IMG/VR virus record: IMGVR_UViG_3300029930_000001
Span: 10,935 to 74,934 of that record
Length of the DNA stretch: 64,000 bases
From: a virus
Lineage: Duplodnaviria > Caudoviricetes
Strand: one strand, 5' to 3'
Shown here: one piece after another, positions 1-64,000 of the stretch
Position numbering within the stretch: position 1 is the first letter of the stretch
Layout of the letters: each line of letters begins with the position of its first letter
The notes under the pieces: model-generated
Database searches by the model: none
The model's input: the letters and a program-made list of their open reading frames with translations, nothing else
Told to the model about the DNA's origin: nothing
Program-made: the position numbers and the translations under genes

Positions 1-144
1 CGTCTAGACAGAGCTGGACGGAAAGCTGCATCTAGCCAATGCCAGACAGCAGCTTCGCTACGTCTATCGTAACAGACGCTGTGGGGAGTTGTTTTGTCCC
101 TGTTGTCCCGATGCTGGTATAGTAAGGCTTTTCAAGGGGCAAGC

Positions 145-840
145 ATGGTGCAGGAGAAGCCGAAAAAGCGCAAAACGACGGGATGGGTGTATGTGGTGCA
201 ATGGTCGTCAATGCCATGGCACGTGAAAATTGGCTTTTCCAAATCGCTGAAGGATCGTTTTGCATCGTTCCTTACGGCCTCTCCAGACACGCTGGTGGTT
301 GTAAAGGCTTTTGAAGCGGACCAGGAAGACGAAGCAGATCTTCACGGACGCTTCCAAGCCAGTCGAGATGTGGGCGAATGGTTTCGCCTTTCTCCATCGT
401 TAAAAACCTTTTTAGAAAGCGAAGCGCCTTGTCAAACGCTGGAAGCGAAGGTGAAATTTGGGAGAGGGTATGAGGATCGCATTAAATGGCTGCCAATGCG
501 ACCACGGCTAGAGGAGGTGCTACAAGAGCTGCATCAAGAAAAGCGTTTGCCTCGTTTCGTGAGGAATGCACGTATTTACGTGTTGTGGGCTTTGAATGAT
601 TTAGAGCTTTGTGATTATTTTGCCACTTCCAATGCCATCATTCATCATGAAGCCAATCGCAATGCTTATCAAGCAAAAACGATTTACAACCAATTGATAG
701 CATTAGAGGAGGAGGGTCTTATCGAGAAGAACCAAGGGAAAGTATTTGCTTTGCTTCCGAAAGGTTTTGAAGAACTTGGCAAAGCGGAAGATGAGCACGC
801 GGCAAAACGGAAAAGCGCAAGAAGCTTAAGACTTGGTTAA
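145..840 (+). CDS. T5orf172/GIY-YIG-like domain protein with possible C-terminal winged helix
   Basis: GWVYVVQ...VKIGFS...RF...L...E..LH..F...R..GEWF is the T5orf172/MUG113 pattern; ATG at 145 preferred over TTG at 94. Confidence 0.7.
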   Translation: MVQEKPKKRKTTGWVYVVQWSSMPWHVKIGFSKSLKDRFASFLTASPDTLVVVKAFEADQEDEADLHGRFQASRDVGEWFRLSPSLKTFLESEAPCQTLEAKVKFGRGYEDRIKWLPMRPRLEEVLQELHQEKRLPRFVRNARIYVLWALNDLELCDYFATSNAIIHHEANRNAYQAKTIYNQLIALEEEGLIEKNQGKVFALLPKGFEELGKAEDEHAAKRKSARSLRLG

Positions 841-915
841 AAAGAAGAATTGTATTAAAGGCTTCTTGCAGATGGTTGAATAGTGACTAGCGTATATTGA
901 TTCTGCAAAATAACT

Positions 916-1107
916 ATGTGGGGATTGCCAGAACGTCAGCCATTTAATATTGGCCCCTACAAGATGTGGCCTTGCTATAGCAAGCCTGAGTTTCAATGGT
1001 TTGCGGCAATCAATGGCAGCCCCCACTATTTCAAAAGCACGAACGATGCCAAGCTTTTTGTGCGCGACCTTTTAGCGGAGCATGACGAGGAAGGGCTCTG
1101 TGATTAA
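916..1107 (+). CDS. hypothetical protein
   Basis: 63-aa ORF in the same orientation as its neighbours, ATG start. Confidence 0.55.
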   Translation: MWGLPERQPFNIGPYKMWPCYSKPEFQWFAAINGSPHYFKSTNDAKLFVRDLLAEHDEEGLCD

Positions 1108-1164
1108 GGAAAATTTCCGCTTCTCCATTGCTCTATTGCGCTAGTCTTCCTTTTGTTAATCGCG

Positions 1165-1186
1165 GGGGACCATGGTCCCCTTTTGT
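1165..1186 (+). terminator. probable intrinsic terminator upstream of nrdA
   Basis: GGGGACCATGGTCCCC palindrome followed by TTTTG. Confidence 0.5.
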
Positions 1187-1192
1187 TGTCTT

Positions 1193-2623
1193 ATGAAGCT
1201 GAAGGAAAAGGCAAAATGTGAGCCGATTGCTCGGACGGGGCGCGTGCAAGATTGGCTTGATGATCCTGAAAGCAGGCTTGCTGTTAGCTGCACCACGTTT
1301 GTAGTGGACGATTCAATGGAAGGGCCGGACGGCATTGAAGCCTCGTGGCGCTTTGTGAGTCATGCTCTTCGTAATGCCGCTGGCGCTGCAGTGCATCTTT
1401 CCGAGCTGCGTCCCAAAGGCGAAGATAATGGCAAAGGGCTGATTGCTAGCGGGCCAGTAAGTTTTGCAAAGATTTACAGCAAGCTCAACGAAATTCTTCG
1501 TCGCGGCGGAAAATTTCGCAATGGTGCAGTTACTTTGCATTTGGACTACACGCATCCCGATGCCATCGAATTTGTTTCTACTTCCCGCAGCGAACTTCCT
1601 TGGGCCAAGCGTTGCTTGAACGTCGATAGTAATTTTCTTTCTGCATCGTCTCCTGAGCTGATCAATGCCTGTCTTCGTGCCATCTCTTCTGGCGATCTCT
1701 GGCTCAACAAAATCCGCTATGACCACAATGGGAAGCGGCTGCGACCAAACGTTTGCCTTGAGGTATACCTTCCGCATCGCGGCACTTGTCTTTTGCAGCA
1801 CGTTAATTTGGGCGCATGTTCGTTGGACATGGTTGAAGGAGCGTTTATTGAAGGCATGAGCCAATTATGCGAGCTCCATCCCAATACGGGCGTGGGCGAC
1901 ACTGGTGAATATCTTCCTCCTTCCATTGACAAGCAAGTTGGCCTGGGTATTCTTGGTCTTGCTAATTTTCTGGCCATTCAAGGCGTGAGCTATAAGGATT
2001 TCGGCGATGCGCTAGAGGCGTATCTTGAGGAAGACCCTCATCCTTGGTGCCACCATTGGAAGGATACCGTGGCCGGAAAAACAGTCCACGCTTTGGACAA
2101 AGGCATTCAAAGCGCTGCTGAAATTGCTCTCGCGCATGGAATGGACCGTGCTTTCTGCATTGCTCCCACTGCGTCGTGCTCCTATCGCTATTTGGATAGT
2201 AGTGGCTTTACTGCTGCCCCTGAAATCGCACCCCCCATTGATCGCCTTGTTGATCGCGACAGCGAAACCATGGGTGTTGAGCGTTTTGAATATGGGTCGG
2301 TAGAAATTGCAGAGGAAGTTGGCTGGAAAGCTTTCCGTAAAGTTGCCGATGGCATTTGCACTCTTTTCCATCGCACTAGCTTATTCCATGGTTATTCGAT
2401 GAACTGGTGGAGTGATATGGTTTCTTGTGATGAGGCTTTCATTCAAGAATGGCTTGATAGCCCGCAAACTTCCATCTATTATGCCCTTCAAGTGCAAGCT
2501 GGCACTCAAGCCAAGGACGATGTTGGAGTAGAATTAGGAGAGAGCTTGAGCAGTTTCTTCTCCCTTGAGGAGAGCGAAAGCTGTTCACTGGATGGGGGCT
2601 TTTGCAGTTCTTGCGCTGAGTAG
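1193..2623 (+). CDS. nrdA: ribonucleotide reductase alpha subunit, minimal cyanophage (P-SSP7-like) type
   Basis: VSC, catalytic NVCLE, IAPTASCS, C-terminal CSSC pair; no ATP cone; ATG at 1172 lies inside a hairpin, so 1193 is preferred. Confidence 0.9.
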   Translation: MKLKEKAKCEPIARTGRVQDWLDDPESRLAVSCTTFVVDDSMEGPDGIEASWRFVSHALRNAAGAAVHLSELRPKGEDNGKGLIASGPVSFAKIYSKLNEILRRGGKFRNGAVTLHLDYTHPDAIEFVSTSRSELPWAKRCLNVDSNFLSASSPELINACLRAISSGDLWLNKIRYDHNGKRLRPNVCLEVYLPHRGTCLLQHVNLGACSLDMVEGAFIEGMSQLCELHPNTGVGDTGEYLPPSIDKQVGLGILGLANFLAIQGVSYKDFGDALEAYLEEDPHPWCHHWKDTVAGKTVHALDKGIQSAAEIALAHGMDRAFCIAPTASCSYRYLDSSGFTAAPEIAPPIDRLVDRDSETMGVERFEYGSVEIAEEVGWKAFRKVADGICTLFHRTSLFHGYSMNWWSDMVSCDEAFIQEWLDSPQTSIYYALQVQAGTQAKDDVGVELGESLSSFFSLEESESCSLDGGFCSSCAE

Positions 2624-2638
2624 TCCCGATTGATTAAC

Positions 2639-2660
2639 GGGCAGCTTTCGCTGCCCTTTG
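2639..2660 (+). terminator. hairpin between nrdA and nrdB
   Basis: GGGCAGC-TTTC-GCTGCCC then TTTG. Confidence 0.5.
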
Positions 2661-2691
2661 TTGTCTCTTTTTACCATCGTTTGTAATCAAA

Positions 2692-3417
2692 ATGGCAGTT
2701 CAAGATTATTTTTCGGCAGTTGCTCGTAAGCGTCCTTGGCAGGCAGTGCCTGTTACCAAGGGGGAGTTTGTCAATGGCTCGGAAGAGACCATTTTCCGTG
2801 CATTGGCGATTCGTCATCTTGAGCTTCCCGTCAAGGACATGTTGTTAGAGGGGCTTGAGCGTGAGCTTCCCGATTCTCCTGGTCTTGTTGAAAGCATCTA
2901 TAGCAACATCAAGGATGAAGAGCGTCATGATGAGGCCTTGAATTACGTTGCCGTTGCTCATGGCGTAGATGAGAAGGCAGAAAAGGAAGCTTTGAAGATT
3001 CGCAAAGCTTGGGCCGAGCATCCTGCTCACCCTATTGCAAAAGTGGCCGTGCTTGAGCGGAGCTTGTTCTTTACTATTCTTCCTTTTTTCCGCTTCAATG
3101 GAGACAAGGGTCTGCGTACTGTGGCGACGGACATTTCTCGCGATGAGATCTGCCATGCTTTTTGTCATACAAAAATTTGTGAAGAGGCTGGAGAGAAGTA
3201 TGGCGAAAGCTTGAACAAACTTCGCAAGATGACTGCGCTTTGGATTTATGACAAGCTTGGTGCATCGTCCAATAAGTATCTTGATAAAGATTTTTGGCTG
3301 CGCCAAAGTGATGCATTATTTATCAACGGCAGGGCTCCTGAGCTCAATGAAACTCGCGCCAGCACAGTTCCGGCTTTCTTTGAAACGAATGCGCTAAATT
3401 TGCCGTCCTATGGTTGA
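2692..3417 (+). CDS. nrdB: ribonucleotide reductase beta subunit (ferritin-like, dimetal)
   Basis: E44, D-E76-E-R-H79, E122, D-E152-I-C-H155 ligands; directly follows nrdA. Confidence 0.8.
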   Translation: MAVQDYFSAVARKRPWQAVPVTKGEFVNGSEETIFRALAIRHLELPVKDMLLEGLERELPDSPGLVESIYSNIKDEERHDEALNYVAVAHGVDEKAEKEALKIRKAWAEHPAHPIAKVAVLERSLFFTILPFFRFNGDKGLRTVATDISRDEICHAFCHTKICEEAGEKYGESLNKLRKMTALWIYDKLGASSNKYLDKDFWLRQSDALFINGRAPELNETRASTVPAFFETNALNLPSYG

Positions 3418-3474
3418 GTAGGCTTTTCCGACTTATCTATGCTACGATAGCGGGGCAATGTCTCCGCTATTTTT

Positions 3475-4143
3475 ATGGAAGAAATCTGGAAGCCCATTCC
3501 AGGGTATGAAGCATGCTACGAAGCATCAAGTATTGGGCGCGTTCGCTCGCGCAGAAGGGTCGTGATTGACGTTAAGGAAGGCAGGCAGCGCAAGCGTGTT
3601 TTCAAGGAGCGCATTCTTTCGCCCAATATATCGGCAAAGCATGGACGCCCCTCTGTGATGCTATCTGTCCAGGGGCAAACAAAGCGCATTCTTGTCGCGC
3701 GATTGGTTTGCCTTGCTTTCCATGGACTACCGCCAGAAGGAAAAACCAATGTTTTACATTATGACGACAATAGCGATAATAATGTGCCTGAGAATTTGCG
3801 ATGGGGAACGCTTAAAGAAAACGCCGCAGACATGCGTCGCAACCTCGGTTATTGGCCTGCCTATATCGATGGTCGTTCATTGCGGCCACGAAAGCCACTG
3901 GGGGATCCCCTTATGAACGAAGCACAAGTGAGAGTGCTCCGTCGACTCCCTGACATGCGCCATCTTAGGGGAATTAGGACTGACTTGGCTAATGCTTGGG
4001 GAGTAAAGCCTACTAGCATTACAAGTGCGAAGAATGGCGGCAAGGGGTGGGAAGAGCTTTCCACCGAGCCACTTTGGGATATGGCAGAGCGGCTCTCGGG
4101 CAAGTTTATTGGGAGGGAAAGGCCCAAAAGGAAAGCTTGCTAA
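3475..4143 (+). CDS. NUMOD4-HNH homing endonuclease
   Basis: EEIWKPIPGYE..YE.SS.GRVRS (NUMOD4) and RLV..AF....VLH.DDN..NN..ENLRWGT..EN (HNH_3). Confidence 0.85.
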   Translation: MEEIWKPIPGYEACYEASSIGRVRSRRRVVIDVKEGRQRKRVFKERILSPNISAKHGRPSVMLSVQGQTKRILVARLVCLAFHGLPPEGKTNVLHYDDNSDNNVPENLRWGTLKENAADMRRNLGYWPAYIDGRSLRPRKPLGDPLMNEAQVRVLRRLPDMRHLRGIRTDLANAWGVKPTSITSAKNGGKGWEELSTEPLWDMAERLSGKFIGRERPKRKAC

Positions 4144-4184
4144 ATTTGCCTGTCTACAGCAGGGCTTGATGCTATATTGATCAA

Positions 4185-4280
4185 GACCCAGTGCCGGGTC
4201 GCGATGGCAGGCACTCGCCATCGTTCCAAATGATAGAGCCTAAGCCTCTGTCCAGTCCTTGAGGCTGGTTACGCTTAGGC
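4185..4280 (+). ncRNA. putative structured ncRNA with kissing-loop pair
   Basis: Stems GACCC/GGGTC, CGATGGC/GCCATCG and GCCTAAGC/GCTTAGGC; loop 1 AGTGCC is complementary to loop 2 GGCACT; TG-C-TATATT -10 at 4170-4178. Confidence 0.5.
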
Positions 4281-4284
4281 CATT

Positions 4285-4353
4285 TGCGCTGAAGTGTTGG
4301 TACACGCTAGGCACATAGCCTAGAATCCTGGAGTTCGATTCCCAGCAGCGCCT
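4285..4353 (+). tRNA. atypical tRNA-like element, anticodon CAT
   Basis: Acceptor GCGCTG/CAGCGC, D stem GTGT/ACAC with 4-nt loop, anticodon stem CTAGG/CCTAG, TTCGATT T-loop; A33, a bulge in the T stem and a 1:72 mismatch. Confidence 0.55.
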
Positions 4354-4366
4354 TTTCTATTGAGCC

Positions 4367-4951
4367 ATGAGCGCTTTCGTCACATCGGATACGCATCTAG
4401 GCCACGCCAAGATGCTGACGTTTATTCACACTGACGGCACTCCCGTGCGCTCTTTTGCTTCTCTAGAAGAGATGCATGAGACTATTGTTGAGCGATGGAA
4501 CAAGACGGTGCATCCTCGCGATACTGTTTACCACTTGGGAGACGTGGCCATCCCTCGCAGTGGACTGCGCGTATTAGAGCGACTCAATGGTAGGAAGATA
4601 TTAGTAAGGGGCAATCACGACATATTTAAGCTGCAAGACTATGCAAAGTATTTTGAAGATATTCGTGGATGCTTTTATCGTGATGGCTTAATGTTTAGCC
4701 ATGTTCCCTTGCATCGTGATTGTTTTGCAGCCGATCCGTACCATAAGCATTTAGGGAATGTTCACGGGCACATGCACAGGCATTTAGTGATGTACAACGG
4801 AAAGCCTGATCAATACTTTTTCAATGCATGTGTGGAGCAGCATGACTACTTTCCGGTAGCATTGGAAGACATAAAGGCGTATTTTGCCCATGGACGGCAG
4901 GCGCACGTTCAACACGCCGATCAGGGAGCCATGGAACGCTCCCATCCATAA
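4367..4951 (+). CDS. calcineurin-like metallophosphoesterase
   Basis: SDTHLGH, YHLGDV, GNHD, SHVP, HGHMH motifs. Confidence 0.9.
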   Translation: MSAFVTSDTHLGHAKMLTFIHTDGTPVRSFASLEEMHETIVERWNKTVHPRDTVYHLGDVAIPRSGLRVLERLNGRKILVRGNHDIFKLQDYAKYFEDIRGCFYRDGLMFSHVPLHRDCFAADPYHKHLGNVHGHMHRHLVMYNGKPDQYFFNACVEQHDYFPVALEDIKAYFAHGRQAHVQHADQGAMERSHP

Positions 4952-5135
4952 TCTCCTTAAGGCCATTGATAATCACATGGCCTTATATTTTGTCACGAGA
5001 GACACTTGGCATTTAGAGAAGGCTGATATGCTGCGCGGGTATTTGCATGAACTAAAATCTTGGATACATGCAGAGGAGCGAAAGGATGTGGAGGCTATGG
5101 GCAAAGGCGCTGGGAAGCAAGGAGACGAAGTGTAA
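4884..5135 (+). CDS. hypothetical protein
   Basis: ORF overlapping both neighbours in operon-like fashion. Confidence 0.55.
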   Translation: MPMDGRRTFNTPIREPWNAPIHNLLKAIDNHMALYFVTRDTWHLEKADMLRGYLHELKSWIHAEERKDVEAMGKGAGKQGDEV

Positions 5136-5295
5136 TAAAGAAGCAGACAGAATCGCCTTTGTTCGTACCATCATCTTTGCATCGTATTTAATTACCAATG
5201 CTTTTATTGTTGCTGGCGTAGTGAGGCATTGGAATGATGAGCAACCAAAAGGTTGCGTCGAGACAATAAAAAAGGGAGCTTTCGCTCCCCATTGA
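5068..5295 (+). CDS. small membrane protein
   Basis: WRLWAKALG.K....N.EADRIA.VRT followed by a hydrophobic helix. Confidence 0.55.
   Translation: MQRSERMWRLWAKALGSKETKCNKEADRIAFVRTIIFASYLITNAFIVAGVVRHWNDEQPKGCVETIKKGAFAPH
5270..5291. terminator. hairpin terminator for the minus-strand tRNA transcript
   Basis: AAAAAA-GGGAGC-TTTC-GCTCCC between convergent units. Confidence 0.55.
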
Positions 5296-5316
5296 TCATG
5301 CTTGCTTTGTGGCAAA

Positions 5317-5400
5317 TGCGACGAGCGGGACTTGAACCCGCACGATCTGACGATCAACAGATTTTAAGTCTGGGGCGTCTACCAATTCCGCCACCGTCGC
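5317..5400 (-). tRNA. trnL: tRNA-Leu(UAA), intron-less, CCA not encoded
   Basis: GCGACGG TG GCGGAATTGGTAGACGC C CCAGA CTTAAAA TCTGT long variable arm GCGGG TTCAAGT CCCGC TCGTCGC A. Confidence 0.95.
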
Positions 5401-5575
5401 AAGATGACAGGGGCGTCGAGAGCGGGGCTTCAATCCGCCTTTGTACGACATTTCACCATGAGTTGGCCCATGGCCCCTGTTCCCCTGTGGTCTGTAGAGA
5501 CAACGCTGCCATTGTCTCGTTTTAACGCTGCGCAGCGTGCTTCGCGAAAGCCCCAAAAGCATAGCGTATACAGTG

Positions 5576-5839
5576 CTACACGTCGTATTCTCGGCAGCTT
5601 TGGTCTTCGGGATGGGCGCGGCAGTAGTCGTCAAACGTGGCCTCGGGCTGAGGGGCAATGCCAAGCTCTTCTGCTTGTTTCAAACGACGGGCATAATCTC
5701 GCAACTTGGGCAGCAAAGTGGGAATGTAGAGATGTTCAGCGGCTAAGAGCTGTAGGGCCGTTTGTCTATTGGAGCTGCCACATTCAAGCAAGGAAGTAAG
5801 AAACCACACTTCCTTCATAGATAATTTGCAATAGTTCAT
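5576..5839 (-). CDS. hypothetical protein
   Basis: 87-aa ATG ORF downstream of terL. Confidence 0.55.
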   Translation of the reverse strand: MNYCKLSMKEVWFLTSLLECGSSNRQTALQLLAAEHLYIPTLLPKLRDYARRLKQAEELGIAPQPEATFDDYCRAHPEDQSCREYDV

Positions 5840-5883
5840 TTCATAAGAGAATTACGCCTTGAAAATCATACTAAGAGAACACA

Positions 5884-7251
5884 CTACGAGATCAAGCTTT
5901 CAATCCAGCCAATGTCATCGTCGCGACTAGCAGCAAGAATGGCGCCTGCCATTGCAAAAGCAAAGTCGTCAATGCCAGTAGCTTTGCCGCCAGTTACGCT
6001 CCATTGCCCGCTTTGTTTGTAGACAACAGTGAGATTCTTTAATTGAAGAATGGCCTTCTCATGGTTGTAAAGATTGATTTGTCCTGCATTGAACAGTTCA
6101 CGCATTTTGCTGAAAGCTTTCATTTTGGAGCTAACAGTCCAAGTGAGTTCAGTGATGGGCAAGTCTTGAGCAAGGTGCTGGATGGTGCCGGCACTATTGA
6201 ACTGGTCCATCACAATCGTGTCAAACACATAAAGCTTATGTTGCTCCTTAATCCAATCTTCCACTGCATTGATATTCACTTCCATCCTTCCATTGATTTC
6301 AAAATCAGCAACAAAGGAATGGAATTTATCAACGACTAACGTGCCGCCTTCAAAATGCACAATACAAGCAGTGTAATCATCACGGCCAACTCCGCCCCGG
6401 GCAGGGTCAAGGGCCAAGACATAAGCTCCTTGGAAGCGTGGGTCTGGGGGGAGAGTTTTTCGGCGCTCATCAATACAGGCATCAATAACATCACTAGCAA
6501 CGAGAGCCGAGAGGTTGGTGGAGAATTGAGCTCCATATTCAACTTTAAACTTCTCCGGATCACGCGCCCGTTCTGTGTCAAGAAACTCTTGCGAAATATT
6601 TGGGTTCATCTCCCACGTTGGGAGATTCACTGCTTGCATGAATGGGAAACGGCCAGAGCTTGCTTCTTTGAAATGCTGGTAGAAGATGCCGTCCGTCAAC
6701 CATGGAGAGGATAGTTCAAGAATGCGTCCACTTCCTCCAAACTGAGCAATAGCAGGAGAAAGTGCGTCGTAGATACCTCTTCCTCCACTGTTTGCATCGC
6801 CTTCAGTGGCAAAAGCAAGTTCGTCAAACACTGCAGCCGCACAGGCAAGACCACGGGCAGCGCGACCAGAAGTGGGAATAGCTTTAAAAACGCAGTTGTT
6901 GCTAATTTCAAGGATGTCTGCTGTTTCGCGAACAATCTCTTGAGCGAAGGGACTGTCAAGAATTAGTTGGCGAATATTATTGAGAGCAATGCGAGCCTGA
7001 TCTTGACTGTTGGCGACGGTAACAATGTACCAGCGCTCCCCTTTTCTTACGCGGCTGCGGTATTGATCTTCCAGGACAAAGCACATATAGGCGCATGCCA
7101 CTGCAGCCATGAGCGTTTTGCCTGAGCGTCGGCCCAATGCCCATACGGCATGGCTCTTGCCTGGAGAGAAGAAATTGTCGAGGATTTTCGCCTGTGACGG
7201 GAAAAGCTCTAGCTTGAGAGCGTGCTTGGCGAAGTCTGAGCATTTAAGCAT
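5884..7251 (-). CDS. terL: terminase large subunit
   Basis: Walker A GRRSGKT, Walker B AVFDE, RNase H-like LALDP...D nuclease, C-terminal DDFAFA. Confidence 0.9.
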   Translation of the reverse strand: MLKCSDFAKHALKLELFPSQAKILDNFFSPGKSHAVWALGRRSGKTLMAAVACAYMCFVLEDQYRSRVRKGERWYIVTVANSQDQARIALNNIRQLILDSPFAQEIVRETADILEISNNCVFKAIPTSGRAARGLACAAAVFDELAFATEGDANSGGRGIYDALSPAIAQFGGSGRILELSSPWLTDGIFYQHFKEASSGRFPFMQAVNLPTWEMNPNISQEFLDTERARDPEKFKVEYGAQFSTNLSALVASDVIDACIDERRKTLPPDPRFQGAYVLALDPARGGVGRDDYTACIVHFEGGTLVVDKFHSFVADFEINGRMEVNINAVEDWIKEQHKLYVFDTIVMDQFNSAGTIQHLAQDLPITELTWTVSSKMKAFSKMRELFNAGQINLYNHEKAILQLKNLTVVYKQSGQWSVTGGKATGIDDFAFAMAGAILAASRDDDIGWIESLIS

Positions 7252-7757
7252 GGAAGGGAGAGCAATGGAGAGAGTGCTTCTTTAGGAACAAAATATGCTG
7301 GTCGTCCTTTAGCTGGATCCTTTTTCCATTGCTCTTGCATTGCATCTTCACTCTTTATCCAGCCATGAATAAGAGTGAGTTTGTTTTGCATTGTAACGAG
7401 GACCAAGATTTTTCCTGGCTTCTCGTCTAATTGACAGATGAGATCGTAGTAATGGCTAGAGCGCGTCTTCACGTCAATATTGGGAGGGAGATCGTACGAG
7501 CCGCGTTTTGCCGTGGTTTCTTGATAGAGGAATTCGCGAAGGTGCAGGTAGTCAGCAACTGCTAGTTCACCTGCTGCACCGAGTTTGTGGGCGTACAGAG
7601 CTGCGCCGCCCAATTCCGGCCCACCATTGCGCCCTTTTAAGCCTTTCTTTTCATTAATGCGCTGCCTGCGTGCTGCTTCAATCCTAACAATTTCCTTATC
7701 TTCCTCGCTAAAGGCAAAAACGAGCGGCGAATAGGCCATGCTGTCCATAGCAAGCAA
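7209..7757 (-). CDS. hypothetical protein, possible PD-(D/E)XK fold
   Basis: G.AGELAVA...D....IDVKT pattern. Confidence 0.45.
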   Translation of the reverse strand: MLAMDSMAYSPLVFAFSEEDKEIVRIEAARRQRINEKKGLKGRNGGPELGGAALYAHKLGAAGELAVADYLHLREFLYQETTAKRGSYDLPPNIDVKTRSSHYYDLICQLDEKPGKILVLVTMQNKLTLIHGWIKSEDAMQEQWKKDPAKGRPAYFVPKEALSPLLSLPCLNAQTSPSTLSS

Positions 7758-7814
7758 GCCAATCTAGCCAGCTTGTAGAATGAGGGCAATACAGTATGGC
7801 CATAATTAGTTCTT

Positions 7815-9893
7815 ATGGAAAACGAAGCCGTTGATTTGGGACATGCCACTGCTGGTGGAGTGAGGGCCGATGGGTTGCAGAATGTCTTGATCGGCATGGG
7901 AACCGGCCGTGACAAGGCGCAATATACTAAAACTACGGCAACTGTTTTTCTTGCTCAAGAAGAGCTGGAGAATTTGTATGGTGAATGGCTTCCTCGTCGC
8001 ATTGTTGACATTTATGCTGACCAGGCCACTCGGAAAGGATTCAAGGTATTGTTTGGCGGCGATGGAGTTAGGGCAGAGGAGGTGCAAGGCGTTGAGCAGA
8101 TAATTGAGGATTTATACATCCTTGAGCATTTGAACCTGGCTGCCAAGAATGCTCGTTTATACGGCGGGGCATGCTTGCTGCTGTTTATTGACGATGGTCG
8201 CCCGGCTTATATGCCAGTGGACAAACGCAACATCCGTCGCATTGAAGAAATTGAATGCCTTGATCGCTGGCAAATTGCACCAGTGATTAATGAGGAAAAT
8301 TTATACGACTATTCAAAAGCAACGTATTATCAAATCATTTCTGGTGATTTAATCAACGAGCCGCAACTGTCCTACATCCACAAGGACAGGATCCTGCGTT
8401 TTGATGGGGATTGGCTGCCTTATCGCGTAAGGCAGCGTAACTATGGTTGGGGCATGAGCAGCTTGCAAACTGTTTATGACAGCTTCCGCCATTATTGGAC
8501 GGGCTTAAATTCAGCGGCAACGCTGCTCACTGAGTTTGATATTTTTGTTCATAAAGTGAGAGGCTTAGCAGCGATGCTTGCCGCCGGCAAGGAGAGCTCC
8601 ATTCGTGATCGTTTGCAAGTGAACGACATGAGCAAGAGCATTTATCGCGGCTATGCCATTGATGCGGAAAAGGAAGAGCTTGAATTTATTAGCCGCAACT
8701 TTGGAGGCATTGGAGAAATCCTTGAGAAACTGCGCGTTGATATTATTGGCGCCAGCAAGATTCCTCACACTGTTTTATTTGGCGAGAGCCCTAGTGGCTT
8801 AGGCGCCACTGGTCGCAGCGAAGAGCGAGATTTCGCCAAGACGCTGGCCGATTATCAAAGTGTCCATTTCAAGCGCCCCATCAAGAAGCTGATGGAGCTC
8901 ATCATGCTGAGCAAGGAAGGGCCAACGAAAGGAGAGCTGCCCGAATCCTGGCGCATTGCTTTCAACCCATTGTTTGAGCTTAATGAGCGCGAAATGGCTG
9001 ACGTACGTGCGCGTGTGGCGGCTGTAGACGGCCGCTACATCCAGCTTGGCGTACTGAGTCCCAAGGAAGTGGCAGACGCTCGCTATGGCGGTTCTGAGTG
9101 GAGCATGGAACTCACTCTCGATCCCAATGTCATTCGCGAGCTTCCCACTCAAGGTGGGGGTGGTTCCACTCCAAATAAGGGTGGCTTAGCGGTGCCTCCT
9201 GGCGGTCGAGATCCTCTTGACGAGGAGAATGGCACGCTTCCCATGGACGGCAGTAGGGAAGTACAAGATGCCGCTGGCCTTTTCTTGCCGCGAGACTTAG
9301 AAGAGATGCGTGGAGACGTGGTGTTCACGGACAAGGAGCTTCATTCTCGCGCCGTTAGTGCTGCAAAAACAAAGTTCAAAGTGTGGCCATCCGCTTATGC
9401 CAGTGGTTATGTGGTGCAGCAATACAAGCAAATGTATAAGAAGAAGCACGGCTCTTTAAGCGGCGCGTTTAAGAGCGACGAACAAGAACTGCACGCAGAC
9501 GATTTAGATCAATGGTTTAAGGAGAAGTGGGTGAGGATTGGTGCCAATGGTGAAATCTTGGGGCCATGCGGGGCGCGAGAAGAGAAAGAAGGCAAGCCCA
9601 AGTGTCTTCCTCAAGCAAAAGCGCAAGCAATGAGCAAAGAGGAGCGTTCGACAATTGTTGCTCGCAAGCGTAAGGCCGACCCCGATCCCGAACGTCATGG
9701 TCCGGCGAAAATGGTTAGCAGCAAAACAGACGCCATTGAACCCATGAAAGCACAAGGCCTCATCCTTGCTGACGTTGACGAAGCTTCGTTGATTGACCAG
9801 GAAGATATTGATGCTGCATTGTCACAATGGAAAGAAGAAGCGCCAGAACGCTTTAAGGACATCTTGGAGGCTGAAGATGCAAGGCCTCAATGA
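7815..9893 (+). CDS. portal protein (DUF1073-type) with long C-terminal extension
   Basis: RRIVDIYAD...K, ARLYGGA, WGMS.LQ, ASKIPHT.LFG.SP.GL.ATG motifs; first gene of the head operon. Confidence 0.85.
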   Translation: MENEAVDLGHATAGGVRADGLQNVLIGMGTGRDKAQYTKTTATVFLAQEELENLYGEWLPRRIVDIYADQATRKGFKVLFGGDGVRAEEVQGVEQIIEDLYILEHLNLAAKNARLYGGACLLLFIDDGRPAYMPVDKRNIRRIEEIECLDRWQIAPVINEENLYDYSKATYYQIISGDLINEPQLSYIHKDRILRFDGDWLPYRVRQRNYGWGMSSLQTVYDSFRHYWTGLNSAATLLTEFDIFVHKVRGLAAMLAAGKESSIRDRLQVNDMSKSIYRGYAIDAEKEELEFISRNFGGIGEILEKLRVDIIGASKIPHTVLFGESPSGLGATGRSEERDFAKTLADYQSVHFKRPIKKLMELIMLSKEGPTKGELPESWRIAFNPLFELNEREMADVRARVAAVDGRYIQLGVLSPKEVADARYGGSEWSMELTLDPNVIRELPTQGGGGSTPNKGGLAVPPGGRDPLDEENGTLPMDGSREVQDAAGLFLPRDLEEMRGDVVFTDKELHSRAVSAAKTKFKVWPSAYASGYVVQQYKQMYKKKHGSLSGAFKSDEQELHADDLDQWFKEKWVRIGANGEILGPCGAREEKEGKPKCLPQAKAQAMSKEERSTIVARKRKADPDPERHGPAKMVSSKTDAIEPMKAQGLILADVDEASLIDQEDIDAALSQWKEEAPERFKDILEAEDARPQ

Positions 9894-10557
9894 TCTCTCT
9901 CAATTCGCCGATGAAATCATTCGTCTTGACCAATCATCATGGAGCTACGATCCTATTAGTGGTCGCTATCGCGGCCCTAATGGACGTTTCCTTTCTCAAT
10001 CCGCTGTGGAGGCTTTGGTGGATGGTCGAATTAATCGCCTTAGTGACGACTTACGTCGTTATACAAACATGCTTAGTCGTGGCGATCTCACGATTGATCA
10101 GTGGCAAGGGACCATTAGACAAAGACTAAAATTGGTCCACATTCAAGCCGCAGTGATTGGCAATGGTGGAAAAGAAAGGATGGGCGCGGCGGATTGGGGC
10201 CGTATTGGCCAGAGAATTCGGGCTGAATACCGTTATCTACAGGCTTTTGCTGCTGACATTTTGGCTGGCCGCGTTTCTGCTCCCATGGCTCTTGCTCGTA
10301 TCGGCTTATACGCTGAAAGTGTGCGAGGCACTTATTGGGAAGGAACTGCAATTCGCCAAGAAAAACAAGGCTACAGCTTGATGAAGAGAGTTTTAGACAG
10401 TCAGGCCAAGCATTGCCAAGACTGTTTGGACTATGCAGCCAGGGGGATTGTGCCCATTGGAAGCTTGCCAATGCCAGGGCAGCGTTGTGCTTGTCGATCT
10501 AATTGCAAGTGCAGTGTAAAGTACATGCGCCAACAAGCTCCAACTGTTCCCGTTTAA
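9877..10557 (+). CDS. head morphogenesis protein (MuF/SPP1 gp7-like)
   Basis: Follows portal; C-terminal HC.DC...P.PG..C.C.SNCKC cysteine motif. Confidence 0.65.
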   Translation: MQGLNDLSQFADEIIRLDQSSWSYDPISGRYRGPNGRFLSQSAVEALVDGRINRLSDDLRRYTNMLSRGDLTIDQWQGTIRQRLKLVHIQAAVIGNGGKERMGAADWGRIGQRIRAEYRYLQAFAADILAGRVSAPMALARIGLYAESVRGTYWEGTAIRQEKQGYSLMKRVLDSQAKHCQDCLDYAARGIVPIGSLPMPGQRCACRSNCKCSVKYMRQQAPTVPV

Positions 10558-10594
10558 TTTGTGCCATTAGTATTGGGCAAGCTTGTTTTGTTCA

Positions 10595-11818
10595 ATGGCG
10601 AAGATTCTTTTCTGTGCGGATGTTGGCGTTGAAACTGGCTTTGGACGAGTTTCAGAGCATCTCATTCCCATGCTGGCCAAGGATCATGAAGTGCATGCGC
10701 TTTGCGTGAATTGGCATGGCGATCCCAATCCTATGCAGCAGCATTGCAAAATGTATCCGGCCATGGCTCATGGCTCTGACCCTTTCGGCTCTCATCGCAT
10801 TGCGGAGTTAGTTCGCAGAATTGAGCCCGATCTTGTTTGGGTGACAAACGATATTTGGGTGGCCATTAATTTGTGGTCCGCCGTAAAGGAGGTAAAGGAG
10901 GAGCTTGGTTTTAAGTTTTTTGTTTATACGCCTATTGATAGTTACGGCTTGTTCCCCGATTTACTGCCAGTATTGGACGAGTGGGATGGTCTTGCCACTT
11001 ACACCCAGTTTGGTGCGGAAGAAATCATAAAGATGGGCTACGAAAAGCCCGTTCAAATTATGGGACATGGCACTGATTTCAAGAAGTTTTTCCCGCTAGA
11101 CAAGGAAGAATGTCGGCAGGACTTGGGCGTGCCTCAAGATGTTTTTGTTGTGTTTAACGGTAATCGCAATCAACCGCGAAAGCGCATTGATTTGACTATC
11201 AAGGGATTCATTCGTTTTGCGAAGGACAAACCAGATGCAAGGCTTTGGCTCAATATGGGACAAAAAGACTTGGGCTGGGATATTATTCCTCTTTTTAAGC
11301 GCGTGGCGAGGGACGAGGGCTTTGATCCAACCAGCAAACTGATCTTGACAAGCCCTCATTTTTCTACGATGAATTGCTTGCCAATTGATCAGTTAAACAA
11401 AGTGTATAACGCTTCTGATGTGGGGATTAACACTTGCATTGGGGAAGGATGGGGTCTTGTGAATACTGAGCATGCGGCAACTGGTGTGGCGCAAATTGTC
11501 CCGGACCATACGAGCTGCAAAGAAATTTTCGATGGTGTGCCACGCATTGCCATTGAAAGCTGGGAGGTGGACATGAACTATGGGCTAGACCGTGGTCAAC
11601 CGTCCCCTGATTCACTGGCCAGCATTTTGAATGAATACTACGAAGATCGCGAAGCGCTTGCCGCAGCGGGGCAATGGTGCTACGATCGTATGCACGAAAA
11701 GCAATTTACTTGGCCATACATTGGGAAACAGGCCAAGAAAATTATTAATACCTTACTAAAAACTAAGCGTTCGCAGCGCTCCGTCAAAGGCTTTGGTGTG
11801 CCCGCTCGTATTGATTGA
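10595..11818 (+). CDS. GT-B (GT4-like) glycosyltransferase
   Basis: TGFGRV, GNRNQPRKRID, YNASDVGINTCIGEGWGLVNTEHAATG. Confidence 0.85.
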   Translation: MAKILFCADVGVETGFGRVSEHLIPMLAKDHEVHALCVNWHGDPNPMQQHCKMYPAMAHGSDPFGSHRIAELVRRIEPDLVWVTNDIWVAINLWSAVKEVKEELGFKFFVYTPIDSYGLFPDLLPVLDEWDGLATYTQFGAEEIIKMGYEKPVQIMGHGTDFKKFFPLDKEECRQDLGVPQDVFVVFNGNRNQPRKRIDLTIKGFIRFAKDKPDARLWLNMGQKDLGWDIIPLFKRVARDEGFDPTSKLILTSPHFSTMNCLPIDQLNKVYNASDVGINTCIGEGWGLVNTEHAATGVAQIVPDHTSCKEIFDGVPRIAIESWEVDMNYGLDRGQPSPDSLASILNEYYEDREALAAAGQWCYDRMHEKQFTWPYIGKQAKKIINTLLKTKRSQRSVKGFGVPARID

Positions 11819-11822
11819 AGCC

Positions 11823-12539
11823 ATGCAAATTTCTCAAATTTTCCTCACCAACAACCCAAGCGAAAAGCTTAGTCCATTCCTGGAATACGCTACTGGCACT
11901 ATTGATAGTATGTTCCCAGATGCGGAGCATGTTATTTATAACAACGAAACGCTTCGCTCATTTATTGCCGACAACTATGAAGAGGAGGTGTTGCGGGCTT
12001 ACGATAAACTGCAGCCATTTTCTTATAAGGCGGACCTCGGTCGGTTTTGTCTACTAAACACACTTGGCGGCTGGTATTTTGACATTGGCATTCGCGCTAT
12101 TAATTCCGTCGAAATTGGCCCACGCATTGAATTCCTGGCATTTCGGGACATTCAACGATTTAGCTTTACAAGCTGGGCCTGCGCCACTACTGTCCTTTAT
12201 TCCAAGCCTGACAACATCGCTCTACGGACGGCTATTGAGATGATTGTCAATAATTGCGAGGAAGAATATTACGGCATCACTCCATTGTGCCCCACTGGCC
12301 CCACATTGCTTGGAGCCGCATTGGCGGCGAATGGTGGCAATGCAAACTTTGTTTATGGAGACTATTTAGAGCTCACGCCTACGCATCAAGAAAAGAACCG
12401 GGCATTTGTACTACCAGATGGCACATTACTGGCCTGGTCAAAACCTGCGGGAGGAGGAGACTTAACTGGGCTTGGAGCTAAGAGCGTTAACAATTACAAC
12501 GAGCTTTGGGCTCAACGTAAAGTTTATGCAAAGGGATGA
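11823..12539 (+). CDS. DxD sugar-binding glycosyltransferase (GT32/OCH1-like)
   Basis: YKADLGRFCLL...GGWYFDI, TGPTLLG. Confidence 0.75.
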   Translation: MQISQIFLTNNPSEKLSPFLEYATGTIDSMFPDAEHVIYNNETLRSFIADNYEEEVLRAYDKLQPFSYKADLGRFCLLNTLGGWYFDIGIRAINSVEIGPRIEFLAFRDIQRFSFTSWACATTVLYSKPDNIALRTAIEMIVNNCEEEYYGITPLCPTGPTLLGAALAANGGNANFVYGDYLELTPTHQEKNRAFVLPDGTLLAWSKPAGGGDLTGLGAKSVNNYNELWAQRKVYAKG

Positions 12540-13245
12540 TTTAGTGCTGTATGGCGTGCGTATGGCAGACAAGCCAATGCGCTATCAGTCTTCGTTTGTA
12601 TTGAAAGAAGTGGTGGCTAACGCTGCAGCCTTAAGTCCAAAAGAGCGTTTGCGCCTAGCTCAAGAAGGGTGCTTATTTGACGATGACTGTCAAGATAACA
12701 TCTCCTCTCTAAATCCATGGTGGGGAGAACTGACTGCTGTACATTATTTATTGCAGACCAACCAGGCGCCTTTCATTGGAAATGCTCAGTACAGGCGATT
12801 TTGGAGCGAAAACCATCTAAGACAGGCATCTTCAAACTTCTTATATCTATGTGAGCCATGCCGGTTCGGTTGCTCATTGGCCGATCAATTCCATGGTGGC
12901 CATAGATTTGAAGGAGTGACCATGACCATGTTGACCGCCAAGGAAAGGCAGCTCCCATTTACAGCGGAAGAACTAGCAGTGGTGTGGCGGCAAAACGTAT
13001 TTCAAGGCGGGCCGATGGCAGTGGGAAGCTTTGAGCATTACAAGCAATTAATGGGAATATTGTTTGATTGCTTGTGGCCTGTATGGGAAGCATACAAGCC
13101 TGAGATAATGGCTTTACAGGGGTACGATCAAAGGGCGATTGCTTTTTTGTCTGAAAGATTTCTGTCTGGCATTGTTTTGTTTCGAGAGAAATTCATACCT
13201 AGAATCCCGTTGCGCAATATCCCGTTAGGCTTTGTCGGCCCTTAA
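12526..13245 (+). CDS. putative glycosyltransferase (DUF4422-like)
   Basis: DNISSLNPWWGELTA, FIG..QYRRF, R..AFLSER. Confidence 0.6.
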   Translation: MQRDDLVLYGVRMADKPMRYQSSFVLKEVVANAAALSPKERLRLAQEGCLFDDDCQDNISSLNPWWGELTAVHYLLQTNQAPFIGNAQYRRFWSENHLRQASSNFLYLCEPCRFGCSLADQFHGGHRFEGVTMTMLTAKERQLPFTAEELAVVWRQNVFQGGPMAVGSFEHYKQLMGILFDCLWPVWEAYKPEIMALQGYDQRAIAFLSERFLSGIVLFREKFIPRIPLRNIPLGFVGP

Positions 13246-13249
13246 CCTT

Positions 13250-14410
13250 ATGGCAGGAACACTGCTGGATCTAATTGACCAGCCACTGGTTAACAATTTG
13301 AAGCTTTCAGCGCATGAGGCGCTTCATGCAAAACGCTATCCGCTTCGGGCCGTATATCAAGATGATTTAACAATTCACCTTGACACGGAAGTGCCTCCAA
13401 GCGAGCTTTATGGAGAATATTTATATCGAAGTGGAGTTAGCCAGCCATATATTGATCATTGCAAGGGAATGTACCATTCTCTTAACCATTTGAATTTAGA
13501 AACAATTATTGATATTGGCGGAAATGATGGCACGCTGCTAAAGACTTTCAGGAATGAAGCCAGGATTGAACAATGGTGGTCAGGGAAAGGTCCTCGTCGA
13601 CTAATCAATGTCGACGCAAGCGAGAGCTTTAAGCAAGTAAACGAAGACGCCGGCATTGAATATCACTGCGGGTTCTTTAATGAACACATGGATTTGCCCA
13701 AGGCAAATTTAATTGTCTCTACTAATGTTTTTCAGCACACCAAGGATATTCATTCGTTTTTGCGTGGTATCGCCAAGCACCTGGATGGAGTGTGGGTGCT
13801 GGAGTTTCCGTATACATTGACAACACTTCTTACCCTGCAGTTTGATCAGTTTTATCACGAGCATTATTACTATTGGCTGATTACACCATTAGCAAAATTG
13901 TTTAGTGAATATGGGCTGCGAATTGTCCATATTAAGGAAACCTCTATTCATGGTGGCAGCATGCGGATGTGGATGACAAACAAAGACATTTCTGCGCCGT
14001 CAATTGACGACGTAATTGAAAAATACAAAGATAAAGAATCCTTAATTGATCTTGAAACTTTTGATACTAATTGTCGCAATTTAATTCTTAAGAGCTGGGA
14101 CTTTCTTTCGTCATTACAAGGAAGAACGGCTTTTTTTGGGGCAGCCGCAAAAGGCGCTGTTTTTCTTAACGCGCTTTCCCTGTCCACGCAAAATATGCAG
14201 TCCTATGTGGTTGACGACACGCCTGGAAAACAAGGCAAGTACATCCCAGGGACTGGATTTGAAATTGTGGATAGACAGCGGCTAAAGGAAGATCCGGTGG
14301 ATAACATTGTCATTCTTGCCCATAACTTTGCCGATTACATTGCTAAGTCGCTGCGCAAAGAATTTACGGGCAACATCTACACCTGTCTTCCCTCCATCAC
14401 TAAATTTTGA
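13250..14410 (+). CDS. NDP-sugar C-methyltransferase-like SAM methyltransferase
   Basis: IIDIGGNDGTLL, FDQFYHEH, FGAAAKG, VDDTPGKQGKYIPGT. Confidence 0.8.
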   Translation: MAGTLLDLIDQPLVNNLKLSAHEALHAKRYPLRAVYQDDLTIHLDTEVPPSELYGEYLYRSGVSQPYIDHCKGMYHSLNHLNLETIIDIGGNDGTLLKTFRNEARIEQWWSGKGPRRLINVDASESFKQVNEDAGIEYHCGFFNEHMDLPKANLIVSTNVFQHTKDIHSFLRGIAKHLDGVWVLEFPYTLTTLLTLQFDQFYHEHYYYWLITPLAKLFSEYGLRIVHIKETSIHGGSMRMWMTNKDISAPSIDDVIEKYKDKESLIDLETFDTNCRNLILKSWDFLSSLQGRTAFFGAAAKGAVFLNALSLSTQNMQSYVVDDTPGKQGKYIPGTGFEIVDRQRLKEDPVDNIVILAHNFADYIAKSLRKEFTGNIYTCLPSITKF

Positions 14411-15018
14411 TCATGACTCTTTCTGAAATCACTTCTGCTCCTTCCATTGACAAAATCTTAAAAGCGCAAAATATTAACGGGTTTGAAGTGCCGGGAGGCA
14501 CTGATAAGCAAACCATTCATTCCTACGGCCCTGTCTACGAGCAATTATTTAAACCATTCAAGAAGAAGCAATGCACAGTGCTAGAGATTGGCGTACAGCT
14601 TGGCGGATCAATGCTGTTATGGCATGATTTGTGTCCAAAAAGTCTCGTGATTGGCGTGGACACGCAAGTGTTGTACCACCCTTCCATTTTTGAGCGAATG
14701 GAAGACGGTCGTTACTTTTTTGTCCTTGGAGACGGCTATGCCAAGCAAACAATTGACATGGTAAAAACCTGCGCCCCAAATGGTATTGATTTCGCTATTG
14801 ATGATGGCCCTCATACCCTTCAAAGTCAATGCATGTTTTTGCAGCATTACCTGCCACTGCTGAACGAAGGAGGTGTTGCTGTCATTGAAGACGTACAAGA
14901 GTATGAATGGTTCGATACGCTACTTTCTTTCGTGCCCGACGAATACAGCAGTGAGATTGTGGATAGGCGTCAAATTCAAGGACGTTATGACGATCTAATG
15001 CTTGTTATTAGGAAGTAA
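14407..15018 (+). CDS. class I SAM-dependent (sugar O-) methyltransferase
   Basis: TDK...HSY...Y, VLEIGV..GGS, IDDGPH, GGV.VIEDV. Confidence 0.8.
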   Translation: MIMTLSEITSAPSIDKILKAQNINGFEVPGGTDKQTIHSYGPVYEQLFKPFKKKQCTVLEIGVQLGGSMLLWHDLCPKSLVIGVDTQVLYHPSIFERMEDGRYFFVLGDGYAKQTIDMVKTCAPNGIDFAIDDGPHTLQSQCMFLQHYLPLLNEGGVAVIEDVQEYEWFDTLLSFVPDEYSSEIVDRRQIQGRYDDLMLVIRK

Positions 15019-15043
15019 GATAAGAAAAGACGACATTTCAGCG

Positions 15044-15301
15044 ATGACCAAAAAAGAAAAACAAAAGAAGGTGGCGAAGGTAATGCGCGAATTTAAAGCG
15101 GGCACACTAAAAAGTAGCAGTGGCGATCCGGTGAAAAGTCGTCAGCAAGCAATTGCTATTGCCATGTCTAAAGCTGGAATGTCGCTAAAAGGCAAGAGCG
15201 ATGCTTATGTTGATGCCTACATCGATGCAATGATTTGCATTGAGAGCGAAGAAGAGGAGATGGAAGAGGAAGTAGATTCTTCTTGCGGAAAAAAGCGCTG
15301 A
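15044..15301 (+). CDS. small basic/acidic protein (DUF6496-like)
   Basis: KVAKVMREFKAGTLKSSSG..VKSRQQAIAIAMS motif. Confidence 0.7.
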   Translation: MTKKEKQKKVAKVMREFKAGTLKSSSGDPVKSRQQAIAIAMSKAGMSLKGKSDAYVDAYIDAMICIESEEEEMEEEVDSSCGKKR

Positions 15302-15648
15302 GGGGAGACGCTGAAAGTTTCTCCCCTCCATCTGCAGTAAGAAGCGCGGCACGGCGTGGCTTAGAACTGCGCAAGAAGCATGGCAAAGGCGGTTTAACGA
15401 CGCAGGAAGCGGGCAAGCAAGGAATTGGCAGTGGCGTGGCCAGGGCTGGCGATTTGGCAGGAGGCAGCGCCATTAGCTATTCGACCATCAAACGCATGGC
15501 TGCATTCTTTTCTCGCCATGAAAAGAATAAGAGCGGAGGAGAAGACGATGCAGGATATATTGCGTGGCTTTTATGGGGAGGCGATGCTGGTAGGGCATGG
15601 GCTAATCGTATTATTAAGATGGTGGAATCCAAGAAGAAAGGCCAATGA
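15283..15648 (+). CDS. conserved phage head-region domain, probably made as a -1 frameshift extension of the upstream ORF
   Basis: PP.AVR.AARRGL...GVARA..L...TIKRM..FFSRH...GYIAWLLWGGDAG..WA; no ATG before the domain; A_AAA_AAG at 15289-15295. Confidence 0.65.
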   Translation: MRKKALRGDAESFSPPSAVRSAARRGLELRKKHGKGGLTTQEAGKQGIGSGVARAGDLAGGSAISYSTIKRMAAFFSRHEKNKSGGEDDAGYIAWLLWGGDAGRAWANRIIKMVESKKKGQ

Positions 15649-15956
15649 GCGAATTCGTGCGAGTTGAAGAAATCGAGGACGAAGGTATTGGCGCCATGAA
15701 AGCGTTGGCTATTTTGTCGGCCAACGAACATCGCAATACTTCTCGCTGGGAGCTTGTTGAAAAGCAATGCTTCAAGAACGGTCGACTAGACGAAACGCAC
15801 ATTTACGTGATGAGCGTCTACGAAAAGCCTGACCCTCATTTTGAGCCCACGAAATTCTTGGTGTTTGAAATTGAGGCAATGGCAAAGGCTTATATTATGG
15901 AAGGCATTGAAAATCAGCTTGCCGAACTGCAAGCGGATGAAGAAGACGAGGATTAA
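15645..15956 (+). CDS. hypothetical acidic protein
   Basis: ATG overlaps the previous stop codon. Confidence 0.6.
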   Translation: MSEFVRVEEIEDEGIGAMKALAILSANEHRNTSRWELVEKQCFKNGRLDETHIYVMSVYEKPDPHFEPTKFLVFEIEAMAKAYIMEGIENQLAELQADEEDED

Positions 15957-16198
15957 TCTTTTGTGGCATTAACAAGGAACGATGGATAGCCCATTAAATA
16001 AAGCACGCTGATTCCATAGAAACCACTTAGAAAGCGAATTTGAGCGCAATCAGGCGAGAGCTCGCCGCGTTCCATGCGACTGTAGGAGGATTGACTGATG
16101 TGGAGTTCTTTTGCCACTGTCTGCTGAGAAAGCCCGCTATTAAGGCGGGCTTCTTTAATGCGAGACGCAATGAGAAGACGCGCTTGTTGGTAAGGCAT
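15953..16198 (-). CDS. XRE-family HTH transcriptional regulator
   Basis: RIKEARLNSGLSQQTVAKELHISQSSYSRMERG. Confidence 0.85.
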   Translation of the reverse strand: MPYQQARLLIASRIKEARLNSGLSQQTVAKELHISQSSYSRMERGELSPDCAQIRFLSGFYGISVLYLMGYPSFLVNATKD

Positions 16199-16297
16199 TT
16201 TGAGGGCATCGGTGGCGCTTCTCGCTAAAAACAGCATTCTTTAGTCTCCTTTGAATAATCAGTCTAGACAGAATAGAGACAAGTGTAAAGTATATTT

Positions 16298-17494
16298 ATG
16301 GGCACCACATCCTGTAGGTACGATTTCTCACCCATTGAGAAATATGAAATCACGCCAGAAGGTTATCTTCGGGCGTGGGCTTCGATTGCTCGCACGGGCA
16401 TTCAGCATTACACCGATGCTGATGGTTCTATTAGGCGAGAGTATCGACCACCTTCTGAAGTGGCGTCTCCCGAGAGCCTAGCCTCATTTGCTGGCAAGGC
16501 CATCACTTCTGAACATCCTCCCGTCCTTTTGGACGCAGACAACACTAAAGACTACCAAGTGGGATTTAGTGGCACTGAAGTGGTGTATGACAATGGTTTT
16601 GTTAAAGCAGTGATGACAATCACTGACAAAGAAACCATTGAACGCATCATGAAGGGCGATGCTCGTGAAGTGAGTGCTGGATATAGGGTGAGCTACGACC
16701 CTAGTCCTGGTATCACGGAAGACGGCGAACATTACGATGGCGTCCAAAAGGAAATCATTGGTAATCACATCGCTGTTGTACGTCGTGGCCGTGCAGGCCC
16801 GCAAGTGAAGCTTCATCTTGATCGTCAAGATGCAGCCGATCCATCTCTATTTCCTAATGAAGAGGAACGTCTTATGACTGCAAAAGTCGTATTCGACGGC
16901 GCTGAGTTTGATGTGAGCGAGAGCGTTGCTCTGGCGATCACTAAAGAACGAGAAGACGCCCGCATGTCTTACGAAGACATGAAAAAGAAGTACGACGAGC
17001 TCCAGGCCGCTGCTGATTCTATGAAATCCGAAATGGATGCCATGGAAAAGGAAATGAAGGGCAAGTGCGATTCCGCTGAGGGTCGCGCCGATGCTCTGGC
17101 TGAGCACGTCGAAGAATTAAAAGCAGAACTGGCCGCCGCCAAGGAAATCAACTTTGATTCCATGGTTGAAGAGCGTCTTGCTCTCATTGAAAAGGCTAAG
17201 CCTGTTCTGGATGCCGCTTATGAATTTAGTGGCAAAACCGCCCGCGAAGTGATGGTTGATTCCATCGTTGCAGTGCGTGGCGACAGCATTGACCTGTCTG
17301 AGAAGTCTGATGACTATGTGCAGGCAATGTTTGACACTCTGTCGGAAGCTTCTCGCAAAGATTCCGCTGTCACCGATGAGCTGCGCAAAAGCGTCGCTTC
17401 TTTAGCTGCTCCCATTACTGCACCGTCCGCTTATATGGATTGGCTGCAAAACGCATGGAAGCATCCCCTCTCCATCTCTAAGGAGGCTAAGTAA
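16298..17494 (+). CDS. prohead protease/scaffold (DUF2213-type)
   Basis: ITPEGYL...IARTG, T.EHP, EVSAGY, GNHIAVV..GRAG..V.L.LD; coiled-coil C-terminal half. Confidence 0.85.
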   Translation: MGTTSCRYDFSPIEKYEITPEGYLRAWASIARTGIQHYTDADGSIRREYRPPSEVASPESLASFAGKAITSEHPPVLLDADNTKDYQVGFSGTEVVYDNGFVKAVMTITDKETIERIMKGDAREVSAGYRVSYDPSPGITEDGEHYDGVQKEIIGNHIAVVRRGRAGPQVKLHLDRQDAADPSLFPNEEERLMTAKVVFDGAEFDVSESVALAITKEREDARMSYEDMKKKYDELQAAADSMKSEMDAMEKEMKGKCDSAEGRADALAEHVEELKAELAAAKEINFDSMVEERLALIEKAKPVLDAAYEFSGKTAREVMVDSIVAVRGDSIDLSEKSDDYVQAMFDTLSEASRKDSAVTDELRKSVASLAAPITAPSAYMDWLQNAWKHPLSISKEAK

Positions 17495-17496
17495 TC

Positions 17497-18054
17497 ATGG
17501 CTGTAGTTTTTACTGCGTCGGGAACCGCCGCGGCTGGTGGTGTGCAGCAGGCTTATGCGCTGACTCACACTGCACTGCTGGAAGGTCAACTCTCCGACAT
17601 TCGCAACAACACTGTTGTTTCTCGTATTAACGAGACTGGCGCCGTCATTCCGTTTGGCAATGGCGTGGTCTATAACAGCGCAGGTACTGTTGGCGAATCC
17701 GCCAAGACGATTGCTGCTGCTGCTGACACTTTCCTGGGTGTGAACGTTCTCACTTATGTGGACGAAACTGCCCTGGACGCAAACAGCCGCCCTGGCGTCA
17801 AGGACAAGCAAATGCTCAACGTGGCCAGCGAAGGCGCTGTTGCCGTTTACGTGCATGGCGCTGTCGATCCGACCACTGTGGTCCGCGTGATTCACACTGC
17901 CACTGGCGTGAAGTATGCCGGCCAATTCAGCTCGACAGTGATCTCCGGCAAAACTGCAACGCTGGCGAACGCTCGCTATCTGACTTCTACCACGGGGTCG
18001 GGCATTGCCATCCTTGAGCTGAACGGTCCTTCGTTCACTCTCACTGCTAACTGA
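17497..18054 (+). CDS. capsid decoration/cement protein
   Basis: Ala/Gly/Thr-rich gene between protease and capsid. Confidence 0.65.
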   Translation: MAVVFTASGTAAAGGVQQAYALTHTALLEGQLSDIRNNTVVSRINETGAVIPFGNGVVYNSAGTVGESAKTIAAAADTFLGVNVLTYVDETALDANSRPGVKDKQMLNVASEGAVAVYVHGAVDPTTVVRVIHTATGVKYAGQFSSTVISGKTATLANARYLTSTTGSGIAILELNGPSFTLTAN

Positions 18055-18069
18055 TAGGAGGCTCTAACA

Positions 18070-18978
18070 ATGTCTGAATTTCGTATGGATGATGCGGGCC
18101 TGTTCCTTGAGCGGCAGCTTGAGTACATTCGTCCGCAGGTATTTGAAATCGCTTATGCCGACATCAAATACCCCACTATTCTGCCTGTGACCAGCGAAGC
18201 CGGTCCTGGCGCTCAAACTTTCACCTACCGCATCATGGATGCCACTGGTGAATTCAAGCTCATCTCTGATGCTGCAGATGATCTGCCCCGTGCCGACATC
18301 AGCCAAGTGGAGAAGAGCATCAACATCCGCTCCATTGGTGGTTCTTTCGGTTACACCGTGCAAGAACTGCGTGCCGCTCAAATGGCAAACATCGCCCTGG
18401 AGCAGCGCCGCGCTTCTGCCGTGCGTCGTGCCTATGAAGAAAAAGTGGAAGACATCGCCCTGTTCGGCGAAGCTTCTGTGGGCCTGAAGGGCTTCTTCAA
18501 TAACGACACCGTTGATGTGGTGGCAGCCGATAAGTGGTTCACCAGTAGTGGCACCACTGCTCAAGAAATGCTGGACCTGCTGAACTATGGCGTGACTGCC
18601 ATTATCAATGCGTCCAAGATGAAGGAACAGCCCGATACGATTCTCATGGCATGGGAAGACTATCGTGAAATTTCCACCCGTCGCAATTCAGATTCGTCTG
18701 ATGTGACTGTGCTGGAGTATTTCCTGCGTACCAACCCTTACATCCGCAGCATTGAGCCCATCAACCAGCTTGATGCAGGTAATAGCGACCTCAACACCAA
18801 CCGCATGGTTGTGTACAAGCGCGATCCCGAGAAAGTGCAACTGCACATTCCTCAGCCGCTTGAGCTGTTCCCGCCTCAGCAGCGTGGCCTGGAATTCATT
18901 GTTCCCGCCCATGCTCGTGTTGGTGGCGTGGCCATCTACTATCCCAAGAGCGTCATCTACGTTCAGGCTTCTGCCTGA
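18070..18978 (+). CDS. major capsid protein (DUF2184/encapsulin-like HK97 fold)
   Basis: FLERQLEYI...V, IG.SFGYTVQELRAA, GFFN, GGVAIYYP; strong codon bias. Confidence 0.85.
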   Translation: MSEFRMDDAGLFLERQLEYIRPQVFEIAYADIKYPTILPVTSEAGPGAQTFTYRIMDATGEFKLISDAADDLPRADISQVEKSINIRSIGGSFGYTVQELRAAQMANIALEQRRASAVRRAYEEKVEDIALFGEASVGLKGFFNNDTVDVVAADKWFTSSGTTAQEMLDLLNYGVTAIINASKMKEQPDTILMAWEDYREISTRRNSDSSDVTVLEYFLRTNPYIRSIEPINQLDAGNSDLNTNRMVVYKRDPEKVQLHIPQPLELFPPQQRGLEFIVPAHARVGGVAIYYPKSVIYVQASA

Positions 18979-19033
18979 GGATAGTTAATCAAGGGAAGGG
19001 CGTTAAGCTTGTAAACAGTTCTATAGAACACGC

Positions 19034-19420
19034 ATGTTAATTGCTTACCGCCCTGAACTTGAAAATCCGCCGCGTGAAGCTGGTTTTGGTATTATCACTC
19101 GCACTGGTCTCATTCAATTGGTGCCAGGCTTAAATCAGGACATTCCTGAGGAGAAGTGGGAAGAAGCCAAATCCAACAAAGCCGTCAAGCGCCTCATGGC
19201 AATTGGAGCCATTGAAGAGATGCAAGATCGTCTTGTCGTAGAGGAACTCCCCGACGACACTGATAGTCTTTCTGCTCTGCCTCTGTCTCAAGCAATTCGC
19301 GCCATTGAACTCATCCACAACGCAGATAAACTGACAGAGTGGAAGAAGAAAGAAGGCCGTATTCGCGTGAGGAACGCCATTTCTAAGCGGCAAGAAGCCA
19401 TTCGCATTGGGAAGGCCTGA
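19034..19420 (+). CDS. hypothetical head-associated protein
   Basis: Position after the capsid gene. Confidence 0.6.
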   Translation: MLIAYRPELENPPREAGFGIITRTGLIQLVPGLNQDIPEEKWEEAKSNKAVKRLMAIGAIEEMQDRLVVEELPDDTDSLSALPLSQAIRAIELIHNADKLTEWKKKEGRIRVRNAISKRQEAIRIGKA

Positions 19421-19422
19421 TT

Positions 19423-19734
19423 ATGGCAGTCACTTATGCAAGCTTTCTTGAGCGCTTCCCTGAATTCACCCCTCATCCATCGGGGATTGTGAATGGGGCG
19501 ATTGGTGAAGCCACTTTTGATGCATCGGAAGATGTGTTTGGGGCTCAAACTGACAGGGCGGTTAAGTTTCTAGCGGCGCACATTATTGCCATTCAACTTG
19601 CGCAAATGGGCATTCAAATTGGTGCTACTGAAGGCAAGGTGTATGGAGAGGGGCTTGATGCTTCTCAATATGGACAAGAGTTCAAGCGTATGCTTAATTC
19701 GCTTCCTGATTCTGCTGTGGGGTTTGTAGTGTGA
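19423..19734 (+). CDS. head-tail adaptor (DUF4054-like)
   Basis: F..RFPEF, LAAH, S.YGQEF. Confidence 0.65.
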   Translation: MAVTYASFLERFPEFTPHPSGIVNGAIGEATFDASEDVFGAQTDRAVKFLAAHIIAIQLAQMGIQIGATEGKVYGEGLDASQYGQEFKRMLNSLPDSAVGFVV

Positions 19735-20120
19735 CCAATTTCTTGATGCCATTAGCCAATGCCTCCTTGGTGTTTAGCGTGGCATCAGGATATGCATTGG
19801 ACAGTGATACTGGTAATTATGTGGCAGTGTCATCTGGAACTACTTTCTATGCTTCATTGAAGCAAAAGCGGAATCCTCAATACGATCAGTTGCTTGGCGC
19901 TGATAATACTGCCGTCTACATGGAAGGCAGGCTCACTAATCCGCTTACGCTTTCTGGCGTGACGTTTGGCGATTCAGCGCGAGCAACGATCAATGGAAGG
20001 GAAGGAAGGTTTGAACTATTGCCTAACGAGCAAATTGCTGAGCATTATTGGCAATTTCTCGGCACACCAATCAGAGGTATTTTTAGACTGGTTGGTAAAG
20101 GAAGCGTGGACAACGCTTAA
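19731..20120 (+). CDS. head closure/neck protein
   Basis: Synteny; beta-rich 129 aa. Confidence 0.5.
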   Translation: MTNFLMPLANASLVFSVASGYALDSDTGNYVAVSSGTTFYASLKQKRNPQYDQLLGADNTAVYMEGRLTNPLTLSGVTFGDSARATINGREGRFELLPNEQIAEHYWQFLGTPIRGIFRLVGKGSVDNA

Positions 20121-20153
20121 TCACTTTCTCTTTCATCGCTGAGGATTTTCCCC

Positions 20154-20732
20154 ATGCTCTACCATCCCACTGAACTGGTAAAGAGCCAAGACGTGATTGT
20201 GCGCGTTGGCTCCATCACCGGCACCTCCCGTCCCATCATCACCCAAAGCGGCGCTACTTTCACTGTTAGTGGCGCTCCCACGCTCTACACGCTCCAGGCG
20301 GCTACCACTGCTTCCGTTGCCTTCAACGACAACAACCAAGAATTCTACCTGCTTGGCGGCGGCGGTTTTGCTGATAGCGTGATTGTCACTTCGCAGGCCA
20401 CTGCATCTATCACGTCCTATTTCCAAAAGGATGTTGACGGTACCGTCTTCCTTCCCAACAGCTTTGACGAAGCTTTCCAGGTCATTAGCTCTTCTCGCTA
20501 CGACAAGGAAGCTGAAGTGTACGTGGAAATCAACAAGCAGCTTGGCGCTTCTGGTACTACGTTCTATTACGATCGCGTGGCCTACGTGGGTCGCGTGATG
20601 AACTATAACGAAAGCTATCCCGCTGACAATCTGGTTGAATGCACCTTCGATCTTGTTTCTCGCGGTCGCATTGGCATCCACCAAAACGCCACTAACACTG
20701 GCAGCCTCATCCCTTCTGCTCCTAATAGCTGA
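20154..20732 (+). CDS. major tail tube protein
   Basis: Strong codon bias, Ser/Thr-rich, followed by a terminator, upstream of chaperone and tape measure genes. Confidence 0.7.
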   Translation: MLYHPTELVKSQDVIVRVGSITGTSRPIITQSGATFTVSGAPTLYTLQAATTASVAFNDNNQEFYLLGGGGFADSVIVTSQATASITSYFQKDVDGTVFLPNSFDEAFQVISSSRYDKEAEVYVEINKQLGASGTTFYYDRVAYVGRVMNYNESYPADNLVECTFDLVSRGRIGIHQNATNTGSLIPSAPNS

Positions 20733-20756
20733 TACAGCCACTAGGGAAAGTTTGCT

Positions 20757-20782
20757 AGCCTCCTTTATAGGAGGCTTTTTTC
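20757..20782 (+). terminator. intrinsic terminator after tail tube gene
   Basis: AGCCTCC-TTTATA-GGAGGCT-TTTTT. Confidence 0.7.
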
Positions 20783-21193
20783 ATGGATATTGGCCAACTG
20801 CGCGAAACAATTACGCAGCTTCTTTCTGCATCGCCTAATTTAATTGGAGAATACGCTTTGCCTGGAGGCAAGGTTATTCCTGCTGTTTATGTGGTGGGGC
20901 GACAGAGCGTGCCAAAAGAATGGAAGGCAAAAGGTCTAGAGGTGACTATTGAAGAGTTTCCAGCGATGAGCCCACGTGCAATGGTGGGCAAAGTTCGAAA
21001 CAATCAGCAGTGGACAATAACGCTTGTGGATTACACCCCCAATTCCACTGCACTACATAACGCCGCACAACGGATTGCTCGTAGATTTCCAGACGCCCAG
21101 TTTTCTTTCCGGCCGGAAAGCGATGTGGTGTATGGGCAGTATCGCATTAGAATTCCAGACGTACAGCTATTAAACATACATCCTCCATTGTGA
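20783..21193 (+). CDS. tail terminator/completion-like protein
   Basis: Synteny and size. Confidence 0.45.
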   Translation: MDIGQLRETITQLLSASPNLIGEYALPGGKVIPAVYVVGRQSVPKEWKAKGLEVTIEEFPAMSPRAMVGKVRNNQQWTITLVDYTPNSTALHNAAQRIARRFPDAQFSFRPESDVVYGQYRIRIPDVQLLNIHPPL

Positions 21194-21408
21194 AACTATT
21201 GAAAAGCGAATGCGGCAAGGCTTGGTTGTTTGACGTGACTAAGGATGAATATTTTTTACTAGCTGGATTCGCTTGTTTTATGCCTGGATGTAGCTCAATC
21301 GTCTCCTTTCCCATTGACGGCAAAACAACGAAAGCAATTGTGCCAGGGGAAGTAGCGGTAAGCGCTGTTCCGTTAAGAATGTTCAATGCTAGACTTGCGC
21401 TGCGATAG
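21190..21408 (+). CDS. hypothetical protein
   Basis: Overlapping start and stop with both neighbours. Confidence 0.5.
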   Translation: MKLLKSECGKAWLFDVTKDEYFLLAGFACFMPGCSSIVSFPIDGKTTKAIVPGEVAVSAVPLRMFNARLALR

Positions 21409-21416
21409 TGACCGCC

Positions 21417-21938
21417 ATGAGTAAGTATTCGGAATTTTTCTTACTGAGTAATGCGCAATATCAGCCCATTGGAGAATGCTTGCGTTTGCGCAAATATGGT
21501 AGCTGGCTAGCGGAAGAGGCATGGCTTAGGGAAGAACAGTCTCAGCGTCGTGCGCAACTCACGTTAAAAGCAATTGCATTCGCCCGCAAAATTGCGGAAG
21601 AAAAGAACGTGGACGCAGAGGAAGCTTTTACATTGCTTCAGTCTGGCGGTCAAAATTCTGAGCTTTTTTCGGAGTATGCAGACGAGACGGCTCAACTCAT
21701 GCAAAGCATGCCGTCTCAACGGGAGCAAATCGAGCAACTTGTTACTGTTTTTTTCCGTAACAGAGGAGAAGTGATGCAAGGCAAGAAGTGGGGGCCAACG
21801 GAAGATTGGAGCGAGGATGACACGCGAAAACTCCCTAAAAATCTTTTAGACATGGTGGAAACATTTATGAGCGAAGAAGATGCCAGCATTGTGTCTGATG
21901 GAGAGCCGGCGGAAGGAGAGGAAGAGCCAAAAAACTAA
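21417..21938 (+). CDS. tail assembly chaperone (gpG-like)
   Basis: Ends CCA AAA AAC TAA with slippery A_AAA_AAC; upstream of tape measure. Confidence 0.75.
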   Translation: MSKYSEFFLLSNAQYQPIGECLRLRKYGSWLAEEAWLREEQSQRRAQLTLKAIAFARKIAEEKNVDAEEAFTLLQSGGQNSELFSEYADETAQLMQSMPSQREQIEQLVTVFFRNRGEVMQGKKWGPTEDWSEDDTRKLPKNLLDMVETFMSEEDASIVSDGEPAEGEEEPKN

Positions 21939-22345
21939 TAGAGCGGCTGGCTCGGCAATGCGAAACAGCCATTCTCAATAGAACTGACTGGTCAGAGATA
22001 TACGCACAGTTGTGTTCCTTCCAAATTGCCGATCCCATTTTTCATGCCGCAAATTTCAATAAACTTCCAATCAAGCTGATCGAGATTGTATTGAACCATA
22101 GCTATCAAGCTTTGCATAGGGAGACAAATGCAAATAGCATTAGTACGGCTAAATTGGCTCTTGTTGTGTGTAGCGCGTTGGGGAACAAGGGGAGCAAGAT
22201 AAAGCTTGAGCATTTCTTGCCATACGAAATGAAAGAGAATAATGGGCGATTAAAAGAATCAACAAGAAAAGCGATGCAATGGGCATTAAAGAATGAAAAG
22301 CTTCCGGCTGTCGTGGTTGGCATGATAGGCGCGGAATTGCGCTGA
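21935..22345 (+). CDS. tail assembly chaperone -1 frameshift extension (gpT-like)
   Basis: The -1 frame is open from 21935 through the 22010 ORF to 22345. Confidence 0.7.
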   Translation, partial: LIERLARQCETAILNRTDWSEIYAQLCSFQIADPIFHAANFNKLPIKLIEIVLNHSYQALHRETNANSISTAKLALVVCSALGNKGSKIKLEHFLPYEMKENNGRLKESTRKAMQWALKNEKLPAVVVGMIGAELR

Positions 22346-22382
22346 AATGTTAGATTGTGAATAGATTTTATTTGTTTAGGCA

Positions 22383-22901
22383 ATGGCATATCAGTTGCGT
22401 TTTGAAAGCAATGCGTTTCGGGCTGATAGTGCTATTGGCAGATTGGTCGACATCCTTGGGGCTTTTGGTCGTGGAGCGCGTCGCGCTGTTGGTATTAGGG
22501 TTGAAGAATATCAAGGAAACGAGATTAGACAGCTCAGAGGAATCAATCAACGCACATTTGACTTAGCAATGGATTGGGCAGATAATGATTTTGACGAGCA
22601 AATGCAGGCGATTAAGTGGGACTGGAAGGGGCAAGACGTTGTTACTCGCCGCAAAAATGGCGAAAAAGTGACTGAGCCTCGCAACATTATTGATCAAGGC
22701 GATTTGCTTGCAAGCAAGCGACGAGACGAGATTAGACGTGGCGTTACTGAATTTATTTGGGAAGATGATGTGGCCGAGCTTGTCCATGACGGAGGAAGAA
22801 CAAAAACAGGAGGAGTTTATCCTGCTCGTCCATGGACGGAGCCTACTCTCGATCAAATCGACAGTGTAATTGAAACTGTGCTTCGCAACGGAGGGCGCTA
22901 A
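22383..22901 (+). CDS. tail completion/neck-like protein
   Basis: RNIID.GDL..S, VH.G.......PARPW; synteny. Confidence 0.5.
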   Translation: MAYQLRFESNAFRADSAIGRLVDILGAFGRGARRAVGIRVEEYQGNEIRQLRGINQRTFDLAMDWADNDFDEQMQAIKWDWKGQDVVTRRKNGEKVTEPRNIIDQGDLLASKRRDEIRRGVTEFIWEDDVAELVHDGGRTKTGGVYPARPWTEPTLDQIDSVIETVLRNGGR

Positions 22902-22903
22902 TT

Positions 22904-25900
22904 ATGGCAACTTACAGAATTGATTTTTCTACTAATGCTTCTCGCATTGCGAATGAAATTGACAGGGTAAATAAAGCGCTCACTGAAGCCGTTCGCGCGT
23001 CTAAACCTGTTGAGATTAGGCTTGATGACACCAAGCTCACGCACCAGCTTAATACAACATTTAAGCAGCTAGATAAAGAAATTGCGAAGTACGAACGTAA
23101 GCTTCGCAAGCTTTCAATTGGATCTCCCGCATTTGGGGAGAAAGCCTCTCAAATTGGCCAATTAGAGGGCCGACAACAGATGGGGCAAATGACGGCTCAA
23201 GCCGTTCGTTTGCGAGCACAAGCTGGAGCTTTCCCTCAAGAGTCTTTTGCTGGTTTATCTCGCGAGATTCAGGCAGCCAAAATAAGCGCTTCCATGATTC
23301 AGCCAAACACTGAGGCATGGACGAATTTACAAAGGGAAATTGCAAGACTTAATTTTGATCTACAGAAGGCTGATAAGCTAGCCGAAAATATTCAGCTTAC
23401 TGAAAATCTTGGCGCATTCTCTCCTGGTAGTCTTAACGCCTTAGAAGCAAAACTTACTATTCTCAGAAACAGGGCTAAAGAGATTTCGCCTAGTACCACT
23501 GAATGGAAACAATTAAACAAGGAGATCGTACAAACAGAGCAGGCCATTGGAAGACAAACCCGCCGCCCTCTAACAAGAGGACAAAGACTTGGTGCTGCAG
23601 GAGGGGCGTTCTTATATGGCGGAGGTCTTGGAGGTGGCGTAGGAAGCGCTGTCGGAGGCATTGCCGGCGGCTTAGCAGGCGGAGTTCCTGGGGCATTCAC
23701 GGGCGCGGCCATTGGTCAAGCAGCGGATAATTTGCAAGCAATGACCGCCGGCATGATTGAGCAGGCCGTCACCATTGAAAAACTGCAGATGGGGCTAGCC
23801 GCTGCATCTAATAATTTCAGCGATTTTGCGCGAGCCACGCAAGAAGTGGAGCAAATTGCTTTACGTCTTCTCATTCCATTGGACCAAGCTTATCGAAAGT
23901 TCACGCAATTGCGAGCTTCAACTGTTGCGCTTGGTTATGACACGGAAACCACTGGAAAAATATTTGAAGGGACAGCCTCTGCAGTTCTGAGAGCAGGCGG
24001 CAGCATGGATGACGTGGACGGCGCCATGCGAGCCGTCGTCCAAGTGTTTAGCAAAGGGAAGTTAACAGCCGAAGAATTGAGAGGGCAATTAGCAGAACGA
24101 CTTCCTGGGGCGGTTGTTGAATTTGCTCAATCTTCTGGCATGTCTGTCCAAGAGCTTGACAAAGCTTTTGAGGCTGGGCAAACGAGCATTGATGATTTTG
24201 TCGTTTTCTTGCGTCAAAAAGCAAAAGACTCGGAAAGCTTTACAAACGAAATGGCGACAAGCTCTGAATATGCTGGCGCTCGCATGGCGAAAGCATTTGA
24301 GAAACTGCGAATTAATATTGGTCAGTCCTTTCAACCGATGGGGGCCGCCTTTCAGGATTTTGCTACAAGAAGCGTTGGCTTTCTTGACAAGGTTGTTCAA
24401 AAGTTAATTGAACTGCAGTTTATCCAGCCAGGCGCACAATATTACATTGCCGAAAACCTTGCCAAAGGAGGGAGCATAGAAGATCTTAAGCAGCAATTAA
24501 CAGAAGCAGAGGCGCTGCTTGAGAAGACAAAAAAAGCTCAACAAGGTCTGCTTTACGGTGGAGGCGGGAGCATTTTTGATGCGCTTTTTGGTAATTTAAC
24601 GGGCAAGCAAGGATCAGAGGGTAAGGTGAAAGCACTAAAAGAGGCAATCAAAGAGCTGGAAAAATTTCAAAAACTTGCGAAGCAGCGACAAACACAACAG
24701 AATGTGCAAGAGGAAAAAGAAGACAGGGGCAAGAAGCTTTTAGATGCCATCGAGAAGCGCGAAGAAAGTATTGCCAATGCAAGAAAGCAGCGAGAAGAAG
24801 AGATTGCAAACATTCGTGAAAATGCACTAAAGCAAATTGAAGCAATTGAGCGTAGATATAGGGACGAAAAGCTGCGCTCCGAAAGGGAACTTGGCCGTGT
24901 GCAACGAGAGATTGCTGCGTCGGCAGAAGAGAGATCTCTTTTAGAGCGTGAAGCAAGATCTGCCTTGACGGGTGAAGATCCTGCGCTGATTGAACAAGAA
25001 CGGCGGTTAGGTGAAGCAATTCGTCGATACACAGAAGAAAAAGTAAGTATTGAAGAGCAAGAGCAAGACCGCAGACTTGCGAAAGACAGGGAGCTGGAGG
25101 ATTTTAAGAAAAATAATGCTGACGCAATTAACAAGGCAAACGAAAAATATGCAAAGCAAATCGGAGAAATCCAACGAGCCTATGCAAAAACAGTTGCCAA
25201 ATTAATTGAAGATGGCACTGGGAATGGAGCGAAGAGACTTGCTAAGGCCGGCCAGCTTATGGCCTTGATGATTTCGCAGGCTTCGGCACAGTCAAATTTC
25301 CAGAGAATTTCTGGACTACCAATTCGACCGGCGCAAGGAGGCGTTAATGTAGCAGGGCAAATTTATACAAACAAAGAAGACTTTGGTGCAACACTGACAC
25401 AATCAGCCCTTAGCTCAAACTTGGCACCAACCGATATTCGATCTCTCATTGTCACAGGTAAAAACTATTTTGATGCCGTCATTGAAGGACAGCGACTAAC
25501 TGCTGAATTTGGTCGATTGTTTGAACAATCAGCCCAAGCGGCTACGGTCGCGCTTCCTACTATCAACTTAGGCGATCTAGAGGCAAGATTTAAGGCGGCC
25601 CAATCACCTGCAGACGGTGTAGCGGCAAGCGTTAGGGATGCGCGCGAAGAACTGAATCAGCAGGAGAACATCCTCACGGCACTTCAATCAACGTTCACTG
25701 AAATTGGCGCGAGCAAAAACAAAGAATTACGCGATCTTATTGAGCAGGACAACCTTATTTCGGCTCAGATTGACTTGATTAACGGGGGAATGTTGCCGGC
25801 CCTTGCGGAGCAGGAGGCCGCAAATAACAGACAGTTTGAGCAGGCAATGGCGCGAGCTAAAGCGGCGGCCTCGCAGGCGGCAGCGGCAACAAAAGATAGC

Positions 25901-26881
25901 CAAGTGCAGGCAGAAATAGAGCGTTCATTGCAGAATCAGCTCAATACACTTGAGGCGATGAGCAAGGAATATAATACGCAGTCTCAAACGCTGCGTGATC
26001 GAGCGGCAATCTTGGAGGCGAGCAAAATACAAGCAGAAACTAGGATGACAGGAAGAGGATTAGGAGCTGGCTTCATTAACGAGGCCGCCACCGCTTTTGA
26101 GGGGCAACTGCTCAAGGGCGTTGACCCAGAAGGTGCCGCGCTTGTAGCAAAAGCGACAGAACAGCTAACCATTGCTAAAACCGCTGCAGACGCTCTTCAA
26201 TCGTCTATTAATGGCATAGGCACTGCATTTGGAGAGGCAATGACGACTGGTATTGCGAGTCTGGTATCGGGAACTGCCACTGCACAGCAAGTATTCGCCA
26301 GCTTTTTGCAAAGCATTGGCCAGTCTCTCCTTAATGCTGCAGGTCAAATGATTGCCACTTATACGGCTATTGGCATTGCAAAGATATTTGCAGGCATGGG
26401 CGGAGGAGGAGGAGGAGGGGGTCTGGAGCCAAACACTGCTGCCGGAAACGCTGCTTTCATGCAACGTACTGGCGCACTTGGTTTCGCAAATGGCGGCATC
26501 GCTCTTGGCGGCTTCCAAGCCTTTGCTAATGGCGGTATCGTCAAAGGGCCTACACTCGGCTTGGTAGGCGAGGGGCGTTACAACGAGGCCGTTGTCCCTC
26601 TCCCTGACGGCAAGAGCATTCCAGTGCAACTGGGAGGCCGTACAGCGCGTGATCTGATGGGCGGCAATGCTCCAGGCATGCCACAGCAAACTTCCCTCAA
26701 TATGAGCTTTGAAACGACCAAAATCAATGGCACGGAATACGTGAGCCGTGAACAGCTTGAACGGGCGATGGCAGAAACTCGTCGCGCCTCCATTGCTGGC
26801 GGAGCTCGTCAAGGCATGAGCATGACCTTAGATAGGATACAACAAAGCCCCTCTGTTCGCTCTCGCATTGGTATTCGCTAA
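22904..26881 (+). CDS. tape measure protein
   Basis: 1325 aa, Ala/Gln-rich coiled coil, VQVFSKGKL.AEELRGQLAERLPGA tape-measure motif, GEGRYNEAVVPL. Confidence 0.92.
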   Translation: MATYRIDFSTNASRIANEIDRVNKALTEAVRASKPVEIRLDDTKLTHQLNTTFKQLDKEIAKYERKLRKLSIGSPAFGEKASQIGQLEGRQQMGQMTAQAVRLRAQAGAFPQESFAGLSREIQAAKISASMIQPNTEAWTNLQREIARLNFDLQKADKLAENIQLTENLGAFSPGSLNALEAKLTILRNRAKEISPSTTEWKQLNKEIVQTEQAIGRQTRRPLTRGQRLGAAGGAFLYGGGLGGGVGSAVGGIAGGLAGGVPGAFTGAAIGQAADNLQAMTAGMIEQAVTIEKLQMGLAAASNNFSDFARATQEVEQIALRLLIPLDQAYRKFTQLRASTVALGYDTETTGKIFEGTASAVLRAGGSMDDVDGAMRAVVQVFSKGKLTAEELRGQLAERLPGAVVEFAQSSGMSVQELDKAFEAGQTSIDDFVVFLRQKAKDSESFTNEMATSSEYAGARMAKAFEKLRINIGQSFQPMGAAFQDFATRSVGFLDKVVQKLIELQFIQPGAQYYIAENLAKGGSIEDLKQQLTEAEALLEKTKKAQQGLLYGGGGSIFDALFGNLTGKQGSEGKVKALKEAIKELEKFQKLAKQRQTQQNVQEEKEDRGKKLLDAIEKREESIANARKQREEEIANIRENALKQIEAIERRYRDEKLRSERELGRVQREIAASAEERSLLEREARSALTGEDPALIEQERRLGEAIRRYTEEKVSIEEQEQDRRLAKDRELEDFKKNNADAINKANEKYAKQIGEIQRAYAKTVAKLIEDGTGNGAKRLAKAGQLMALMISQASAQSNFQRISGLPIRPAQGGVNVAGQIYTNKEDFGATLTQSALSSNLAPTDIRSLIVTGKNYFDAVIEGQRLTAEFGRLFEQSAQAATVALPTINLGDLEARFKAAQSPADGVAASVRDAREELNQQENILTALQSTFTEIGASKNKELRDLIEQDNLISAQIDLINGGMLPALAEQEAANNRQFEQAMARAKAAASQAAAATKDSQVQAEIERSLQNQLNTLEAMSKEYNTQSQTLRDRAAILEASKIQAETRMTGRGLGAGFINEAATAFEGQLLKGVDPEGAALVAKATEQLTIAKTAADALQSSINGIGTAFGEAMTTGIASLVSGTATAQQVFASFLQSIGQSLLNAAGQMIATYTAIGIAKIFAGMGGGGGGGGLEPNTAAGNAAFMQRTGALGFANGGIALGGFQAFANGGIVKGPTLGLVGEGRYNEAVVPLPDGKSIPVQLGGRTARDLMGGNAPGMPQQTSLNMSFETTKINGTEYVSREQLERAMAETRRASIAGGARQGMSMTLDRIQQSPSVRSRIGIR

Positions 26882-27264
26882 TGGCCAATTTCCCTTCGAT
26901 TAAACCTAGTTCCAGGAGCTATTCTCCTGGACAATTCCCAGTCAAAACCTACAGAGGACTGTCTGGTGCCGTTGTCAAAAGAGTGTTTGGCAATAGAGCT
27001 TATGGCCATACCATTGAACTGCAATTCAATAATATTTCTGACGCCAATACAAAGGACATTCTCGATCATTACTACGAACAAGGGGGGAGCTATCTTCGTT
27101 TTGCATTGCCAAATGAAATGTTTTCTGGCATAAACGACACTCTAAAGGGAGTGATACAGGCGCCTTCTAATATTTTGTGGGAATACGCAGAGCCTCCCAT
27201 AGTGGAAAGCGTATTCAATGGTAGAAGCAATGTTAGCGTAAGATTGATTGGGGAGCTTAATTAA
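26881..27264 (+). CDS. distal tail/minor tail protein
   Basis: Immediately after the tape measure gene. Confidence 0.55.
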   Translation: MANFPSIKPSSRSYSPGQFPVKTYRGLSGAVVKRVFGNRAYGHTIELQFNNISDANTKDILDHYYEQGGSYLRFALPNEMFSGINDTLKGVIQAPSNILWEYAEPPIVESVFNGRSNVSVRLIGELN

Positions 27265-27770
27265 TGGCTGAAATTATCATTGCTCATTTTGCCTCTCTTA
27301 CTACATCGTCTGGCAGCCAGCATTTATATCAAAATTTTTTCTATGGCACAGGAGGTTCTGCAGTGGCCATTCCTGGTGCAGGCGGGGAAGAATACGAATT
27401 TGCGCCATTTAGGGCGGAAGGCTCACTTGCATCGTTGAACGGAGATAATGCACCGTTGCGCCTTTTGTTTCCGCATAGTGCATTTACTATCGCATTAGTG
27501 GAGGAAGGCAATGGCAATAGGCTTAGCCAGCTTGGCCTTAAAACAGTTTGGCTTGGCAATGCTGGAAACCTTGCTGCTTATGAAGATTATTCATTGGTGG
27601 CGTTGTACGAGGAATATTATGTGGGGGTGGGTGCATCGTTTGACGATACCACTGTTGAACTGCGCTTTAGAAGTGCCATGGATAGTGTAGGGGCTTCATT
27701 CCCAAGGCGCACTTTCAATACAACGAATGTGGGTATTTTGCCAGTAAACGCAGAGATTGCACTGCGTTAA
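27264..27770 (+). CDS. minor tail protein (gpL-like position)
   Basis: Synteny; FPRR motif. Confidence 0.5.
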   Translation: MAEIIIAHFASLTTSSGSQHLYQNFFYGTGGSAVAIPGAGGEEYEFAPFRAEGSLASLNGDNAPLRLLFPHSAFTIALVEEGNGNRLSQLGLKTVWLGNAGNLAAYEDYSLVALYEEYYVGVGASFDDTTVELRFRSAMDSVGASFPRRTFNTTNVGILPVNAEIALR

Positions 27771-28153
27771 TGAACGACTTAGTTGGGCTGCAATATAAAT
27801 GGGGGGCCAATCCAGACGTAGAACATGGATTCACTGATTGCTTTCAATTGTTTTGCGCGGCAAGGCGAAGGCTCGGGCTATATGACTATGGCGAAGATTT
27901 TTCTTTTGCCTACAAAGAATACAATGAAGAATCGTTTCGTTTTGCGCGAATGGCGAGATGGATGTTGAGCAATGCAAGGGAAATTGACAATCCTCGGCCG
28001 GGATGTTTAGCAATGATGAAAGGGCGGGCGGCATTAGCTACAATGACCCCTGACGCTATTATTTGCATTGCGCCAAAAGGGCGTAGTGTTAAGATACCAC
28101 TAGCTTCTAGACAGCATAATTTGCGCTGGTTTTGCCCGAAGAAAGATGCGTAA
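27770..28153 (+). CDS. NlpC/P60-like tail assembly protein (gpK-like)
   Basis: LVGLQY.WG.......DC.QL with catalytic Cys. Confidence 0.6.
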   Translation: MNDLVGLQYKWGANPDVEHGFTDCFQLFCAARRRLGLYDYGEDFSFAYKEYNEESFRFARMARWMLSNAREIDNPRPGCLAMMKGRAALATMTPDAIICIAPKGRSVKIPLASRQHNLRWFCPKKDA

Positions 28154-31100
28154 GCTTTTACCGTATGAGCATCAATTAATTGAGGCCCTTGATATTACGG
28201 AAGAAGAGTATTGGCAATTTTGCCTTACGCGAGATAAATATGCGGACGTAAAGGTTGGGACAATTTACGACATTAGGAACGAACCACTTAGTACTATCGC
28301 CCTTGTGTTGTCTATTGTTGGAACAATCGCGCAGGTGGCGGCTGCATTATTGGCGCCTCGCCCAGATGTCCCATCGGCGGCAAATGCACGCCGTAGTCGT
28401 AACACTGCTTTTGCGCCACGTTATGGTTTTAATTCTTTTCAGGAAGTGGCACGCTATGGCGACCCGGTTAACTTGGTCTACACCAACACTAAAGATAATA
28501 GCGCGGGCGGATTAAGGGTGAACACATCTTTGGTCTGGTCTGCAGTGCAAAGTTTTGGCACAAGCCAGTTCATTCAAATGCTCGCAGTAGTTGGAGCTGG
28601 AGACATTGAGCTTTTTGATTACCAAAAGACGGCATTTGGCCAGGCCGTGCTTGAAGATTTTGCCACGCAACGGTATTGGTTATACGCAAAAGAACAAAGC
28701 GGACTCTTAGCCTTTGGCGACTTAAAAAAGGGGGACGGAGTTCGCGATCCTAGTTACGACGGGCAAGGGGCTAATGGCTATGTGTATCAAGTTAAGATTG
28801 CAGGTCGACAAGCGGAGGAAGGGTTTAGTCAAGCTTTTTCACCATCGGCAAATAATACTCTCGGTTTATACGGAGTGGTGCCAATCAATGTGCGCGTAAT
28901 TGAACGAAATGAAAAAGGTTATGTCGACAAAGGAGGAAAAGATGATTTGGGAGTGTATATCACAGAAAGCCAGAGAAGCATCTATTGGCCAAATGATTGG
29001 ATAGCAGTTATTGGGGACAGGCCTTTATTCCCAGCGGAACGGGAAATAGAGATTGTCTTTAAGGAAGACGATGAAAAAATTGACGCTGATGCCGAATATG
29101 CGGCATTGGACTACAGAACGGCTCTTGTTTCTACGATTGACTCGGCAAGTTTATACAAAATTGGAGCTGCGAAGTTTCAACTCGTCAACGCTCAAGGCGC
29201 GAATGCATTAAAAGGCCCCGCCAGAAAAAGAGCAAAGATCAGTGCCGGTATTTACACTTTTAAATGTATCGAGCCCGGTGTTTTATGTGAAGAGGACTAT
29301 GACATCAGGAATTACCAGGCAAAAGAAGACGATCTAAACAGTGATTTGACTATATTAAATGACAGACTTGCGGCTTTGACCATTGAAGGGGAAGCCCTTA
29401 AGACTGATTATCAATACAAGGGGCCTGGTGCCGAGCTCATTGAGCAATATGATCAAGAGTTGGAAAGAATCTCCGACTTTCTCACGGCGAGCGATGCCAT
29501 CTTGAAAGGAGACATTTCCAGGCAATCTCTTTATGATGTGGTTAAAGAGGCGAATGAATTCAAGGGACTAACAAATAAGATTGATGGCGTAGAGGAACAG
29601 ATCAAGATAAAAGAAGATCGCATCTCTGAGCTAGAGGATGAAATCGCGGAACTAAGAGCGCAAGATCCACCAGATACTGATGCCATCGCGGACAAGCGAC
29701 AGCGCAAGAAGGATCGCATTGCTGATAAGCGTCGTCTGCGGCAAGAGCGTCGCGAGCTATTCGCTCAGCTCACTGCAAAAGTTATTGAGGAAGGCTTATA
29801 TGATGAGCGTAAAGGGACTAATTTGCGTGAGGAAAGGAAAAAAGCAAGGAGAGACAGAGAAAAGATTAAGACGAAACGGAGTAAAATTGCCTCTGAAGTG
29901 ACAAGAGATTATGATGCAGAAAATGCTCTTCTTGCTGAGTGGCAGGGCAGGTATGATGAAACGACTGCTCAAATTCAAGAAATTGAAAAGCGCCTACGTG
30001 ACAAGGAAACTTTCAATGATCACTTTAATGTAAAATGCTTAGCAAAGGTAGACGAGATTTCCTATGGTACGCTGACAAATTGCGACATTGTAAACTTCTC
30101 CCTTAAATCAAAAATTTTCAAGCGTATTGCCGGTCGTCAAAGTAAATACGGAGAAACAAGCTCTGACGGCCATAAAGACGCTGACAATGGCCTGCGCTTG
30201 CGTACAGCCATGTTTTGGGTGTTGTATAAAGAGACAGAGTCAAATGGTGACTACATTCGCGTGCCAGCAGTGTTTGCCATCCGCAAAGGCGTAGAAACGG
30301 ACAACTATACGGATATTCGCTTTGTTTTTAACAAAAGAACAAAATGGAGCTTCAAGATGGAGCCCATTGTTGACTTATCCGCAGAACTGCGCACCCACAA
30401 TAATGGAAACGATATTGATGTGATTTATTTGGAAACAAAAAGCTATAAAAATACGCAGAAAAAAGGAGAATTTAGCCTAAAAGGAAGTGACGGTTTTATT
30501 GCCTATCACGGCCAGGACCCCTTAAGCACAGTCGATCGCCTACCTCCTCGAAACAATAATCCAGCCTTTGTTGACGAATGGGGCGTTTTTTCTATGCGTT
30601 CTGACACGCAAATTACTTTTTCTTTTGATGCGGGACCAGAGATTTCGCTGGCGGCAGTAACAGAGCAGCAAAGGGAGCCATTTTCAGACACTTTATATGG
30701 AAGCATGTCAATGCTTGGTTTCAATGCCTATAGCGGAAAGGGCGTGCAGGATTTGCGTTCGCTAAGTGCATTTGTTCTTAAAGGAAAAAAAGTGAGGAGA
30801 GTGAATGCTGATGGTTCGTATGACACGACTGCCATGGAATCAACAAGCTATGCCCCTGAAATCTTTTTTGATACCATCGTTGATGAAGTGAATGGTATTG
30901 GAGCCTATGCAAATATTGCGGGAGTGGATATGGAGCGACTTGGCAAGGCTAAATTATTCTGCAAAAAGAATAGCTATTACATGGACTGCGTGATTGCAGA
31001 GCCGCAATCTTGGCGTGAGTTTTGGACGACAGTTGCGCCCTATTCACTGCTTGAATTTGCAAAGATTGGAGGAAAGGAAACCCTTTTTCCGGCGGTACCA

Positions 31101-31862
31101 TTTGACGTGTATGGCAACATTACCAATGAAGTGAGTATTTCGGCACTGTTCAATCAAGGCAACATATTAGAAGGTACATACAAAGAAGAGTTTATTGATT
31201 ACGGAGACAACACCGAAGACTTGTTGGCCACAATCATTTATCGTGACACTGAATCGGACAAGTCATTTCCAGGCAATACAAGCGTGCAACTTCGACTGGC
31301 GGACTCTAACGAGGCATTTTGTATTAGGCAGTCTTTTGACTTGTCCAATTACGTTTCTCGTCGCACTCAAGCCATTCATTACGGCATGCTACTTTGCCAG
31401 CAGCGCCGCCATTCCAAGCGGGCCGTTGAATTTAAAACGTTTCCAACGGAAAGCCCCGTTGAACCTGGCAGTTATATTTATGTGCAAACAGACCAAAACG
31501 AATGGGATAATTTAAGGACCGGCAAGGTTGAGCAAGGTGGTATTATCAATTTGCCTATAGCAGAGCCTATTCAAGGCGGAAATTTTGACGCGCTACTTTA
31601 CAAGGGATCCGCTGGGGTGGTCAAACTGTCTAATATTGCTATCAACAACAATCAAAGCAATAGCCTAATTGACTACACTGATTACTTAATTGTCCTTGGT
31701 ACTGCCATTACTAGCAAGCGCGTATTCCGGGTGAGTGAAGTTGCAATGGAGGAAGAAGGGGAAGTGTCAATCAAGGCAATGGAGCACCCATGTAGCGAGG
31801 AAGACGGGAAAACGATTTCGCGCATTGTTCAATTTGATGAGCAACTTTTCCAAATAGACTAA
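28146..31862 (+). CDS. tail tip/central hub protein (gpJ-like) with coiled-coil insertion
   Basis: 1238 aa; N-terminal gpI-like segment, RYG.PV.LVY, LFNQGNI.EG.Y.EE. Confidence 0.7.
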   Translation: MRKLLPYEHQLIEALDITEEEYWQFCLTRDKYADVKVGTIYDIRNEPLSTIALVLSIVGTIAQVAAALLAPRPDVPSAANARRSRNTAFAPRYGFNSFQEVARYGDPVNLVYTNTKDNSAGGLRVNTSLVWSAVQSFGTSQFIQMLAVVGAGDIELFDYQKTAFGQAVLEDFATQRYWLYAKEQSGLLAFGDLKKGDGVRDPSYDGQGANGYVYQVKIAGRQAEEGFSQAFSPSANNTLGLYGVVPINVRVIERNEKGYVDKGGKDDLGVYITESQRSIYWPNDWIAVIGDRPLFPAEREIEIVFKEDDEKIDADAEYAALDYRTALVSTIDSASLYKIGAAKFQLVNAQGANALKGPARKRAKISAGIYTFKCIEPGVLCEEDYDIRNYQAKEDDLNSDLTILNDRLAALTIEGEALKTDYQYKGPGAELIEQYDQELERISDFLTASDAILKGDISRQSLYDVVKEANEFKGLTNKIDGVEEQIKIKEDRISELEDEIAELRAQDPPDTDAIADKRQRKKDRIADKRRLRQERRELFAQLTAKVIEEGLYDERKGTNLREERKKARRDREKIKTKRSKIASEVTRDYDAENALLAEWQGRYDETTAQIQEIEKRLRDKETFNDHFNVKCLAKVDEISYGTLTNCDIVNFSLKSKIFKRIAGRQSKYGETSSDGHKDADNGLRLRTAMFWVLYKETESNGDYIRVPAVFAIRKGVETDNYTDIRFVFNKRTKWSFKMEPIVDLSAELRTHNNGNDIDVIYLETKSYKNTQKKGEFSLKGSDGFIAYHGQDPLSTVDRLPPRNNNPAFVDEWGVFSMRSDTQITFSFDAGPEISLAAVTEQQREPFSDTLYGSMSMLGFNAYSGKGVQDLRSLSAFVLKGKKVRRVNADGSYDTTAMESTSYAPEIFFDTIVDEVNGIGAYANIAGVDMERLGKAKLFCKKNSYYMDCVIAEPQSWREFWTTVAPYSLLEFAKIGGKETLFPAVPFDVYGNITNEVSISALFNQGNILEGTYKEEFIDYGDNTEDLLATIIYRDTESDKSFPGNTSVQLRLADSNEAFCIRQSFDLSNYVSRRTQAIHYGMLLCQQRRHSKRAVEFKTFPTESPVEPGSYIYVQTDQNEWDNLRTGKVEQGGIINLPIAEPIQGGNFDALLYKGSAGVVKLSNIAINNNQSNSLIDYTDYLIVLGTAITSKRVFRVSEVAMEEEGEVSIKAMEHPCSEEDGKTISRIVQFDEQLFQID

Positions 31863-31894
31863 GCTGTTAGCATGTTGACAAACGAGACTTAACC

Positions 31895-32311
31895 ATGCCT
31901 TTTTATACTGGCCGCTCTGGCAAATTAAAACTTAACGGCACGGAAATGGTCAAGGTGAGAGACTGGAGCCTTGACACTGGCGTGGAAACCCTTGAGACAA
32001 CCACGCTTGGAGACACGGCCAAAACTTATGTGCATGGGCTATTTAGCGCTACCGGCAGCGCTAATTTGTCTTATTACACGGGGACCAGTAACGGCGTAGT
32101 CAGTCTGCTTTCTCGCATTGCAAAAACAAGCGAAATCTCTGAAAACGATAAAGTGGAGCTTACTTTTGAAGTGGGCGCTGATCAATACTTTACGGCCAAT
32201 GCCATCATCAATAGCGCGAGCATTGCCGTATCAACAGACGAACTAACCACTGCATCGTTTCAATTTACGATCGATGGTCCGTTGATTACTGTGCAAACAT
32301 CGGGGTCTTAA
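31895..32311 (+). CDS. tail tube-like protein
   Basis: W.LD...ETLETT.LGD.....GL..ATGS tube-protein pattern. Confidence 0.6.
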   Translation: MPFYTGRSGKLKLNGTEMVKVRDWSLDTGVETLETTTLGDTAKTYVHGLFSATGSANLSYYTGTSNGVVSLLSRIAKTSEISENDKVELTFEVGADQYFTANAIINSASIAVSTDELTTASFQFTIDGPLITVQTSGS

Positions 32312-32316
32312 TTTCA

Positions 32317-33231
32317 ATGACTTTTTTCGTTGGACACACTGGCATTGTTCGCTTACGCAGAAGAAGCGCAGAGGAAATTACGCTGCGAACCAGCGTTGAA
32401 CAAGACGAAGTTAATCAAATTTTGAATCGCTTTAGTTTTGCAAATAGCGAAGACAATTTACTCACCGGGGATCAAGTGGAAATTACCACTAGCGACCCGC
32501 GCAAGCTTGCGTTTATAGACGCGACGGCATGGCCAACTGCTTTACAAGTGCAACCAAGACTAAGGGCTTATGTCAATGTAAACGCCATCGGCGCTGTGCG
32601 ATTGTACGATGCCTTTGTGGATGCTATCAATAATAACCGGGAGAATGAAATTCAACTCAATCCCTCATTTGGAAGCCCAATAGACATTGAGCTTGTTGTC
32701 AGGGATAATGCGTATAATTCTCTTGGAAGTGTCATTTCTTATGAAATCAACACCGACCGTGCCGCCATTGAAACAACCAGCCTTTCCGATGCTTTCCGCA
32801 ATCAACACGCGGCGGGACTTATAAGTGGAAGCGGAAGCATTGAATGTTTGTTCAATGTAGGAGCGATTTCAAACAAAGCGGAAGAACCCGCGTTATTTTT
32901 ATTGCAAACGATTCAGCGATTGGACGTCGGTAGTGAATTAAGCCTATTGCTTTCTTTGTCTCCAGTAGAAGAGTCTCGCGACTTAAGAGTGTTTGCCGCG
33001 TCGCAAAATGAAGTGTTTTATGAAATGCAGGCAGTAATAACGCGGGCTGGTGTGACAGTTAATTCAGACGCCATTGTTTCTTGTTCCATTGATTTTTTAA
33101 CTACCGGCCCATTTAAGGTGAAGATTGGCATACCTAATGATTATGTACTAAAAGAAGACGATGATCTCATTGAAACAGAAGAAAACCAAGAAACCGGACT
33201 TGGCTTCTTGTTGCAGGAAGTCACCGATTGA
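32317..33231 (+). CDS. tail protein with C-terminal tube-like domain
   Basis: YEINT....IETTSLSD......GL.SGSGS aligns with the previous ORF. Confidence 0.55.
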   Translation: MTFFVGHTGIVRLRRRSAEEITLRTSVEQDEVNQILNRFSFANSEDNLLTGDQVEITTSDPRKLAFIDATAWPTALQVQPRLRAYVNVNAIGAVRLYDAFVDAINNNRENEIQLNPSFGSPIDIELVVRDNAYNSLGSVISYEINTDRAAIETTSLSDAFRNQHAAGLISGSGSIECLFNVGAISNKAEEPALFLLQTIQRLDVGSELSLLLSLSPVEESRDLRVFAASQNEVFYEMQAVITRAGVTVNSDAIVSCSIDFLTTGPFKVKIGIPNDYVLKEDDDLIETEENQETGLGFLLQEVTD

Positions 33232-33278
33232 TTTAGCTAGTATTAGCTGTAGCATATCGAATATAGCGCTGTACTGGC

Positions 33279-36128
33279 ATGGCCGACCAAAGAATTTCAG
33301 AACTGTTTGAAATTACGAGCAGTGGCGTTGCGGCTGAAGACGTACTGCCTATTGTTGACACAAGTGTTAGTCAAACGAAGAAAACGACAGCTAAAAACCT
33401 AGCGGAAGCCGGGTTTCGTTTAGCCAGTAACGCGACGTTAGATATTGCAAAAATCGACCAAAACAGCGCGACAAAAATAAGTTCAGTTGCAATTGCTAGT
33501 GGTGCTATTACAGAGCCAAAATTGGGCTCTTTGTCTGTCGCATCTGGTGCATTGCAAGATGGAGCAGTTACTACTGTCAAACTTGCTGATTCTGGCGTTA
33601 CAACAATTAAAGTTGCCAGTGGGGCTATTACTGGCGCGAAAATCGCAGCCTTAACGATTGAGTCCGGCAATGTAGCGAACGGGGCCATTGGTACCAATCA
33701 ATTAGCGGCCAGTGGAATTACTACCGTCAAAATGGCGGATAATGTCGTCACTTTTGCCAAAATTCAGCAAGTTGCAACGGATGTTTTAATTGGCCGATCA
33801 TCTGCTGGTAGCGGCAACATTGAAACCATTGCTCTTACTTCCGCCGGCCGTGCTCTTTTGGACGACGCTGATGCAGCGGCTCAACGATCTACGCTTGGCC
33901 TAGGCAATATCGCCCTGGCTAGTGGCACTTGGTCTAACGGCTCTAGCGTGAGCGGAACGAATACTGGCGACCAAACCATTGTCTTGAGCGGTGTAGTCAA
34001 TGGTACAGGAACCACGGGGATTAATACAAGTTTTGTAGACGGAACAGTTAACACTGCTGCTCTAGCAAGCGCCAGTGTTACAACAGCAAAAATTGCAGAC
34101 GATGCTATCACTGCAGATAAACTGGCGGACGATAGCTCAACAATTGTTGCCACGACAACGCCTGCTAGTGGCAGCTTTGAAGGGCAAGGCTTTTTTAATA
34201 GCAGCACTAAACAGCATTTTGTATGGGATGGGGCTAGCTGGTCTGAGAGTTCAGAAGTGGCATCCTTTGCCTTTGCCGTGGCTTCTGGCGTTAGCTCACC
34301 ATTGACTTTGGCTGGTTCAGTAGCCAGTAAAACAGCAACAATCACGCAAGATTTAAATACACAAGCGGCGAATCGTTTCTTTGCTGGACCTACCACCGGT
34401 GTAGATGCAAAGCCTACATTTCGGGCTATTGACACTTCAGATTTACCATTGGCTACAGCGTCTACCGTCGGTATTGTTAGGCCTGGCAGTGGCTTAACAA
34501 TTTTTGCGAATGGCGTTATTGATCACAACACATCTGTCGCCTCGGGCACCTATTATCGCGTGACCATTGATGGCAACGGTCATGTAACTGGAGGCACAAA
34601 TGTTTTAGTGGCTTCAGACATCCCAAGTCTTGATGCCAGCAAGATTAACACTGGTAGCTTTAGTAGTGCATACATTGCGGATGATGCAATTATTTCTTCA
34701 AAAGTGGCAGATCGAGTGGTTTGTCAATTTGGAGAAAGTCGTCCCGCTGCGGGTGATTTTGTTGGTCAGTTTTTCTATGATCCAATCAATCGCGATACTT
34801 ACGTTTGGGACTCCAACGTTTGGCAAGAGATTAGTGTAACTGCTGGCGCCATTGTCCTTGCTGGTTTATACAACGCAACGACCAATCGAATTACAGCGCT
34901 AACGGGAGCTGGGGCAGCAGTTTCTGGTTTAACAGTTTCTGGCGTCATTCCGACGGCTTCAAGCGGAAATAGCGGCTACTACTTTTTGGTAACAACAAGC
35001 GGAGTGGGAAGTGGCAATGCGCCAAACACGGCGTTGGTACCTCCTGATTTGATTATTTCCAATGGAAGCGCTTGGTATGAAGTGGATGTTAGCAGTTCCT
35101 ATGTGAGCCAAAACGCGGCAAGCATTTCTTTCACTCCATCGGGAGAAGTGAGCGCCACTAATGTGCAAGCTGCAATCACTGAAGTGAGCAGTGAATGCAG
35201 AAATGCAGACAATATTACGAGCGGCACGTTGGCCGTCGCAAGAGGAGGGACAAGTTATGCGTCCTATACGAAGGGAGACATCATTGTTGCATCGGGGACA
35301 ACTGTTCTTTCCAAGCTGTCTGTTGGGGCAAATGGGCGGGTCTTAACTGCTGATTCCACGGCTGCGTTAGGTGTGAAGTGGGAAACCGCTACAAATGGAA
35401 CAGTAACAACAGTCAGTGGTGTAAGCCCATTAAGCGTGGTCAATCCTACGACTACTCCAGTTATTAGCGTCGCCGCAGCCACCACCTCTGCAGCGGGCGT
35501 GGTTCAGCTTTCTGATAGCACCAATACCACGAGTAGTGCAATAGCAGCAACGAGTACAGCAGTCAAGAGCGCCTACGATTTAGCAAATGCAGCACTGCCT
35601 AAAACTGGTGGCACGATTACAGGTAATTTAACGGTATCCGGTCTTACCGTATCGCAGAATTTACAAGTGACTGGTAGCGGCATTCCTGCTAATGGAATGT
35701 ATTTGCCATCATCTAATACGCTTTCTTTTTCGACAAACAGTTCTCAGCGAATGACAATTGCCAGCGACGGCAAGATTGGCTTGAATCAGGCTTCGCCTGT
35801 CACCACTGTCGATTTAGCTGGCGCTTATTCTTCAAATGTGGTAGCTGTTGCAGCCTTGAATATTGACTGCAGCCTTGGTAATTATTTCACGAAGACTATT
35901 AGTGCCAATAGCACCTTTACAATATCCAATGTTCCGGCTTCTCGGGCATACGCATTTACAATTGAAGTGACTCATACAACGGGGACTATCACATGGTTTA
36001 GCGGAGTGGAATGGCCTGGAGGTCTTGCCCCGTCATTGACCACAGGGAAAACACATTTGTTTACGTTTGTGACAGATGATGGTGGCAGCAGGTGGCGCGG
36101 CTCAGCTTTAACTAACTATACGAATTGA
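33279..36128 (+). CDS. long tail fibre protein
   Basis: VT.AKIA repeats, LPLAT...GIV, AATT..AG.VQL repeats; S/T/G/A-rich. Confidence 0.8.
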   Translation: MADQRISELFEITSSGVAAEDVLPIVDTSVSQTKKTTAKNLAEAGFRLASNATLDIAKIDQNSATKISSVAIASGAITEPKLGSLSVASGALQDGAVTTVKLADSGVTTIKVASGAITGAKIAALTIESGNVANGAIGTNQLAASGITTVKMADNVVTFAKIQQVATDVLIGRSSAGSGNIETIALTSAGRALLDDADAAAQRSTLGLGNIALASGTWSNGSSVSGTNTGDQTIVLSGVVNGTGTTGINTSFVDGTVNTAALASASVTTAKIADDAITADKLADDSSTIVATTTPASGSFEGQGFFNSSTKQHFVWDGASWSESSEVASFAFAVASGVSSPLTLAGSVASKTATITQDLNTQAANRFFAGPTTGVDAKPTFRAIDTSDLPLATASTVGIVRPGSGLTIFANGVIDHNTSVASGTYYRVTIDGNGHVTGGTNVLVASDIPSLDASKINTGSFSSAYIADDAIISSKVADRVVCQFGESRPAAGDFVGQFFYDPINRDTYVWDSNVWQEISVTAGAIVLAGLYNATTNRITALTGAGAAVSGLTVSGVIPTASSGNSGYYFLVTTSGVGSGNAPNTALVPPDLIISNGSAWYEVDVSSSYVSQNAASISFTPSGEVSATNVQAAITEVSSECRNADNITSGTLAVARGGTSYASYTKGDIIVASGTTVLSKLSVGANGRVLTADSTAALGVKWETATNGTVTTVSGVSPLSVVNPTTTPVISVAAATTSAAGVVQLSDSTNTTSSAIAATSTAVKSAYDLANAALPKTGGTITGNLTVSGLTVSQNLQVTGSGIPANGMYLPSSNTLSFSTNSSQRMTIASDGKIGLNQASPVTTVDLAGAYSSNVVAVAALNIDCSLGNYFTKTISANSTFTISNVPASRAYAFTIEVTHTTGTITWFSGVEWPGGLAPSLTTGKTHLFTFVTDDGGSRWRGSALTNYTN

Positions 36129-36129
36129 C

Positions 36130-37359
36130 ATGGACAGGTTAAATTCCGCATTACTTTTTAGCGGAGGATCTCAGCAATATTGGCATGCGCTAGCTGGGAC
36201 CGCCTCAACTGAATCGGCCACCGCCATTGCTGTTGATCCTTCTCTGTCTGTCTATGTGGGCAGCAGTACGGGCGTTATTGCCTGTTACGACAGGTTTGGA
36301 ACGCTGCAATGGCAACGGCGGGTAATTGGAGCAGGATCGGCTAAGGGGATGTTTGCCAGGAGCGACGCTTTGTACATTGCTTTCCAAGAGAAAATTGTCA
36401 AATATAGTTACGACGGAGTTTTGCAGTGGTCGCGATATATAGGCATTAACTATTCTTTCTTTGGGATGGCTGGTTTATATTCTGGCAGTACTGGTTTTTA
36501 CGTGGCATTCAACGACAATTCATCTGGCCCAGATGCCATTTCAATTCTCAAGATTAATAGCAGTGGTAGTCTTGTATGGCAGAAGAGGCTGTCCGACACA
36601 TTGTACGCAGCAGATGGCTTTTTCACTTATTCCGGTGTTGCAGTTGGCTCGGATGACAGCTTGTTCTTAACGGGAAGATCTAGCTCTCCATCCACTCCAT
36701 CGTTGCTTGCGGCAAAACTCTCGCCTGGAGGATCACTACTGTGGATTAAGGCGTATACCAATGTCACGGGCGTAGCAGTGGCAGTTGACCAATCTGGAAG
36801 TTCTTATTTCTTAGGGGACACATCAAGCAATGGAGACGTGGTGCTAATCAAGCTTAATTCAAGCGGCACGCAAACATTTCAGTATAGATTTGGGGGTTCT
36901 TCCACTGTAGAGAATGCCATTGATATTGCAATTGATTCAAGGGGCACTCCATTGTTTATTGCGAATAGCGGAAGTTTTGCTTATTTAGTGAAGCTAGTCC
37001 TTGCTCAGTCATCAATGGAATGGCAAAAAACAATTGACTTTGCAGGAACCGGCAACACTCGTTTTTATTCTGCAGCATTGGATGCACAGGATAATATTTA
37101 CATTGCCGGAGATACGGACGTATCCTCACTTTCGCAGGGGCTTTATGACATGGCAACCATTAAGCTTCCTACCACTTCCTCTCCAAGTAATGGTATTGTT
37201 AATAATTTAGACATTTCCAGTGGAGGGCGAACTTTCACCACTTCTACGTTCACTTCTTCTACACCTCCATTCCTTGTTTCCACTCCTTCTTTTACATTGC
37301 TTGACGCAGGCTTAACAGACGAAGCCGGCACGCTTGTTTCTACCACTTGGCGACGATAA
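36130..37359 (+). CDS. beta-propeller protein (SBBP-like), probable receptor-binding tip
   Basis: Repeated AIAVD..G..Y / K...SG...WQK blades. Confidence 0.65.
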   Translation: MDRLNSALLFSGGSQQYWHALAGTASTESATAIAVDPSLSVYVGSSTGVIACYDRFGTLQWQRRVIGAGSAKGMFARSDALYIAFQEKIVKYSYDGVLQWSRYIGINYSFFGMAGLYSGSTGFYVAFNDNSSGPDAISILKINSSGSLVWQKRLSDTLYAADGFFTYSGVAVGSDDSLFLTGRSSSPSTPSLLAAKLSPGGSLLWIKAYTNVTGVAVAVDQSGSSYFLGDTSSNGDVVLIKLNSSGTQTFQYRFGGSSTVENAIDIAIDSRGTPLFIANSGSFAYLVKLVLAQSSMEWQKTIDFAGTGNTRFYSAALDAQDNIYIAGDTDVSSLSQGLYDMATIKLPTTSSPSNGIVNNLDISSGGRTFTTSTFTSSTPPFLVSTPSFTLLDAGLTDEAGTLVSTTWRR

Positions 37360-37796
37360 TGTATGCATTGGTTAACGATGGGAAAGTAGTTGAATATCCA
37401 CTTTCCGAAGGAGACATTAAGCATCGTTTTGCGAATACAAGCTTTGAAAGTCCATTCAAGCCTCCAAGCGGATTTGTCTTGGTAGCAGATAGTCCAAGGC
37501 CCATCCTTGATTATGCGAGAGAGGCCAAAGAAGGAGAACCTTGTTTTATTGATGGTCAATTAACGAGGACCTGGGAAATCTATCAACTGCCTAAGGAGGA
37601 AGTCCAAAAGCGTTTGAGACAAAAAACGGAAGAAGTGAGAGCGGATAGAAATCGTAAGCTTATGGCTACAGACTGGACCCAGCTAGTAGATGCTCCTGTT
37701 GATAAAGAAAAATGGGCAAAGTATAGGCAAGAGTTGCGAAATCTTTCAAGGCAAGAGGGGTTTCCATGGGATGTGAAATGGCCCGTGATGCCTTGA
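37359..37796 (+). CDS. tail fibre assembly chaperone
   Basis: VRADRN.KL..TDWTQL.DAP....W..YRQ.LR.L..Q.GFPW...WP. Confidence 0.85.
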   Translation: MYALVNDGKVVEYPLSEGDIKHRFANTSFESPFKPPSGFVLVADSPRPILDYAREAKEGEPCFIDGQLTRTWEIYQLPKEEVQKRLRQKTEEVRADRNRKLMATDWTQLVDAPVDKEKWAKYRQELRNLSRQEGFPWDVKWPVMP

Positions 37797-37848
37797 CTGT
37801 ATTGAGCGCTTGTTATTTGTAGAATAAAATTTCTGGGGCAAGCATATC

Positions 37849-38433
37849 ATGATCTATCCCGCCACTTACGACATTACAATTCTTCAAAATTCCACGTGGA
37901 AAGGAGAGTTTCGTGCAACTGGCGAGCGAAAGCCAATTGATAGTGTTGTTGTTATTGCCAGTGGTGCCACGTTTAATGCTCCGTGTCATGGATTGAGTGC
38001 TGGCAATAAAGTGGTATTTACTGGTAGCGGAACTTTACCATGCGGGCTGGATTTCAATACTGTTTATTATGCCATTGCGTCGGGACTTTCGCATAGCACG
38101 TTTAAAGTGGCCGCGAGCAGTGGCGGAACAGAAGTGGCGGTTAGCAGCAATGCCAGTGGAGTGTTTTATTTTGCCCCTCCATTGAACATGTCTGGGTATG
38201 CTGTTGATGCAGACATTAAGCAATTAACGAACGACACGCAAGTTGCCACATTTTCTTGCTCAATTGTTGATAGTGGAAATGGAGCTTTTAGGGTGGAAAT
38301 GGCACCCAGCGTTTCGTCTGGCATTGCCACTGGTCGATATGGTTATGACGTTAGCCTGACCACTTCTGGCGGCGAACGTTATTACTGGCTTACTGGCACT
38401 GCTACAGTAGTGCGCACTTATTCAAGGAATTAA
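37849..38433 (+). CDS. fibre adaptor/baseplate-upper-like protein
   Basis: PATYDITI.Q...W; GRYGYDV.LT...G.RYY.L.G; paralogue of 43396-43740. Confidence 0.5.
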   Translation: MIYPATYDITILQNSTWKGEFRATGERKPIDSVVVIASGATFNAPCHGLSAGNKVVFTGSGTLPCGLDFNTVYYAIASGLSHSTFKVAASSGGTEVAVSSNASGVFYFAPPLNMSGYAVDADIKQLTNDTQVATFSCSIVDSGNGAFRVEMAPSVSSGIATGRYGYDVSLTTSGGERYYWLTGTATVVRTYSRN

Positions 38434-38496
38434 TGGTTAGCCAATGGAAGATTGTTTTCTGCGTTTAAAATAGGACAATGGCTCTAGAGGGCGCAC

Positions 38497-41367
38497 ATGG
38501 CCGACGTACAACTTGTTGAAATTTCCGCAACCGAAGGGGCGCAAATAATTAATAGCACAGTTGAAGCACAGCAGCCAGCACAAATTGTATTGGCAGTGCC
38601 TGGAGTGCAAGGGCCAACTGGCAATAATCTCCCAGCAAGCGGGACAACACATCAAGTGTTGTTTAAGCAAAGTAATACAAACTATGACACTGGATGGAAG
38701 CTGATTACGAATGATAATGTGGATGGAGCGGCTGCGATTGCGGGAACAAAAATTAGCCCTAATTTTGGCAGTCAAACAATACAGACCACGGGCGTGTTTA
38801 GTCATGCATTGGGAACGACTGGTGCGCCAAGCATCACTTTTACGGGAGACGTAAATACCGGCATCTACAGCCCCGGCGCGGACCAACTAGCCCTGAGCAC
38901 TAATGGCACTGGGCGGTTGTTTGTGGATGCGAGTGGGCGTGTTGGCATAGGCCAGTCAGTCCCCGTCGACAGTCTTCATGTGGTTGGTGCAGCAAGATTT
39001 GGAAGCACAAACTTCATAGGGATAGGTGCAGATGGAAGTGGGTCTTATTTGGAAAGCGTCATCGGCACTCACGTTCTTAGATTCAATACAAACGGATCAG
39101 AACGCCTGCGCATCACCAGCGACGGCAAGGTCGGTATTGGGATGAGTTCGCCGAGCACTACTCTCGACGTAATAGGAAATAGCCGTATTAGAACGGGCGC
39201 AAAGTCGGGGAGCAATACCTATCTGAATCTGGAGTCTACGGATGCGACGAATACGATGTCGCTTACATTCCAGAATGCGACCAATCAAGCATGGATCATT
39301 CAGGCGGTTGAAAACGGCGTTGCATATAGACCTATTGCACTTAATCCTTCTGGCGGCAATGTCGGCATCGGCACCACGAGCCCTGGCGGCAAGCTACAGA
39401 TTAACGCTCAAGATGGATTTTTGTTTGATGTTGGTGCCGGCGCGTATTCCTACATGCGTTTTGGTTCTCAAAACGCAGGAGAAGGTGTTGCAGAGCTTGC
39501 AAACGAGAGAAGTTCCGCGAAAGTATTTCTCAAAACTGGCCTTACAGGATCAACACTAAATACAAGACTAGAGATTGATGGCGCAGGTGCAACAATTATC
39601 AATAACCAAAGCGGAACCGAACGCGCCCGCATCGACTCCTCCGGCCGCCTGCTGGTGGGGACGTCTAGTGCGCTAAATGTTGGCGGAAATCTAGGATTTG
39701 AGCCGTTGCAAGTAAATGGGATTGGCATGAGCCTTCCAAGGTTTGCCGCCGCTGGGAATGGCTCAATCTTGACGTTTAGTCGCAGTCTATCCTCAACAAC
39801 AGGAACAAACACTTCCGTAGCAAGCGGCACGCATTTAGGCGCTATTGAGTTTACGGGAGCCGATGGAACTTCTTACCCAATTGCTGCCCAAATTATTGCC
39901 GCAGTAGACGGCACCCCCGGCGCCAACGACATGCCGGGGCGCCTTGTCTTCAGTACCACCGCTGATGGTGCTAGTTCTCCAACCGAGCGCCTCCGCATCA
40001 CCAGCACCGGCAACGTCGGCATTGGGATTAGTACGCCTAACTATTTAATAACGGCAAATTCCTCTACTGCAATTTCTGCGCTCCAGTTTATAAATTCTTC
40101 AACCGGCTCTACCGCAAGTGATGGGTTCCTTGTCTACAACAACGGTCTTAATGCAATCCTGTCTAACGAAGAGGCCGGAGACTTGCGGCTTCAAACGAGC
40201 GGGCAGCAACGGCTGACAATTGATTCCTCAGGTCGCGTAGGGATTGGCACTACGAGTCCTGGAGCAACCCTTCACGTCGAGGGTTCTGAACTCAGAGTCA
40301 AAAACGGCACTGGTGTTCCTAACGTTACGATTGCGGGCCGCGATACGGATGGGACCGCTATTCTTGCTTTTCAGAATAATGGGTCGTCTTCTAGTAATGC
40401 AACTTTAACCGCCACAACAAATACTCTTGCTATTGCAACCGGCGGCACCGAACGCCTCCGCATCGACAGCTCCGGCAGATTGCTGGTGGGGACGAGTACA
40501 GCACGAAGCAACTTCTTTAACACATCTACCTTTGCTCCAGGTATTCAACTTGAAGGAGCAATAGATCAAAACCGCATCCTCTCTGTTGTTGGCTCTGACT
40601 CTGGCGGCGCTGGCGGCGTTTTGGTTCTAGCTAGTCAAAAAAGCGGAGCCGTTGGTGGAAACACGATTGTTACCAATAATGGTCAGCTTGGGCTTGTAAG
40701 TTTCCAAGGCAGTGATGGCACTGAGTTTGTTGAGGCTGCGCGGATTCAGGCCGAAGTAGACGGCACCCCAGGCGCCAACGACATGCCAGGCCGCCTGGTC
40801 TTCTCCACCACCGCCGACGGGGCGAGTTCTCCGACACAGAGAATGACCATCTATAACAATGGCAATACAGGTATTTTTACAACCAGCGTAGACAGCTTGT
40901 TCCTTGATAACTCTGCCGCCGCTGGAACTACGGTTAGTTTTCTATTAGGAAGGTACGGCGCCACCGGGCTTGGCTCTGGAACAGCTTCTTTCCGCGTGTG
41001 GACCAATGGCAATGTAGTCAATACAAATAATTCTTACGGTGCTATCTCCGACATCAAACTGAAGGAAAACATTGCTGACGCTGGTTCCCAGTGGGACGAT
41101 ATCAAGGCACTTCAGGTCCGTAAGTACAACTTCAAAGAAGGCCAGACCCACACCCAAATCGGTCTAGTCGCCCAAGAAGTAGAACAGGTCTCCCCTGGTC
41201 TAGTTTACGAATCCCCTGACCGCGACGAAGACGGAAACGACCTTGGCACCGTCACCAAGAGCGTCAACTACTCCGTGCTTTATATGAAAGCGGTGAAGGC
41301 ACTGCAGGAAGCAATGGAGCGCATCGAAACCCTTGAGGCTAAAGTTGCTGCTGTTGAAACACCGTAA
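38497..41367 (+). CDS. modular tail fibre with C-terminal peptidase S74 chaperone
   Basis: Repeated ER.RI.S.G.VGIGT..P modules; SDIKLKENI...IGL.AQEVE...P S74 domain. Confidence 0.85.
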   Translation: MADVQLVEISATEGAQIINSTVEAQQPAQIVLAVPGVQGPTGNNLPASGTTHQVLFKQSNTNYDTGWKLITNDNVDGAAAIAGTKISPNFGSQTIQTTGVFSHALGTTGAPSITFTGDVNTGIYSPGADQLALSTNGTGRLFVDASGRVGIGQSVPVDSLHVVGAARFGSTNFIGIGADGSGSYLESVIGTHVLRFNTNGSERLRITSDGKVGIGMSSPSTTLDVIGNSRIRTGAKSGSNTYLNLESTDATNTMSLTFQNATNQAWIIQAVENGVAYRPIALNPSGGNVGIGTTSPGGKLQINAQDGFLFDVGAGAYSYMRFGSQNAGEGVAELANERSSAKVFLKTGLTGSTLNTRLEIDGAGATIINNQSGTERARIDSSGRLLVGTSSALNVGGNLGFEPLQVNGIGMSLPRFAAAGNGSILTFSRSLSSTTGTNTSVASGTHLGAIEFTGADGTSYPIAAQIIAAVDGTPGANDMPGRLVFSTTADGASSPTERLRITSTGNVGIGISTPNYLITANSSTAISALQFINSSTGSTASDGFLVYNNGLNAILSNEEAGDLRLQTSGQQRLTIDSSGRVGIGTTSPGATLHVEGSELRVKNGTGVPNVTIAGRDTDGTAILAFQNNGSSSSNATLTATTNTLAIATGGTERLRIDSSGRLLVGTSTARSNFFNTSTFAPGIQLEGAIDQNRILSVVGSDSGGAGGVLVLASQKSGAVGGNTIVTNNGQLGLVSFQGSDGTEFVEAARIQAEVDGTPGANDMPGRLVFSTTADGASSPTQRMTIYNNGNTGIFTTSVDSLFLDNSAAAGTTVSFLLGRYGATGLGSGTASFRVWTNGNVVNTNNSYGAISDIKLKENIADAGSQWDDIKALQVRKYNFKEGQTHTQIGLVAQEVEQVSPGLVYESPDRDEDGNDLGTVTKSVNYSVLYMKAVKALQEAMERIETLEAKVAAVETP

Positions 41368-41371
41368 TCAG

Positions 41372-41500
41372 ATGACCTACACCCTCAAAGAACAAGCGCT
41401 CGCTCTTCTCAAAAGCATTGAAAACTCCGATGATGCTTGCTGTTCGTGGGACTTCACCACGATTCGGGAAGCGTTGGAATCCATCCCTGACGAACAGTAG
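41372..41500 (+). CDS. small hypothetical protein
   Basis: My translation: MTYTLKEQALALLKSIENSDDACCSWDFTTIREALESIPDEQ (below the ORF-track cutoff). Confidence 0.45.
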   Translation: MTYTLKEQALALLKSIENSDDACCSWDFTTIREALESIPDEQ

Positions 41501-41622
41501 TCCCCTTCTCTTCCATGCCCAGCGCACCTGTGCCTTACGCAGGTACGCCGAACGGGGCAATCACAAGGGGATCATTTCCCTAAAAACTCTCTTTAAACTA
41601 GTACAAAGCAATTTAACTCATC

Positions 41623-41937
41623 ATGGCAACCACCATTACTTACAACATCGCCAACATGGAGCGCACGCTCGTTGATGGCATTGTTTACACTGTTCACTAC
41701 ACTGTTGATGCGTTTGACGGCACTTATCGGGCAGGTGCTTACGGAAGCATTGGCCTTGAGCCGCCTGAAGAGGATAGCCTCATCCCCTTTGCCGATCTTA
41801 CGTCTGACACTGTTGTGGGCTGGACAAAAGACAAGCTTGGTGAAGAGCAGTGTGCCAATATTGAGGCGGCCCTGCAGGCGCAAATTGACGAACAAAAAAC
41901 GCCTTCAAAAGGAACTGGCGTGCCTTGGGCTAGCTAA
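41623..41937 (+). CDS. conserved fibre-associated protein
   Basis: ER...DG.V..VH.......A..YGS.GL...IP.ADLT...V.GW.K..LG...P...G.PW. Confidence 0.65.
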   Translation: MATTITYNIANMERTLVDGIVYTVHYTVDAFDGTYRAGAYGSIGLEPPEEDSLIPFADLTSDTVVGWTKDKLGEEQCANIEAALQAQIDEQKTPSKGTGVPWAS

Positions 41938-41960
41938 ACTCTTGCTTTCACCATCGTCCA

Positions 41961-42098
41961 ATGGCAGCAAAATCGAAAGTTGGCATTAGTGGCCAAAAAC
42001 TGTTTACGCCTGGCAAGCCAAAACGCAGTGCTCAAGGGCAAGGAAAAAACAGCAAACCTAATCATGGCCGCAAACAAACCAGAGGACAAGGAAAGTAA
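41961..42098 (+). CDS. small basic protein
   Basis: MAAKSKVGISGQKLFTPGKPKRSAQGQGKNSKPNHGRKQTRGQGK, followed by a terminator. Confidence 0.55.
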   Translation: MAAKSKVGISGQKLFTPGKPKRSAQGQGKNSKPNHGRKQTRGQGK

Positions 42099-42101
42099 TC
42101 A

Positions 42102-42124
42102 AGGGGCCGAAAGGCCCCTTTTTA
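42102..42124 (+). terminator. intrinsic terminator
   Basis: GGGGCC-GAAA-GGCCCC-TTTTT. Confidence 0.75.
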
Positions 42125-42157
42125 ATAGCATTACAATGGGAAGAAAGCATAGTGATC

Positions 42158-43378
42158 ATGGGCCAGATTATTGCAGGCGGTGAGCAGTTTGAAACTCACA
42201 TTGAAGCTGATTATCGCGGCAGGATTTTACTGAAAGGCCCTGACAGCGGAGAAGTGGATGCGTTTGGGAGGCAGCGTTTTAGCGAGCCGTTTATGCTTTT
42301 TGATAGCACTCTTCGTTATACAAAGCGTACAGATCAATGGTATGAAGCAGTTACTGGCGCTGGAACGACAAACTATATTGCGAATGAAAGCTCCTTAGAT
42401 CTCATTATCACCACTGCATCAGGAGACTCAGTGTTGCGCCGCACCAAGCGGGACATGCCTTATCAGCCAGGAAAAAGCCTACTGGTGCTGCAAAGTTTCA
42501 AAGGGGCAGAGCTAAAGTCTGGCCTGGTTCAAGAAGTGGGATTGTTTGATGATGATAATGGCGTGATGGTAAGAGCCAGTGGCCTGTCTTTACAGTTTGT
42601 CATTCGCAGCAAAGCTTCTGGCGCCATTGTTGAAGACGTTGTTGATCAAGCATCGTGGAACCTTAATACTTTACCAGAATTGGATTTTGGCAAAGCTCAA
42701 ATATTTACCGCCGACTTGGAATGGTTAGGTGTCGGTCGAGTGAGATGCGGTTTTGTTATTGACGGAGAGATTATTTATTGCCATGAATTCAATCATGCCA
42801 ATAACGTAGAGACAGTGTACATGACGACTGCCACTCTTCCGCTGTCATATCGTTTAGCTAATAACTCTACCACTACATCGTCTTCTACTATGAAGCAAAT
42901 TTGCTGTTCCGCAGCAAGTGAAGGTGGCTACGAGCCCGGAGGGCCTATTTACGCTGGAGGTGCAGGACTGACGGGCTTGTCCAGTATTACTAGTGAAACC
43001 ATGGTGGCGGCCATTCGCATGGCATCTGGCCGCACTGATAACGTGATTTTGCCTTCTCAAATTGATGTGGCAACAGACGGAAACGCAATTGCTCAATGGC
43101 GTCTCTATTTGAACCCAACTATTTCCGGCAGTTGGAACAATGCGGACAATGGTAGGGGGAATGTGCAAGTGATGAGTGGAGGCACTATCAGTAGTGGGAC
43201 AATTATTGCGGCTGGGCTAGTGAGCGGCAAGAACACAGTTGAATTTAGCCCTGAAAGTGCGCTGTCTCTTTCTTTGGGCAAGGATGCCACTGGAAGCAGT
43301 GACGTACTAGCACTTACCATTCAATGTGATAGTGCCATGAAAGCCACTGGTTTCATTGGTTGGAGGGAATTGTATTAG
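42158..43378 (+). CDS. conserved phage virion protein
   Basis: DAFGR.R.SEP..LFDS, YQPGKS, EWLGVGRVRCGF motifs. Confidence 0.6.
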   Translation: MGQIIAGGEQFETHIEADYRGRILLKGPDSGEVDAFGRQRFSEPFMLFDSTLRYTKRTDQWYEAVTGAGTTNYIANESSLDLIITTASGDSVLRRTKRDMPYQPGKSLLVLQSFKGAELKSGLVQEVGLFDDDNGVMVRASGLSLQFVIRSKASGAIVEDVVDQASWNLNTLPELDFGKAQIFTADLEWLGVGRVRCGFVIDGEIIYCHEFNHANNVETVYMTTATLPLSYRLANNSTTTSSSTMKQICCSAASEGGYEPGGPIYAGGAGLTGLSSITSETMVAAIRMASGRTDNVILPSQIDVATDGNAIAQWRLYLNPTISGSWNNADNGRGNVQVMSGGTISSGTIIAAGLVSGKNTVEFSPESALSLSLGKDATGSSDVLALTIQCDSAMKATGFIGWRELY

Positions 43379-43395
43379 GATGGGAAGCAAGGAGA

Positions 43396-43740
43396 ATGGC
43401 CATGATTGACCCTGCAGTTTATAACATTACCATTCATCAAGGTGCCACTTTTGAGCTTAATTTGCAATATAAAGATGGCACTGGTACGCCTGTCAATATG
43501 AGCGGATATACAGTGGCGGGGCAATTATGGAACAAGCTTGGCACGGCAAAGCTTGCTGATTTTACGCATCAATGGACCACTCAAGCCAGTGGTTCTTTTA
43601 AGTTGCGTTTGCCTGCTACGGTGACGAGTGGCATCACTGAGCAAGGGCAATATGACGTGATGATTACTGAGCCCAATGGGGATAAATACTATTTCTTGCA
43701 GGGTACGGCCTTGTTTGATCCCGGTCTTACTGGACGCTAA
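43396..43740 (+). CDS. fibre adaptor/baseplate-upper-like protein
   Basis: PAVYNITIHQGATF...QYDV.IT.P.G.KYY.LQG. Confidence 0.5.
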   Translation: MAMIDPAVYNITIHQGATFELNLQYKDGTGTPVNMSGYTVAGQLWNKLGTAKLADFTHQWTTQASGSFKLRLPATVTSGITEQGQYDVMITEPNGDKYYFLQGTALFDPGLTGR

Positions 43741-43742
43741 TC

Positions 43743-44900
43743 ATGGCAGAAGTGGTCATTTCTGAAGAGACAATGATTGTCTCTGTTACAGAAGGGGAGA
43801 AAAACGAGACGGTTATTACTATCCCGGCTCGGCCTTCCATTGCATTATCCGCTACTGGCCCGCAGGGGCCAATTGGCACTGGCATTCCATCTGGCGGCAC
43901 TGCTGGTGATTTACTGGTGCGCACGGCGTCTGGGACAAGCTGGACGGTCGATCCAGTGGTGGATACGCTTACTGTTGACATCACAGCTAGTGGAGCAGTC
44001 GCGACAGGGCAAATGCGCTGGAACGATCGCGAGCACACGCTTGACGTGGGCATGTTGCGTGGAGTGGTGAATCAAGTGGGACAGGAGACAATGATGACCT
44101 GTCTCAATACCACTGCTGGCACTATTGGCAATGGCAAGGCGGTGATGTTTACTGGCACGGATGATGCCACCACTCATCCCACCATTGGTCCAATGATTGC
44201 CGACGGTTCAGTGCCAGGCAAGGTATTTTTTGGCGTGGCCACTGAAGACATTCCTGCAGGAGAGGAAGGATATGTGACAATTTTCGGGAAGGTGCGAGAC
44301 ATTGATACAAGCGCTTATCCTGAGGATGCTATTTTATGGCTCGATCCTAATAATCCTGGAGAATTTGTTTTAACGGAGCCCATAGCTCCTGCATTGAAGA
44401 TTACTGCTGCGGCTGTTATTCGCTCCCATCCCACTGATGGTATTTTGCTGGTTAGGGCAGATGTTGGACAAAACTTGTCGGAATGCCATGATGTGGAAGC
44501 TGAAGCACCACTGACTGAACAATATTTAGGGTGGAACGAGGACATGCAGCATTGGATGCCTTATGACATTCCAAACGCAGCTCCCAAAAGCATTACGATT
44601 AGCGAGCCCTTGGTGGGTGATTCTTTCACTTTGTTTCGCACGTCTAAGGCAACCACGCTGGCAGGTGTGACAAGCTTAGTGGCTGGAGAGAATCCTGCTG
44701 TTGGCTATCAAATTCGATATGCGGCAAACCGCACTGCGTCTGGCACTTTGGCCATTGTTCCTGCTGTCGCCAACAATACAACTATTGGAGCAGCGGCCAC
44801 TGTACAGAACATGCCCATTCCATCGGGGAGCTATGTGTGGGTGAATATCACTACTGTTTCTGGCTTTGCAAGCGAATTTAATCTCTCCATTGCTTTTTAA
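43743..44900 (+). CDS. tail fibre/spike-related protein
   Basis: GPQGP collagen-like triplets and GIPSGGT.G fibre motif. Confidence 0.5.
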   Translation: MAEVVISEETMIVSVTEGEKNETVITIPARPSIALSATGPQGPIGTGIPSGGTAGDLLVRTASGTSWTVDPVVDTLTVDITASGAVATGQMRWNDREHTLDVGMLRGVVNQVGQETMMTCLNTTAGTIGNGKAVMFTGTDDATTHPTIGPMIADGSVPGKVFFGVATEDIPAGEEGYVTIFGKVRDIDTSAYPEDAILWLDPNNPGEFVLTEPIAPALKITAAAVIRSHPTDGILLVRADVGQNLSECHDVEAEAPLTEQYLGWNEDMQHWMPYDIPNAAPKSITISEPLVGDSFTLFRTSKATTLAGVTSLVAGENPAVGYQIRYAANRTASGTLAIVPAVANNTTIGAAATVQNMPIPSGSYVWVNITTVSGFASEFNLSIAF

Positions 44901-44935
44901 CGCTAAACTAAGGCAAGACATTCTTTACTATCGCC

Positions 44936-45355
44936 ATGGCGAGTTTCAATAAATTCAATTCTTTTGTCGAAGCGTTAGCGGAGAAAGTGCATAATCTTGG
45001 CAGTGACACGCTGACAGTGGCGCTTACCAATACGCTGCCTGTCAATACCAATACGCAACTTAGCAATATCACTCAAATTTCTTATACCAACATTCAAAAC
45101 GGCACGACTACTGGCCGCAATCTTACTGGCGTGACAAGCAGCCAAAGTAGTGGCACTTATACGCTTGACGCCTCTGATCTTACGCTAACTGCCACTGGTA
45201 CTGTTCCTAACTTTCGATATGTGGTGTTGTACAACGAAACTGCCACTAATGACGAGCTTATTGGCTGGTATGACTATGGCAGCACGGTTTCATTGTTAAC
45301 TGGTGAAACCTTTACGATCACTTGGGACGCCGCTGGTATTCTCACTCTCGCCTGA
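44936..45355 (+). CDS. conserved virion structural protein
   Basis: MASFNKF..FVE......LGSDTL.VALTN...LIGW.DYG...GETF. Confidence 0.55.
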   Translation: MASFNKFNSFVEALAEKVHNLGSDTLTVALTNTLPVNTNTQLSNITQISYTNIQNGTTTGRNLTGVTSSQSSGTYTLDASDLTLTATGTVPNFRYVVLYNETATNDELIGWYDYGSTVSLLTGETFTITWDAAGILTLA

Positions 45356-45373
45356 TAACTAGGAGGCGGACCA

Positions 45374-47665
45374 ATGGCTGTTGCACATAGCGCCTCATCA
45401 GAGAGTCATACAGGCGCAACTGGCTCAGCTAACCAGGCGAGCTTTAGTTGGACGCATACACAGACGGGCACGCCGCAAGGTGTGCTCGTTTTTGTTCATA
45501 ACACTAATAGCGCCACGCTTTTAGCAACAAGCGTGACGTATGGTACTGTCACGCTTAATAAGATTGCTGAAGGCGTGGCAATTGATACGACCACTGAGCC
45601 CGGTCGTACTGATTTGTTCTTTGCCGGTTCTGGACTGCCCACTGGCAACCAGACTATTACTGTCAATAGAACAAACAATGCCAGCATTATGTATGCAGCG
45701 GCGGCCACTGTTACGGCTGCCACTGATACAAATGTCACTGGTTTTGTGCTGTTGGAAAACGACGGCACAATGGCGCAGCAGAATGTTGACGACGGCTCGC
45801 CTGGGACAAACAGTCTTCGCTATGCAGGAGCCTATAGCGGCTTAAACGCGCCTCCCACGGCTGGTGCCAATAGTACGTTACTGCAAAGCATTGACGTGGG
45901 CAACCAAAGCTGTGGCTTGGTGCGGGAAACCACGGCTGGACAAGGTTCACGGCCGGTTGGTTTTGCTACGGCCACTGATGACCGTGCTGCAGTGCATGTG
46001 GCAGTACGAGAGCGCTTTAATCGCACAGACAATGCCGTTAAGGGCACGTTTACCTTCACTGGCAACCAAGCCACATTAGCTAGGGGGCTTGCATTTAACG
46101 TAATTAAAGGAGCCTTCATTTTTGCGGGCAATAATGCAGGGCTGGCTAATAATCATACGCTAGAAGCAGTTGCCGGTAGTTTTGCTTTTAATGGTAACAA
46201 TGCAGAGTTAGACAAGGGAAGCAATCTTCTCGCTGATCCTGGAGCGTTTGTCTTAAGCGGCAATGATGTTACGCTCACGATTGTTGTTGCTAAGGGATTC
46301 ACGGCCGAGGCCGGCGTTTTCAATCTTGCGGGAAACAATGCAGAGCTAACTCGTGGCTCTCAAATTGCGGCCGAGACTGGTGCATTTGTTTTTGACGGCA
46401 AGCCGGTCACTTTACAAGACACTGATCGTTTAGAAGCAGAAGCTGGCAGCTTCGCGCTTGCTGGCAATAATGTTTCCTTAACGAGAACTGTCAGCTTTAT
46501 CGTTGAAGCTGGCACATTTGCGCTAGATGGAAAGAACGCTGATCTAGCAGACACTGATCGCCTAGAGGCGGAAAAAGGCGTTTTCGCACTCACTGGCAAC
46601 AATGCCACTGTTCTCCATAGTTATTCCCTATCAGCAGAAGCTGGTAGTTTTTCAATTAGCGGGAACAATGTTTCTTTCTTGCGCTCTTTTGCGCTTCCCG
46701 TCGATGCTGGAACCTTTGCGTTCACTGGCAATAATGCTGGCGTTTTCCACGGGCGCTATTTAAGTGGTGGTAATGGTAGCTTCGTTGAAACCGGACAAGA
46801 CGTTTCTTTCGCACGTTCTTATGTAACAGAAGCGGGAACTGGCGTATTTAGCTTAGTTGGCAATCCTGCTGCCCTTACTGAACTTGGCGCCTACGAAATT
46901 GATCCGATTGTCGGCGGTTTTACGCTCACTGGCAAGACCGTCTCTTTAGCTGCTAGCACCATCTTCTCGGTGGATGCTGGCAGCTTTAGTATTGTCGGCC
47001 AAAACGTTTTATTTGCCATTGGCAAGGCCATTAATGTTGAAGCGGGCAGCTTTGCTCTTGGTGGGAATAATGCAAGCTTAGTCCACGGTTCAAAGATAGA
47101 CGCTGGGAGCGGCAGCTTTAGCTTTAACGGAAACAATATCGTTGTTGAGAAGAATTCTCAATTAGGAGCGAATGTTGGCAGCCTTGCTCTCAATGGCAAC
47201 AATGCTTCATTCTCCATTGGGAAATCAATCAATGTAGAAAACGGCAGTTTTGCGCTCGTCGGCAATGCCGCTTCGTTTGCTGAAGAGTCAGGAGCGTTTG
47301 TCGTTGAGCCTGGAGTGTTTGTTCTGCAAGGCAAGGCGGCAACTTTTGTCGTCAGTTCTGTTGTAGAAGCAGGCACGGGCGTTTTCTCTTTTATTGGTAA
47401 TTCTGCTGGTCTAAGCAAAGGTTATGCCTTGTCTGCCGACGATGGCAGTTTTGCCTTGGCGGGCAACAATGCGACGTTATTGGAAATCAATGTTTATTCG
47501 CTGCAAGCAAACACTGGCAGCTTCGCTTTAACAGGCAACGCTCCAGAACTCATCAAGGGCACGTTTTATATTTTTGACACGACCATTGCATCGTTTGTTA
47601 TTGCTGGTAACAATGCCAATTTAGACCGAACGCGCATTCGCAGGCGCAACATTTTAATTTTTTAA
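45374..47665 (+). CDS. repetitive beta-strand virion protein
   Basis: Many ~22-25 aa repeats of A..G.F...GN.A.L over the C-terminal two-thirds. Confidence 0.6.
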   Translation: MAVAHSASSESHTGATGSANQASFSWTHTQTGTPQGVLVFVHNTNSATLLATSVTYGTVTLNKIAEGVAIDTTTEPGRTDLFFAGSGLPTGNQTITVNRTNNASIMYAAAATVTAATDTNVTGFVLLENDGTMAQQNVDDGSPGTNSLRYAGAYSGLNAPPTAGANSTLLQSIDVGNQSCGLVRETTAGQGSRPVGFATATDDRAAVHVAVRERFNRTDNAVKGTFTFTGNQATLARGLAFNVIKGAFIFAGNNAGLANNHTLEAVAGSFAFNGNNAELDKGSNLLADPGAFVLSGNDVTLTIVVAKGFTAEAGVFNLAGNNAELTRGSQIAAETGAFVFDGKPVTLQDTDRLEAEAGSFALAGNNVSLTRTVSFIVEAGTFALDGKNADLADTDRLEAEKGVFALTGNNATVLHSYSLSAEAGSFSISGNNVSFLRSFALPVDAGTFAFTGNNAGVFHGRYLSGGNGSFVETGQDVSFARSYVTEAGTGVFSLVGNPAALTELGAYEIDPIVGGFTLTGKTVSLAASTIFSVDAGSFSIVGQNVLFAIGKAINVEAGSFALGGNNASLVHGSKIDAGSGSFSFNGNNIVVEKNSQLGANVGSLALNGNNASFSIGKSINVENGSFALVGNAASFAEESGAFVVEPGVFVLQGKAATFVVSSVVEAGTGVFSFIGNSAGLSKGYALSADDGSFALAGNNATLLEINVYSLQANTGSFALTGNAPELIKGTFYIFDTTIASFVIAGNNANLDRTRIRRRNILIF

Positions 47666-47714
47666 CGACAGACAAAGCTCTGCTGTAACATAAAAGAAAC
47701 AGGCACATTGTCTC

Positions 47715-48038
47715 ATGGCGCAAGAAATTTGGAACGGAGAACAATATGAAAAAATGCTTGTTGAACCGCTTGGGCAGGTGGGAGTAGCGCGTCAATTGGC
47801 CGCTAGTTCTGGCAGCACCAATACACAATTAACAAGCACTTGCCAAAGGATTACTGTACGTGCAGTGACGGCCGACATTCGCTACGCCATTGGAAACGTT
47901 GCGCAGATAGCCACTGCCAGTGGTCATTTTATCGCTAGTGGCGAACGCCTTGATTTAGCAGTGCCTTTAAATGCAAACATTGCCGTCATTAGGAATGCAA
48001 GCACTGACGGCACTTTAGAACTGACGGAGCTCATCTAA
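47715..48038 (+). CDS. hypothetical virion protein
   Basis: 107-aa ORF within the structural block. Confidence 0.55.
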   Translation: MAQEIWNGEQYEKMLVEPLGQVGVARQLAASSGSTNTQLTSTCQRITVRAVTADIRYAIGNVAQIATASGHFIASGERLDLAVPLNANIAVIRNASTDGTLELTELI

Positions 48039-48193
48039 TGCCAAGATTACGCATTACTCGCGTGAGCGCAACTGGAGCGGCTGGAGATGCTACCACAGTT
48101 ATTGTTTCTGTGGTTGAAGATTATTTCGCTGATATTAGCGTTCAAATGTTCTCTTATAGTTTTTTCGGCTTTCCCGAGTGGTGGGGTAGTTAG
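48038..48193 (+). CDS. small hypothetical protein
   Basis: TAATG coupling; my translation MPRLRITRVSATG...FGFPEWWGS. Confidence 0.4.
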   Translation: MPRLRITRVSATGAAGDATTVIVSVVEDYFADISVQMFSYSFFGFPEWWGS

Positions 48194-48228
48194 AATCAAA
48201 CTAACAGCATCAACATTGCAATAAATCA

Positions 48229-48588
48229 ATGGCGGCCCCTAATCTTAAGGCTCCAACAACCATTGTTGGAAAAACTGATGGTTATGCAGTTACTGCTAGT
48301 TTGGCTGCAGCGCTCACTAATAGCGCCGCTAGCGGTAAAGTCTTCAAGATCAACAGCGTCTACTGCGCCAACGTGGATGGGACTAACGCTGCTGACATCA
48401 GCCTCAGCTATTACAACGGCACCACGGACTTCTACCTGGCCAAGACCATTACAGTCCCTGCTGATGCCACGCAGGTGCTGGTGACTCGCGAGGCATACAT
48501 CTACCTGGAGGAAGGCGACAGCCTTCGCGCCGTCGCAAACGCCGCCAGCGACCTGGAGCTTGTCATCAGCTATGAGGAGATCAGCTAA
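48229..48588 (+). CDS. conserved virion protein
   Basis: K.NS.Y.AN.DG..AADI...YLEEGD.L motif. Confidence 0.55.
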   Translation: MAAPNLKAPTTIVGKTDGYAVTASLAAALTNSAASGKVFKINSVYCANVDGTNAADISLSYYNGTTDFYLAKTITVPADATQVLVTREAYIYLEEGDSLRAVANAASDLELVISYEEIS

Positions 48589-49385
48589 TGCTTGGCCTGA
48601 ACTCTGGACTGCTTGGCGTGCGCCGTGTGCCTACAACGGGCAGCGCTTCTGGGTTATGGGTGCCGAATGAGCAGAGCCTTGCCAAGCGCGCTGCGATTTG
48701 GCCAAAAGTCGTGACTGATCCCACTGCTGGGCTGTCGCCTGTGCTTTGGTATGACTTCTCAGATGAAGCAACTGTAACCACATCGGGCACTGAAATCACG
48801 GCAATAACTGACAAAGGCAGTCGCGGGTGGGCATTATCTAAAAGTGCAACAGGCCCGCAATATGTGACGGGCATTAACAGCAAGAAGTGCTTGGATTGGG
48901 GGGCATCTGCCGCGCACACAAAATATATGCTTAACAGCAGTACAACATCAACCACAATCGGGGAGGTTTATGTTGTTGTTGATGCTAGCTTCGGGGGCAA
49001 TATAGGCGGCAGTGGATACGCTGGGCTTTTTACTTCCGCCGACAATGCGTGGTTTGTGCTTGGGGCTGGTGGCGGCCTCATTGAAAGTGCCACTGGATTT
49101 GACAGACTCTATATCAATGGCGGCGCCACTAATAGATACTCGACTTTGTTCAGCAGCCCATCTATTGACAATCCGGCGATCCTTAGGGTTAATAATTCAT
49201 CAAGCACAACATTCAACACCACAGGCGGATTTCAAATTGGCAACGACCGTGGAAACTCCTTTCTTGAGCGGGGCTGGTCTGGCCTGATTGGAGAGTATAT
49301 CGTATTCTCTTCTGTACTAAGCAGCACAGATAGAGACTCTCTACAGGAGTGGCTAGCCTTTAAGTGGGGCATTACACTCGTCTAA
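48588..49385 (+). CDS. lectin-like (LamG/concanavalin-type) fibre tip protein
   Basis: LWYD.SD..T, W.G.IGE.IVF...LS..DR..LQ.WLA.KWG. Confidence 0.6.
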   Translation: MLGLNSGLLGVRRVPTTGSASGLWVPNEQSLAKRAAIWPKVVTDPTAGLSPVLWYDFSDEATVTTSGTEITAITDKGSRGWALSKSATGPQYVTGINSKKCLDWGASAAHTKYMLNSSTTSTTIGEVYVVVDASFGGNIGGSGYAGLFTSADNAWFVLGAGGGLIESATGFDRLYINGGATNRYSTLFSSPSIDNPAILRVNNSSSTTFNTTGGFQIGNDRGNSFLERGWSGLIGEYIVFSSVLSSTDRDSLQEWLAFKWGITLV

Positions 49386-49445
49386 GAGCACCTTCCTCGC
49401 AATAACCAATGGCCAGCCTCATCTACAACTCCTGCGTTAATGTTT

Positions 49446-49838
49446 CTATTTGCCTAATGACCAGGTGATACGCATTTCACTGCCCAATGCTTTCACTGCA
49501 TCGCTGGCGTTGTCGGGGGCCGGATGTTCAATTATCACTGACGGAACCACGGCATTGGGCAATGGAGTGACAGTGGCTGTGGGAAAAAGCTCTTGAGCTT
49601 TCTGTGCAAGCTTGCCAGCAACAATGCTTTTGTCTTCTTCTTCCCATTGTTGGACTAAAGCTTTCGCTTCTTTGTCCACTTTTTCCATGGTGATGCGTGT
49701 GCGCCATTCTGTCCAATCAGGACGACAGTTGGCCATCATTTGCTTGAACCATTCCTGAAAAGCAAGAGAAGGCCGCCTAATGGCGGCCCATAAACCAAGC
49801 TCGTAGCACATTGCATTGAGCCAGCTTTGTAAGGTCAT
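49446..49838 (-). CDS. hypothetical protein
   Basis: Overlaps the endolysin stop codon. Confidence 0.55.
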   Translation of the reverse strand: MTLQSWLNAMCYELGLWAAIRRPSLAFQEWFKQMMANCRPDWTEWRTRITMEKVDKEAKALVQQWEEEDKSIVAGKLAQKAQELFPTATVTPLPNAVVPSVIIEHPAPDNASDAVKALGSEMRITWSLGK

Positions 49839-50782
49839 CCCTCTTGAAACACTGAAATATAGACCGTGCCTGTTTTGGTGAGAGGAAGAATTTTATCGCG
49901 AAGATCAATGTTATAGCAACGCACGCATCCGTGAGTTGGCACTAAAGGTTGCTTTGGAGCCCATGCACCGGGCCAGCCATTGGCACTTCCACCGCCATGC
50001 GTCATGATTCCAGCCCTGCCATTACCAGCTTCTTGATTCTCTAGCTCGATCATGTCAAAACTGTACCAGCCATAAGCCATGAGAGTGCGATCGTAAGCAG
50101 GCTTATCACCCACTTTCTCATAGTCTTTGTAAACGGCGCCAATTTTGTACAGCCCAGGCGGCGTGTCAGAATTTGTAGTCTTCCATTCAAAATCACTATA
50201 TTGACCACGGGCAAGGCAAGGAATCTCCCAAAGCAGTTTTCCTTCATAGGAAAACGCCTTCATAGTTTCCACTGCATCGTTAACAATCAAATGGGAATCG
50301 CCAGACTTAAAACCAAAATCTTGCGGACGTTTCTTGGGGCCAATCATGATAGAAGACGTGGGTTCAGGAGCGTATTGTTTCATGAGCCGCGATAGTTTCG
50401 CGGGGTAATCTGGATCAGTGGCATAGCTTTGATCTTTTAATGCGCGTGCAGCGGCATAACGATTGGGAGCATTGTTAATGCCTTTGAAATGACGGTAGTC
50501 TTTGTACCATCGCGTGACAAGATAATCAATGCAGGCGGCAAGGCTGGGAAAGTCAATAAAACCAGCTTTAATAGTCACCCATTGACCGTCGTACCATTCT
50601 TGCGTAGTAGTAGCAGTGCCAGGCCCCTTAATTCCTAAATAGTTCTCCTTGCCAGACGTATGTTTGCCAAAGCCGCTTTCAAGGCTGCATTGAGCGGCTA
50701 CAAGCTCAGGATAGCGAGCTCCCAGCCGCTTAGCGATGGCATAGCATTCATCCCAGAACGCCTGGTCTGAAGGCCATTCCAT
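49835..50782 (-). CDS. endolysin: glucosaminidase (GH73-like) plus L,D-transpeptidase (YkuD)-like domain
   Basis: AAQ..LESG.G...N..GIK, YATDP.Y; C-terminal GIMTHGG...THGCVR. Confidence 0.8.
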   Translation of the reverse strand: MEWPSDQAFWDECYAIAKRLGARYPELVAAQCSLESGFGKHTSGKENYLGIKGPGTATTTQEWYDGQWVTIKAGFIDFPSLAACIDYLVTRWYKDYRHFKGINNAPNRYAAARALKDQSYATDPDYPAKLSRLMKQYAPEPTSSIMIGPKKRPQDFGFKSGDSHLIVNDAVETMKAFSYEGKLLWEIPCLARGQYSDFEWKTTNSDTPPGLYKIGAVYKDYEKVGDKPAYDRTLMAYGWYSFDMIELENQEAGNGRAGIMTHGGGSANGWPGAWAPKQPLVPTHGCVRCYNIDLRDKILPLTKTGTVYISVFQEG

Positions 50783-50785
50783 AGC

Positions 50786-50929
50786 TTACTTGCCCACGCG
50801 GAAGATGGTCTTCAGGCCTTCCATCAAAAGCTGAAGCACGTTGTTTGCTTTAAGGGGAGAGTGGTCAAGGATTTGGTCGAGAGCGACAACGACAATGCCG
50901 CCAATGATGAACCATTCAGCGCCAGTCAT
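50786..50929 (-). CDS. holin-like small membrane protein
   Basis: My translation: MTGAEWFIIGGIVVVALDQILDHSPLKANNVLQLLMEGLKTIFRVGK; directly upstream of the endolysin. Confidence 0.5.
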   Translation of the reverse strand: MTGAEWFIIGGIVVVALDQILDHSPLKANNVLQLLMEGLKTIFRVGK

Positions 50930-50958
50930 GATGATAAAGGCGAGGGGATGTAAATAGC

Positions 50959-51174
50959 CTAGCGTTCTGTCTCTAAAGAGCGCACCCTGTTCTCAAGGCC
51001 GCTCATATTGTTGGTTAACGTGGTAAGTTTTTCAGTGATACTTTCAATTTGCACTGCCACTTTCGCCTGTTGATTGCCAACAGTGATGAGCATTGCGCCG
51101 GTAGAAAGCAGCATGCCGGCCGTAACAGTGGCCACAAAATTCATCAAGCCGTCTTGAAAACTCTTCATGGCCAT
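50959..51174 (-). CDS. membrane-anchored coiled-coil protein (lysis module)
   Basis: One TM helix followed by a heptad repeat. Confidence 0.5.
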   Translation of the reverse strand: MAMKSFQDGLMNFVATVTAGMLLSTGAMLITVGNQQAKVAVQIESITEKLTTLTNNMSGLENRVRSLETER

Positions 51175-51254
51175 GGTGCAATATAAAAATTGTAGCTTGT
51201 TTCGGCAGTCTCTATTTGGTTGTTAGATTGTTGGCAAGACAATTTAATAGCGCC

Positions 51255-51737
51255 ATGCTGAGAGCGAATGGTCCCGATGAGCTATTGCATTCCCTCATTG
51301 AACTTCGCCCTGGAGATGCCAAACGTCGTTTTAGAAAAAGTATCTTTGAAGACTATTTCCTGCGTGGCCCATTAGGGCAATGTGCATGTGCATATTGCGG
51401 ACGATGGGGAGAGAAGATGACCATTGATCACATTGTCCCCAAAAGCAAAGGCGGCCCGCACTTTGCTAAATACAACATGGTGCCGGCATGTCAAAAATGT
51501 AATTTAGACAAGGGCAATTTGCCCATTCTTGAATGGTGGCGTCCACAGCAATTTTGGACGGAAAAGCGAGAAGAAGCTTTAATGTCGTGGGTGTATTGTC
51601 ATAGCTTTGTTAGTGCCCATACAAATCAAAAGGATCTGGAGGACTGGTGTGAGCGCCGTGGCATTGCACTGCCGTTTCATGAAACAATTGAGCATGAAAA
51701 AGGCCCCTTTTGGGGCCTTTGTTGTAATGCCGCTTAG
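51255..51737 (+). CDS. HNH endonuclease (McrA-like)
   Basis: CAYCG....TIDHIVPKSKGG...NMVPAC..CN..K. Confidence 0.85.
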   Translation: MLRANGPDELLHSLIELRPGDAKRRFRKSIFEDYFLRGPLGQCACAYCGRWGEKMTIDHIVPKSKGGPHFAKYNMVPACQKCNLDKGNLPILEWWRPQQFWTEKREEALMSWVYCHSFVSAHTNQKDLEDWCERRGIALPFHETIEHEKGPFWGLCCNAA

Positions 51738-52111
51738 TCCTTAATTGGAGGAAAAATAGCGCCACTTTCGGGCGGTTTGTCATAGCGCACGTTTGGCATG
51801 GGACAAAACCCATCCTTGCATTCCATTGAAGACTGCTCAATGGCTTCAAGCGCTTCTTTTTCCCTGTCATTTTCAAGGGCAAAGATGAGCTGTTTGAGAT
51901 ACCACTTGGCCTTTTGCAAATCTTCAAGGCCGTTTTTGGTCTCATAGCGCCAAACATACTTCAGCAAATTGCCTTTCAAGAAGCCCCGAAAAGCTTCTTC
52001 AGACATTGACGCTTCCATCGCTTCAATACATTCAATACCACCAAAGGCATAATGTGCAGGGCGATCCACGGGATGAAAAACGTTGGGAGTGTTATCAATG
52101 GTCATGATCAA
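51734..52111 (-). CDS. DUF3310 (SaV-like) protein
   Basis: V..PAHY..GGIECIEA....F.GFLKGN..KY.WR...KNG.EDL.KA.WYL. Confidence 0.85.
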   Translation of the reverse strand: MIMTIDNTPNVFHPVDRPAHYAFGGIECIEAMEASMSEEAFRGFLKGNLLKYVWRYETKNGLEDLQKAKWYLKQLIFALENDREKEALEAIEQSSMECKDGFCPMPNVRYDKPPESGAIFPPIKD

Positions 52112-52821
52112 AAAGAGGATTGGTGGAGATCAAAAGCTTCAAACGCTTCCTTGAACAATGGCCGGGCCAGTAGGGACAATGCCTGAGCATAGGCTTGAAT
52201 TTCGCCCTGTGCGTCGCCTTTGTCGCGAAGCCCAATGAAATGGAGAAGAGCCTGGAGGCTGCAGGTCCAGACGAAGCTCGTATAGTGACTAGTTGGCAAG
52301 ATGCCCCTGGCCTGTTCCTTGCTCACGCCTAGCGTTAGAAGGGCGCTGTAAGCCTGTTTCGCCTGCTGTAAGGCCTTGGCATATTCGATGGATGCCACAT
52401 GGTTCATAGTGGCGTCCAGGGGGCCGTCAGAGGCTTGTTTGTTGCTTGCGCTTTGACGACGGAACTGGCGGGGCATGTAGAACTGCTCACTATCAGCTTC
52501 GCAATAGCGAAAGCTTTTCTCGTTCCAGCCCAATTGATCATTCGCGAACGTGCCACCAATCACATGCTTCCACCATTGCCTCGCCACGTATAGCGGAGCT
52601 TTCACTTGCCATTTCGTAACCACTCCACGAAACGGGCTGGTATGTTCATGCTTGACAAGATAGTTCAAAAGCTTTTGATCCTTTTCCGACCATTCTTGGC
52701 TTGCTTGATCAAAGCTTTGCCTGGCGTCACAGACAATATCTAAGCTTGTTCCCATCCAATCAATTAGACGCACCATGCTGATGCCGTCCATCAGCGGGTC
52801 AATGCGTTCAGCGGGAGTCAT
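52108..52821 (-). CDS. thyX: FAD-dependent thymidylate synthase
   Basis: H.SPF, P..VARQW.KH, NE.S.RY, EQARG.LP, LR....AQ.EI. Confidence 0.92.
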   Translation of the reverse strand: MTPAERIDPLMDGISMVRLIDWMGTSLDIVCDARQSFDQASQEWSEKDQKLLNYLVKHEHTSPFRGVVTKWQVKAPLYVARQWWKHVIGGTFANDQLGWNEKSFRYCEADSEQFYMPRQFRRQSASNKQASDGPLDATMNHVASIEYAKALQQAKQAYSALLTLGVSKEQARGILPTSHYTSFVWTCSLQALLHFIGLRDKGDAQGEIQAYAQALSLLARPLFKEAFEAFDLHQSSF

Positions 52822-53125
52822 AAATCAAAGAGAATGGTCGAAGTCGTTGCAAACTGATTGTAGGAGCAATGTCCGTAGCTGAATGCCAGCGTACTTGTGC
52901 TTTACGGGATCTTCCACTTTCATCAAATCCAACAATGGTGCCAACAATGGAAGATGGCATCCATCCGGCAGCAGTACATTGCACATAGACCACTTGCTGT
53001 CCAACGGCCCATTCATGGTGACGAGGCGTGCGAGGAAGGTGGTAGGGGCGGTAGCCCGCCTGCAATTTTACGGCATCCTTCCCATCGTCCACCCTGTAAA
53101 CAAACTGCCTGCCATTTCGCTTCAT
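52808..53125 (-). CDS. hypothetical protein (possible SH3/KOW-like)
   Basis: Overlaps the thyX start. Confidence 0.5.
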   Translation of the reverse strand: MKRNGRQFVYRVDDGKDAVKLQAGYRPYHLPRTPRHHEWAVGQQVVYVQCTAAGWMPSSIVGTIVGFDESGRSRKAQVRWHSATDIAPTISLQRLRPFSLIYDSR

Positions 53126-53155
53126 GGCTAGGCTAAAGCAAACAATGGGAGAGCA

Positions 53156-53536
53156 ATGGCAATGATGTTTTCCATTCCAGTAGGATTAAACTACAACGGA
53201 CACGACTACATTGCGCACATGGGGCCTTTTGAGCGAAGCATGGAAAGGGACTTTGCCCTCGTAGCCAACAAGCGAGCCCTGGCCGAATGTAATGACGTGG
53301 GCAAGCTGCGAGAAGTGGCTGGCAATCTGCTGGAAGGTTGGAGCAACATGCAAGAAGCTTTCACTGCATTGATGAAAGAAAATCTTGAGCTGCGTCAAGC
53401 CATGCAAATGCAACAGCATGATCTTGATGCAGCAGAAGCGCTACTTGGTGAAGCTGGCGATGCAATCAACCGGATGTCCGCAGAACAGCAGCGATCTTCT
53501 CAAGCCAGGCGATTTCTTTGGCCGTTTGGCTCGTAA
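53156..53536 (+). CDS. hypothetical coiled-coil protein
   Basis: 126-aa ATG ORF, divergent from 52808-53125. Confidence 0.55.
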   Translation: MAMMFSIPVGLNYNGHDYIAHMGPFERSMERDFALVANKRALAECNDVGKLREVAGNLLEGWSNMQEAFTALMKENLELRQAMQMQQHDLDAAEALLGEAGDAINRMSAEQQRSSQARRFLWPFGS

Positions 53537-53831
53537 GAAGAAACACTTTCCATCCTCCCATCATGGCAAGGTTGAATTTTCTGCAGTCCCTTTCGTAGCC
53601 GCTTGCACGAACATGTCTGCCGCCGCTAAATGTTCCCCCTTGTATTTCAATGAGAGAGCGAGAAGGAAGATGTGCAAAATCTGCACGATACCGTTTTGAG
53701 CGTTTGCTTTTGGCGTAGCGTTCTTGGAAGTCGACCTCCCAAGCGGGAATGTCGCTGTACTCCCGGACCAATGGAAGGTCGGGATGGTGAGCCCGCCATA
53801 GGCCAAGGAATTGGTCTTCTAAAAGGCTCAT
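53466..53831 (-). CDS. PD-(D/E)XK endonuclease (Vsr/DUF559-like)
   Basis: YRADFA......IEIQGG..SGGRH....GY..D..K.N....GW.V. Confidence 0.8.
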   Translation of the reverse strand: MSLLEDQFLGLWRAHHPDLPLVREYSDIPAWEVDFQERYAKSKRSKRYRADFAHLPSRSLIEIQGGTFSGGRHVRASGYERDCRKFNLAMMGGWKVFLLTSQTAKEIAWLEKIAAVLRTSG

Positions 53832-53845
53832 AGTGAAATGCTAAC

Positions 53846-54268
53846 GCGCTCCTCGCGCCCTTGCCCAACCGAAACTCGCCCGTGCTCACCTAGCCCCTTA
53901 GAACCCCACCGTGCCACTGGCCTTAAATTGCGCTCCTCACGCCCTCACCAGACTCCGCCCCACCTTTGCCAGCCATAACCCACCGAGACAAACCACGCCA
54001 CTGACCAAAACTTGCACTCCTCGTGCCCCAAGCTAGGCAAACCTGTCCACTGCGAACCTTACCCCACCTCGCCATTCCCAACCACACCTCTGACCTTAAA
54101 TTGCGCTCCTCGCGCCCTCACCAATACTCGCTGCGCCACTATCAACCGCGCCATGGCACGCCGTGCCTCTGGCCATAATTTGCGCTCCTCACGCCCTTGC
54201 CCCGCCCGAGCCAGCCGCGGCTTACCTCACCAGGCCCGTCCTGAACAGACCTAACCGCACCTCCGACC
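53846..54268 (-). ncRNA. array of five GGY-NN pentamer guide-like units
   Basis: Units at 54268-54182, 54174-54103, 54095-54014, 54006-53930 and 53922-53846; each is GGYCRGW + 10-13 (GGY-like triplet + NN) + GGGCRYGAGGAGYGC, joined by 7-nt A/U linkers. Confidence 0.85.
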
Positions 54269-54276
54269 AAACGAAA

Positions 54277-54294
54277 GGCTCCCTTTCGGGAGCC
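54277..54294 (-). other. GNRA hairpin leading the array
   Basis: GGCTCCC-GAAA-GGGAGCC followed by TTTCGTTT, 28 nt after the Cas7-like stop. Confidence 0.65.
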
Positions 54295-54322
54295 CTCATA
54301 CTAAGCCGTCAAGAGCGAACCG

Positions 54323-54922
54323 TCAAGAGAAAACGCCTTCGCTCACAGCAAAGCGTCCATAACGCGGCCGCCATTCACACAATCCAATCTGGGAGCCAGC
54401 AGCTTCGGCCAGATCTTCAATCTGCTGCTTATTGAAAACAGCATCGTTAAAGACAATAGTCGCACGAGCAGACCAGCCAGTACCAAAAATCGGACGAGTG
54501 CGCATTACTTTTGCAGTGCCCACGCGAACGCCTTTGCGGAAGACAAACTTGCGGCTGTCGTACATCTCGTCAAGAGCCGTCTCATCAACTGACTCAGGCA
54601 CTCCATCGCCTTCAATCAGCAAGTGATCTTCAACGAAAAGACCGCGAGCAGCATCCTTGCCAAGTCGTGAAAGCTTTGCTGCTCCTACAAGCGATGCTTC
54701 AAAACAGTCAGAAGGAACAATGAGCTTACCTTCGTTGACGTAGAGGCCGCCGCGCCATTCAAGCTTGGCCATCATTTCATGATCGGCCTCTGTCTTTTTC
54801 CGCTTTCCAGAAATCTTTTTGATTTCTTGACTAAAAGCGTAGAACGGGTCGGCCAATTCGCCGTTGTGAACGATCAATGGGGCAATCCCCGTAATCTTGA
54901 AGCTGTAGGACTGTTGCGCCAT
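54323..54922 (-). CDS. Cas7/RAMP-like RNA-binding protein associated with the GGY-NN array
   Basis: ITGIAPLIVHN (beta-1), IVPSDCFEASL (IPGSSLKG-like), RTRPIF...W.A...F, terminal Gly-rich loop GSQIGLCEWRPRYGRF; ATG at 54922. Confidence 0.7.
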   Translation of the reverse strand: MAQQSYSFKITGIAPLIVHNGELADPFYAFSQEIKKISGKRKKTEADHEMMAKLEWRGGLYVNEGKLIVPSDCFEASLVGAAKLSRLGKDAARGLFVEDHLLIEGDGVPESVDETALDEMYDSRKFVFRKGVRVGTAKVMRTRPIFGTGWSARATIVFNDAVFNKQQIEDLAEAAGSQIGLCEWRPRYGRFAVSEGVFS

Positions 54923-55250
54923 GTTCAAAAGAACGTGAAGGACGTTGTGATTGGTGATCAACGATGACAGGCACTCCTTGAAGCTGATGTTTGCGACGGC
55001 GAACGCTGTCTGTAATCGCTTCGTGGCAGTGACGGCAGAGTGTGATCAAGTCGGAAAGACGTTCCTTCCCCAGCGGATATGGGTAATAGAACAACGGAGG
55101 ACCGCCGTATTTGTGATGGACCTCCAAGTCTTCGCAACAACCGCAAGTCTGACAGCAGTGTCCATCAACGTCAAGCCTCTGCTGGCGCTTTTCAGCCCAG
55201 ATTTCAGAGGCCATGTATTTGCTGTAGTAATCGGTGGCTGGCTTATTCAT
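54831..55250 (-). CDS. HNH endonuclease
   Basis: CQTCG...LEVHH....LG.E...DLITLC..CH; overlaps the start of the Cas7-like gene. Confidence 0.8.
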   Translation of the reverse strand: MNKPATDYYSKYMASEIWAEKRQQRLDVDGHCCQTCGCCEDLEVHHKYGGPPLFYYPYPLGKERLSDLITLCRHCHEAITDSVRRRKHQLQGVPVIVDHQSQRPSRSFEHGATVLQLQDYGDCPIDRSQRRIGRPVLRF

Positions 55251-55267
55251 GAGGGTAGATAGTAGAA

Positions 55268-55339
55268 AGGAGGGCGCAAGCCCTCCTCCCCGCCGTGCCC
55301 GACCGTGGCTAGCTGCGCCAAGGCGAAGCGGACCATGCC
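55268..55339 (-). ncRNA. solitary GGY-NN unit with its own promoter and closing hairpin
   Basis: TAAGAT -10 at 55354-55349; 10 pentamers at 55339-55290; AGGAGGGC-TTGC-GCCCTCCT hairpin. Confidence 0.65.
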
Positions 55340-55351
55340 GTTATCGGTATC

Positions 55352-55939
55352 TTACCCCACTCGGGGCAATGTGGCAACTGCGCCTTGGTTTTGGTAGATG
55401 CCATTTCCGTAACCATGTGCCGAGTCCGAACTAAGTTGGACAAACATCACTTGAACAATTCCTTCAAAGCAATAAACTTTAACTGGAAAAGCCAGGGGAT
55501 TGACAATACAAATAGTAAGGTGACCAGACCAACCAGGCTCAATTGGCGTGACGTTAATGATGGTCCCTTGACGCGCATAAGTGGATTTCCCGTCGCAAAT
55601 GCCCATAACGTTTGGGGGCATTGTGATGAGCTCCAAGCTTACGCCAAGCGCGTAGGAAAATGGGGGCAGGATGAAGAAAGTACTGCCAAGCTCCTCAATG
55701 GGAGTGGCCTTGTACATTAGCTCCTTATTGAAAGCCTTGACATCCAGGGCTTCCACTTCCTTGGAATTGTTAATGACCATAAAATCGTCTGGGGAAAGAC
55801 GAAGGTCATAACCAGCATGAGAAAGTCCATAAGACAATGCTTTGGTGCCATTGTCTAGTTCTCTAGTTTTTTCTCCAACGAAAGGGAAAAGGATGTCGTT
55901 TTCTGCAAGAACAGTGATTTCCTTGTCGTTAAGAAGCAT
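55352..55939 (-). CDS. dcd: dCTP deaminase
   Basis: LSYGLS..GYDLRL, GKSTYAR.G, TPIEPGWSG.LT, Y...YQNQ. Confidence 0.9.
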   Translation of the reverse strand: MLLNDKEITVLAENDILFPFVGEKTRELDNGTKALSYGLSHAGYDLRLSPDDFMVINNSKEVEALDVKAFNKELMYKATPIEELGSTFFILPPFSYALGVSLELITMPPNVMGICDGKSTYARQGTIINVTPIEPGWSGHLTICIVNPLAFPVKVYCFEGIVQVMFVQLSSDSAHGYGNGIYQNQGAVATLPRVG

Positions 55940-56141
55940 TGTTAGAAGAGCGTGAGAACAGGCCCATAGCGAGCCAAATTAAAACAGCAACAGGCCAAAA
56001 GGGCACGGACGGCCATATGGAAACGACCGCCCATGCCCCTAGACAAGCTGCACCAAAGCTAAAACAGCCGACAATGATCAATGCAAGGACAATGCTGATG
56101 CCCCAGATGAACGGATCTTTGTCGGCTTTACTCATTTTCAA
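55929..56141 (-). CDS. small membrane protein
   Basis: Two hydrophobic helices. Confidence 0.55.
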   Translation of the reverse strand: MKMSKADKDPFIWGISIVLALIIVGCFSFGAACLGAWAVVSIWPSVPFWPVAVLIWLAMGLFSRSSNNAS

Positions 56142-56425
56142 AACGGATCGTCGTTAGCGACGGACTTGCCACCGCCTTGGCCGCCGCCTTTGCCGTCGTT
56201 GTTCCACATGGAAGCGTAGGCTTTGGGGCTGTCGTTCATTTCGGGCACTGTTACCAGGCCTTTGAAATGAGGGGCAGTGTCCTTATCGCGCTTATCATTG
56301 TCCCAAAGGGCAAAGCGCAGTTTGTAATTACCATTTGCATTGGTGCCTGCCTTTTTCATGGCATTCAGCACGTCAGGCGTTAGGTCAAGGGAGCCGGAAA
56401 AAGAAGGAGCGTTGCCAGCGGGCAT
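56138..56425 (-). CDS. putative single-stranded DNA-binding protein
   Basis: OB-like core, Gly-rich linker and acidic DDPF tail; next to the exonuclease. Confidence 0.55.
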   Translation of the reverse strand: MPAGNAPSFSGSLDLTPDVLNAMKKAGTNANGNYKLRFALWDNDKRDKDTAPHFKGLVTVPEMNDSPKAYASMWNNDGKGGGQGGGKSVANDDPF

Positions 56426-56494
56426 GAAGTAGTCCTCGCGGAGTGTAGTGGGCCCTGGTGGGGCAATCGAAGCTTAGCTAAAGTTTTACAACAG

Positions 56495-57259
56495 TCATGC
56501 CCCACGGTCCATAGAAATTGTTAAGGGGCGACCACCGGGATAGTGGTCAAAGAAAAACTGCTGCGTCTTCTGCATCATGATCCCAGCTTGCATGGCAAGC
56601 TCTCCTGCTGACAGGGAGACAATTTGCGCTTCCTGTCCTTTGCCGGTGTCTGGATCGTAAATGGCAATGGCGCAATGGGCCTCATTGATTTCGATGTCAT
56701 ACATTTGTTCAATGGCCTGTACATAGGCGCCAAGCTGCATGCGATAGTCGGCCAGTTGTGTATCAGGCTTTTCCTTGTAGGAGGTTTTCCAATCAAGGAG
56801 AGCATATTCGCCGTTGTTCATTTTGGCGAGCATGTCGAACGTTCCCGAGTAGCCAATTTCTTGGGCGTGATCGTACCAGGCAATGGCACTTTCAACGAGC
56901 ATTGGACTATCCACTCGTTCAAGAAAACCAACGATGCTTTCAAAGTAGGGGACATACGCTTCGTGAGAGTCAAGATGCGTTTGAATGTCTTCTCCATTCC
57001 AGAAATCTTCTAGAACACCGTGCAGCCAATTGCCACGATCCACGGCATTGCGTGTGCGACGATTGGCCTCTTCATCCCCCACTCTCTTGCGCCAGTTCAT
57101 GAGCGCTGCAATTTTGCCAGGCGGCGAACACGCGCTCGCAATAGTCGTCACAGAGGGCAAAACATACCCTTCGGGAACATTGGGAAAATCGTCGCAACGA
57201 TAATACCTTTTTTTGTTGATCTGTAAGCGATTGGGTTCGTAGCGAAGAAACGCTGGCAT
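56495..57259 (-). CDS. PD-(D/E)XK (Cas4/RecB-like) exonuclease
   Basis: PSVTTI, RG..LH..LE, SGTFD......LLDWKT, Y..QL.AY. Confidence 0.85.
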   Translation of the reverse strand: MPAFLRYEPNRLQINKKRYYRCDDFPNVPEGYVLPSVTTIASACSPPGKIAALMNWRKRVGDEEANRRTRNAVDRGNWLHGVLEDFWNGEDIQTHLDSHEAYVPYFESIVGFLERVDSPMLVESAIAWYDHAQEIGYSGTFDMLAKMNNGEYALLDWKTSYKEKPDTQLADYRMQLGAYVQAIEQMYDIEINEAHCAIAIYDPDTGKGQEAQIVSLSAGELAMQAGIMMQKTQQFFFDHYPGGRPLTISMDRGA

Positions 57260-57296
57260 CGACAGACGGGCAAGACATAGATCGTAACAACCCACT

Positions 57297-57527
57297 TCAG
57301 TCATGACTCCTAATGTGATATCCAAGATCACACTGGACTTCATCAATCTTGCCATCCATATCACGCAAAGAGCGTTGAAGCTCTATCACGTCACTTTGAA
57401 GCTGTCCCAAAAGATTGAACAGTCCTTCAATGCTTACGCCATCTTCTTGCATGAGGCATTTAGCCATCATTCGCCCATCAGACGTAAGCGTTTCACTTGC
57501 AAAAACTACTTCCTTGTTTGTTTTCAT
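57297..57527 (-). CDS. hypothetical protein
   Basis: Operon-like overlap with its neighbour. Confidence 0.5.
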   Translation of the reverse strand: MKTNKEVVFASETLTSDGRMMAKCLMQEDGVSIEGLFNLLGQLQSDVIELQRSLRDMDGKIDEVQCDLGYHIRSHD

Positions 57528-57898
57528 TTTTCATTCATGTCCCAGAAATATTCGCAGCCTTCCTCGTCATAAGGAGGCGTGCCAAAATAGCTTTGCCAGC
57601 GATCTGCAGGCGCCATGTAACGCCAACAGTTTTCTTTAACAGGGCATTCGTCGCCTTGGCACATGGCAATGTCAGGCATAAGAATTTTGGAGGCAATTTG
57701 ATGAAGGTAAGTGCGATCCATAAGAGGATCGTTAGCAATGGTTTCAAGCACAGCAGCAATGCGCCGATGGCTGCTAAGCGAATCATCAGGAAAGCGCCAA
57801 AAGGCTTCGTGACATGCATCAATTAGAGCGCGATGGTTGTGCAAGATTTTGCTCATAAAGACGCACTTGTTCAACGATTTCGTCCATTGCATCAGCAA
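57524..57898 (-). CDS. hypothetical protein with Cys-rich C-terminal domain
   Basis: MPDIAMC.G..CP.KE.C.RY...C.YFW. Confidence 0.5.
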   Translation of the reverse strand: MLMQWTKSLNKCVFMSKILHNHRALIDACHEAFWRFPDDSLSSHRRIAAVLETIANDPLMDRTYLHQIASKILMPDIAMCQGDECPVKENCWRYMAPADRWQSYFGTPPYDEEGCEYFWDMNEK

Positions 57899-58049
57899 TG
57901 GAGCCGTCCTGAAAGCCAGCAGCGAGCATGCACTGGCGAAAATGCTCCATCACTTCAGGCGCATAGATGTTTTCAAACGAATAGTCAAAACGAGTGCTAC
58001 CTTCGCGGTAGCAGATAGTCCAACTGCTCATGGGAGAATTTTGCTGCAA
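57819..58049 (-). CDS. hypothetical protein
   Basis: F.....PEV..HF...M.A.GF...SI pattern. Confidence 0.5.
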   Translation of the reverse strand: MQQNSPMSSWTICYREGSTRFDYSFENIYAPEVMEHFRQCMLAAGFQDGSIADAMDEIVEQVRLYEQNLAQPSRSN

Positions 58050-58219
58050 ATGAAAAGAACAATGAGAGCAAAGACAGTAGCTGCTCCGCTCATCAATAAA
58101 AACAGGCCAAGGGGATCATGCGCCAAATAAGGCGGCAGGAATAGTAGTGAGGGGAAGACCATCTTGATCAATGCAAAGGGAACCAGCAAAGGCCCGTTGA
58201 AGACGGGCCGCTGCTAGAT

Positions 58220-59164
58220 CTACTGCTTTTTTGCTACGAATGCCTGCAAGTTGGCCACCAGCCCCTGGATGTCAGTGGCGGAACAAATGGCGTCGAGCTC
58301 AGCGCGCATGTCGCCTTTGGTGATAACCAGCCCTTGCTCTTTGGCCCAAATGGTCGCCATTGCTTGCACCACGTTGTTGAACTGTTTCCAGCTCTTCACT
58401 TCTGAGGCGTAGGAAAGACCGATGGATTGAAGCGCTGCTTTACCAGCAGCCATGCTCTTCTTCTCGTCCTCATAGCTAAGAGGATTGGCCTTGCAAAGCT
58501 CCGTCAGTGCTGATTTGGCATCAAACGCATCGTCGGCAGCAGTTGCCTTTGCTCCAGCATCTCCAGCAGCTTCTTTAGCTGGTGCTGATTTCGCCGTTGT
58601 CCGCGCAGCTTGCTTTGGAGCTTCCTGTTGAAGCGGGAGTTTGGCCGATCCTTTTTCATCTTCCTTGGGAATGTCTTCTCCTGCATAGAGACGCAGACCA
58701 AGACCAGTGAAAGTGGCGATGCACTTAACGCTGGCGCGTTGGATGTTATCGCTGATAGCCCGGCCGTCAAGCTGCTGGATGGAATTATGCTTTCTGTCCA
58801 TCACTGGAAAGACCAGCGCAGGCGTACGACGAATGCCGTCAGTGAGGTAGGGGCGAAGAATGAAGGCTCCAGGCTCACCAAATACAGGCCAGCCAATAGT
58901 CTTCTCCTCAAACGCCACAAACAACGTCGGGAAATGCTCCTTTAGATAGCGGAAAGCAAACGGCCAGGACAGATAGGACAGGCCCTTGTAATCCTTTTCA
59001 ATGTGGGGGCCGATGTCAGGCGTGTCGTATGCAGCACGAAATGCCTCAGCGCTGATTTCCAGCGGAGAGAAAATGCCGTTGTAACGATCAAGCAATGCTT
59101 GTTTTGTAGGGTCTTCCATGCAGGAAAAATCGGAGGGCGAGTAGGTGAGGAGAGAGTGTTTCAT
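58220..59164 (-). CDS. single-strand annealing protein (Sak/DUF1071-like)
   Basis: K.GLSYLSW..A, I...IQRA.VK.IA...GLGL.LYAGEDIP. Confidence 0.8.
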   Translation of the reverse strand: MKHSLLTYSPSDFSCMEDPTKQALLDRYNGIFSPLEISAEAFRAAYDTPDIGPHIEKDYKGLSYLSWPFAFRYLKEHFPTLFVAFEEKTIGWPVFGEPGAFILRPYLTDGIRRTPALVFPVMDRKHNSIQQLDGRAISDNIQRASVKCIATFTGLGLRLYAGEDIPKEDEKGSAKLPLQQEAPKQAARTTAKSAPAKEAAGDAGAKATAADDAFDAKSALTELCKANPLSYEDEKKSMAAGKAALQSIGLSYASEVKSWKQFNNVVQAMATIWAKEQGLVITKGDMRAELDAICSATDIQGLVANLQAFVAKKQ

Positions 59165-59167
59165 TCG

Positions 59168-59422
59168 CTATTTGTGAACAGCGTATGGCTCTTCGTTGCC
59201 ATACAGCATGACAAACATCATGCTTGCTTCCTCATTGGAAAAGACAAGGCTTTGTCCAGGAAGCGGCCAGTCAGGGATGGCCCTGGCGTCAGTAACCTCC
59301 TCTAGGCATTCAGGATCGTAGCCATCATCAAACACTCCCTGCTCCCAAATCATCTTCACTTCAGTGTCAGGATGATGCAGCAGGAATAATTCGCAGGCGA
59401 GCTTAAGCTCTGAAACCTTCAT
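59168..59422 (-). CDS. hypothetical protein
   Basis: MKVSEL...L...PD.EV start. Confidence 0.5.
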   Translation of the reverse strand: MKVSELKLACELFLLHHPDTEVKMIWEQGVFDDGYDPECLEEVTDARAIPDWPLPGQSLVFSNEEASMMFVMLYGNEEPYAVHK

Positions 59423-59654
59423 AGTCCTCAATGGTGACGTTGGAAATGGCGTAGTCCTCCACCATCGAAAACGCACCATCAGACAATGTGGCAGTGCCCT
59501 CCCAGGTGGGGGTGGTACGAATGAGGCGCTCAACTGTTTCGCTTAAGCTTTGCCGTGCTTCATGGGCGATGTCGCCCAAATGCTTGTAGCACGTATCAGT
59601 GAGCGTGAAATGGCGGCTTTTCTTGGGCTCGCCGTAGTCCGAAGGCATAGGCAA
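59403..59654 (-). CDS. ribbon-helix-helix DNA-binding protein
   Basis: KKSRHFTLTD.....L..IA.....SLSE.VERLIR; divergent from the primase. Confidence 0.6.
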   Translation of the reverse strand: MPMPSDYGEPKKSRHFTLTDTCYKHLGDIAHEARQSLSETVERLIRTTPTWEGTATLSDGAFSMVEDYAISNVTIEDYEGFRA

Positions 59655-59782
59655 CAGGACCGAACATAGCCACCATAGCCGTTATGGCCATGCTGTCAAC
59701 CATGTTTCCTTAAAAGGACGTTAAGACTTGCTGCGGCCTGGTCGAACGGTGGTTTTCTTGCTAGAACCACCTCGACTTCGCC

Positions 59783-61819
59783 TTGCCCATGGCCTTTTCC
59801 ATCCTTGACCACCTCACGAAATTAGAACCCAGCGAACACCAAGGAAAATATATCTGCCCAGCATGTAATGGTAATGATTTCTCCGTAAACGAGGAGAATG
59901 GTGCATACAATTGCTTCAACGACCCATCGCCAAAGCACCGCACTGAAATTCGAAACATCCTCGCTCCTTTAGAGCGCTGGGAACGTCCCATGCGGGAAGC
60001 ACGTTCTTATACGTTTGGCTACCAAAACAGGGATGGGCAGACGGTTATCAACGTTGTTAGGGATGATTCATCGGGCAAGAAGAACATCCGTCAAACATAT
60101 CCAACAGTTCCGAAGGAAACTGCACAACGCAAGACGGTTATTGATGAAATTCGTACCAATATTCTTCCATATCGCTATAACGATGCCATTGAAGCGTCTG
60201 CCACTACTGGCCTACCGATTTTCGTCGTAGAAGGCGAACTCACCTGCGACAAGCTATGGGAGGAAGGTCTTCCTTGTATCACTTTTCTTGGCGGGAGTGG
60301 ACAATACCGTGCGAACGGAGACTATTCTCTTCTGTTTCGCGGGGAGAAACTAGTCCTTTGTCCTGATCGTGATGAGCCCGGCGTGGCTCTCATGAAAGAA
60401 GTGGCGGCAGATAATCCCGGAGCACAGTGGTGCTACGCGGAACCGTCTAGCTTTGAATGGGAAAGCTTGCCGCAGAATGGCGGCTATGACTTGTCTGATT
60501 GGCTGGAAGATGGTGCAGATCAGGCAACCATTCTTTCTTCCATCGTTTCAAAGGATAGGCATGAAGGGAAGGATGGTCTCCCGTCATTTGAGGAAATCAT
60601 CTCCACGTTTGAACGCATGGTTGGCCTTTATGGCAACGATGCTCGCATTGTGTTTGAAGCCCGCCAATGGATGGAAAGCCATGGCATCAAACTCAACGCC
60701 CAGGAAACGGAAAAGCTTTTAGCAGAAGCACGCGGGCGTGTGCATGGTCGGGAGGAAATGGAAATCCTCGATGCCAAGGCCATTGCACAGTCTGAAGATT
60801 CGCGCAAATGGACCATTGCAGGCATCCTGCCCGAGAGTAGCGTGATGCTTCTGGCCGCAGCTCCCGGCAGTGGTAAGTCAACATTGCTTTACAACTGGGG
60901 CCTGCACGTGGCTCTAGGCAGGGATTGGAGCAATCGTCGTTGTAAACAAGGGAAAGTGCTCATCATTCAATGCGATGAGCCAGTGGTCGATGCCGCTGAA
61001 AAGCTGCAAATCATTGGTTATGACGATGAAGACCTTGCGCCTGACACCATTGGCTTCATTGACCGCTGGCGGTTTAATAACATTCCTCAGCTTCTTGCCT
61101 ATGTAAAGCGTTATCGTCCGCAGCTCATCATGATTGATAGCCTCACGTCGTGCTTGGCTGGCATGGAAGTTGATCTGGTTCGTTCTGATGCTGGCAATTG
61201 CATTTATGAACTGCGAGACATTGCCAATCAATATGGTTGTTCCATTGTCATCCTCCACCACTTAAACAAGAGCGGCGGCATTCGCGATAGCTCCAGTTTT
61301 GAAGCCAATGTGAGTGAAGTGGTGAAGCTCTATCGCACTGACAATAATCCTGATTCCACGCAATTTATGTTTGAATGGACCAAGAGCCGGAGTGGTTTAG
61401 CCGGCAAGCATTTCCTGCAGCGCGATCCCTCCACTTATGGCTGGTGGTACAAGGGGCCTGTGGCTGGCGGCAATGAAGCGCTGGATAATTTGGTCAATAT
61501 GATCAATTCGCGCAAGCATGAGCGCTTTGATCGTCGCCAAGCCGCTGCTGCCGCTGGTTCATGGGACAGCGTATCGGTGGGGCGGCTGCTGGAAGTGGCG
61601 CGTCGTCAGGGACTGGTTGACAGCAGCTTTATTGTTGGTCCCAATGGTGAGCGGACGAGGCTGTATCAAAGCTGGAACTATCAAGAGCCTGATTTGAATT
61701 TTCAGGAAAATGAAATTTCAGCAATTGTTGAAAAAGAGGCATTAGCTGAAAAAGAAGAGCCCATGCCCGTCACCATAGAAAGTCTTCCTGAAAAGGAAGA
61801 CGAAGACGATTGGTTTTAA
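59783..61819 (+). CDS. primase-helicase (Zn finger + TOPRIM + RepA/AAA_25 helicase)
   Basis: CPAC...CFN, VVEGE...D.D..G..G.DL.DW, APGSGKST, IMIDSL, ILHHLNKSG.IR.SS. Confidence 0.88.
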   Translation: MPMAFSILDHLTKLEPSEHQGKYICPACNGNDFSVNEENGAYNCFNDPSPKHRTEIRNILAPLERWERPMREARSYTFGYQNRDGQTVINVVRDDSSGKKNIRQTYPTVPKETAQRKTVIDEIRTNILPYRYNDAIEASATTGLPIFVVEGELTCDKLWEEGLPCITFLGGSGQYRANGDYSLLFRGEKLVLCPDRDEPGVALMKEVAADNPGAQWCYAEPSSFEWESLPQNGGYDLSDWLEDGADQATILSSIVSKDRHEGKDGLPSFEEIISTFERMVGLYGNDARIVFEARQWMESHGIKLNAQETEKLLAEARGRVHGREEMEILDAKAIAQSEDSRKWTIAGILPESSVMLLAAAPGSGKSTLLYNWGLHVALGRDWSNRRCKQGKVLIIQCDEPVVDAAEKLQIIGYDDEDLAPDTIGFIDRWRFNNIPQLLAYVKRYRPQLIMIDSLTSCLAGMEVDLVRSDAGNCIYELRDIANQYGCSIVILHHLNKSGGIRDSSSFEANVSEVVKLYRTDNNPDSTQFMFEWTKSRSGLAGKHFLQRDPSTYGWWYKGPVAGGNEALDNLVNMINSRKHERFDRRQAAAAAGSWDSVSVGRLLEVARRQGLVDSSFIVGPNGERTRLYQSWNYQEPDLNFQENEISAIVEKEALAEKEEPMPVTIESLPEKEDEDDWF

Positions 61820-61907
61820 CCTTCTCGCAATAGGAGGGAGGCTCTATTGCGCAGCCTCCCCGTCGCTTACCGTAGCGAGCGACTGACTAAAGTATAAGAA
61901 CAATCTT

Positions 61908-62111
61908 TTGCGCATCGTTAATACGGTGCGCTTTTTAATTATGAAAATCATTTGGGAAGACAATGGTCAGAGCTTCGATCAGCTTCCTCCTGTAAAGACC
62001 CTGGAGCCGGAGGCTGCGGAGGCTGCGGAGGCTCAGGAGGATGAGGAGGCTCAGGAGGGTGCGGAGGAAACGCAATACCAACCTCCTTCTGGCACTGGGT
62101 TTGGCTGGTAG
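61908..62111 (+). CDS. low-complexity acidic protein with 9-bp tandem repeats
   Basis: GGAGGCTGC-type repeats encoding EAAEAAEAQEDEEAQE. Confidence 0.4.
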   Translation: MRIVNTVRFLIMKIIWEDNGQSFDQLPPVKTLEPEAAEAAEAQEDEEAQEGAEETQYQPPSGTGFGW

Positions 62112-62449
62112 TCAATTGGCCAACTGTCCCATCGCTTGAGGAATTTGGCGACGTGGAGTAGACTGGTCACGGAAAGTCCCGAGCGCACCTAAAAATCCAG
62201 GGCCAGACCTACCAAGCCTACGCTGCCTGGTCAGCCAGGGCAAACGGAGCCCCCCAAAGGGGCGGAGTGAGACGATCATCAGACCAAAATTCCCTAAAAA
62301 GAACAAGGCTAGATGAGAACCAAACTCCCTCCGCAGGCCGGTCAAGCCAGAGTGGAGCCCCCAAAGGGCGGAACGATCAAGAGAAAAGGCCTAAGTAGCC
62401 TTCAATCAAGAAAAACAGGATTAGTATTGCCAAGGAAATTCTCCTACCA

Positions 62450-62692
62450 ATGCTTAATCCTCCCAAGGCAGTAGATCACTTGCCGCTGATTGTCCACAAT
62501 GGCGTAGAAATTTTGCCAGTGGTTCATTACGGCTTTTCATCGCCAAAAAAAGGGCCGCAACCAGCGGCCCGTACGCTCTATGGAGCAAGGGATAATAATG
62601 GAGAGCGCCATTGGCGCTCTAGCTTGCACGAAATTGAACAGCTCATTGACACTGGCTTTGCCATCATCGAAGAGGGCTGTGACGATGCATGA
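62450..62692 (+). CDS. hypothetical protein
   Basis: ATG preceded by a TAGTAT motif. Confidence 0.55.
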   Translation: MLNPPKAVDHLPLIVHNGVEILPVVHYGFSSPKKGPQPAARTLYGARDNNGERHWRSSLHEIEQLIDTGFAIIEEGCDDA

Positions 62693-62900
62693 ATATTGCA
62701 CGTCTCCTAAAAGCTGTATGGCTCTGGCGTATGAGCGTGAAACCAACGAGGAAATGCATCCTGATGGTTTGAACGCTGCCTATGCAGAAATCATGGACAG
62801 CGTTCATAAGGAACTGGAGAGCTTTGTAACGAAGTATTGCCCAAAACGCTTAAATGAATTCGATGATTTGATGGAGCGTGTATTTTGGCAGTATCATTGA
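62685..62900 (+). CDS. hypothetical protein
   Basis: ATG at 62685 overlaps the previous stop. Confidence 0.5.
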   Translation: MHEYCTSPKSCMALAYERETNEEMHPDGLNAAYAEIMDSVHKELESFVTKYCPKRLNEFDDLMERVFWQYH

Positions 62901-62903
62901 TGC

Positions 62904-63074
62904 ATGGCTGAATCAGAAGACGACAAGATCCGGCGTCTTATTGACGAAGCCATTCGTCATCATGAAATCAAAGTGGCATGGGCGAGCGGCGTATTAGGCG
63001 CCGCTCTTCTTGCCGGAATGTTTCATGCCATTGCATTGTTGAATTATGAACTCTCTCAATGGAAAGCTCACTGA
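62904..63074 (+). CDS. small membrane protein
   Basis: My translation: MAESEDDKIRRLIDEAIRHHEIKVAWASGVLGAALLAGMF... Confidence 0.45.
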   Translation: MAESEDDKIRRLIDEAIRHHEIKVAWASGVLGAALLAGMFHAIALLNYELSQWKAH

Positions 63075-63213
63075 TGATGAATGGAAAGAACTTTGTCAAT
63101 TAAAAGCTGCTATTGATGACTCTCCGGCCGCTGTTGCGGCCTCCAAGATGGAACGCTTCACGGAACTATTTGTTCGTACTCTCCATGGGAAAGGAGATAC
63201 AATGCGAGCATAG
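63046..63213 (+). CDS. small hypothetical protein
   Basis: My translation: MNSLNGKLTDDEWKELCQLKAAIDDSP... Confidence 0.45.
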   Translation: MNSLNGKLTDDEWKELCQLKAAIDDSPAAVAASKMERFTELFVRTLHGKGDTMRA

Positions 63214-63227
63214 TTATTCTATGTTGC

Positions 63228-63977
63228 ATGGCACGCCCTGAAATTGAATTTACCTCCCCAGATGAAGAGAAGGAATATGCAGCAAAGGCATTGAAGAAAG
63301 CCGGCATTACCGAGAATCAGTTTGAAACCATTCGTGAGATGAAAGTGAATGGTGGAGTGGGGGCGGCTGGTTATGGCAAGGAAATGCTTGGTCTTAGGCG
63401 ATGGATGGTGCAGGAATTATTGGCTGCTTCAATGAGCAATCGTCAGATTGCGAATGTTCTAAAGCTAAGCAAGGAAACAGTTAATAGTGACAGGAAGTTC
63501 AATCGTTTGTTATACACGGAAGAAATCTTGAAGAATCAAGATACACACCGTGCAAGACTGTTGAAAGAGCAAATGGACCTTAAGGACCTGGCTCTTGATA
63601 GTTTTGAACGTAGCAAGAAAAAGAAGACGATCACCATTATGGATGGCGATGGTGATGGGAAAGAAATCGTCAAGATGGAAGAAAGTGCTGGCGATCCATC
63701 GTTTCTTAACGTGGCGAAGAATAGCTTGGTTGAACAGGCGAAGCTTCTTGGCTTAAACGAACAACGGCCCGTGGAAGCGCAGGATACGTCCTATCGCAAA
63801 TTCCTGCAGGATCTTTCCTCCACCATTGAAAAAGAAAAACAAGCTAAAGCCACTGAAGAACGTCGTGATAATTCCCTGCCTGCTATTGCCACTGCCATCA
63901 GCTTTGATGATGAACCAGAACAGGAGCCTCTCCCCGACACGATGCCTTTACGAACAATTAATGAAGAGGACTATTGA
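63228..63977 (+). CDS. HTH protein, possible terminase small subunit
   Basis: HTH SNRQIANVLKLSKETVNSD, helical oligomerisation region, GDPSFL..AK......AKLLGL. Confidence 0.5.
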   Translation: MARPEIEFTSPDEEKEYAAKALKKAGITENQFETIREMKVNGGVGAAGYGKEMLGLRRWMVQELLAASMSNRQIANVLKLSKETVNSDRKFNRLLYTEEILKNQDTHRARLLKEQMDLKDLALDSFERSKKKKTITIMDGDGDGKEIVKMEESAGDPSFLNVAKNSLVEQAKLLGLNEQRPVEAQDTSYRKFLQDLSSTIEKEKQAKATEERRDNSLPAIATAISFDDEPEQEPLPDTMPLRTINEEDY

Positions 63978-64000
63978 CAAGGCCGCCTATGGCGGCCATA

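Follow-up and report, generated by a model that had tools for sequence, protein, structure and literature searches.

The locus at 53831..55379 of the 64-kb window (the whole stretch of viral DNA that was analysed) is very probably a VIPR (Viral Interference Programmable Repeat) system, whose RNA guides are predicted from sequence comparisons to silence the alleles of rival relatives. Systems of this kind, CRISPR-like silencers of phages, are already known, having been first described in 2026, and the locus adds another member. A VIPR system consists of a Vipr protein and vrRNAs with 9-16 YNNGG repeats, the NN dinucleotides of which read double-stranded DNA with one base, mostly the wobble base, skipped; its targets are competing phages, satellites and prophages, and in phage SUSP1 reprogrammed NN strings silence new targets (bioRxiv 10.64898/2026.04.26.720920). 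Cryo-EM structures (bioRxiv 10.64898/2026.04.26.720927) and work on competition and on solo vrRNAs (bioRxiv 10.64898/2026.10.15.759431) have also been reported. The mechanism put forward in an initial annotation of the window is that of these preprints, which date from April-October 2026, so the idea is not new.

Components of the locus

The reconstructed locus includes the following features:

53831..55379, VIPR cassette of 1.55 kb (solo vrRNA, HNH gene, vipr and array), an insertion relative to vipr-less relatives
55352..55939 (-), dCTP deaminase gene (dcd), the other flank of the cassette
55268..55354 (-), stand-alone sixth vrRNA with 10 pentamers and a terminator-like hairpin
54831..55250 (-), HNH endonuclease gene inside the cassette, overlapping the start of vipr
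54323..54922 (-), vipr, encoding a 199-aa single-domain RAMP with a predicted Cas7/Csm3-like fold (phrog_4652)
54298..54326 (-), predicted sigma-70-like promoter (TTGACG, 17-nt spacer, TAGTAT) preceding the array, kept in relatives
54276-54296, conserved 5' hairpin between the promoter and the array
53839..54275 (-), vrRNA array of five tandem units, supported by strand-specific G-richness
54275-54175 (-), array unit U1; guide tract of 13 NN at 54261-54197 (-)
54174-54096 (-), array unit U2; guide tract at 54167-54118 (-)
54095-54007 (-), array unit U3; guide tract at 54088-54029 (-)
54006-53923 (-), array unit U4; guide tract at 53999-53945 (-)
53922-53839 (-), array unit U5; guide tract at 53915-53861 (-), NN = AC GG TC GG TA GA CG GA TC TG AA
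53466..53831 (-), Vsr-like gene, putative PD-(D/E)XK nuclease fold (phrog_503)

The five units are numbered in minus-strand order, U5 adjoining the gene at 53466-53831, and measure 79-101 nt. All of them share one grammar: (i) a 7-nt handle GGYCRGW, (ii) 10-13 GGYNN pentamers, (iii) a tail hairpin GGGCRYGAGGAGYGC, and (iv) A/U-rich bases. The five NN strings given in the initial annotation, with their degenerate peptides, were reproduced letter for letter from the last two bases of the pentamers. A search of Rfam with 53300-54700 at E-values up to 10 returned only noise and no family, the array is absent from the Tandem Repeats Finder output, and the units lack the 25-40-nt repeats with contiguous spacers that are the hallmark of CRISPR arrays. 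Relatives with a Vipr 88-98% identical to this one carry 3-7 units each, and their NN content mostly differs. Low-complexity NN strings were observed in some arrays of other phages.

The Vipr protein

Judged by its structural model, the product of the gene at 54323-54922(-) is a small Cas7-related RAMP of the Vipr kind. It falls into phrog_4652 (E 6e-47) and gave no Pfam match. Its AlphaFold2 model has a pLDDT of 95; the best matches in a Foldseek search against the PDB are Csm3 and type VII Cas7 (E 2e-6), and the VIA-align Z scores are 11.3 for Cmr4, 10.7 for Csm3 and 10 for the Cas7 domains of gRAMP. Homologs were found in Felixounaviruses, Pseudomonas phage Medea1 and Mycobacterium phage LittleE, and the protein is 32% identical to the products of the Felixounavirus genes, including that of phage SUSP2. 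The characterized VIPR is that of the Felixounavirus clade of SUSP1 (bioRxiv 10.64898/2026.04.26.720920). At the homologous loci of the Felixounaviruses, Medea1 and LittleE, runs of GGYNN occur in the flanking intergenic gaps. Among 76 distant homologous loci from IMG/VR, 60 contain period-5 GG runs on the strand of the gene, and these loci together have 179 such runs on that strand vs 1 on the opposite strand.

By the steps described in the VIPR preprints, Vipr would polymerize along each vrRNA of ~85 nt, hold each GGY and present each NN dinucleotide; the NN string would then pair with double-stranded DNA, every third base of the target being skipped, and this pairing would block transcription of the target.

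Guides read with one base skipped

To define which reading of the NN strings finds natural targets, 23 guides were compared, with skips of 0-3 bases, against 17 records totalling 1.0 Mb, comprising six cassette phages (Vipr 88-100% identical), ten complete vipr-less relatives (terL 91-99% identical), and one further contig; a match required at least 85% of the read (NN) bases. At skip 0 no match reached this threshold, and at skip 2 there was one; it came from an 8-NN guide that reaches the threshold with its NN shuffled as well. The matches at skip 3 were the arrays themselves only. At skip 1, 70 matches were obtained from 10 of the 23 guides; four of the 70 came from two 8-NN guides and do not exceed the shuffle level. 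For guides with at least 9 NN, shuffling the NN order gave ~0-1 match per 30 shuffles, and eight guides exceed all 200 shuffles, at skip 1 only. Skip 1 is the only reading that finds natural targets. The last guide of every array matches the Vsr-like gene in codon phase 0, and every guide match in that gene is in phase 0, the base passed over being the wobble base of the codon. Within the own genome of 74.9 kb, the best match of the six guides is 68-75%, none reaching 80%.

These results bear out the initial annotation, in which one base was skipped on the codon wobble position: this is the 1-nt skip rule of VIPR (bioRxiv 10.64898/2026.04.26.720920). Real NN orders are enriched over shuffled ones, skip 1 is better than skip 0 and skip 2, and all strong matches are in codon phase. 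Matches in homologs of three named genes had also been anticipated, and here the agreement is partial: the nuclease-like gene is matched, whereas the scaffold and terL genes are not. Exact full-length scans of IMG/VR at skip 1 with U5 (11 NN) and U1 (13 NN) gave no match, which indicates that natural matches, at 82-100%, need not be perfect.

U5 and the Vsr-like gene

In 8 of the 16 other records, U5 agrees at 18 of 20 read bases with a site that always lies inside the homolog of the adjacent Vsr-like gene. The target peptide is TGSGYERDAR, and the read bases are codon positions 1-2. Across the eight target alleles, nine of the ten skipped columns vary, vs one of the 20 read columns. Variation at the skipped rather than the read columns is expected where a guide is indifferent to synonymous change. 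In every target allele the same two read bases are mismatched: where the guide has TC the targets have GC, and where it has TG they have CG or AG.

The phage's own allele at the target site, RASGYERDCRK at 53577-53609, is matched by U5 at 12/20 over the ten scored NN and at 14/22 over eleven; the best match anywhere in the own gene, 13/20, lies at another site. The own allele differs at read positions, with AGC rather than TCN for serine and AGG rather than CGN for arginine. This recoding had been pointed out in the initial annotation, and the low own-allele score agrees with it. Among 30 readable metagenomic protein alleles, TGSGYERDARK is the commonest (23); the form found in this phage is rare (4). 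The sequence data thus support U5 being aimed at rival alleles of the adjacent Vsr-like gene, and the likeness of U5 to the phage's own neighboring gene is explained by the homology of that gene to the true targets of the guide. The own alleles would escape through the differences at read positions (AGC vs TCN, AGG vs CGN).

The Vsr-like gene is a core gene of the phage group and is not cassette-specific. The fold of its product resembles Vsr and EDxHD homing endonucleases at E 4e-3 to 1e-2 and TM 0.52-0.65, a weak to moderate indication of such a fold, and the JGI annotation names some relatives of the gene as Vsr endonuclease. This gene is in turn matched by guides of rivals at three sites: 53628-53651 (16/16), 53629-53657 (17/20) and 53518-53546 on the plus strand (16/18).

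The sixth unit and the layout of the cassette

At skip 1, the sixth, stand-alone unit has a 20/20 match in three records, at the 3' end of dcd in rivals (peptide PVRVYANEG); it reaches at least 17/20 in 13 of the 16 records, always within dcd, and its best match in the own genome is 14/20. The solo guides of relatives G001 and G002 in turn match the phage's own dcd perfectly, with 18/18 bases at skip 1, at 55536-55561. The initial annotation had suggested that the guides are aimed at homologous genes of rivals, tolerate synonymous escape and avoid self; this suggestion holds for U5 and the sixth unit, and fails in its assignment of U1 to the protease and U2 to terL.

In vipr-less relatives, the Vsr-like gene directly follows dcd. 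Since the sixth unit matches dcd and U5 matches the Vsr-like gene of rivals, the cassette appears to aim at both flanks of its own insertion site. The same holds for all six cassette variants: the solo guide matches dcd, and the last array guide matches the Vsr-like gene, of other variants. On a genome with the empty site, the dcd and Vsr-like targets of this phage's guides lie ~330 bp apart and straddle the junction. The cassette would disable the dcd/Vsr-like locus of co-infecting relatives, and its function would be the silencing of competitors at this locus.

The HNH gene is found inside every cassette and is possibly an accessory (vap-like) gene; the 74.9-kb genome lacks vap1 (phrog_5926), and HNH-domain vaps have been reported for some VIPR types (VIPR preprint). 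The vipr-less relatives G010 and G013 keep, at the same locus, the HNH gene and one orphan vrRNA with its own promoter. Their orphan guides match vipr (18/22) or the cassette HNH gene (20/22) of VIPR-plus relatives, this phage included; the HNH gene of this phage is matched at ~55096-55127 by the guide of G013 (20/22).

This layout suggests locus-level selfish dynamics. In a variant of the VIPR reading, to which we give a low probability, the cassette would be an RNA-guided exclusion or homing element: the flank guides would direct Vipr, the HNH protein or a block of replication or transcription would disable the rival locus, and recombination would spread the cassette. Such an RNA-guided selfish element (RNA-programmed homing or marker exclusion) would have resistant flanks of its own, silence or cut the locus of the rival, and be over-transmitted together with the linked resistant alleles; in this form, too, we regard the proposal as rather unlikely. 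Its appeal lies in the targeting of both sides of the empty site and in the presence of an HNH gene, and the discrete insertion between dcd and the Vsr-like gene, the closely spaced targets on either side of the junction, the agreement of six cassettes out of six, and the HNH-domain vap proteins of some VIPR types all fit it. Several observations weigh on the other side. Cleavage by HNH is a supposition here, and the characterized VIPRs repress transcription only (bioRxiv 10.64898/2026.04.26.720920). The nucleotide identity of the flanks is 74-86%, a divergence no higher than the genome-wide one, and thus no co-conversion gradient is visible around the cassette. The cassette-less G010 and G013 have the HNH gene without vipr, and targeting of the neighbors could simply reflect that these are conserved early genes.

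The guides might instead resemble the flanking genes as a by-product of their origin, having been copied, or gene-converted, from the neighboring DNA of an ancestor, with no targeting involved. The matched genes are indeed the immediate neighbors of the guides in all six cassettes, and the VIPR preprints, as we read them, leave the origin of new vrRNA guides unexplained. We consider this origin very improbable: copied DNA would need to be re-spaced from a 3-nt to a 5-nt period with insertion of GGY, and we know of no mechanism for this. In every case the guides fit the rival alleles better than the adjacent own allele; distant targets exist, U1 pointing to an unrelated contig (see below); and the published VIPR targets are satellites and prophages (bioRxiv 10.64898/2026.04.26.720920).

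Guides U1 to U4

The initial annotation had compared three guides with genes of the phage itself, and the quoted likenesses exist: U5 agrees at 7 of 11 residues with 53609-53577, U1 at 6 of 13 with 17429-17467, and the U2 tail at 5 of 6 with 6312-6298. We scored the degenerate peptides against the six frames of the 64-kb window with 200 shuffles of the NN order, a comparison that is blind to targets outside the window:

U1, best 7/13, reached by 94% of shuffles
U2, best 6/10, reached by 94.5% of shuffles
U3, best 6/12, reached by 100% of shuffles
U4, best 6/11, reached by 100% of shuffles
U5, best 7/11, reached by 27.5% of shuffles
17429..17467 (+), C-terminal site of the own prohead protease/scaffold gene quoted for U1, 16/24 bases, chance level
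6298..6312 (-), own terL site quoted for U2, 14/20 bases, chance level

None of the five units exceeds chance in this six-frame scan (27.5%-100% of the 200 shuffles did equally well or better), in line with the caveat originally attached to the likenesses, that each is near chance level in 64 kb.

The two other assignments had different fates from that of U5 to the nuclease gene, which the 18/20 matches in rival alleles uphold. For U1, four places in the window score higher (7/13) than the protease/scaffold site, and the protease alleles of relatives reach only 15-17/24. A search of IMG/VR with ten exact NN of U1, leaving free the positions at which the version of this guide in a relative departs from U1, gave one match where ~0.1 was expected. 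The candidate site (9565-9599 of L099, an unrelated 59-kb viral contig) is in frame at AYLNELENAWRG in an orphan 116-aa ORF, and is matched at 21/24 by U1 and at 23/24 by the relative's variant of the same guide; from these sequence matches, the ORF is a probable U1 target. Homology of this ORF to the own protease was considered and is not upheld: pairwise BLASTP with the protease C-terminus gave E 0.014, there was no PHROG match, and a search of 1.8 billion representatives brought up only 3 relatives of the ORF, so the homology is not demonstrated.

For U2, all of 80 terL alleles have the same site, KFHSFVADFE, with U2 always at 14/20, and U2 with up to 3 mismatches found no match in 50 related records (13 complete genomes). 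Nine exact NN of U2 gave two matches in IMG/VR vs ~2 expected if IMG/VR holds ~7e10 bases. One of them (L103) falls within a spanin-like gene but out of codon phase, and the other (L104) within a capsid-like gene and in phase; terL is not among them, and their number equals chance. With its site invariant at 14/20, terL was rejected as the target of U2.

Ten exact NN of U4 gave no match in IMG/VR, metagenome contigs and GTDB genomes, and ten exact NN of U3 gave none in metagenomes. The one 10-NN exact match of U3, in a Lachnospiraceae MAG, was taken as chance, because ~1 was expected, the next two NN match at one of two bases each, and the ecology is implausible. No credible target of U2, U3 or U4 appeared in the searches run, and U3 and U4 had yielded nothing convincing in the initial annotation either.

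Coincidence remains the right account of the likenesses of U1 to the protease and of U2 to terL. Extended to all likenesses between NN strings and genes, with the NN as unconstrained spacers in an RNA scaffold for protein binding, comparable to the bases that separate the (G/U)AG triplets of the trp leader bound by TRAP, it has almost no probability: the shuffle-level scores of every quoted match inside the window and the low-complexity NN strings in other phages agree with it, but eight guides beat all 200 shuffles at skip 1 only, the strings match rival genes far above shuffles, matches are concentrated in a single gene, keep to the codon phase and show variation limited to the skipped bases, the sixth unit is perfect at 20/20, and published biochemistry supports the guide function (bioRxiv 10.64898/2026.04.26.720920). 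For U5 and the sixth unit, chance and free spacers are refuted by the shuffles, the clustering and the 20/20 matches.

Comparison of a phage's guides with its own paralogs by eye can therefore suggest a real target without proving it; here one of three assignments was right, and none was separable from chance in the window.

Comparison with known systems

The locus gives independent support, from uncultured environmental phages, to the non-contiguous code of VIPR. Its natural alleles show the expected mark, skipped bases drifting freely and read bases staying fixed, and alleles that escape use the other codon family (AGY in place of TCN for serine, AGR in place of CGN for arginine) or change the amino acid. 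Its layout is possibly the useful new detail: (i) the end guides match both flanking genes of cassette-less relatives, (ii) variants of the cassette match each other reciprocally, and (iii) orphan guides match vipr and the HNH gene. This layout was not found in the VIPR preprints.

The closest characterized systems are the type II VIPRs of Escherichia phage SUSP1 and a Pseudomonas fulva prophage (bioRxiv 10.64898/2026.04.26.720920, 10.64898/2026.04.26.720927), which likewise have a small single-domain RAMP of the same PHROG family. In common with the SUSP1 type are vrRNAs with 10-13 GGYNN and a conserved 3' tail, the placement of one vrRNA upstream of the genes and of the array downstream, the 1-nt skip rule with the wobble base skipped, and competing-phage targets with no self match of at least 80%. 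The differences are that Vipr is here only ~32-35% identical, that an HNH gene overlaps the start of vipr and vap1 (phrog_5926) is lacking, that the tail is a simple GCGC/GAGGA hairpin whereas that of SUSP1 is a pseudoknot, and that the targets are both cassette-flanking genes in sister phages rather than a satellite or prophage regulators.

With Csm3 and Cmr4 (Cas7) of type III CRISPR-Cas systems, the protein shares the RRM/RAMP fold, the thumb and the G-rich loop (Z 9-11), and by the model it would be expected to polymerize along the guide RNA as they do. The guide RNA repeats every 5 nt and is anchored by a specific sequence, GGY, whereas the period of Csm3 and Cmr4 is 6 nt and sequence-independent; unlike type III systems, the locus has no repeat-spacer array and would read its target non-contiguously.

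T-even phages carry free-standing homing endonuclease cassettes and show marker exclusion, the host genome being protected by sequence differences at the site. The cassette described here resembles these in being an optional HNH cassette between conserved genes with specificity for the empty-site flanks in relatives, and in that sequence differences at the site would protect the genome carrying it. Its specificity would reside in RNA guides, unlike that of the T-even cassettes, and the resemblance is one of possible working and not of family membership.

Finally, G010 and G013, each with one vrRNA under its own promoter, are similar to the VIPR-null phages and satellites with solo vrRNAs (bioRxiv 10.64898/2026.10.15.759431). 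The phages in that preprint are from Enterobacteriaceae, whereas the group described here is uncultured and environmental, and the HNH gene is a class of orphan-guide target in addition to those listed there.

Guides of related phages directed at the cassette and its flanking genes

Comparison of the VIPR guides of cassette-bearing relatives with the genes flanking the cassette in the window revealed several targets read with a one-nucleotide skip: (i) a segment of dcd (55536-55561) is a perfect target of two solo guides, one from G001 and one from G002 (18/18 read bases each), and is also matched by the G005 solo guide, which is a shorter guide (16/16), and by that of G003 (17/18), and (ii) a segment of the Vsr-like gene (53628-53651) is a perfect target of the last G005 guide (16/16). 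Because the flanking genes of the window are thus perfect targets of the guides of its relatives, the conflict between cassette variants is reciprocal.

Two relatives without vipr, G010 and G013, each carry an HNH gene, a promoter (TTGACA/TAGTAT) and one orphan vrRNA immediately ahead of the Vsr-like gene.

Orphan vrRNA loci in vipr-less relatives
L122 record, about 65980-66063: orphan vrRNA of G010
L128 record, about 69557-69640: orphan vrRNA of G013

The G013 orphan guide matches the HNH gene of the window at 55096-55127 (20/22), and that of G010 pairs at 18/22 with vipr in G003-G005, at the motif GELADPFYAF.

For the second guide of the window array, U2, nine NN pairs were matched exactly and in codon phase, with the tenth mismatched, at 2071-2096 of a 12-kb viral contig (L104), where a capsid-like gene (380 aa) encodes its C-terminal Ig-like portion; this match is indistinguishable from chance, which alone would yield about 2 hits.

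Organization and turnover of the cassette

The window array (53839-54275) and that of G002 (record L006), whose Vipr proteins are 98% identical, have the promoter, the 5' hairpin and the leader in common, whereas no guides are common to both, which indicates that array content is replaced far faster than the Vipr protein. All relatives retain the terminator-like hairpin (54276-54296; GGCTCCC-GAAA-GGGAGCC, then a U-run) that separates the first guide from the predicted promoter. It could terminate vipr transcription, make up the 5' end of the array RNA, or do both.

The start of vipr (ATG at 54922) is overlapped for 92 nt (54831-54922) by the HNH ORF (54831-55250), whose C-terminal 50 residues may have been added by read-through and not be a functional part of the protein.

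In Mycobacterium phage LittleE (L003), GGCNN runs flank a vipr-like gene pair on either side (2156-2370 and 3650-3950). The upstream runs overlap LITTLEE_35, a CDS annotated on the opposite strand, perhaps in error. Behind the downstream runs lie sequences resembling a tRNA T-arm (GGTTCGAGTCC), a different type of tail.

What the first reader, a model, noticed from the sequence alone, without database searches (positions are those of the whole stretch)
53846..54922. Cas7/RAMP-like gene followed by an array of GGY-NN pentamer RNAs: candidate phage RNA-guided system with a non-contiguous code
Seen: on the minus strand, after the stop of a 199-aa protein and a GAAA hairpin, come five units with the same grammar: handle GGYC(A/G)G(A/T), then 13/10/12/11/11 pentamers made of a mostly GGY triplet plus a variable dinucleotide, then GGGCRYGAGGAGYGC, then a 7-nt A/U linker. 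The 3' motif folds as a 4-bp stem around a GAGGA loop and covaries: unit 3 has an A-U pair where the others have G-C, and the closing pair alternates C-G and U-G. That indicates selection on RNA structure. The NN strings are U1 GC TA CT CA CG CT GA AA GC TG CG GG AA; U2 AC GT AT GC TG GT GC GA TT GA; U3 GT TG AT GA GG AA TC GT CA TT TA TG; U4 GT TT TC GG AT TG AA GG GG CT GA; U5 AC GG TC GG TA GA CG GA TC TG AA. Established: the protein shows RAMP/Cas7 hallmarks (beta-1 PL.H, an IPGSS-like motif, a terminal Gly-rich loop), and Cas7 polymerises along RNA with a fixed nucleotide period. Inference: one subunit binds each pentamer by its GGY and presents NN for pairing, so each unit is a programmable guide, probably against competing phages. 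No cas1/2/5/6/8 genes are present. This matches my recollection of recently reported VIPR (viral interference programmable repeat) systems. I cannot verify that here, so the class may already be described even if this instance is not.
Basis: partly seen in the sequence, partly recalled or inferred. Interest (0 to 1): 0.96.

Follow-up and report, generated by a model that had tools for sequence, protein, structure and literature searches.

The report
Cyanophage VIPR system aimed at kin
This is a genuine example of the recently described VIPR RNA-guided system, in a freshwater cyanophage, and two of its six guide RNAs spell conserved motifs of the two genes that flank the same locus in rival sister phages, so it is a known kind of system caught in a kin-against-kin arms race.

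Summary
On the minus strand a 199-aa protein is followed by five units: a 7-nt handle, 13/10/12/11/11 GGY-NN pentamers and a 15-nt hairpin tail. The protein matches the solved SUSP1 Vipr protein (E 3e-27) and has a Cas7/Csm3 fold.

This is a VIPR system, a class published in three 2026 preprints. This scan has already noted it on other DNA (274 notes in at least 223 genomes).

- A sixth guide (U0) with its own promoter lies upstream.
- An HNH gene overlaps the vipr start. It is the conserved partner in 59 of 80 related loci.
- HNH + vipr + guides form a 1.5-kb cassette inserted between dcd and a Vsr-like nuclease gene of an S-CBS4-like cyanosiphovirus.
- By the published one-base-skip rule, U0 matches a dcd motif of sister phages 20/20 (own allele 14/20).
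- U5 matches their Vsr-like gene 20/22 (own allele 14/22).
- The sisters' guides match this phage's alleles in return (16/16, 19/20, 17/18).
- A vipr-less sister carries one solo guide aimed at the HNH active site.

No targets were found for U1-U4. Whether the system silences or cuts its targets is open.

The parts
55352..55939 (-). dcd (dCTP deaminase), the gene on the upstream flank of the cassette. It carries the motif that the sisters' U0 guides match.
   Evidence: phrog_1663, E 3.5e-43. Site 55536-55564 is matched 16/16 to 19/20 by the relatives' U0 guides.
55349..55377 (-). Sigma-70-like promoter for U0 (TTGCCA-17-TAAGAT); the -10 element overlaps the dcd stop codon.
   Evidence: Consensus scan. 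TAAGMT is kept in all relatives. Function is inferred.
55290..55339 (-). vrRNA U0: 10 pentamers with NN = AT CC TC TT GC TA AC CG AC GG.
   Evidence: One-base-skip match 20/20 to the dcd of 13 IMG/VR contigs.
55263..55287 (-). 8-bp GC hairpin (AGGAGGGC-TTGC-GCCCTCCT) plus UUUCU: the 3' end or terminator of U0.
   Evidence: An equivalent hairpin is present in all five relatives.
54831..55250 (-). HNH nuclease gene (139 aa), the candidate vap. It overlaps the vipr start by 92 nt.
   Evidence: Pfam HNH (weak) and PHROG HNH families. A homologous ORF lies directly upstream of vipr in 59 of 80 loci. C33, C36, H45, H46, C72 and H76 are invariant. Site 55093-55124 is matched 18/22 by the solo guide of a vipr-less sister.
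54323..54922 (-). vipr (199 aa), a RAMP/Cas7-like filament protein.
   Evidence: PDB 36pp 'SUSP1 Vipr protein', E 3.4e-27. phrog_4652. AF2 pLDDT 96.4 and Foldseek Csm3 hits at probability 1.0. 2465 family clusters.
54298..54326 (-). Sigma-70-like promoter for the array (TTGACG-17-TAGTAT); the -35 element overlaps the vipr stop codon.
   Evidence: Both hexamers are kept in relatives while the spacer varies. Function is inferred.
54277..54295 (-). GC hairpin with a GAAA loop followed by UUUCGUUU, a likely terminator of the HNH-vipr message. The predicted array start site falls inside its 5' arm.
   Evidence: The reading as a terminator is an inference.
54182..54268 (-). vrRNA U1 (13 pentamers).
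   Evidence: No target found.
54103..54174 (-). vrRNA U2 (10 pentamers).
   Evidence: No credible target found.
54014..54095 (-). vrRNA U3 (12 pentamers); its tail carries the A-U covariant pair.
   Evidence: No target found.
53930..54006 (-). vrRNA U4 (11 pentamers).
   Evidence: No target found.
53846..53922 (-). vrRNA U5 (11 pentamers). It is aimed at the TGSGYERDAR motif of the sisters' Vsr-like gene.
   Evidence: 20/22 in G002, G006, G007, G008, L108 and L118; 19/22 in S-CBS4; 14/22 at the same site of its own allele.
53466..53831 (-). Vsr/DUF559-like PD-(D/E)XK nuclease gene (121 aa) on the downstream flank of the cassette. It is itself matched by the sisters' last guides at 53626-53657 and 53518-53546.
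   Evidence: phrog_503. tblastn hits to DUF559 proteins. AF2 pLDDT 87.8; Foldseek gives I-Bth0305I and Vsr at probability 0.99 but E about 0.01. Guide matches 17/18, 18/22 and 18/20.

Best explanation
The locus is a complete VIPR system on a 75-kb freshwater cyanosiphovirus related to Synechococcus phage S-CBS4. A 1.5-kb cassette sits exactly between dcd and a Vsr-like nuclease gene, which abut each other in cassette-free sisters. The cassette holds guide U0 with its own promoter and terminator, an HNH gene, vipr, and a five-guide array with its own promoter.

By homology with the solved SUSP1 complex, Vipr subunits polymerise on each guide, one per pentamer. Each subunit grips GGY and exposes NN. 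The exposed dinucleotides pair with double-stranded DNA that reads NN-x-NN-x, so the skipped base is the codon's wobble position. The short 3' hairpin takes the place of the SUSP1 pseudoknot tail.

U0 and U5 are aimed at conserved motifs of the dcd and Vsr-like genes of sister phages that compete for the same host. This phage's own alleles are recoded at those motifs and escape. Sister phages aim their guides back at this phage's alleles.

Shown here: the anatomy, the homology, the family-wide link of vipr with arrays and with HNH, and the code matches.

Inferred: transcription, processing at the A/U linkers, filament assembly, and the outcome at the target. That outcome could be silencing as published for type II, or cutting by HNH.
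For: Vipr homology:
- PDB 36pp, E 3.4e-27 over residues 7-194.
- SUSP1 contact residues H17, K33, R138, W178 and R179 are identical, and D177 is E here (alignment read).
- Csm3 fold.

Guide grammar and statistics. Tail covariation.

Family-wide links:
- 69 of 80 homologous loci carry same-strand arrays.
- 59 of 80 carry the HNH partner.

Cassette insertion: compared with S-CBS4 and five other sisters.

Targets:
- 37 guide-genome pairs match at 90% or more, against 0.07 expected from shuffled guides.
- All of these fall in dcd or the Vsr-like gene. The solo guide's matches in HNH are the 18-20/22 matches listed in the full report.
- Every site is in codon phase, with the wobble base skipped and varying among the matched targets.
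- The U0 code has 13 exact matches in IMG/VR, all in dcd.

Self matches: 70% or less over the whole genome for this phage's own guides.

Array variation: unit number varies from 3 to 6 among relatives. A natural variant lacking U3-U5 exists.
Against: - There are no expression or binding data for this system. The only RNA-library contigs are from relatives and may be DNA carry-over.
- 35% of pentamers are not exact GGY.
- Four of the six guides have no identified target.
- dCTP deaminase is a diffusible enzyme, so silencing a co-infecting rival's copy would be complemented in trans. The benefit of that target is therefore not obvious under pure silencing.
- Some relatives' guides match their own alleles at 80-83%. 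The activity of partial matches is unknown.
- The genomes are metagenomic, so co-infection is inferred only from co-occurrence of variants in the same runs.
Confidence: 0.88

Rival explanations
1. RNA-guided cutting and homing. The Vipr-guide filament recruits the HNH nuclease. The rival genome is cut on both sides of the empty insertion site, in dcd and in the Vsr-like gene. Recombinational repair from the cassette-bearing genome then copies the cassette, with its linked resistant alleles, into the rival. This would be localized marker exclusion or a gene drive rather than gene silencing.
For: - HNH is the conserved, overlapping partner of vipr across this clade, and its metal and catalytic residues are invariant.
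- The two identified targets are exactly the two genes flanking the cassette.
- The target products (dcd at least) act in trans, so a cis-acting effect on the rival DNA makes more sense.
- Synonymous divergence between window and G001 is 0.13 for HNH and 0.40 for vipr, but saturated for dcd (pS 0.79) and 1.4 for thyX. This shows recent exchange of the cassette with a breakpoint at the U0/HNH border. Contigs in other runs join a window-like HNH to a G001-type U0.
- Remnants of another Vsr-like allele lie behind the gene in G003-G005.
- The discovery preprint proposes target destruction for VIPR types that have nuclease partners.
Against: - No cleavage has been shown for any VIPR, and the studied systems silence.
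- HNH genes are common free-standing selfish genes in these phages. S-CBS4 has several, and a different HNH sits at the same site in G006. The association could therefore have another reason.
- For G003-G005 the cassette is as diverged as its flanks.
- Low divergence of vipr can also reflect ordinary recombination.
Confidence: 0.2
2. Self-regulation. The guides tune expression of the phage's own neighbouring genes (dcd, the Vsr-like gene and the thyX operon downstream) through partial matches.
For: - The array lies in the leader of the Vsr-like-thyX operon.
- Some relatives' guides match their own alleles at 80-83%.
Against: - This phage's own best matches are 14/20 and 14/22 at the homologous sites, no better than background.
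- The best matches are always foreign alleles, several of them perfect.
- The preprints report no self-targeting at 80% or more.
Confidence: 0.04
3. The main purpose lies elsewhere: anti-satellite, anti-prophage or anti-host action through U1-U4. The kin matches of U0 and U5 would then be a side show.
For: - Four of six guides have no kin target in two complete sister genomes or in S-CBS4.
- Published SUSP1 and P. fulva guides mostly hit satellites and prophages.
Against: - No such target was found.
- No exact 10-dinucleotide match exists in IMG/VR for U1-U4.
- The U0 code has no exact match in any cyanobacterial species genome. Host genomes could not be searched with mismatches allowed.
Confidence: 0.3

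Closest known systems
VIPR systems, with type II of Escherichia phage SUSP1 as the experimental exemplar (bioRxiv 10.64898/2026.04.26.720920 and 10.64898/2026.04.26.720927)
   Same: - A homologous Vipr protein with conserved RNA-contact residues.
- Guides of 10-13 GGY-NN pentamers with a constant structured 3' tail.
- One guide upstream plus an array downstream of the genes.
- The one-base-skip, wobble-aligned target code.
- Phage-borne and aimed at competing mobile elements.
   Different: - Only 32% protein identity.
- The tail is a 15-nt, 4-bp hairpin instead of a pseudoknot of about 40 nt.
- A constant 7-nt 5' handle.
- The partner gene is an HNH nuclease upstream of and overlapping vipr, not the DNA-binding vap1.
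- The host is a picocyanobacterium.
- The identified targets are core genes of sister phages, not a satellite.
VIPR-null phages with solo vrRNAs that target relatives' vipr or vrRNAs (bioRxiv 10.64898/2026.10.15.759431)
   Same: - Kin-against-kin targeting.
- Self-match lower than non-self match.
- Wobble-aligned sites in catalytic motifs.
- The sister phage G006 is such a vipr-less carrier, with one solo guide bearing this clade's tail.
   Different: - Here the VIPR-positive phages themselves target each other, reciprocally.
- The sites are in the two genes flanking the cassette (dcd and the Vsr-like gene).
- The solo guide targets the HNH partner's active site rather than vipr.
Class 1 CRISPR backbone proteins (Cas7/Csm3)
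   Same: RRM core, thumb and glycine-rich loop fold. Polymerisation along a guide with a fixed period. Best structural matches.
   Different: About 10-13% identity. No CRISPR repeats, spacers, or cas genes in the immediate neighbourhood. Period of 5 nt with only 2 nt read per subunit. Double-stranded DNA recognised with a skipped base.
Free-standing homing endonucleases and localized marker exclusion in T-even phages (from general knowledge, not checked in papers here)
   Same: A nuclease gene in a small cassette between conserved genes. Sister genomes with and without it. Mosaic divergence around it. Own flanks differ at the attacked sites.
   Different: Specificity here would come from exchangeable guide RNAs rather than from the protein. 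Cutting is not shown.

Membership tests
VIPR system | Vipr protein: a minimal RAMP homologue with RRM core, thumb and G-loop. | tested here: met
   PDB 36pp SUSP1 Vipr, E 3.4e-27. AF2 pLDDT 96.4 and Csm3 matches at probability 1.0. H19, K35, R143, W184 and R185 equal the SUSP1 contact residues; E183 stands for D177.
VIPR system | vrRNA of tandem GGY-NN (YNNGG) pentamers next to vipr: at least 4 units, typically 9-16. | tested here: met
   Six guides of 10-13 units. 37/57 exact GGY in phase against a shuffle maximum of 15.
VIPR system | A constant, structured 3' tail after the repeat tract. | tested here: met
   GGGCRYGARRARYGC hairpin in 26 tails with compensatory changes and no broken pair. 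It is a simple hairpin, not the SUSP1 pseudoknot. U0 instead ends in a terminator-like hairpin.
VIPR system | NN specifies targets by the one-base-skip rule, aligned to codons. | tested here: met
   U0 matches 20/20 in 13 IMG/VR dcd genes. U5 matches 20/22. All sites are in codon phase. Not met for U1-U4, for which no target was found.
VIPR system | No self-targeting at 80% NN match or more. | tested here: met
   The best own-genome match of the window's guides is 70% or less. Some relatives' guides reach 80-83% on their own alleles.
VIPR system | An accessory (vap) gene linked to vipr. | tested here: met
   An HNH ORF lies directly upstream of or overlapping vipr in 59 of 80 loci of the clade. 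A role in the system is not tested.
VIPR system | vrRNAs are expressed and co-purify with Vipr; the complex binds DNA. | not testable with these tools
   Only contigs from one RNA library of relatives are available, which cannot show transcription.
VIPR type II (SUSP1 / P. fulva clade) | vap1-type DNA-binding partner and SUSP1-like Vipr phylogeny. | tested here: not met
   The partner is an HNH nuclease and identity to SUSP1 Vipr is 32%. The authors' seven-type tables were not available as text, so the type cannot be named. A type with an HNH partner is mentioned in the legend of fig. S21.
CRISPR-Cas class 1 | CRISPR repeat-spacer array plus cas genes (Cas5/6/8/10, Cas1/2). | tested here: not met
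   The neighbours are dcd, HNH, the Vsr-like gene, thyX and an exonuclease. The only repeat array is the pentamer array. A full cas-gene search of the genome was not run.

The most novel reading that the evidence does not exclude
The HNH-vipr-guide cassette is an RNA-programmed selfish haplotype. Its outermost guides direct attack on the two genes that flank its own insertion site in sister phages, by HNH cutting or by a cis-acting block. Its own flanking alleles are recoded to be immune. In mixed infections the cassette and its linked alleles would then be copied into, or would exclude, the rival genome. That would be a guide-RNA version of homing-endonuclease marker exclusion.
Probability: 0.2. 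Interest if true: 0.85.

Novelty: new member of a known kind. Interest (0 to 1): 0.45.

Why it matters
The class is published, so this instance adds no new principle. It does offer a compact natural test bed.

- The family of freshwater and estuarine cyanosiphoviruses has a cultured relative, S-CBS4 on Synechococcus CB0101.
- At one locus the family exists in three states: empty, full VIPR cassette, and vipr-less with a solo guide.
- The guides of each state read the conserved motifs of the others' alleles.
- This makes guide-target co-evolution directly readable from metagenomes.
- It links a nuclease partner to VIPR in a virulent-type phage.
- It raises a testable question: does VIPR only silence, or can it also drive exclusion or conversion of rival genomes?

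Tried and rejected
- Tandem Repeats Finder, Pfam on the 199-aa protein and Rfam found nothing.
- Megablast of the region against cultured phages found nothing.
- Exact one-base-skip scans of IMG/VR gave 0 matches each. The 3'-proximal 10 dinucleotides of U1, U3 and U4, the whole of U2, and the 5' 10 dinucleotides of U1 were tried.
- The metagenome scan for U2 gave one hit, on a 2.6-kb contig. It lies out of codon phase inside a membrane-protein gene. About one chance hit is expected, so it was rejected.
- Protein-level scans of U0-U5 against 120 Vsr-like and 265 Vipr homologues recovered only the U5 site.
- Host-directed reading of U0: 32 exact matches in 185,579 species genomes, none cyanobacterial. 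They are in Zixibacteria, Blastocatellia, Ignavibacteriales and others, presumably their dcd genes; the hit loci were not opened. No cyanobacterial handle was obtained, so a mismatch-tolerant host search could not be run.
- Complex prediction of Vipr with HNH gave no verdict.
- RNA evidence: one metatranscriptome holds contigs of relatives (an HNH-U0 joint and a solo-guide-vsr joint). Contigs cannot show transcription.
- The S-CBS4 gene annotated 'Rnase E' has a homologue here (window 63228-63914). Pfam gives it only weak helix-turn-helix hits, so it was dropped as a candidate processing enzyme.
- An isolated copy of the tail motif in G007 and G008 has no pentamers before it and is not a guide.
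- Matches of 80-86%, for example to S-CBS4, are reported but not relied on. An earlier check in this scan found that 80% matches can be tolerated.
Full report
**1. The observation**

- The 199-aa ORF runs 54922..54323 and is followed by a GC hairpin with a GAAA loop at 54295..54277.
- Five units follow: U1 54268-54182, U2 54174-54103, U3 54095-54014, U4 54006-53930, U5 53922-53846.
- Each unit has a 7-nt handle GGYCRGW, then 13/10/12/11/11 pentamers, then the tail GGGCRYGAGGAGYGC.
- A/U-rich 7-nt linkers separate the units.

The periodicity is far beyond chance.
- 37 of 57 pentamers are exact GGY in phase. Shuffles give a mean of 7.5 and a maximum of 15 with the best phase taken.
- Positions 1-3 are G 93%, G 74% and Y 84%. 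Positions 4-5 are mixed, with all four bases present.
- In the whole genome such tracts occur only at this locus.

Tandem Repeats Finder and Rfam see nothing.

**2. What the protein is**

- Pfam has no model for it. PHROGs files it in phrog_4652, function unknown.
- Against PDB sequences it matches chain 36pp_D, 'SUSP1 Vipr protein', at E 3.4e-27 over residues 7-194.
- I counted along that alignment against the contacts reported in the cryo-EM preprint.
  - SUSP1 H17, K33, R138, W178 and R179 correspond to H19, K35, R143, W184 and R185 here.
  - D177 is E183.
  - E71/M72 are D72/C73.
- An AlphaFold model built from 61 homologues has pLDDT 96.4.
- Its best PDB fold matches are Csm3/Cas7 subunits of type III-A and type VII complexes: probability 1.0, TM about 0.5, 10-13% identity.
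- The family is large: 2465 clusters at 50% identity with E of 0.001 or better.

**3. The class is published**

[quoted passage not shown] They report:
- a Vipr RAMP protein;
- vrRNAs of 9-16 YNNGG repeats with a constant 3' tail;
- recognition of double-stranded DNA by the NN dinucleotides with one skipped base per unit, usually the codon wobble;
- transcriptional silencing of satellites, prophages and rival phages;
- seven types with accessory vap genes, some of them nucleases;
- vipr-less phages with solo guides aimed at relatives' vipr.

This scan has also met VIPR many times before on other DNA: 274 notes in at least 223 genomes.

**4. The genome and the cassette**

The window is part of a 74,934-bp IMG/VR virus record that CheckV rates 100% complete.
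- It encodes terminase, portal, protease, capsid, ribonucleotide reductase, ThyX, dCTP deaminase, exonuclease, Sak-like annealing protein and primase-helicase.
- Its major capsid protein is 85.5% identical to that of Synechococcus phage S-CBS4.
- The DNA comes from freshwater metagenomes.

Gene order differs between cassette-bearing and cassette-free relatives.
- Five IMG/VR relatives have Vipr 88-98% identical. All share the order dcd - U0 - HNH - vipr - array - Vsr-like gene - p105 - thyX.
- S-CBS4 and five other sister contigs have dcd followed after 4 nt by the start codon of the Vsr-like gene. They have no HNH, vipr or pentamers.
- The system is therefore a 1.5-kb cassette inserted between two abutting core genes.

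The 121-aa downstream gene has these assignments:
- phrog_503;
- labelled very-short-patch-repair endonuclease by JGI;
- it hits DUF559 proteins;
- its model (pLDDT 87.8) resembles the homing endonuclease I-Bth0305I catalytic domain and E. coli Vsr, at probability 0.99 but E only about 0.01.

**5. Parts the finding did not include**

The sixth guide, U0:
- It lies between dcd and HNH at 55339..55290 and has 10 pentamers.
- An 8-bp GC hairpin and UUUCU follow it.
- A promoter-like TTGCCA-17-TAAGAT precedes it, overlapping the dcd stop codon.

The array promoter:
- A second promoter-like site, TTGACG-17-TAGTAT, overlaps the vipr stop codon. Both hexamers are kept in relatives although the spacer differs.
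- Its -10 element ends 2 nt before the post-vipr hairpin. A transcript starting about 7 nt downstream would lack most of the hairpin's 5' arm.
- I infer that the hairpin terminates the HNH-vipr message but not the array transcript.

The HNH gene:
- The 139-aa HNH gene (55250..54831) overlaps vipr by 92 nt.
- An HNH of this family sits directly upstream of, and usually overlapping, vipr in 59 of 80 IMG/VR loci. These include Viprs only 35-47% identical.
- C33, C36, H45, H46, C72 and H76 are invariant.
- It is the clade's conserved partner, a vap in the preprints' terms.

**6.

- 69 of 80 homologous loci carry phased GGY-NN tracts on the vipr strand directly downstream, and some also upstream.
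- In the close relatives the arrays have 3-6 units with the same handle and tail but mostly unrelated NN strings.
- A DNA contig in another run joins the U2 tail to the U5 tail. This is a natural variant without U3-U5.
- The tail stem shows G-C/A-U and U-G/C-G/U-A alternatives and no broken pair in 26 tails.
- For five pairs of clearly orthologous guides the differences are GG 6.6%, Y 9.4% and NN 11.3%. In the relatives' U0 guides the NN positions are better kept than the scaffold.
- NN is therefore hypervariable between units but conserved within a guide lineage, as expected if each guide tracks a target.

**7. Targets**

I applied the published scoring: NN joined by one wildcard, both strands, no seed.

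This phage's own genome has no match above 70%.

I parsed 31 guides from the window, five relatives and one solo-guide phage. Against ten sister genomes (427 kb) they give:
- 37 guide-genome pairs at 90% or more, against 0.07 expected from shuffled guides;
- 52 pairs at 85% or more, against 0.6 expected.

The genomes are related, so the independent evidence is seven distinct sites. All seven lie in the genes at or next to the cassette, and all are in codon phase with the wobble base skipped.

| Guide | Target motif | Match to foreign alleles | Match to own allele |
|---|---|---|---|
| Window U0 | dcd, PVRVYANEG | 20/20 in G001, G006, G007, G008 and others; 19/20 in G003/G004 | 14/20 (own allele reads PVKVYCFEG) |
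| Relatives' U0 | window's dcd, IINVTPIEP (55536-55564) | 16/16, 19/20, 19/20, 18/20, 18/20 | 75-81% (own alleles read ILNVCPIEP) |
| Window U5 | Vsr-like gene, TGSGYERDAR | 20/22 in six sisters; 19/22 in S-CBS4 | 14/22 |
| G001's version of that guide | same motif | 21/22 | 13/22 at the same site |
| Last guide of G005 | Vsr-like catalytic IEIQGGTF | 18/18 in the cassette-free sisters; 17/18 in the window | 15/18 |
| Last guides of G003/G004 | Vsr-like gene, VFLLTTQTA | 19/20 in G001/G002; 18/20 in the window | 15-16/20 |

The last guide of G002 also reads the Vsr-like gene, at a site starting two codons upstream of the IEIQGGTF site. It matches 19/22 in G001, G006, G007 and G008 and 18/22 in the window, against 17/22 on its own allele.

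Further points on the targets:
- The exact U0 code occurs in 13 IMG/VR contigs, all inside dcd genes. Five are cassette-free sisters and six are distant phages whose dcd is only 35-46% identical. The site is thus a widely conserved motif.
- Wobble bases differ among these targets while the read positions do not.
- In 185,579 species genomes the code occurs 32 times, never in a cyanobacterium.

The sister G006 is a special case.
- It is a complete 74.5-kb genome with no vipr.
- At the same site it carries a different 267-aa HNH gene and a single guide with this clade's tail.
- That guide reads the HNH active-site motif EVHHKYGGPP of the cassette: 20/22 in G005, 19/22 in G003/G004, 18/22 in the window at 55093-55124.

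**8. What remains unknown**

U1-U4 have no match of 80% or more in S-CBS4, in two complete sister genomes or in the other contigs. They have no exact 10-dinucleotide match in IMG/VR. The single metagenome match of U2 is out of frame in an unrelated gene and is taken as chance. Host genomes could not be searched with mismatches.

**9. How it most likely works**

Steps shown by homology with the solved system:
- Vipr polymerises on the pentamers, one subunit each.
- It holds GGY and presents NN.
- The filament pairs with NN-x-NN-x DNA.

Steps inferred from this sequence:
- Two promoters drive the guides, a terminator follows U0, and the array is processed in the A/U-rich linkers by an unknown nuclease.
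- The short hairpin tail caps the 3' end, where R-loop formation starts in SUSP1.

Biological reading:
- The outermost guides attack the alleles of the two flanking genes in sister phages. The linked own alleles are recoded in those motifs. The sisters do the same in return.
- Silencing is the published activity. However, dCTP deaminase acts in trans, which makes pure silencing of a co-infecting rival a weak weapon.
- The partner here is a nuclease. A cis-acting outcome, cutting or a block on the rival DNA that may lead to conversion of the region, is therefore a serious alternative.

Evidence on exchange of the cassette:
- Synonymous divergence between window and G001 is 0.13 for HNH and 0.40 for vipr.
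- It is saturated in dcd (pS 0.79) and 1.4 in thyX.
- The cassette has therefore been exchanged recently, with a breakpoint at the U0/HNH border.
- For G003-G005 the cassette is as old as its flanks.

**10. Verdict**

The class is already known. This is a new member with an HNH partner and a simple hairpin tail. Its informative feature is the reciprocal targeting of flanking genes among sister cyanophages.

Noticed in passing
L113:8500-9480 (= G006, IMGVR_UViG_3300035703_000061): A complete 74.5-kb sister phage without vipr. Between dcd and the Vsr-like gene it carries a different 267-aa HNH gene plus one solo guide with this clade's tail. That guide's code reads the HNH active-site motif of the VIPR cassette.
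   Followed up: yes
G003:C1:2505-2567, G004:C1:7483-7545, G005:C1:6798-6983: Just behind the divergent Vsr-like gene of three relatives lies a short remnant 95% identical to the C-terminal 21 codons of the window-type allele. It looks like a scar of allele replacement at a guide-targeted gene.
   Followed up: partly
window 53863-54121: A DNA contig in a freshwater-sediment run joins the U2 tail to the U5 tail with otherwise identical sequence. This is a natural array variant lacking U3-U5. Other runs hold contigs that join a window-like HNH to the G001-type U0.
   Followed up: partly
L023:4001-4342 (S-CBS4, NC_016766 54053-54391, minus strand): The S-CBS4 homologue of the Vsr-like gene (70% identity) is not annotated. 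The record instead annotates gp072 on the opposite strand, partly overlapping it.
   Followed up: no
G007:C1:~20875 (minus) and G008:C1:~6303 (plus): An exact copy of the 15-nt tail motif GGGCGCGAGGAGCGC sits in apparently coding sequence of two cassette-free sisters, with no pentamers before it. About 0.01 such hits are expected by chance. Its meaning is unknown.
   Followed up: partly
window 54831-54922: The HNH reading frame runs 92 nt into vipr. Its C-terminal tail keeps a motif (AQR..GRP, Q129 nearly invariant) across distant members, so the overlap is probably translated in both frames.
   Followed up: partly
window 54268-53846, first 7 nt of each unit: The handle GGYCRGW reads as one pentamer with a constant NN (CA or CG) plus two extra bases that shift the register. 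Its role is unknown (5' cap, processing mark or first-subunit site).
   Followed up: no
window 4285-4353 and 5316-5401: The phage carries tRNA-Met (CAT) and tRNA-Leu (TAA) genes.
   Followed up: no
window 63228-63914: This is the homologue (54% identity) of the S-CBS4 gene annotated 'Rnase E'. Pfam gives only weak helix-turn-helix hits, so that annotation is doubtful.
   Followed up: partly

What the first reader, a model, noticed from the sequence alone, without database searches (positions are those of the whole stretch)
55268..55354. Sixth, stand-alone GGY-NN unit with its own promoter upstream of the HNH/Cas7-like genes
Seen: in the dcd-HNH intergenic gap on the minus strand, TAAGAT (-10-like, overlapping the dcd stop) is followed 9 nt later by ggc-AT ggt-CC gct-TC gcc-TT ggc-GC agc-TA gcc-AC ggt-CG ggc-AC ggc-GG and an 8-bp hairpin with a short U run. 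It has the same pentamer grammar as the array but a different 3' hairpin and no CAGA handle. Inference: a separately transcribed guide, or a 5' leader where the Cas7-like protein could bind its own mRNA for autoregulation or attenuation.
Basis: partly seen in the sequence, partly recalled or inferred. Interest (0 to 1): 0.7.

Follow-up and report, generated by a model that had tools for sequence, protein, structure and literature searches.

The report
Upstream VIPR guide RNA targeting rival dcd
The "sixth unit" is the upstream guide RNA of a phage-borne VIPR system, a CRISPR-like system first described in 2026. It spells a conserved motif of the neighbouring dCTP deaminase gene as rival sibling phages carry it, but not as this phage carries it.

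Summary
A period-5 GGY score over the whole 64-kb window gives only six peaks, all on the minus strand: five in the array and one at 55339-55290.

The system is already known. The adjacent 199-aa protein is a Vipr RAMP (profile E 9e-52 to the solved SUSP1 Vipr; Csm3/Cas7-like fold). GGY/NN repeat RNAs are the vrRNAs of VIPR systems (bioRxiv, 2026). In SUSP1, one vrRNA lies upstream of vipr and three lie downstream.

What I add for this unit:
- **Target:** read by the published 1-nt-skip rule, its ten NN pairs match codons PVRVYANEGI of dcd in sibling phages at 20/20.
- **Reach:** 13 IMG/VR contigs match exactly, and 111 of 118 related dcd loci match at 16/20 or better.
- **Self-avoidance:** the phage's own dcd reads PVKVYCFEGI and scores 14/20, which is background.
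- **Reciprocity:** sibling phages carry a different upstream guide that matches this phage's dcd (IINVTPIEP) at 20/22, and their own dcd at only 17/22.
- **Context:** the unit is the 5' edge of a 1.5-kb vrRNA-HNH-vipr-array cassette that cassette-free siblings lack.
- **3' end:** its hairpin differs from the array tails, as in other upstream vrRNAs of this clade.

Transcription and binding are inferred, not shown. This scan had already identified VIPR on this window and on other DNA.

The parts
55349..55377 (-). Promoter-like site: -35 TTGCCA (55377-55372), 17-nt spacer, -10 TAAGAT (55354-49, overlapping the dcd stop). The predicted start is about 55342.
   Evidence: 9 of 12 consensus positions. 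TAAGMT is invariant in the alignment of six cassette-bearing loci, including L009 and L010 where the dcd stop lies upstream. The -35 is poorly conserved. No transcript data.
55290..55339 (-). Guide tract of the upstream vrRNA: ten GGY/NN pentamers with NN string AT CC TC TT GC TA AC CG AC GG.
   Evidence: score 26 against a background of 9.8 +/- 2.5. Target matches.
55264..55291 (-). 3' tail: GC-rich hairpin. The core 8-bp stem is 55287-55280 paired with 55275-55268, loop TTGC. It extends to 12 bp, taking in the last NN and the U run. It is probably the 3' end, cap or terminator of the vrRNA and of dcd transcripts.
   Evidence: -21.4 kcal/mol, z -3.8. The stem is invariant in siblings while the loops differ. 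The terminator scan did not call it, because it has too few free T. A similar GGAGGG/CCCTCC hairpin with a T run follows dcd in cassette-free L019.
55352..55939 (-). dcd (dCTP deaminase, 195 aa), the gene immediately upstream. Its alleles in other phages are the target of the guide.
   Evidence: Pfam DCD E 7.7e-20. Solved Dcd proteins align across both targeted motifs.
55457..55486 (-). The phage's own dcd codons PVKVYCFEGI. This is the site homologous to the guide's target, recoded so that it matches at only 14/20.
   Evidence: There is no site with 3 or fewer mismatches in the window or in the whole 74.9-kb genome. YCFEG was not seen in any of the 104 related dcd loci where this motif could be read; 14 more were too short to read it.
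55533..55564 (+). Site in this phage's dcd (antisense of codons TIINVTPIEPG) matched at 20/22 by the different upstream guide that sibling phages L006-L011 carry.
   Evidence: The siblings' own dcd (ILNVCPIEP) scores 17/22.
54831..55250 (-). HNH nuclease gene, the probable nuclease-type Vap accessory of this VIPR clade. It overlaps vipr by 92 nt.
   Evidence: PHROG HNH families down to E 8e-9; Pfam HNH is below its cutoff. An HNH homolog lies directly upstream of vipr in 72 of 78 distant relatives.
54323..54922 (-). vipr (199 aa), the RAMP protein that should polymerise on the GGY repeats.
   Evidence: Profile E 8.9e-52 and single-sequence E 3.4e-27 to PDB 36pp 'SUSP1 Vipr protein'. AF2 pLDDT 95.6, with Csm3/Cas7 as top folds. 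Residues H19, R143, E183-W184-R185, K35, R41, K83 and K89 align with the published GGY- and DNA-contact residues.
53846..54268 (-). Downstream array of five vrRNAs. It is context only, not part of the finding. The last unit matches the orf121 allele of siblings at 20/22.

Best explanation
The element is the upstream vrRNA of an HNH-associated VIPR cassette.

Proposed mechanism:
1. An RNA of about 80 nt is made, either from the TAAGAT promoter-like site or as the 3' end of dcd transcripts. It ends at, or is protected by, the GC hairpin.
2. About ten Vipr protomers, one per pentamer, polymerise on it. They bury each GGY and expose each NN.
3. The exposed dinucleotides read double-stranded DNA with one base skipped between pairs.
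4. The string AT CC TC TT GC TA AC CG AC GG is the antisense of codons PVRVYANEGI, with the skipped bases on the wobble positions. The complex therefore binds the dcd gene of co-infecting sibling phages.
5. The phage's own dcd, 12 nt upstream of the guide, is recoded at that motif and is spared.
6. The outcome is a transcription block of the rival's dcd operon, and possibly cutting by the cassette's HNH.

Shown here: the repeat grammar and its rarity, the Vipr identity of the protein, conservation of the unit's position and hairpin in siblings, the exact targets, self-avoidance, and reciprocity.

Inferred: transcription, loading onto Vipr, and the effect on the target.
For: - **Grammar:** there are only six period-5 GGY peaks in 128 kb of sequence (both strands), and this is one of them.
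- **Protein:** it is a Vipr homolog with conserved GGY-reading residues.
- **Literature:** vrRNAs are 9-16 YNNGG repeats plus a tail. SUSP1 expresses one upstream of vipr and three downstream, and its upstream vrRNA1 was the guide used in the functional assays.
- **Conserved position:** all cassette-bearing siblings have a unit at the same place, just before the HNH ATG, with the same hairpin.
- **Exact targets:** 20/20 in L006 dcd. Thirteen IMG/VR contigs match exactly, every one at PVRVYANEGI of a dcd gene. Controls with the NN order shuffled have mean 14.1 and maximum 18.
- **Breadth:** 111 of 118 related dcd loci score 16/20 or better, against a maximum of 15 for the reversed-order control.
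- **Self-avoidance:** the phage's own site scores 14/20, and no site in its genome has 3 or fewer mismatches.
- **Reciprocity:** the siblings' upstream guide scores 20/22 on this phage's dcd and 17/22 on their own.
- **Clade pattern:** other upstream vrRNAs of this clade also end in a simple GC hairpin, unlike their array tails.
Against: - No RNA data exist. The only RNA library holding related sequence is kept as contigs and cannot show transcripts.
- The tail differs from the array tails, whereas the literature describes an invariable tail within the clades it studied. Loading onto Vipr is therefore assumed.
- The hairpin stem shows no covariation, because it is invariant across siblings.
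- Four of ten pentamers deviate from GGY by one base.
- The -35 element is not conserved.
- Dcd is a diffusible enzyme, so silencing it alone would do a co-infecting rival little harm. The benefit of this target is not explained by repression alone.
Confidence: 0.85

Rival explanations
1. It is an autoregulatory leader or attenuator. Vipr binds the GGY tract in the 5' leader of the HNH-vipr mRNA and changes hairpin formation or read-through, setting its own level. The unit would be a cis site rather than a guide.
For: The unit and hairpin sit between a promoter-like site and the HNH ATG, with only 13 nt between hairpin and ATG. The hairpin has a weak U run, so read-through is likely. In the SUSP1 constructs, vrRNA1 and vipr are transcribed together.
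Against: A cis site needs only the GGY positions. Here the NN pairs spell a rival gene at 20/20 with wobble alignment, and they are swapped for another dcd-directed string in siblings. Only 17 of 78 distant relatives have any upstream unit, although nearly all have HNH-vipr. The unit is therefore not a general requirement for expression.
Confidence: 0.07
2. It is a hired-gun or decoy guide. The RNA is made mainly to be loaded by the nearly identical Vipr of a co-infecting sibling, turning that rival's machinery against the rival's own dcd or soaking up its protein.
For: Solo vrRNAs that redirect another element's Vipr are documented. Sibling Vipr proteins are 88-98% identical, so cross-loading is likely.
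Against: The phage encodes its own Vipr 330 nt downstream. Many targeted siblings have no vipr at all. This is an added effect rather than a different element.
Confidence: 0.05
3. It is a decayed, non-functional vrRNA remnant, or simply the dcd 3' UTR and terminator with a chance G-rich periodicity.
For: Four of ten pentamers are imperfect. The tail is not the array tail. A similar hairpin follows dcd in a cassette-free relative.
Against: The periodicity lies about 6.5 sd above background. A decayed guide would not keep 20/20 matches to a conserved motif of the adjacent gene's alleles while avoiding its own. The published pipeline itself notes frequent internal degeneracy of vrRNAs.
Confidence: 0.03

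Closest known systems
vrRNA1 of the Escherichia phage SUSP1 VIPR locus (type II VIPR; bioRxiv 10.64898/2026.04.26.720920 and .720927)
   Same: Both are a single vrRNA encoded upstream of vipr, on the same strand, while the other vrRNAs form a downstream array. Both have GGY/NN pentamers within the published range of 9-16. Both show 1-nt-skip, wobble-aligned targets in competing mobile elements and no self-target at 80% or more.
   Different: An HNH gene lies between this guide and vipr, and there is no DNA-binding vap1. The tail is a plain GC hairpin rather than the SUSP1 pseudoknot, and it differs from the tails of the same locus's array. The target is a sibling phage's metabolic gene next to the cassette, not a satellite.
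Nuclease-associated VIPR types (types III-V of the same preprint; HNH-containing Vap shown in its fig. S21)
   Same: Vipr is paired with a predicted nuclease. HNH sits directly upstream of vipr in 72 of 78 relatives.
   Different: The preprint describes the nuclease types as enriched in cellular defence islands and acting against viruses. This clade sits in viral contigs (519 or more IMG/VR loci) and aims at sibling phages.
Solo vrRNAs and vrRNAs aimed at relatives' VIPR loci (bioRxiv 10.64898/2026.10.15.759431)
   Same: These are kin-directed guides that spare their own locus by a lower self-match score. They also target amino-acid-determining codon positions.
   Different: Those guides target vipr or other vrRNAs. 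This one targets the flanking dcd gene, and the carrier has a full VIPR system.
Class 1 CRISPR crRNA with a Cas7 backbone
   Same: A RAMP filament forms on a guide RNA, with thumb-induced periodic base flipping and a variable part capped by a conserved structured end.
   Different: The period is 5 nt with only 2 read bases, against 6 nt with 5 read. There are no repeat-spacer units, no cas1/cas2 and no Cas6.
Free-standing homing endonuclease cassettes of T4-like phages (resemblance in logic only; from my own knowledge)
   Same: The cassette is inserted between two conserved genes. Its recognition site lies in the neighbouring gene of cassette-free relatives, and the carrier's own allele is immune.
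   Different: Recognition here would be RNA-guided. Cleavage and gene conversion are not shown.

Membership tests
VIPR system / vrRNA | A Vipr (minimal RAMP) gene in the same locus | tested here: met
   Gene 54922-54323 (-). Profile E 8.9e-52 and single-sequence E 3.4e-27 to PDB 36pp SUSP1 Vipr. AF2 pLDDT 95.6, with Csm3/Cas7 as the top folds.
VIPR system / vrRNA | Vipr residues that read G1, G2 and Y3 and that contact DNA | tested here: met
   H17/R138/D177-W178-R179 of SUSP1 align with H19/R143/E183-W184-R185 (D to E). K33/R39/K82/K88 align with K35/R41/K83/K89. H19, R143 and W150 are among the invariant columns of 36 homologs.
VIPR system / vrRNA | 9-16 tandem pentamers with conserved GGY and hypervariable NN | tested here: met
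   There are ten pentamers: G1 in 9/10, G2 in 7/10, Y3 in 10/10. The NN string is replaced in siblings while the register and hairpin are kept.
VIPR system / vrRNA | A conserved structured 3' tail capping the repeat tract | tested here: inconclusive
   A stable hairpin is conserved in all siblings. However, it differs from the array tail, shows no covariation, and no pseudoknot was found. Upstream vrRNAs of distant relatives also end in simple hairpins.
VIPR system / vrRNA | Target found under the 1-nt-skip rule at 80% NN match or more, wobble-aligned, with no self-target | tested here: met
   20/20 in 13 IMG/VR contigs, all at dcd codons PVRVYANEGI. The best score in the phage's own genome is 14/20.
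VIPR system / vrRNA | Expressed as a small RNA of about 100 nt that co-purifies with Vipr | not testable with these tools
   Only contig-level runs were available, and none shows RNA ends.
VIPR system / vrRNA | An accessory vap gene | tested here: met
   HNH lies directly upstream of vipr here, in all siblings, and in 72 of 78 relatives at 38-47% identity. The numbered type was not assignable.
CRISPR array / crRNA | Identical direct repeats alternating with contiguous spacers, plus cas adaptation or processing genes | tested here: not met
   No such repeats were found. No cas gene other than the RAMP lies in the surrounding ORFs.
Rho-independent terminator | A GC-rich stem followed by a free run of 5 or more U | tested here: inconclusive
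   The stem is present. The tail is only TTTCT and can pair into the stem, and the scan did not call it.
TRAP-type attenuator (triplet repeats wrapped round a protein ring) | A TRAP-family protein and (G/U)AG repeats in the leader of the regulated operon | tested here: not met
   The protein is a RAMP, not TRAP. The triplet is GGY. I held this idea before the literature search and then dropped it.

The most novel reading that the evidence does not exclude
The upstream guide is one arm of an RNA-guided homing or drive cassette.

- The 1.5-kb block (upstream vrRNA, HNH, vipr, array) sits exactly between dcd and orf121, which are adjacent in cassette-free siblings.
- Its two outermost guides read those two flanking genes as the siblings carry them, on opposite strands, with both 5' ends facing the insertion point.
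- The carrier's own flanks are recoded.
- The HNH-vipr core is 85-98% identical between phages whose flanks are only 58-77% identical.

If the HNH cuts at Vipr-bound sites, repair from the carrier genome during co-infection would copy the cassette, together with its immune alleles, into the rival. Each guide and its linked recoded allele would then behave as a poison-antidote pair, and the two guide variants seen here would be mutually hostile alleles.
Probability: 0.25. Interest if true: 0.8.

Novelty: new member of a known kind. Interest (0 to 1): 0.45.

Why it matters
VIPR was described only in 2026, and its natural targets have been worked out mainly for coliphage SUSP1 and a Pseudomonas prophage.

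This unit shows the same code at work in an uncultured freshwater phage lineage that has a nuclease partner. It gives an unusually clean natural experiment:
- Two guide variants sit at one locus, and each spells a different deeply conserved motif of the adjacent dcd gene.
- Each variant is linked to a dcd allele recoded at exactly that motif.
- Each variant matches the other's allele.

This is direct sequence evidence for guide-driven amino-acid change in an enzyme. It also shows tight linkage between a guide and an immune allele.

The case further shows that one Vipr may serve guides with two different 3' ends, which bears on what the tail actually does.

If the homing reading holds, it would link RNA-guided binding to mobile-element spread in lytic phages.

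Tried and rejected
- **Ideas held before the literature search:** a TRAP-like ring-binding RNA, G-quadruplex repeats, or a centromere-like DNA site. All were dropped once the protein proved to be a Vipr and the targets were found.
- **Rfam:** the gathering-threshold scan found only a tRNA.
- **Tandem Repeats Finder:** it does not see the units.
- **blastn against GenBank phages:** no match for the locus.
- **Public runs:** 20 rows hold part of the stretch, but all are served as contigs. The single RNA library (X20) holds a relative whose HNH is about 95% alike, while 55287-55487 is replaced by diverged sequence of the same length. This says nothing about transcription.
- **The look-up of encoding contigs:** I used a profile scan of IMG/VR instead.
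- **Bacterial genome scan with the guide pattern:** exact hits in 32 of 185,579 species (Zixibacteria, Blastocatellia, Ignavibacteriales and others). I did not check the gene under these hits; a shared Dcd motif is the likely cause. They give no sign of a host target and no clue to the host.
- **Array guides 1-4:** none has a match above background in the loci held.
- **Hairpin covariation:** none is available, because the stem is invariant.
- **VIPR type number:** not assigned.

Full report
**1. The observation**

On the minus strand the dcd ORF (55939-55352) ends in TAA within TAAGAT (55354-49). Nine nt later, ten pentamers run from 55339 to 55290 with NN string AT CC TC TT GC TA AC CG AC GG. 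They are followed by a GC hairpin (core stem 55287-80 paired with 55275-68), then TTCT, and 13 nt later the ATG of an HNH ORF at 55250.

I scored G, G, Y at period 5 over ten pentamers at every position of both strands. The background is 9.8 +/- 2.5. Only six places reach 23 or more, all on the minus strand: this one (score 26) and the five units of the downstream array. The grammar is real and is confined to this locus.

RNAfold gives the hairpin -21.4 kcal/mol (z -3.8) as a 12-bp stem that absorbs the U run. The simple terminator scan did not call it, but it did call a sigma-70-like TTGCCA-17-TAAGAT at 55377-55349.

**2. What the system is**

The 199-aa gene 54922-54323 has no Pfam family and matches PHROG 4652, of unknown function.
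- tblastn finds homologs in 139 GenBank phages.
- In five of them that I inspected, the same GGY-NN units flank the gene on its coding strand, upstream in four and downstream in four.
- An AlphaFold model (pLDDT 95.6) resembles Csm3/Cas7.
- A profile of 36 homologs hits the solved 'SUSP1 Vipr protein' at E 8.9e-52.

I checked the three preprints directly. They report that:
- vrRNAs are 9-16 YNNGG repeats plus a 3' tail.
- One Vipr protomer binds each repeat.
- Only the NN pairs read the target, with one target base skipped between pairs.
- Targets are usually coding, with the skip on the wobble base.
- SUSP1 expresses one vrRNA upstream of vipr and three downstream.

The residues that read GGY and hold the DNA are conserved in the window's protein. 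The sixth unit is therefore the expected upstream vrRNA of a VIPR locus. It is not a new kind of element.

**3. Conservation**

Six IMG/VR loci with 88-98% identical Vipr all carry a unit at the same place, directly before the HNH ATG, with the same GGAGGG/CCCTCC hairpin and a conserved TAAGCT.
- Their NN string (TC GG TC AT GG GT AC TT AT AT GA) is shared among them and differs from the window's.
- In L009 and L010 the dcd stop lies elsewhere, yet TAAGCT is kept. This favours a -10 role over a coding constraint. The -35 is not conserved.

**4. The target**

It matches L006 perfectly at 2437-2465. That site is the antisense of dcd codons PVRVYANEGI, with every skipped base on a wobble position.

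| Test | Result |
|---|---|
| Exact matches in IMG/VR | 13 contigs, all at this motif of a dcd gene |
| Siblings at the homologous site | 17-20 of 20 |
| The phage's own site (PVKVYCFEGI) | 14 of 20, which is background |
| Controls with NN order shuffled | mean 14.1, maximum 18 |
| 118 further related dcd loci | 111 score 16/20 or better |
| Reversed-order control on those loci | maximum 15 |

YCFEG occurs in none of the 104 of those loci where the motif could be read. Solved Dcd proteins carry YANEG or YAFEG there, so the own allele is unusual but plausible as an enzyme.

**5. Reciprocity**

The siblings' upstream guide matches the window's dcd at 55533-55564 (antisense of TIINVTPIEPG) at 20/22. 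It matches their own dcd (ILNVCPIEP) at 17/22, below the 80% used in the papers. IINVTPIEP is the canonical form, present in 118 or more IMG/VR contigs.

Each guide variant therefore spells a canonical Dcd motif and is linked, within about 150-200 nt, to a dcd allele recoded at exactly that motif. Each variant also matches the other's allele.

**6. Context**

In cassette-free siblings (L014, L017, L018, L021, L024) the dcd stop is followed within a few nt by the homolog of the 121-aa gene that lies after the array in the window. The block 55351-53832 is therefore an insertion, and the upstream vrRNA is its 5' edge.
- The last array guide matches the orf121 allele of siblings at 20/22.
- Between the window and L006, HNH and vipr are 85-98% identical in nucleotides. 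dcd is 58-77% identical, and the middle array guides 23-39%. The boundary lies at the hairpin.
- An HNH gene sits directly upstream of vipr in 72 of 78 relatives at 38-47% identity.
- Downstream arrays occur in 76 of those 78 relatives, and upstream units in 17.
- In the relatives with an upstream unit that I inspected, it ended in a plain GC hairpin, often with a U run, unlike that locus's array tails. The 'different hairpin' is thus a regular feature of stand-alone upstream vrRNAs in this clade.

**7. How it most likely works**

The unit is transcribed on its own or as the dcd 3' end, and it is capped or terminated by the hairpin. About ten Vipr protomers then load onto it. The complex binds the dcd gene of co-infecting siblings.

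In cassette-free siblings dcd and orf121 are only a few nt apart, so they are probably co-transcribed and a block in dcd would likely be polar on the genes downstream. Dcd is diffusible, so repression alone seems a weak weapon. The conserved HNH, together with the two outer guides reading both flanks of the empty site, makes cutting and gene conversion a live possibility, which I put at 0.25.

No transcript or binding data could be obtained.

**8. Verdict**

The 'guide' reading is supported, and the 'autoregulatory leader' reading is not. The element is a new member of a known kind.

This scan had already identified VIPR on this window, and had seen kin-directed flanking guides on other DNA. 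For this unit I add the exact target, the self-avoidance, the reciprocity, the reach across relatives, and the explanation of the divergent tail.

Noticed in passing
window 53832-55351 (-): The whole block (upstream vrRNA, HNH, vipr, five-unit array) is absent from sibling phages L014, L017, L018, L021 and L024. In those phages the dcd stop is followed within a few nt by the orf121 homolog. The VIPR locus is therefore a discrete 1.5-kb insertion.
   Followed up: partly
window 53846-53910 (-) and L007:4218, L017:2614, L019:8267, L024:4664: The last array guide (NN string AC GG TC GG TA GA CG GA TC TG AA) matches codons TGSGYERDARK of the siblings' orf121 at 20/22. The phage's own orf121 reads ASGYERDCRK. 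This guide is sense to its target and the upstream guide is antisense to dcd, so both 5' ends face the insertion point.
   Followed up: partly
window 54831-54922 (-): The HNH ORF overlaps the start of vipr by 92 nt in another frame. The overlap is kept in sibling L006. In most distant relatives the HNH match ends before vipr starts.
   Followed up: no
window 54268-54326 (-): A second promoter-like site (TTGACG-17-TAGTAT) overlaps the vipr stop. It is followed at once by a GGGCTCCC/GGGAGCC hairpin with a T run, just before the first array unit. Every array unit, including the first, is preceded by a T(T/A)(T/A)GGYC(A/G)G(A/T) stretch.
   Followed up: no
window 55287-55487: In a relative assembled from a sediment RNA library (run X20), this stretch (guide plus dcd 3' end, including the own-allele site) is replaced by diverged sequence of the same length, while the HNH next to it is about 95% identical. 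A contig from an independent freshwater sediment run (X8) carries the window's version with 3 differences in 484 nt.
   Followed up: partly
window 51216-51737 (+): A second HNH-type ORF (173 aa) lies on the opposite strand, beside the DUF3310 and ThyX genes. Nucleotide-metabolism genes (dcd, thyX, DUF3310) cluster around the VIPR cassette.
   Followed up: no
window 62008-62067: A tandem repeat of a 9-nt unit (CGGAGGCTG, 6.7 copies; also read as an 18-nt unit), reported by Tandem Repeats Finder.
   Followed up: no
L019:3993-4045 (dcd oriented on +): A cassette-free relative with a different downstream gene has a GGAGGG/CCCTCC hairpin plus T run right after dcd. It resembles the tail hairpin of the upstream vrRNA, which may therefore descend from the dcd terminator.
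   Followed up: no
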